Source of the DNA: Candidatus Omnitrophota bacterium
GTDB taxonomy: Bacteria; Omnitrophota; Gorgyraeia; Duberdicusellales; 4484-171
Reading direction: 5' to 3'
DNA: 13,584 nucleotides
Assembly (NCBI GenBank): GCA_021735045.1
Contig: JAIPHU010000020.1
Coordinates: forward strand, 1 to 13,584
Part shown: positions 1 through 13,584 of the stretch, in pieces
Position numbering within the stretch: position 1 is the first letter of the stretch
Layout of the letters: every line of letters begins with the position of its first letter
The notes under the pieces: generated by a model
Told to the model about the DNA's origin: nothing
The model's database searches: none
Seen by the model: only the letters and a program-made list of their open reading frames with translations
Program-made: the position numbers and the translations under genes

Positions 1-113
1 TTCTAAAGTCCTAATGCAACAAAATAGGTTCAAACAAAAATGTTGCATAGTGGAAAAACATTGCGTGAGACTTTTGACTTTGGACATTGGACTTTGGACG
101 TTGGACTTTTTTT
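1..113. repeat. Composite intergenic element. Left heptads (TTCTA)AAGTCCT at 1-12; an 8-bp hairpin ATGCAACA/TGTTGCAT (14-21 / 41-48); six tandem heptads GACNTTK at 69-110; a T7 run at 107-113. Possibly a terminator-like structure for a gene upstream of the window.
   Basis: Read directly. The heptads are GACTTTT GACTTTG GACATTG GACTTTG GACGTTG GACTTTT. TGGACTT matches the reverse complement of AAGTCCT at 6 of 7 positions. The left arm is cut by the window edge. Confidence 0.5.
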
Positions 114-124
114 CTTCCCGCCTC

Positions 125-152
125 TTGCCATTCAGCTAACCTATGATAGAAT
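125..152 (+). promoter_or_regulatory. Sigma-70-like promoter: -35 TTGCCA (125-130), 16-nt spacer, extended -10 TGaTAGAAT (144-152).
   Basis: Hexamers and spacing read from the sequence. It lies about 25 nt upstream of the AGGAGG RBS (167-172) and the ATG at 177. Confidence 0.45.
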
Positions 153-176
153 ATCTATAAATAAATAGGAGGATGT

Positions 177-1019
177 ATGAGTTGTGAAGAGATAAAAAAA
201 TTGCTCACTAAATATGTCCAGCATACAGCAGATGAAGAAGAAATAAAAAAAGTTGAAGAGCATCTGTGTGTTTGCCATGATTGCCGTAGTTCATTAGGTA
301 AGCTTATGGATAAGTTAGATGCATCAGGTGATTCTGGGGTATCAAAAGATGAAGATAAAGAAGAAAAAAAAGAAGATGATTTTGAAATTATACCCTCGGG
401 GCCATCGCCTGAAGAAAATTTAGAAAAGACTCAAGAAGATCAGCTAAAAGAAAAAAAAGAAGACAAGCAAGAGCCTGAAGAAGCAAAACAAGCTGATCTA
501 GAGCCCAAAGAATCTGAAGAAAAAAAAGAACTTAAAGAAGATAATCAGTCAGAGGTTACAGAGTCTAAAGAAAAAAATAAAGAACAAAAAGAAGGCAAAA
601 GCAAAGAAGATATAGAGTATTTTCCAGCTGAAGATATAAAGACATTTTCGGAGAAAAAACCTGATTTTAATGAGCAGGAGGATGAAACTTCTGAAAATAA
701 AGAGGAAGATGTCCAGAAAGGCCAAAATTCAGAATCGTTTGAAAATGACTCTTCAACGGATTCAGACCTAGAATCTTCTTTGGATAATCAGCCTGATAAA
801 AAAGTTGGTCAAAGTAAAGAGTTAGGAGATGAGTCAGGAACTAGCCAAGATAAATCTGAACCAGCTTTTGAGACCAAAGAAAAAGAAGCAGCTGCAATAC
901 GTCGGGACAGTAAAGATATTCCATCTTTAGAAGAAGGCCCGGGGATGGTTGGATATATTGCAGTAAGTATAGGCGTTTTGGTGTTAGGCGTTTTAATTTT
1001 TCTTCTGATGCAAGGTTAA
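177..1019 (+). CDS. zf-HC2 (ZAS-type) anti-sigma-factor-like protein with a roughly 200-aa acidic/lysine-rich low-complexity linker and a C-terminal tail-anchor TM helix.
   Basis: HxxxCxxC motif as HLCVCHDC at aa 29-36 (nt 261-284). The C-terminal hydrophobic stretch MVGYIAVSIGVLVLGVLIFLLMQG forms the last 24 aa. AGGAGG sits 4 nt upstream of the ATG. Confidence 0.65.
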   Translation: MSCEEIKKLLTKYVQHTADEEEIKKVEEHLCVCHDCRSSLGKLMDKLDASGDSGVSKDEDKEEKKEDDFEIIPSGPSPEENLEKTQEDQLKEKKEDKQEPEEAKQADLEPKESEEKKELKEDNQSEVTESKEKNKEQKEGKSKEDIEYFPAEDIKTFSEKKPDFNEQEDETSENKEEDVQKGQNSESFENDSSTDSDLESSLDNQPDKKVGQSKELGDESGTSQDKSEPAFETKEKEAAAIRRDSKDIPSLEEGPGMVGYIAVSIGVLVLGVLIFLLMQG

Positions 1020-1023
1020 AGTT

Positions 1024-1767
1024 TTGCTAACTTTTATATATTTTTCGCTTATTCAAGGATTAAGTGAGTTTCTTCCGATCAGTAGTTCTGGCCATCTTTT
1101 TATTTTTAAAAATATTTTTTCGTTTCAAGAGGATCTTTTATCTTTTTTTGTTTTTCTTCATATTGCAACTTTAGCTGCAGTTTTAGTTTTTTTTTATAAA
1201 GATATTTTTGCTGCATTGAAAAATAAAAAAATAGTCGCTTATTTAATAGTGGCGACAGCAATTACTGCTTTATTGGGTTTAATTATTGATAAAACTTTAA
1301 GCCATTATTTTAGCAGTAATCATTTTATTTTCATTTTTCTTTTTATTAACGGTCTTATACTTTTGACAGCTCGAAATCTAAAAGGTAATAGGGAGTTGTC
1401 AGAACTATCAATTAAGGATGCGCTTTTTTTAGGTGTCTTGCAGGGTTTTTCTTTTTTTCCGGGGGTATCCCGTTCAGGGATAACTATTATCGGCCTTTTA
1501 GCCAGAAGATTTAAGCCGAAAACTGCTTTCAGCTTATCTTTTATAATGTCAGTTTTTCCTATTGCAGGAACTTTTTTATTTAAGGTAAGTAGTTTAACTA
1601 CTCTTAAGTTGAGTCCGTTAATTTTAATAGTATCTTTTTTAGTTACTTTTGTGGTGGGGATTTTTTCTTTATTTTTGGTTAAAAGAGCTTTGATTATGAA
1701 AAAGTTTATTTATTTTGGATATTATTGTATAATATTATCGGTTGGAGGATTCTTATTTATCAATTGA
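1024..1767 (+). CDS. uppP: Undecaprenyl-diphosphate phosphatase (UppP/BacA family), with a TTG start.
   Basis: Signature motifs SEFLPISSSGHL and PGVSRSGITI. Polytopic hydrophobic protein of about 247 aa. Starts 4 nt after the upstream stop. Confidence 0.9.
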   Translation: MLTFIYFSLIQGLSEFLPISSSGHLFIFKNIFSFQEDLLSFFVFLHIATLAAVLVFFYKDIFAALKNKKIVAYLIVATAITALLGLIIDKTLSHYFSSNHFIFIFLFINGLILLTARNLKGNRELSELSIKDALFLGVLQGFSFFPGVSRSGITIIGLLARRFKPKTAFSLSFIMSVFPIAGTFLFKVSSLTTLKLSPLILIVSFLVTFVVGIFSLFLVKRALIMKKFIYFGYYCIILSVGGFLFIN

Positions 1768-1778
1768 AATGGTGAATA

Positions 1779-1855
1779 TTTAGCAGAGCGCGGAGCGCAA
1801 AGCGCTTAGCGTTAGTTTTTTACGCTATGCGCCATGCTCTTTGCACTATGCTAAA
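1779..1855. repeat. GC-rich imperfect 77-nt palindrome (long hairpin, 11-nt loop at 1812-1822). Both arms are 7-nt periodic: AGCGC at 1787/1794/1801 with variant AGCGT at 1808, and TGC at 1828/1835/1842/1849.
   Basis: Base-by-base pairing of 1781-1811 with 1823-1853 needs no indels and has about 7 mismatches or wobbles in about 31 positions. The GC content stands out from the AT-rich surroundings. There is no 3' U-tract on the + strand. Confidence 0.6.
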
Positions 1856-1883
1856 AAACCAGTTAACTAAACGGGAGGGAAAC

Positions 1884-2117
1884 ATGCCTTATAATCCAGA
1901 TTTAGACAAAGAACTATTTGCAAAAGCCTGGGAAGGAGATGGGACAAGGATTAGAGTAAGAGTATTTTCTTACAATCAAGGGGCTAAAAAAGTTCAGATT
2001 ACCAGAGAAAACAAAGACAACGAAGATAATTTTCGTTTTACTAAATTAGGCCGTTTGACCAAAGAAGAGGTAGAAGGGATTCTGCCATTTATGAAAGAAG
2101 CTGTAGAACAGATGTAG
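1884..2117 (+). CDS. Small (77 aa) PC4/YdbC-like putative ssDNA-binding protein. I prefer the start at 1884 over the track start at 1827.
   Basis: GGGAGGG lies 5 nt upstream of the ATG at 1884. The pattern IRVRVFSYNQGAKKVQITRE...FTKLGRLTKEEVEGILPFMKEA resembles bacterial PC4-fold YdbC proteins (beta-sheet repeat followed by a C-terminal helix). The 1827-1883 extension overlaps the GC-rich palindrome. Confidence 0.45.
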   Translation: MPYNPDLDKELFAKAWEGDGTRIRVRVFSYNQGAKKVQITRENKDNEDNFRFTKLGRLTKEEVEGILPFMKEAVEQM

Positions 2118-2129
2118 TTTATATTTGTC

Positions 2130-2426
2130 ATGAATCAGCAACCAGATAAACCAGACAAACCAGACATAGAGGCAGAAATAAAAAGATCACGGAAAAAGAA
2201 AGCGGATAAGTTAAAAAGACTTAATGATTTTAGCACCGAATATAATGTCGATAAGTTGTTAGAAGATTTAGATGTCTACTTCGAAGGAGAGGTTGATTTT
2301 AATTTAGGCAAGATCAAAGAAGAGGTTCAAAAACAAGGTAAATTAGAAGAGCTTATTGACCAGGCAGCTAAAAAACAAACCCATCCTGTTGTTGAATTTA
2401 TTCAACAAATATTAAAAGATTTATGA
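2130..2426 (+). CDS. Hypothetical charged protein (98 aa) with an N-terminal PDKPDKPD repeat.
   Basis: Only the ORF supports this call. It lies 12 nt downstream of the previous gene, has no clear SD, and I recognise no family. Confidence 0.4.
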   Translation: MNQQPDKPDKPDIEAEIKRSRKKKADKLKRLNDFSTEYNVDKLLEDLDVYFEGEVDFNLGKIKEEVQKQGKLEELIDQAAKKQTHPVVEFIQQILKDL

Positions 2427-2867
2427 GGAAAGCTTTTCTTTAACGATTTTGCTTATTTGTTTAGGATCAGCTTGGGCTCCGATCTTACTTAAAACTTCTT
2501 TCATGACCCTTCCCATATCAGAAGGTGAAGAAGCTTGTAGCTTTGAGATAATATTGTTAGTAGTTTCTTCTACTTTTTCCGGGCTTAGCTGTTTAGGTAA
2601 GTATTTAGATAATATTTCAAGTTCAGTTTCGAGATCTTTTTGGATATCTTCTCTTTTGGTGGCCTTGCTTGATTCTTTTGCTTCTTTGAGCTTTTTTTCC
2701 TGTCTCTTTAAAACTTTTAAAACTTCTGAATCCTTTAATTTTTCTTGCTTTTTCTCTTTAGCTTGATTTGCTAGTTCTGAACGAATATAACCTAAAAATT
2801 GTGATCTTTTTTGGTTTTTTTCTTTTCGGGCCAAAATATAATCTTTATAAATCTGGTCAAAAATCAT
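2421..2867 (-). CDS. yqeY: GatB/YqeY-domain protein.
   Basis: Matches Bacillus YqeY along its whole length, e.g. ILSKYLPKQLSPEKVEETTNNIISKL...SSPSDMGRVMKEVLSKIGAQADPKQISKIVKEKLS versus the YqeY pattern LEVYLPEQLSEEEL...[31 protein letters not shown]. Confidence 0.85.
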   Translation of the reverse strand: MIFDQIYKDYILARKEKNQKRSQFLGYIRSELANQAKEKKQEKLKDSEVLKVLKRQEKKLKEAKESSKATKREDIQKDLETELEILSKYLPKQLSPEKVEETTNNIISKLQASSPSDMGRVMKEVLSKIGAQADPKQISKIVKEKLSS

Positions 2868-2873
2868 AAGATA

Positions 2874-2901
2874 ATTTTAACATAATTACTGGTTCTCGCA
2901 A
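2874..2901 (-). promoter_or_regulatory. Promoter for yqeY, read on the - strand: -35 TTGCGA (2896-2901), 16-nt spacer, extended -10 TGtTAAAAT (2874-2882). The ATG begins 7 nt after the -10 hexamer, so the mRNA is probably leaderless.
   Basis: The reverse complement reads TTGCGAgaaccagtaattaTGtTAAAATtatcttATG. There is no SD. Confidence 0.45.
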
Positions 2902-2946
2902 GGGATTATTGGTTTAACTGATTTGCTTTTTTAGAGGAAAAAGATA

Positions 2947-2955
2947 TGGTATAAT
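2947..2955 (+). promoter_or_regulatory. Extended -10 promoter element TGgTATAAT upstream of the 1095-aa ORF.
   Basis: TG at 2947-2948 and TATAAT at 2950-2955. The predicted leader of about 27 nt before the ATG at 2989 has no SD. Confidence 0.4.
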
Positions 2956-2988
2956 TGTTAGGTAAATTATCGAATACAATAAATAATT

Positions 2989-5900
2989 ATGGTTATATTA
3001 ATAGCAGGATTAACTTTAGTTTCAATTATTTTGGTGGTCTATTCTTTGGCTGATTCCAGCCCAAAAGATCTACCAAAAAAACAAAAAAGGATGTCAAAAT
3101 CTTCACTTTATCAAAAAGTTAATTCTCTTGAAGATAAGGTAAAGAGTTTAAGAGAGCAGAGGCACCAGCTAAAGATAAATCAGGAAGACGGGAATAAATT
3201 AAGAAAAGAAAACAATGTTTTAAAGAAGGAAGTAGAGAAAGTTAAAGCGGAAAATGATGAATTTTACAAAAAAGTAGAAAGAAACCAAAAATGGCTTAAA
3301 AACCAAGAAGAAATGATTAAGAAAGAGCAACAACCTAAGGTAAATCTAGAAGAAAAAATAAAAGAAAAAGACAAAAGGCTAGAAGAGGAGTTTTCTAAAA
3401 ATGTAAAATTTGAGAAAAAGCTCCAACAACTTGAAAAGGAAAATCAAGAGCTACAAGGAAAAATACAGCATAACGACGAGCAGATAAAAGGACTTAGCTT
3501 AGATCTTGAGGCAGAAAGGAAAAAGCTAAAGGAAAAGGGTGAATTAGCTCAAGAGTATGCAAATCAAGTAACAAAAATGAAGGAGGAGCAGAAGCAAAGC
3601 GGATGGGTCTCAAAGCAAGAGCATTCAGAACTAAAAGAAAAATACAATGAGTTGGCCAAAAAAATAGAATTGAAAGAAAAAGAAATAAAAATTAAAGAGG
3701 AAAAGGTCATAGATCTGGATAAAGAAAGGATAAAGTTACTTCATCGATTGAGAGGAGAAGAAAGAGAGGAAGAAAAGAAGGATAATGGTTTAAAGTCAAA
3801 GGATAAAGGGGAAGGAGAAAAGCAACCGGAAGAAGAAGAAAAAACTCCAACCACGAAAATGCAGAAGGAACCTGAGAAGGAACAAGAAGGGGAAACTGAA
3901 GAGTCAAAAGAGGAGAAGGGAGAGAAATCCGAAGAAGATAGAGAGAAGCCAAAAGCAGAGATGGAGAAAAAGGATAAAGAGAATGAAGAGGAAGAAAAGA
4001 AAAAAAAGGTAGAAAAAGAAAAGGAAACTCTTGAGGAAGAGGAAAAAAGAGGAGAGGAGTCAAAAGAGGAGAAGGGAGAGAAATCCGAAATACGAAATGG
4101 GAAATCTAAAAAAGAAGAAGAAACAAAGAAAAAGTCAGATAAAAAAATAGCCAAACAAAAAAAAGAGGATGAGGAAAAGCCTGAGAGAAAGTACCAGTTA
4201 GAGAGCATCAGAAATATTGGAGTTATGGCCCATATTGATGCCGGTAAAACTACTCTTACCGAACGTATTCTTTTTTATACCGGGCGCTCTCATAAAATTG
4301 GCGAGGTCCATGACGGTAAAGCGGTAATGGACTGGATGAAACAAGAACAAGAAAGAGGTATAACTATAACTTCAGCGGCAACTACTTGTAGTTGGCTGGA
4401 TCACAGAATAAATATAATCGATACTCCTGGCCACGTTGATTTTACTGCTGAAGTTGAACGTTCTCTACGAGTTCTAGATGGCGCAGTCTCAGTTTTTTGT
4501 GCAGTAGGCGGGGTTGAGCCTCAAGCAGAAAAGGTTTGGCATTTTGCCGAGAAATTTAAAGTCCCTAAACTTGCTTTTGTAAATAAGATGGACAGAATGG
4601 GAGCTGATTTTTATGCTGTAGTCGAACAGATGAAAAAGCAATTGGGGGCAAAACCAATCTTAATGCAAGTTCCTATAGGTAAGGAAGATAATTTTAATGG
4701 GGTTATTGATTTAATTAAGATGAAAGCCTATTATTATCAAGATGAGCTAAAAAAAGATAATTTCCAAATAAAAGATATACCGGGCGATTTAGAAAAAGAG
4801 GCTAAACAAGGAAGAAAGCATTTATTAGAAGAGGTGGCTTCAGGCAGTAGTCAGCTTATGGATAAATACCTAAACTCTCCTGATTCGATAGACGAAACAG
4901 AGTTGAAAGAAGCTATTCGCGAAAGTACGATTGCCTGTAAGCTTGTACCGATTTTCTGTGGAACTGCTTTAAAGAACAGAGGAGTTCAACTATTGCTAGA
5001 TGGAGTAGTTGATTACCTGCCTTCTCCGGTTGATTTGCCGTCAGTGGAGGGAACTTTACCCGGTGATCAAGAAAAAGTAGTAAAGAGAAAAATATCTGAC
5101 AGTGAATCATTTTCGGCATTAGCTTTTAAAGTTCAGACTGATAAACATATTGGCAAGTTAGTTTATATTCGTGTTTATTCAGGGGTTTTAAAAAAAGGAA
5201 CTTATATCTATAATGTAACTAAAGACAAGAAAGAAAGGGTTTCCCGAATTTTACAGATGCACGCTAATCAAAGAGAAGCCCGCCAAGCTATATTTACTGG
5301 AGATATTGCTGCTGTGGTTGGCTTAAGTGATAGTTTAACCGGGGACACCCTAACTAATTTAGAAGACCCAATAGTTTTAGAGTCGATAGAATTTTCTGAG
5401 CCGGTAGTTTCAATAAGCGTTAAACCAAAAAGTCGTTCTGATCAAGATAAACTGTCAAAAGCTTTAGCAAAGCTTTCTAATGAAGACCCTACTTTTAAGG
5501 CTTTTACCAATCGAGAAACATCGGAAACTATTCTTTCTGGAATGGGAGAGCTTCATCTAGATATTATTGTTGGCCGGTTGAAAGAGGAGTTTGGAGTAGG
5601 GGTTGAGGTTGGTGAACCTAAGGTAGCCTATCGAGAAACTATTTCAGCTGAGACTAAACAAGAATATAAGCATGTTAAGCAATCGGGGGGCCGGGGCCAA
5701 TACGCTCATGTTGTTTTTAATCTTTCTCCTAATGAAAAAGGCAAAGGGTTTGATTTTACTAACAGCATTAAAGGTGGAGCGATCCCTTCTGGATTTATTC
5801 CAGCAGTAGAAAAAGGTATTATTGAAGCTATTGGTGAAGGTGTTTATGCAGGGTTTCCGGTAGTTGATGTTAAAGTAGATTTAGTTGATGGTTCTTTTCA

Positions 5901-6276
5901 TGAAGTAGATTCGTCAGAGATGGCTTTTAAAATTGCAGCTCGGCAATGTTTTAAACAGGCTTTTATGAATTGTAAGCCATCCTTGCTTGAGCCAATCATG
6001 GATTTAGAAGTAATTACCCCTGAGGATTATGTAAGTAATATTGTTAGCTATATATCTTCGAAACGAGGCAATGTTTTGGGGATTGAGCCAAAAGGTAAAC
6101 AAAAGATAGTTCAGTCTGAGGTGCCTTTATCGGAAATGTTTGGCTATGTTACTGATTTAAGATCGCTTACCAACGGCCGGGCCAATTGTTCGATGCAACT
6201 TAAAAAATACGCTGCAGTTCCTGAAAAAATTGCCAAGCAAGTTATTGAGGCAAAGAATCAAGAAAAAGAAGAATAG
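2989..6276 (+). CDS. Elongation factor G (full five-domain EF-G, aa ~402-1095) fused in frame to an N-terminal TM helix (aa 1-21), a coiled coil (aa ~36-262) and a K/E-rich disordered spacer (aa ~262-400).
   Basis: EF-G hallmarks are present: G1 [10 protein letters not shown]2 RGITI, G3 DTPGHVDF, G4 [16 protein letters not shown], the domain IV loop [18 protein letters not shown] and the C-terminal [19 protein letters not shown]. The N-terminus [21 protein letters not shown] is followed by KDLPKKQKR. There is no in-frame ATG, GTG or TTG between 3964 and the P-loop. Confidence 0.85.
3901..4089 (+). repeat. Perfect 33-nt in-frame direct repeat GAGTCAAAAGAGGAGAAGGGAGAGAAATCCGAA (3901-3933 and 4057-4089) inside the K/E-rich spacer. 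Each copy encodes [11 protein letters not shown].
   Basis: Identical strings read at both positions, offset by 156 nt (52 codons). Confidence 0.9.
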
Positions 6277-6292
6277 AAAATTCTATATATTG

Positions 6293-6301
6293 TGCTATAA
6301 T
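6293..6301 (+). promoter_or_regulatory. Extended -10 promoter TGcTATAAT. The ATG at 6310 lies 8 nt after the hexamer, so the mRNA is probably leaderless or nearly so.
   Basis: The sequence reads TGTGCTATAATataatattATG. There is no SD between the -10 and the start codon. Confidence 0.45.
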
Positions 6302-6309
6302 ATAATATT

Positions 6310-7530
6310 ATGGATAAGACCCGCAAGATTTTGATCATTTCTTCGGATCAAAAATTAAAAGAAGTCCTAAATTTTTGTTTTGATGGTTGGGGCTATGAAG
6401 TATATCTTCAAAAGCCATTAGAAAAAAAGTTAGAACATTATGATTTAGAAAAAATTAAAAGTGTTTCTCCTGATGTGATTGTAGTAGATGTTGAATCTGC
6501 GGGTAGCACACAGCTTGATATCTGTAAGCGTCTTAAAAATGATTTCCTCACAGCATTTGTACCTGTTATAACCCTTATTAATAAACGCCACTTACGTAGT
6601 CAACTTTTAGGTGTAAAGCAGGGGGTTGATGATTATTTAATTAAGCCTCCTGATCCGCTTGATCTTCGTATGCGGATTGAAATAGCTTTGCGCCGAGCCC
6701 GACATAGCATTAATGCTAATACTTTAACCGGCCTTCCCGGAGCAAGAATATTAGAAGATATAGTTAAGGAAAAGTTTCAAAAAAAGAAATATTTTTCTTT
6801 TTGTTATGTAGATATTGATAATTTTAAATCTTTTAATGATCTTTATGGTTATCAGAAAGGTGATAAGGTAATAGTCCAGACTGCTTATATGCTACAGCTT
6901 GCAGTAACTAAAACCGGCCAAACGGATGATTTTGTTTCTCATATTGGTGGTGATGATTTTGCCTTTGTTACGACTTTAGATAGATATGAAAAAATTTGTA
7001 ACTATTTTATCCAACTTTTTGATAATATAATTCCTTTCCATTATGCAAAAGAAGATAGAAAAAATGGTTTTGTAGTGACTCACAACCGTAGTCGTAAGAT
7101 ACAGGAAGTTCCTTTGATGAGTGTATCTTTAGCAGTTGTAAATAAAGGCCTAAATTCAACTGTTGAGAATATGATTCAACTTAATGAAAGAATATCAGAG
7201 GTTAAGAAGTTTTTAAAGAAAAAACCAAAAAGTTGTTATATGGCGGATCGAAGGGACACTAAAATATCTAACAATCAATCAATTCAGATAAATAAAAAAA
7301 GAAACATTGATAGTTACAAACCTTTAGGTCAAATTTTAATTGATAAAAATATAGTTTCCTCTGAGCAGTTAGATGAAGCATTAAATATTCATTGGAGAAA
7401 GGGGGTTTCTAGCGGTAAAGTCTTAAAAGAACTTGGTTTTGTTACCGAGGCCGAGTTAAAAGAGGCTTTGGATGAGCAAAAGATAAACTTTATTAATTTT
7501 ATTGAAAAAGATATGCAAAGAATGGGGTAG
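6310..7530 (+). CDS. Three-domain signalling protein: atypical receiver (REC), a divergent GGDEF-type cyclase domain with a GGDDF signature, and a C-terminal T2SSE_N/MshEN-like domain.
   Basis: REC: PDVIVVD(60)V, PVITL and DDYLIKP are present, but the N-terminal acidic pair is SS (ILIISSDQ). Cyclase: LTGLPG, YVDIDNFKSFNDLYGYQKGD, and HIGGDDFAFV at nt 6946-6960. C-terminus: PLGQILIDKNIVSSEQLDEALNIH, then WRKGV, then SSGKVLKELGFVTEAELKEALDEQ. Confidence 0.8.
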   Translation: MDKTRKILIISSDQKLKEVLNFCFDGWGYEVYLQKPLEKKLEHYDLEKIKSVSPDVIVVDVESAGSTQLDICKRLKNDFLTAFVPVITLINKRHLRSQLLGVKQGVDDYLIKPPDPLDLRMRIEIALRRARHSINANTLTGLPGARILEDIVKEKFQKKKYFSFCYVDIDNFKSFNDLYGYQKGDKVIVQTAYMLQLAVTKTGQTDDFVSHIGGDDFAFVTTLDRYEKICNYFIQLFDNIIPFHYAKEDRKNGFVVTHNRSRKIQEVPLMSVSLAVVNKGLNSTVENMIQLNERISEVKKFLKKKPKSCYMADRRDTKISNNQSIQINKKRNIDSYKPLGQILIDKNIVSSEQLDEALNIHWRKGVSSGKVLKELGFVTEAELKEALDEQKINFINFIEKDMQRMG

Positions 7531-7537
7531 ATTAACT

Positions 7538-8602
7538 ATGGATATAATTAATGGATTTTTAAATAAAGTTTTTTTTCAAAACACAATTTTAGAATACCTT
7601 GTTTCCCTAGGTCTATTTATTGGTTTTTTTATACTGATAAAAGTTGTGGGGTTAATTGTTGTAAAGAAGATAAAAGGTTGGGCTAAAGGGACGGCAACCT
7701 TGATCGACGATCTTTTAGTTAGTATTTTAGAAAAAAGAATAGTTCCTTTTCTTTATCTTGTTTCGTTATATGTGGCTATCCAATATTTAAAGCTACCAAA
7801 AACACTAGATAAAGCATTAGAGCTAGTGGTTATCTTTGTGCTTACTGTTTTTACTATCTTAATCAGTATTCGCTTTGTTGAGTTTGGTTTTGATTCTTAT
7901 GCTCAAAAAACTGGCCGTAGTGAAACTTTTCGTCATAGTTTAATGGGCATCTTGAAAGTTATTAAGTTTATACTTTGGGGCTTAGGGTTAGTATTCTTTC
8001 TTGATAATTTAGGTTTTGATATCGCTGCAGTTATTGCTGGATTAGGGGTTGGAGGTGTAGCTGTAGCTTTAGCTGCTCAAGCTGTATTAGGGGATTTATT
8101 TAGTTATTTTTCGATAATTTTTGATCGCCCCTTTGAAGTAGGAGATTTTATTATTGTTGGAGATCTTCTAGGTACGATAGAGCATGTAGGGATAAAAACT
8201 ACCAGGATAAGAAGTTTAGGTGGAGAACAATTAATTTTTTCTAACTCTGATCTCACCAACTCTCGAGTCAAAAACTATAAACGAATGGAAAGAAGAAGAG
8301 TAGTTTTTAAGTTGGGAGTTACCTATGATACTCCATTGGCAAAATTGAGAGAAATTCCTAAAGTTATAGAAAATGTTATTAAAAATACAGAAGATACTAT
8401 CTTTGATCGAGCTCATTTCTTCTCATATGCTGATTTTAGTCTTGTTTTTGAGATTGTTTATTATGTAATTGGCCCAGATTACAATAAATATATGGATATC
8501 CAACAAAAGATTAATTTTGCGATAAAAGAAGAATTTGAAAAAAGAAGCATAGAGTTTGCCTTTCCCACCCAAACTTTGCACTTGAAGAAAGAAGGGGAGT
8601 AA
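7538..8602 (+). CDS. Mechanosensitive ion channel, MscS family. I prefer the ATG at 7538 over the TTG at 7502.
   Basis: Pore helix and beta domain: GVGGVAVALAAQAVLGDLFSYFSIIFDRPFEVGDFIIVGDLLGTIEHVGIKTTRIRSLGGEQLIFSNSDL. There are N-terminal TM helices. The 7502 start would overlap the upstream gene by 29 nt. Confidence 0.88.
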   Translation: MDIINGFLNKVFFQNTILEYLVSLGLFIGFFILIKVVGLIVVKKIKGWAKGTATLIDDLLVSILEKRIVPFLYLVSLYVAIQYLKLPKTLDKALELVVIFVLTVFTILISIRFVEFGFDSYAQKTGRSETFRHSLMGILKVIKFILWGLGLVFFLDNLGFDIAAVIAGLGVGGVAVALAAQAVLGDLFSYFSIIFDRPFEVGDFIIVGDLLGTIEHVGIKTTRIRSLGGEQLIFSNSDLTNSRVKNYKRMERRRVVFKLGVTYDTPLAKLREIPKVIENVIKNTEDTIFDRAHFFSYADFSLVFEIVYYVIGPDYNKYMDIQQKINFAIKEEFEKRSIEFAFPTQTLHLKKEGE

Positions 8603-8635
8603 GTCCTAAGTTCAATGTCTAAAGTCCTAAATCTA
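8601..8635. repeat. Five tandem heptads AAGTCCT AAGTTCA ATGTCTA AAGTCCT AAATCTA fill the whole MscS/M48 intergenic spacer. They belong to the same heptad family as window positions 1-12.
   Basis: Read directly. GTCTAAAGTCCTAA (8617-8630) matches TTCTAAAGTCCTAA (1-14) at 13 of 14 positions. Confidence 0.7.
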
Positions 8636-9882
8636 TGAATTTTTATTTAGCTATTATTTTAATTATACTTATTGGGGGTTATCTGCTAAATTTGTTAGTG
8701 GAGCTCCTAAACATTAAAGCCGCTAATCCTAAACTGCCTAATGAATTTATTGGTTATTATGATCAGGAAAAATACAAAGAGTCGCAAAAATACCTTTGTG
8801 AGAATAGTTGTTTTAATCTGATTCATTCCGGCTTGCTTACCGGTTTATTTGTTACTTTAATTTTAGCTGGTTTATTTAATTGGGTGGATCAGCTTGTAAG
8901 GAGTTTTGGGTTTTCTTCAATCCTTACAGGACTTTTATTTGTGTTCTTTATTTTTTTAGGCTTAGAGTTAATAAATTTGCCTTTTTCTATTTATCATATT
9001 TTTGTTTTAGAGCAAAAGTATGGATTTAATCGTACGTCTGTAAAAACTTTTATTTTAGATAAGATAAAAGGTTTAATGATTACAATTATTCTGGGAGCTT
9101 TAATCTTATCTTTTGTGTTTTGGTTTTTTGGTCAATTTCGAAGTTGGGGTTGGCTATTTTGCTGGATCGGATTAACTTTATTTGAGTTGTTTTTATTATT
9201 TATCTGGCCAAGATTTATTATGCCTTTATTTAATAAGTTCGAACCAATTAAAAAAGGTCAGCTGTGTGAAAAAATTCAAAGTTATGCTGATTCGCAAAAC
9301 TTTAAAATTCAAGGCATTTATAAGATGGATGCATCGAGGCGTTCAACAAAGTCAAATGCTTTTTTTGCTGGTTTTGGTAAGTTTAAAAGAATTGTTTTGT
9401 TTGATACTCTAATTGAAAATCATAGTTTAGATGAAATAGTGGCAATTTTAGCTCATGAGGTTGGACATTATAAGAAAAAACATGTTTTTCAGATAATTTT
9501 AATTTCTTTTATAACAAATGGATTTATGTTTTATATTCTTTCGTTGTTTATTACAGATCCGAATTTATTTAAAGCATTTAAAATGGAAAATATTTCAGTT
9601 TATGCCGGGTTATTTTTCTTTGGATTTTTATATGCTCCGATTAATTCTTTATTTTCAGTATTGGTTAATAAAATCTCACGTAAAAACGAAAAAGAAGCTG
9701 ATTATTTTGCAGTTAAGAGTTCTGGTTTAGGTAACCAGTTTATTAAGGCTCTAAAAAAGTTAGTTGTGAAAAATTTATCGAATCTTACTCCGCATCCAAT
9801 TAAGGTTTTACTTTTTTATAGCCATCCACCTATATTAGAAAGGATACGGTATATCCGTAAAGCTATAGATAATGGCAAATGA
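8635..9882 (+). CDS. M48-family zinc metalloprotease, Ste24/CAAX-prenyl-protease-like, polytopic membrane protein.
   Basis: HExxH motif as LAHEVGHYKKKH. It has multiple N-terminal TM helices, and its length (415 aa) and layout are typical of Ste24-like M48 enzymes with the M48 N-terminal domain. Confidence 0.85.
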   Translation: MNFYLAIILIILIGGYLLNLLVELLNIKAANPKLPNEFIGYYDQEKYKESQKYLCENSCFNLIHSGLLTGLFVTLILAGLFNWVDQLVRSFGFSSILTGLLFVFFIFLGLELINLPFSIYHIFVLEQKYGFNRTSVKTFILDKIKGLMITIILGALILSFVFWFFGQFRSWGWLFCWIGLTLFELFLLFIWPRFIMPLFNKFEPIKKGQLCEKIQSYADSQNFKIQGIYKMDASRRSTKSNAFFAGFGKFKRIVLFDTLIENHSLDEIVAILAHEVGHYKKKHVFQIILISFITNGFMFYILSLFITDPNLFKAFKMENISVYAGLFFFGFLYAPINSLFSVLVNKISRKNEKEADYFAVKSSGLGNQFIKALKKLVVKNLSNLTPHPIKVLLFYSHPPILERIRYIRKAIDNGK

Positions 9883-9991
9883 CAAAATCCAAATACCAAA
9901 TGAATGACAAAATCCAAATATTACAAATAATATTAATTTGACATTTAACATTTGGGATTAATTTGTCATTTGGTATTTGTAATTTGAATTT
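9877..9991. repeat. 115-nt AT-rich quasi-palindrome built from heptads. Left arm: ATGACAA AATCCAA ATACCAA / ATGA / ATGACAA AATCCAA. Right arm: TTGACAT TTAACAT TTGGGAT / TAAT / TTGTCAT TTGGTAT TTGTAAT TTGAATT. It spans the M48 stop to the dinB ATG.
   Basis: A perfect 18-nt direct repeat AATGACAAAATCCAAATA occurs at 9878-9895 and 9903-9920. Positions 9962-9979 are complementary to 9890-9911 apart from a 4-nt bulge. A consensus TTGACA lies at 9938-9943. Confidence 0.75.
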
Positions 9992-11161
9992 ATGAAAAGA
10001 TACATTGTACATGTAGATATGGATGCTTTTTTTGCTGCTGTAGAGCAGAGAGATAATCCTAGCTTGGTTAATAAACCAGTGATAATCGGAGCTGACCCTA
10101 AAGGCGGGAAGGGGAGGGGAGTAGTATCAACTGCTTCATACCAGGCCCGAAAATTTGGTATAGGATCAGCTATGCCAATATCAGAAGCCTACAAAAGATG
10201 CCCGCAGGGTGTTTATCTTAGACCCAATATGGATAAATACGGTGAGGCGTCAAAAAAAGTTTATGATCTTTTATATCAGTTTAGTCCTTTTATTGAACCT
10301 ATAGGTATTGATGAAGCTTTTCTAGATATAACTGGTAGTTTTCATATTTTTGGTGATCCGGTTCAAACTTGTCTTTTGTTGAAAGAGAAAGTAAAAGAGG
10401 AGATTGGTTTAACTGCTTCAGTTGGCCTTGCTCCGATTAAAATGGCTGCAAAGATTGCTTCTGATTTAAATAAACCAGATGGTTTTTGCCAAGTAGCACA
10501 AGATAAAATTTTAGATTTTCTTTGGCCTTTAAGTGTTAGCAAATTGTGGGGGGTAGGTAAAAAGACAAAAAGGGTTTTAGGCAGTATGGGAATTAGTAAG
10601 ATTGGCCAACTAGCTAATTTTGATCAAGGTATTTTAAGAGAATATTTCGGGAAAAACGGCCGGCATCTTTGGCAGCTTGCTAATGGTATTGACCGGCGTA
10701 AAGTTGTGCAGCCAGAACCGACAAAATCTATTGGAAGTGAATTTACTTTTCCAAAAGATACCTCTAGCTCTGATCAAATCGAAGTTATTTTGAGTAAATT
10801 GTCTGAAGAAGTGTCAAGCCGGCTTAAAAAAAATGGGCTTCGAGCCAAAATTATTTGTATAAAGATTAGATTGGAAAATTTTTCAACTCATAATAGGTCA
10901 ATGCGTTTAATTAAAGCAACTAATTTTTACGGCACAATTTTTACAGCTGTTAAGAAACTTTATTATGATTCAGAATTTTTAGGTGAAAATATAAGATTGA
11001 TTGGGATAAAATCAGAAAAATTTATTGATTCTTATATACAGGATACAATTTTTGACGAATCTTGCCAGGAAAAAAAAGAAAAGACAGATTCAGCGGTTGA
11101 GAAAATTCGAAAAAGGTTTGGCCAGGAAACTATTTGGAGAGGGGGGAGCTTACAGTTGTAG
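9992..11161 (+). CDS. dinB: DNA polymerase IV (Y-family translesion polymerase).
   Basis: The N-terminus IVHVDMDAFFAAVEQRDNPSLVNKPVIIG, then VVSTASYQARKFGI, IDEAFLDITG and LAPIKMAAKIASDLNKPDG are canonical DinB motifs. Confidence 0.92.
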   Translation: MKRYIVHVDMDAFFAAVEQRDNPSLVNKPVIIGADPKGGKGRGVVSTASYQARKFGIGSAMPISEAYKRCPQGVYLRPNMDKYGEASKKVYDLLYQFSPFIEPIGIDEAFLDITGSFHIFGDPVQTCLLLKEKVKEEIGLTASVGLAPIKMAAKIASDLNKPDGFCQVAQDKILDFLWPLSVSKLWGVGKKTKRVLGSMGISKIGQLANFDQGILREYFGKNGRHLWQLANGIDRRKVVQPEPTKSIGSEFTFPKDTSSSDQIEVILSKLSEEVSSRLKKNGLRAKIICIKIRLENFSTHNRSMRLIKATNFYGTIFTAVKKLYYDSEFLGENIRLIGIKSEKFIDSYIQDTIFDESCQEKKEKTDSAVEKIRKRFGQETIWRGGSLQL

Positions 11162-11199
11162 ATAGTGGGGTTTAGTTAATCTAAAAAAGGGGGATCAGC

Positions 11200-11703
11200 A
11201 TGAATAATATTTTAAGAATTGTATTTTCTTTTGCGCTTTTTTTTCTATTTAGCAATGTTTCTTATTCGCAGGATTATAATAATCAACAACCAGTATTTCC
11301 TCAATTTCCGACTGGAGGGTTTGGCCAAAAACAAGGCTCTGGTTCTTCAACCAATAATCTTTTAGACAATTTACCGGTACCTTATGAAACCAAGAAAGTT
11401 CAAAGTGGCCTAGGACAAGCATACGGTTTAAACATGGATATGTTTTCTTCCCGTCTATCTATTCCAGAAGTAAAAAAGTTTTATCAAAATAAACTTCCTG
11501 GCTTAGGTTGGCAACTTATGGATACTTCAGGAATGTTTTCGTCTTCAAATTTAAATCAAATGAATGTACCGGCTCAAACTGGAGAGGTTGCTAGGAATAG
11601 CCTGATCTATAAAAAAGGAAAAAGTATATTGGTGGTAGCTTTTTATCCTTCCCAGGGTGAGAGTGGCGTCATATATAGTCTTACTGTAAAACAGGTACAG
11701 TAA
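11200..11703 (+). CDS. Hypothetical secreted protein (167 aa) with an N-terminal signal peptide.
   Basis: The hydrophobic N-terminus ILRIVFSFALFFLFSNVSYS is followed by a Q/N/G/S-rich region. The RBS AAGGGGG lies upstream. I recognise no family. Confidence 0.6.
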   Translation: MNNILRIVFSFALFFLFSNVSYSQDYNNQQPVFPQFPTGGFGQKQGSGSSTNNLLDNLPVPYETKKVQSGLGQAYGLNMDMFSSRLSIPEVKKFYQNKLPGLGWQLMDTSGMFSSSNLNQMNVPAQTGEVARNSLIYKKGKSILVVAFYPSQGESGVIYSLTVKQVQ

Positions 11704-11758
11704 CCTTTTTCTTGCTTAATTATTTAGGAGGATTAAAATAATTGTAGGAGGTGGTTTT

Positions 11759-12247
11759 ATGTTTTACCGGTTTATTTTGGCGGCTTTTTTTCTTTTATTT
11801 TTTGGAGTTTCTTTTTTTCCGGCATTAGCTCGTCCTTCGCGCAGGGTGAAATTTAAACATGCCGATAAGAATAAGGATGGCGTTATTGATAAAAAAGAAA
11901 TTCATATGGAGAAAAAATGGGAAAATAAACAAAGGATTAAGCACAAGAAAAAATGGAAAGCAAAAGCTGATAAGAATAAGGATGGTGTTGTTGATAAAAA
12001 GGAACGAGTAATTATTTGGAAACAGAGACATTTTAAAGTGAATAATCCTTTAGAAAAAAAATATGATTTAAATTCTGACGGATGGTTAAGCTCTAGTGAA
12101 ACAAAAGAGTTGAAAGATAAAAGGGCTATTATTAAAACTAATGGTAAGGCAAAAGTAGATACAAATATTGAAGAATATTATGATTCTGATGGTGATGGTG
12201 TAATTAGCGCAAAAGAAGCAAAACAGTTAAACCAAGATCTAAATTAA
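11759..12247 (+). CDS. Secreted EF-hand-type calcium-binding protein with four DxDxDG-like loops.
   Basis: Signal-peptide-like N-terminus ending in ALA. The loops are DKNKDGVIDKKE, DKNKDGVVDKKE, DLNSDGWLSSSE and DSDGDGVISAKE. A strong RBS, TAGGAGGTGG, lies upstream. Confidence 0.75.
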   Translation: MFYRFILAAFFLLFFGVSFFPALARPSRRVKFKHADKNKDGVIDKKEIHMEKKWENKQRIKHKKKWKAKADKNKDGVVDKKERVIIWKQRHFKVNNPLEKKYDLNSDGWLSSSETKELKDKRAIIKTNGKAKVDTNIEEYYDSDGDGVISAKEAKQLNQDLN

Positions 12248-12269
12248 AAAAAATAAAATAAGAGGTAAA

Positions 12270-12470
12270 ATGGAAATAACTGCAAAAAAAATTAAGATTT
12301 TTAAGATTGCTAATCGCAAGGGGTATGCAGCAATTTGTAAAAACTATCTTACCGAAGGCAAACTTATATCAGAGAGCTATCAGAGGATGGTTAAGGCTTT
12401 AAAAAGAAACCAAGTAAGAGTAAAGAATCAACCGAAAGATATTAAAGAATTACTGGTATCTTTTAAATAG
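12270..12470 (+). CDS. Hypothetical small basic protein (66 aa).
   Basis: ORF with the RBS AAGAGG upstream, tightly packed between the neighbouring genes. I recognise no family. Confidence 0.45.
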   Translation: MEITAKKIKIFKIANRKGYAAICKNYLTEGKLISESYQRMVKALKRNQVRVKNQPKDIKELLVSFK

Positions 12471-12483
12471 AGGAGGTGGTGGT

Positions 12484-12729
12484 ATGAAACTTAAAATTTT
12501 AGCATTTGGATTAGCCCTAGGTATACTTTGGGGCTTAGGGGCTTTGGTTTTAGGTATTTTAGCTATTTTTGGCTATGGGTTAACTTGGGTTGCTGTATTA
12601 TCATCTGTTTATATTGGCTATGGAGCAACCATTTTAGGCAGCTTGGTAGGTGCCTTATGGGCCTTTGTTGATGCATTTGTGGGAGGGGTATTATTTGCCT
12701 GGTTGTATAATAAACTATCTAGAAGTTAA
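12484..12729 (+). CDS. Small glycine-rich membrane protein (81 aa, 2-3 TM segments). It resembles short proteins sometimes annotated as holin-like, but I cannot verify that.
   Basis: Strong RBS GAGGAGGTGGTGG. Hydrophobic and glycine-zipper sequence ...GSLVGALWAFVDAFVGGVLFAWLYNKL. Confidence 0.6.
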   Translation: MKLKILAFGLALGILWGLGALVLGILAIFGYGLTWVAVLSSVYIGYGATILGSLVGALWAFVDAFVGGVLFAWLYNKLSRS

Positions 12730-12751
12730 AAAAATAAGTTAAGAGAAAAAG

Positions 12752-12786
12752 GGGCTGATGTAAAATATCAGCCCTTATTTTTTGTG
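12752..12786 (+). terminator. Rho-independent terminator closing the 11200-12729 gene cluster.
   Basis: Stem GGGCTGAT (12752-12759) pairs with ATCAGCCC (12767-12774) around a 7-nt loop, followed by TTATTTTTTGTG. Confidence 0.85.
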
Positions 12787-12830
12787 TTAAGATCTATATT
12801 TTTTGTGTTTTTTTGTGTTTTTTTGTATGC
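12778..12830. repeat. Helically phased T-tracts, each followed by GTG or GTA (T-runs start at 12778, 12799, 12808 and 12818), immediately upstream of a -35 box. This looks like curved DNA or an UP-like element.
   Basis: Three consecutive 10-mers read TTTTGTGTTT TTTTGTGTTT TTTTGTATGC (12801-12830), plus an earlier TTTTTTGTG at 12778-12786. Confidence 0.5.
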
Positions 12831-12858
12831 TTGAAAATAGTATAATATGTGGTATAAT
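12831..12858 (+). promoter_or_regulatory. Sigma-70-like promoter: -35 TTGAAA (12831-12836), 16-nt spacer, extended -10 TGgTATAAT (12850-12858).
   Basis: Hexamers and spacing read from the sequence. It would drive a leader of about 115 nt plus the RHH gene. Confidence 0.55.
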
Positions 12859-12880
12859 AGTTCTTACAGTTGGAAGTTGT

Positions 12881-12975
12881 GATATTTGCTAAATAATTGC
12901 ATTAGGTATAAAGGCACTGCGCCGAGTAATTCGGCTTAGTGCCATAAATAAAGATATTCGCTAAATAATTGCATT
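12881..12975 (+). promoter_or_regulatory. Two 23-nt direct repeats GATATT(T/C)GCTAAATAATTGCATT (12881-12903 and 12953-12975) flank a GC-rich two-tier hairpin (12913-12943). This is a candidate operator or leader structure for the RHH gene.
   Basis: The repeats match at 22 of 23 positions and are 72 nt apart. In the hairpin, GGCACT pairs with AGTGCC (outer stem) and GCCGA with TCGGC (inner stem), with loop GTAAT. Confidence 0.6.
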
Positions 12976-12979
12976 TTTA

Positions 12980-13204
12980 ATGGGAGGGATTTTGGCTAAA
13001 TCAAAAGTAAAAGCAAAAAAAGGAAAAGGAAGACCGAAAAAAGCAGTAAAATACACAAAAACGATCAATGTCCGGCTTACTCAAAAACAATGGGTTGAAG
13101 TTCTAAATTGGGCCCAAAAAGCTAATCTAGAGCCATCTGTATATATAAGGAAAATTTTACTTGATTTCCTTGATATAGAGCATGAGCTAGTGAGATCAAA
13201 ATAA
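12980..13204 (+). CDS. Ribbon-helix-helix (CopG/Arc/MobC-like) DNA-binding protein with a lysine-rich N-terminal tail.
   Basis: The pattern is a beta-strand (TINVRLT), helix (QKQWVEVLNWAQKA), turn, then helix (EPSVYIRKILLDFL), preceded by KSKVKAKKGKGRPKK. An in-frame TTG start at 12992 is possible but lies too close to the GGGAGGG. Confidence 0.6.
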   Translation: MGGILAKSKVKAKKGKGRPKKAVKYTKTINVRLTQKQWVEVLNWAQKANLEPSVYIRKILLDFLDIEHELVRSK

Positions 13205-13584
13205 CCCGAGAAGAAGGGATCTTCACCAAATTTATTCTAGTCCATACTACCACTCCTAAAGAAAAAAAGTCTGTAGAGGGTGTTAAAAAAAAGAAACTAC
13301 GTTGCTCACAGGCTTTTAAAATTAAATCTTAAAACCCCATCATTTAGGGATAAAAGCGGTAAAACTGACCTTATAGCTGCGGCCAGGAAAGATTAAATAT
13401 TCAAGCCCTTTAAAGACAGTATCCCGGGAAAAAAGCTGTTTCATTAACTTCCGATAATATATCTTATGTTAACTTTTATAAGTATTTGAAATAGGGGTTA
13501 TCTGTAAGGGAATCAATGAGTTATAAAGTTTATTAAAAAACCTGTGAATTGCTCAATTCTTACTTACTTTTGGCATTGTTTAGT

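Follow-up and report, generated by a model that had tools for sequence, protein, structure and literature searches.

The locus analysed here raises the question of why an elongation factor G (EF-G) should carry a membrane anchor, a coiled coil and a charged spacer at its N-terminus, and whether such a protein exists beyond a single contig. The window, i.e. the whole stretch of DNA analysed, is 13,584 nt long and comes from a Candidatus Omnitrophota bacterium. An earlier note on this DNA had described a single frame of 1095 codons at 2989-6276, and re-reading of the ORF gave the same result, with an ATG start and an in-frame stop at 2980, 9 nt upstream of the ATG. All sequence statements of that note were re-checked and each of them held. 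Its proposal that the gene has its own extended -10 promoter was retained in part. The motif TGGTATAAT, which ends 34 nt upstream of the ATG, fits the extended -10 consensus, but no -35 hexamer match was found near it in a promoter consensus scan that requires a -35.

2989-6276, plus strand: whole long-form gene encoding the predicted membrane-anchored EF-G of 1095 aa, with ATG start and stop codon included
2947-2955, plus strand: extended -10-like motif TGGTATAAT, putative promoter (consensus match only; no -35)

The architecture, comprising an N-terminal membrane anchor with the bulk of the protein in the cytoplasm, a long coiled coil, a charged spacer and an intact EF-G, is supported by hydropathy, the charge distribution in 132 homologues, heptad statistics, two AlphaFold2 (AF2) models, purifying selection and wide conservation. 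A search for orthologues revealed that the fusion is conserved across Omnitrophota. The order of TM helix, K/R cluster, coiled coil, spacer and EF-G was found in about 100 of the best 120 protein matches and in about 36 species-representative Omnitrophota genome loci. The homologues are 1000-1100 aa long, and the independent assemblies sharing the plan have EF-G bodies only 48-86% identical. No homologue split into two genes occurred among the loci examined.

The C-terminal part of the protein was assigned as follows.

4186-6273, plus strand: complete five-domain EF-G body, aa 400-1095 (domain models, PDB relatives, dN/dS 0.076)
4204-5025, plus strand: EF-G G domain (Pfam GTP_EFTU, aa 406-679)
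5110-5358, plus strand: EF-G domain II (Pfam D2, aa 708-790)
5392-5613, plus strand: EF-G domain III (Pfam, aa 802-875)
5617-5973, plus strand: EF-G domain IV (Pfam, aa 877-995)
5983-6240, plus strand: EF-G domain V (Pfam, aa 999-1084)

Profile-HMM annotation of the 1095-aa protein thus recovered all five domains. The EF-G equivalog model TIGR00484 was passed with 1043.5 bits (cutoff 659.4), and the protein remained under the cutoff of each of the EF-G2 (504 bits vs 890; 505 vs 1000), Tet-protection, RF3, LepA (TIGR01393, 189 bits vs 534) and BipA models. The closest PDB relatives of the body were the EF-Gs of T. thermophilus (847 bits), E. coli and S. aureus, all at ~820-850 bits, and its predicted model matched EF-G crystal structures with a TM-score of up to 0.93. 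The GTPase motifs and both domain-IV loop tips are intact. The domains, TIGR00484 and the motifs all agree with the earlier claim of a full-length EF-G with every catalytic hallmark and, judged by its sequence, the body is a complete canonical EF-G. It resembles canonical EF-G (FusA, TIGR00484; T. thermophilus 1dar/1efg, E. coli, S. aureus 2xex) in the five-domain body, the GTPase motifs and both domain-IV tips. The long form differs in the addition of ~400 N-terminal residues (TM helix, coiled coil, acidic linker), in being predicted to be membrane-bound instead of soluble, and in its location outside the str operon, which is shared by the soluble Omnitrophota copy in the examined loci.

The view that the gene is a paralogue stood, but not for the reasons first given. 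The absence from the str operon was non-discriminating, as neither S12, S7, EF-Tu nor S10 was located beside EF-G in any of the 57 Omnitrophota EF-G loci examined, long or short. The 'deviant' helix motif of the window protein is confined to its own subclade, the long-form consensus SETVWRQSDKY being the same as that of the short forms. What makes the long form a paralogue is that a soluble EF-G of ~698 aa is encoded on the same contig and that the copies have undergone gene conversion. On two contigs (L047 and L091) and the closed chromosome CP070797.1, at most a few genes separate the soluble copy from the long one, and TIGR00484 is passed by both co-resident forms. Gene conversion has exchanged G-domain DNA between the copies in a relative of the window's lineage: third-codon-position identity between the long L003 and the short L017 was 0.80-0.90 over the G domain, versus ~0.5 outside it and 0.54-0.66 in between-genome controls. 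None of 20 NCBI short forms checked belongs to the window's own MAG.

A second EF-G gene kept beside the first is also known from EF-G2 (Thermus, Bacteroidota), spdEFG1/2 (Borrelia; spirochaete/planctomycete/delta-proteobacterial) and mtEF-G1/mtEF-G2, and duplicated EF-Gs divide labour, e.g. translocation versus recycling. Those paralogues are soluble and divergent in their catalytic body, whereas the Omnitrophota bodies are nearly identical in consensus, with one discriminating column, and undergo gene conversion, the anchor being the only difference.

The N-terminal extension begins with the predicted anchor.

2989-3666, plus strand: anchor module, aa 1-226, homologous over its full length to a stand-alone ~225-aa TM/coiled-coil family
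2992-3051, plus strand: TM helix, aa 2-21, predicted N-out/C-in signal anchor (hydropathy, AF2 helix, charge statistics)
3052-3102, plus strand: juxtamembrane K/R-rich disordered segment, aa 22-38 (KDLPKKQKR), predicted positive-inside determinant (pLDDT <50, charge statistics)

Residues 1-21 are uncharged and are followed by KDLPKKQKR, and the two AF2 models placed a helix at 2-21 and 2-20. In the 132 long forms, the hydrophobic stretch begins at residue ~1, the uncharged stretch has a median of 24 residues (range 21-33), and the mean K+R number is 0.02 before the helix and 5.0 in the first 15 residues after it. The maximum 19-residue Kyte-Doolittle mean was 2.0-3.4 in most homologues. Hydropathy, charge statistics and AF2 agree with the orientation proposed earlier, in which the protein would be inserted in the membrane with the N-terminus outside and the remainder in the cytoplasm.

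The anchor is followed by the stalk and the spacer.

3103-3771, plus strand: coiled-coil stalk, aa 39-261, with helix 39/40-203, kink 204-208 and helix 209-261/262 (heptad power, AF2)
3289-3312, plus strand: first conserved Trp motif, aa 101-108, KWLKNQEE, W102 invariant (alignment)
3367-3405, plus strand: conserved motif K127...EEF135-S-K137-N-V139 (alignments of 28 and 45 sequences)
3595-3654, plus strand: second conserved Trp motif, aa 203-222, W206 at least 90% conserved (alignment, AF2)
3772-4185, plus strand: disordered net-acidic K/E-rich spacer, aa 262-399 (composition, no heptad signal, pLDDT)
3901-3933, plus strand: exact 33-nt in-frame direct repeat, first copy (sequence)
4057-4089, plus strand: second copy of the repeat, 52 codons downstream (sequence)

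The ~230 aa of heptad-like coiled coil reported before were confirmed by the heptad periodicity of aa 36-260 (z = 13 versus shuffles, none of 2000 shuffles being as high), and AF2 modelled the stalk as a long helix with pLDDT >90. Its coiled-coil geometry and oligomeric state are presumed from such predictions. Profile matches of aa 1-262 in the PDB were generic coiled coils only, and Foldseek gave no match. In the alignment of 28 sequences, three residues of the conserved motif (K127, K137 and V139) never vary and F135 reaches at least 90% conservation; across 45 sequences only V139 never varies, K127, F135 and K137 each being at least 90% conserved. The second Trp motif falls on the helix kink, and the distance from the TM end to this W motif is about 175 residues (165-185) across the family. 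The long stalk suggested earlier is not simply flexible, being a coiled coil of conserved length with a variable linker behind it.

The composition of aa 261-400 (70% K/R/D/E, 5% hydrophobic) corresponds to the ~140-aa K/E-rich spacer noted earlier. This segment had a pLDDT of 25-37, no heptad signal (z = -0.2) and a dN/dS of about 0.16. In the family, the linker is 35-150 aa long, always net negative and variable in length and sequence; its composition is E/P/K-rich, the K/E-rich form being particular to the window's lineage. It aligns poorly, and no conserved cleavage motif was found in it.

The origin of the extension was indicated by a profile search, which detected 248 cluster representatives at E <= 1e-10, complete ~225-aa proteins among them. 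The alignment of aa 1-226 to this stand-alone family with hhalign gave a probability of 100% (E 2e-38, 216 columns). The stand-alone genes are complete within contigs, and their named members are Omnitrophota hypothetical proteins only, with no Pfam or NCBIfam family. Both groups have the TM helix, the K/R cluster, the two Trp motifs, the EFSKNV-like motif and WVSKxEY..L, the second Trp motif being a hallmark of the stand-alone proteins, in which its W is invariant. The likeness to aa 1-226 spans the entire length, and the difference is the absence of cargo, as the stand-alone proteins stop ~25 residues past the second Trp motif. Because of this homology, the gene is, as far as sequence comparison tells, a pre-existing stand-alone anchor protein joined to a linker and EF-G. 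The stand-alone genes adjoin phosphorelay genes and lie within a few kb of SpoU/RlmB-like, RluB-like, YchF and ABC-F genes (rRNA modification/translation).

The most likely reading, with a chance judged slightly better than even, is that the long form works as a normal EF-G in catalysis and is kept close to the membrane's inner face, with a soluble copy for bulk translation. A complete TM/coiled-coil protein (aa 1-226) would have been fused to the N-terminus of EF-G, with an additional helix and a disordered, acidic linker at the join. The uncharged N-terminal helix would insert as a signal anchor, N-terminus out and all else cytoplasmic, and the coiled coil would project from the membrane, the fully extended stalk measuring about 24 + 8 nm. 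The linker (~138 residues here) would add a flexible radius, with a contour length of up to about 50 nm. As Omnitrophota cells are only about 0.2-0.3 µm in diameter, such a leash would leave EF-G mobile but within a peripheral shell. Its substrates would be ribosomes near the membrane, most plausibly those that insert or secrete proteins co-translationally, on which it would carry out normal GTP-dependent translocation and, with RRF, recycling. Bulk translation would fall to the soluble EF-G of ~698 aa, whose gene is either a neighbour of the long form or located elsewhere. Both the enzymatic activity and the biological purpose of tethering are presumed, and the protein may be a translocase or a recycling factor acting at the membrane. 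L9-EF-G N-terminal chimeras on 70S ribosomes are present in the PDB (e.g. 4wpo), which we take to mean that N-terminal EF-G fusions are sterically compatible with ribosome binding. A similar design is found in ZipA (TM plus charged and P/Q linker), RNase Y (TM plus coiled coil) and FtsY (a GTPase linked to translation, in which an N-terminal anchor/A-domain, acidic in character, targets the membrane), in which an N-terminal anchor at residue ~1 and a tether hold a globular cytoplasmic domain near the membrane. No sequence relationship connects them with the long form, whose cargo is a core elongation factor. The conserved Trp-containing stalk motifs imply a specific partner or fold that a leash leaves unexplained.

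At a distance of 1-8 kb from the long EF-G, the window and L003, L005, L047, L049, L055 and L091 have a gene for an M48 peptidase whose N-terminal domain has five helices; in L047 it separates the long and short copies. These loci span distant subclades. The largest subclade lacks M48 and has L20, PheS, PheT and a RarA-like gene beside the long form. Directly 3' of the long EF-G, members of the window's clade carry an RR-GGDEF gene. The recurrent M48 protease and c-di-GMP/phosphorelay neighbours hint at regulation, which a simple leash ignores.

The protein could instead be an inactive or restricted membrane store, freed by linker cleavage, e.g. by the nearby Ste24/HtpX-like M48 protease, once a signal arrives, which might be envelope stress, c-di-GMP or contact with a host. 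This is rather unlikely, even though the linker is long, disordered and protease-accessible and both the M48 and the RR-GGDEF neighbours would suit it. EF4/LepA, likewise a ribosome-dependent translational GTPase of the EF-G superfamily, is reportedly stored at the membrane and freed under stress; its reported association is peripheral, and it has neither TM helix nor domain IV and belongs to a different family. Against a store, the M48 link concerns only about 7 of roughly 40 long-form loci and fails in the largest subclade, the linker has no conserved cleavage motif, and the soluble EF-G in the same genomes makes a releasable reserve seem redundant.

A less probable option is that the EF-G body serves as a binding module, by which the anchor, perhaps latticed with stand-alone proteins, holds or concentrates ribosomes at the membrane. 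The eukaryotic p180/RRBP1 and kinectin are said to bring the translation machinery to the membrane with an N-terminal TM and a very long cytoplasmic coiled coil, although they are unrelated in sequence and have no GTPase cargo. The larger stand-alone family could co-assemble, the invariant Trp and EFSKNV motifs point to specific contacts between helices or with a partner, the stalk length is conserved as in a spacer rod, and the translation-related neighbours of the stand-alone genes fit. A passive handle, however, would not need a body constrained as a working EF-G, with all catalytic motifs and G-domain swaps. Moreover, EF-G would be a poor static tether, since its binding to the ribosome is transient and coupled to GTP hydrolysis.

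Very little weight was given to a mis-called start, i.e. a soluble EF-G with a short charged tail and an untranslated upstream frame.

3961-3963, plus strand: Met325, where the deposited NCBI annotation starts its product of 771 aa; considered an incorrect N-terminus

NCBI/PGAP gives 771 aa here and 797 aa for the CP070797.1 homologue, and ATG 2989 has no Shine-Dalgarno motif ahead of it; an SD-like motif is, however, missing at 9 of 15 window gene starts checked. The start-codon scan agreed with the earlier statement that no start codon lies between nt 3964 and the G domain, as the in-frame codons that separate Met325 (nt 3961) from Met413 (nt 4225, within GVMAHID) include neither ATG nor GTG nor TTG, and the gene thus has no start that would yield a plain EF-G. 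Met325 is not conserved in homologues, whose annotated starts are arbitrary internal Mets (products of 731-926 aa), and a Met close to where EF-G begins occurs in just 16 of the 132 long forms. The products predicted by JGI and by further gene callers have 1000-1100 aa. The upstream frame shares homology with proteins that are encoded on their own. In >130 sequences, conservation at the protein level extends to the TM helix, the K/R cluster, the motifs and the length of the stalk, and the coiled coil is 72% identical in protein while synonymous sites are saturated (pS 0.81). The extension is thus under purifying selection and probably translated, its conservation already contradicts a mis-called start, and the public annotation (771 aa) trims the gene.

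Export by a cleavable signal peptide (S-L-A | D), taking the coiled coil and EF-G to the periplasm or surface, has a still slimmer chance. The S-L-A at the helix end superficially resembles a signal-peptidase I site, and surface-exposed EF-G has reportedly been found in some pathogens. S-L-A is not conserved in homologues, a positive n-region is missing, a signal peptide would be expected to have a shorter hydrophobic stretch, the dense K/R cluster right after the helix opposes C-terminal translocation, and a GTPase with strongly selected catalytic motifs has no substrate outside the cytoplasm. An assembly or sequencing artefact, in which a frameshift, chimeric join or collapsed repeat fused an upstream gene to fusA, could be suspected from the MAG origin of the contig and the low-complexity spacer with its exact repeat, but is practically ruled out and, for the architecture as such, already excluded by a continuous ORF in >100 independent assemblies (NCBI, JGI, ENA, Logan), two closed chromosomes (CP070807.1 and CP070797.1) among them, and by the lack of any split gene in the examined loci, though the exact spacer length in this contig could change.

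Literature searches gave no description of a membrane-anchored EF-G, in line with the earlier statement that no characterised EF-G has this architecture. An anchored, coiled-coil-stalked second EF-G is thus apparently undescribed for this universal factor, and the full-length homology of residues 1-226 to an unannotated stand-alone TM/coiled-coil family is new. TM helices or signal peptides are present in 94% of Omnitrophota long proteins (bioRxiv 10.64898/2026.06.07.730766). Co-translational insertion or secretion matters in this phylum, in which nearly every giant protein is secreted or resides in the membrane; the tie of the long EF-G to such secretion or to giant proteins is circumstantial.

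The gene at 2989–6276 on the forward strand of the window was found to be one ORF of 1095 codons, starting with ATG and preceded by an in-frame stop codon 9 nt 5' of it. Its C-terminal ~696 residues constitute a complete EF-G (the body). In NCBIfam, the TIGR00484 equivalog model was matched with 1043.5 bits (cutoff 659.4) over model positions 3–690 of 691, and the Pfam domains GTP_EFTU, EF-G_D2/GTP_EFTU_D2, EFG_III, EFG_IV and EFG_C each exceeded the gathering score, in the order G(+G')-II-III-IV-V. The P-loop AHxDxGKT, the DTPGH motif with the catalytic His, NKMD and the domain-IV loop tips are intact in the window protein, which, together with the five domains and the equivalog score, confirmed the full EF-G with every catalytic hallmark claimed in the earlier note. 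The GTPase motifs and loop tips were also invariant in an alignment of 45 long forms, i.e., EF-G proteins preceded by a TM helix, a coiled coil and a linker. The closest solved structures were the housekeeping EF-G of Thermus, E. coli and S. aureus (~820–850 bits). The body was modelled by AlphaFold2 with a pLDDT of 80–93 and a TM-score of up to 0.93 (TMt) against EF-G structures, and its dN/dS relative to the closest genome relative (locus L005) was 0.076.

The models of related GTPases were not reached by the window protein. The scores for EF-G2 (NF009377/NF058620) were 503.7 vs 890 and 505.3 vs 1000, that for the Tet(M)/Tet(O)-type ribosomal protection model NF012153 was 402.5 vs 775, and the protein stayed under every cutoff of the RF3, LepA and BipA models. 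By sequence and fold, the body belongs to canonical EF-G and lies outside the EF-G2, Tet(M), LepA and RF3 families. Ribosome-dependent GTPase activity, translocation and RRF-dependent recycling are predicted for it from the intact motifs, purifying selection and gene conversion with a soluble copy. The protein as a whole departs from the description of the family as soluble, ~700 aa long and free of membrane segments, as it has 1095 aa with a TM helix, a coiled coil and a linker.

The N-terminal anatomy proposed earlier from the sequence (a hydrophobic helix with a basic cluster, a heptad coiled coil and a K/E-rich spacer) was recovered in all its parts. An uncharged hydrophobic helix occupies residues 2–21 and is followed by KDLPKKQKR. 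Phase-coherent heptad periodicity extends over residues 36–260 (~225 residues), with the power at period 3.5 corresponding to z = 13 and none of 2000 shuffles reaching as high a value. The spacer of ~140 residues is 70% charged and 5% hydrophobic and shows no periodicity. Two AlphaFold2 runs, with 28 and 45 homologues, gave a helix at 2–21, disorder at 22–38, a helix from 39/40 to 203, a kink at 204–208, a second helix from 209 to 261/262 and a linker with pLDDT of 25–37.

Among 132 long forms, the hydrophobic stretch begins at residue ~1 (the median number of preceding residues being 0) and comprises 21–33 uncharged residues. Lys and Arg are almost absent ahead of the helix (mean K+R 0.02) and frequent just behind it (mean 5.0 within 15 residues), a bias from which the positive-inside rule predicts an N-out/C-in orientation with most of the protein in the cytoplasm. 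Hydropathy, charge bias and the modelled helix agree on a predicted N-out/C-in signal anchor. In the same set, the second conserved Trp follows the TM end at a nearly constant spacing (median 175 residues, 5–95% range 165–185). In the 45-sequence alignment of the stalk, W102 and V139 were invariant and K127, F135, K137 and W206 were conserved in at least 90% of sequences; in the 28-sequence alignment K127 and K137 were invariant too. The conserved positions fall into the motifs WV.K.EE, EKEL..EFSKNV and SEWVSK.EY..L.

The linker, an E-, P- and K-rich segment that is difficult to align, varies between 35 and 150 residues in the 132 long forms (median 77), being net negative in all 132 (mean −0.15 per residue). 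The window linker, of ~138 aa, is among the longest of the family. A script located in it an exact 33-nt in-frame direct repeat, GAGTCAAAAGAGGAGAAGGGAGAGAAATCCGAA, at 3901–3933 and 4057–4089, 52 codons apart, which suggests recent linker growth by slippage or duplication. This repeat is also the sole spot at which read mapping could alter the length of the window ORF.

In the deposited annotation (contig JAIPHE010000018.1, MAG GCA_021735365.1), the product has 771 aa and starts at Met325, the ~1.1 kb upstream being marked as intergenic, and no exact-protein record was found for the 1095-aa product. As the earlier note had argued, no start codon yields a plain EF-G: ATG, GTG and TTG are absent in frame between Met325 and Met413, and the latter sits inside beta-strand 1 of the G domain. 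A Met near the body start is present in only 16 of the 132 long forms. NCBI starts fall at arbitrary internal Met codons, giving 771 aa for the window gene, 797 aa in CP070797.1 and 731–926 aa in other MAGs, while JGI and other gene callers give 1000–1100 aa for the long forms. Standard pipelines thus shorten the gene to an internal Met, which makes the feature invisible in public records. The intervals in which ~1 kb of conserved coding sequence is labelled as intergenic in the deposited NCBI annotation are as follows:

Window, 2868–3960: interval with conserved coding sequence upstream of the annotated start
L083, 5741–6835: the same
L092 (closed chromosome CP070797.1), 13451–14454: the same

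The fusion itself is conserved in relatives. About 100 of the 120 best matches in a 5.8-billion-protein collection have 1000–1100 aa and carry the N-terminal hydrophobic helix and K/R cluster, which begin the homologues even when body identity is just 48–65%. The same unbroken ORF was found at ~36 loci in species-representative genomes, one of them in the closed chromosome CP070807.1. Relative to L005, the coiled coil retains 72% protein identity though synonymous sites are saturated (pS 0.81), and the linker dN/dS is ~0.16. No SD motif precedes position 2989, which is unremarkable since, of 15 gene starts checked in the window, 9 likewise lack one. This conservation, the recurrence at ~36 loci, the substitution pattern, the scarcity of Met codons at the body start and the common absence of SD exclude a frameshift, a chimera or a mis-called start as the source of the architecture. 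A soluble isoform made from an internal start is therefore very improbable, being contradicted by the conservation and by the evidence from multiple assemblies. Export of EF-G through a cleavable signal peptide, against which both conservation and the charge distribution speak, is hardly more than a nominal alternative, and an assembly artefact, contradicted by the conservation and the recurrence in multiple assemblies, can be dismissed for practical purposes.

To identify relatives of the extension, a HMMER profile of residues 1–262 was run against 1.84 billion cluster representatives and returned 651 proteins with E <= 1e-3, of which 248 had E <= 1e-10. Among the 150 matches listed, 46 were EF-G fusions or N-terminal fragments of such, and ~56 were short proteins with a median of 225 aa ending ~25–40 residues past the second Trp motif; truncated fragments may be among these short proteins, and the stand-alone genes that were checked are complete within their contigs. 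The alignment (hhalign) of the extension with the stand-alone family had a probability of 100% and an E value of 2.1e-38 over 216 columns, pairing residues 1–226 with positions 1–217 of 231, i.e., essentially the entire stand-alone protein. This homology argues that the gene arose by fusion and, at the level of sequence, is a complete anchor protein joined to one extra helix, a linker and EF-G.

The window module shares the traits of the anchor family, namely a TM segment at residue ~1, the K/R cluster, both Trp motifs and WVSKxEY..L, the Trp of which is invariant near the C-terminus of the stand-alone proteins. It differs from their length of ~210–235 aa, as the module runs on into the helix, linker and EF-G. 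Judged by these features, the window protein is a fusion derivative of the anchor family rather than a typical member. Neither Pfam nor NCBIfam contains a model for the family, and its named members are solely 'hypothetical protein [Candidatus Omnitrophota bacterium]'. Pfam and NCBIfam searches with the full protein and with stand-alone anchors yielded nothing beyond EF-G domains or generic coiled-coil matches below threshold. The anchor profile matched GCN4, myosin, tropomyosin, BST2 and Lpp in the PDB, i.e., generic coiled coils, and Foldseek with the anchor model gave no match. The stand-alone anchor genes are located as follows:

L001, 10429–11025: stand-alone anchor gene
L045, 8039–8695: stand-alone anchor gene
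L082, 3945–4616: stand-alone anchor gene
L084–L090, 7001–76xx: stand-alone anchor genes

These genes adjoin phosphorelay genes, either a PAS-HisKA-HATPase-PilZ gene overlapping the stop codon or an Hpt/hybrid kinase gene just upstream, and a SpoU/RlmB-like rRNA methyltransferase, an S4-pseudouridine synthase, YchF or ABC-F is encoded within a few kb. The N-terminus of four further proteins of 529–724 aa (P0205, P0214, P0215 and P0262) matches the anchor profile. In the three that were scanned (P0205, P0214 and P0262), the C-terminus carries MshEN, joined in P0214 and P0262 by PilZ; both are c-di-GMP receptor domains. Together with the RR-GGDEF gene directly 3' of the window EF-G, these MshEN/PilZ fusions hint that c-di-GMP is a recurring element in the surroundings of the anchor module.

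The window gene order (anti-sigma, UppP, two small ORFs, YqeY on the minus strand, EF-G, RR-GGDEF, MscS, M48 protease, DinB) was also found in L003 and L005. The RR-GGDEF gene (6310–7530) is preceded by a TG-extended TATAAT ending at 6301, 8 nt before the ATG, with no SD in the window segment 6274–6312, which suggests a leaderless or near-leaderless transcript. Its GGDEF match spans only profile positions 5–89 of 161, which may point to a shortened or degenerate cyclase domain.

Plain Omnitrophota EF-G proteins of ~698 aa (short forms) make up at least 120 clusters. The earlier note had regarded the gene as a paralogue on two grounds, neither of which held. The argument from the str operon does not discriminate, as S12, S7, EF-Tu and S10 were found within ±10 kb at none of 57 Omnitrophota EF-G loci (L001–L057), long or short, and the 11-letter helix stretch flagged as deviant is confined to the subclade of the window. 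The S12–S7–EF-G–EF-Tu order is reported for several complete Omnitrophota chromosomes, partly within hypervariable or mobile regions (bioRxiv 10.64898/2026.06.07.730766). The paralogue status itself was established by other evidence, namely three cases of long and short genes on one contig and gene conversion between L003 and L017. In L047, the two genes are three genes apart and both pass TIGR00484 (1098 and 1038 bits); in L091 they are two genes apart. The closed chromosome CP070797.1 (L092) carries both forms, the long one as a 1051-aa ORF (13692–16847) annotated as 797 aa. In two loci the genes form a cassette:

L091, 10001–16940: short EF-G, SpoU-family methyltransferase, PG-binding protein, long EF-G
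L092, 10001–16847: short EF-G, SpoU-family methyltransferase, PG-binding protein, long EF-G

The L091 cassette is adjoined by genes for ribosomal protein S21, a 141-aa RF-1-domain protein (ArfB-like) and an RRM protein.

The MAG with the long gene L003 also has a short form, L017, whose contig shows equal coverage. Third-codon-position identity between them was 0.80–0.90 over the first ~200 body codons (~10013–10600 in each) and ~0.5 over the remaining gene, with between-genome controls of 0.54–0.66. The G-domain stretch is a gene-conversion tract, which implies one genome for both genes and G domains that can replace each other. The two contigs (JAIWAR010000004.1 and JAIWAR010000002.1) hold Omnitrophota-type genes at ~5x coverage in a bin deposited as 'Methanosarcinales archaeon', and several further Omnitrophota-like loci are labelled 'uncultured Planctomycetia'. 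Such labels could reflect mis-binning, mislabelling or an epibiont co-binned with its methanogen host.

The long and short consensus sequences are discriminated by one column, K vs Q near residue ~1041 in domain V, with no obvious functional meaning. In a neighbour-joining tree of the bodies, the short forms made one clade nested within the long forms; this topology was not trusted, given the gene conversion demonstrated for the paralogues. None of 20 NCBI short forms checked came from GCA_021735365.1, the incomplete MAG of the window. A third, divergent EF-G-like gene (L040, 18571–20505) is situated 8 kb 3' of a long EF-G gene and encodes 644 aa with the P-loop GHAQSGKTT; it scored 650.5 bits with TIGR00484 (below 659.4) and 622 bits with NF009891 (above 597).

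EF-G is among the most conserved and best-studied proteins and is regarded as a freely diffusing cytoplasmic factor. Canonical EF-G is soluble and has ~700 aa, whereas the window protein combines the same body with a predicted integral membrane location. Its tether design resembles that of RNase Y (TM segment and coiled coil) and ZipA (TM segment and charged/flexible linker), and a similar tether is found in the GTPase FtsY, whose N-terminal region is acidic and targets the membrane; a functional likeness exists to p180 and kinectin, the eukaryotic ribosome receptors. No sequence or fold relationship to these five was detected by PDB profile search or Foldseek. The earlier statement that no characterised EF-G has such an architecture agrees with the open-access full-text literature, in which no TM-anchored EF-G was found (an absence of evidence). 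The single preprint with matching words applies 'membrane-anchored' to giant proteins. What appears to be new is an ordinary EF-G with a fused anchor, so far in Omnitrophota only, and a previously unannotated anchor family.

The data are consistent with a tethered, active EF-G, a reading which, as a whole, was considered somewhat better than an even guess. After membrane insertion, the N-terminus would lie outside and everything else in the cytoplasm. The two stalk helices could span up to ~24 + 8 nm at 0.15 nm per residue, and the contour length of the linker could reach ~50 nm in the window protein and ~28 nm at the family median. Omnitrophota cells measure 0.2–0.3 µm, and in such cells the leash would keep EF-G in a peripheral shell without fixing it in place. 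Being acidic in every case, the linker would be repelled by the membrane and rRNA and hence would stay extended. The PDB relatives of the body include 4wpo, an L9-EF-G chimera on the 70S ribosome, and such chimeras presumably mean that N-terminal EF-G fusions are compatible with ribosome binding.

Supplying EF-G to ribosomes working at the membrane would be the most economical purpose of the tether, and interchangeable bodies imply that the labour of the paralogues would be divided by place, not chemistry. Of the long Omnitrophota proteins (up to 147,155 aa), 94% carry TM helices or signal peptides (bioRxiv 10.64898/2026.06.07.730766). Their synthesis would have to hold translocon-bound ribosomes for a very long time, and a specific link of the tethered EF-G to giant proteins is a tentative proposal. 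Equally speculative is a spatial partition of elongation, in which the leashed EF-G would serve translocon ribosomes on giant proteins and the soluble twin the cytosol, gene conversion would keep both functionally identical and the anchor would be a phylum-specific reusable leash.

Instead, the membrane could hold a reservoir from which a protease cuts EF-G free. A gene for a Ste24/HtpX-like M48 metalloprotease of the membrane (Peptidase_M48_N + Peptidase_M48) was found 1–8 kb from the long EF-G gene at seven loci of distant, otherwise non-syntenic subclades:

Window, 8635–9882: M48 metalloprotease gene
L047, 8485–9723: M48 metalloprotease gene, between the long and short EF-G genes
L091, 1889–3127: M48 metalloprotease gene
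L003, L005, L049 and L055: M48 metalloprotease gene

This recurrence favours a releasable pool, but the M48 gene is missing near the long EF-G in the largest subclade and such a role was considered unlikely. A ribosome-docking scaffold assembled with the stand-alone anchors could account for the conserved Trp motifs of the stalk and for the stand-alone genes lying near translation-related genes and beside phosphorelay genes; the intact catalytic constraint on the body and the transient binding of EF-G to the ribosome argue against it and make it more doubtful still.

If the partition of elongation by a leashed and a soluble EF-G were true, the localisation of the factor might be regulated, as the anchor occurs alone, fused to MshEN-PilZ and beside phosphorelay genes. 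The anchor family, with 248 cluster representatives at E <= 1e-10, deserves a family model. The unusual point is a fully canonical catalytic body maintained beside a soluble twin able to recombine with the long form. It becomes testable whether translation at the membrane requires a separate supply of factors, over what distance a tethered factor can act and how ultra-small cells that make giant secreted proteins arrange the few ribosomes they have. An integral-membrane EF-G conserved phylum-wide would provide a naturally occurring bacterial example of elongation or recycling restricted in space.
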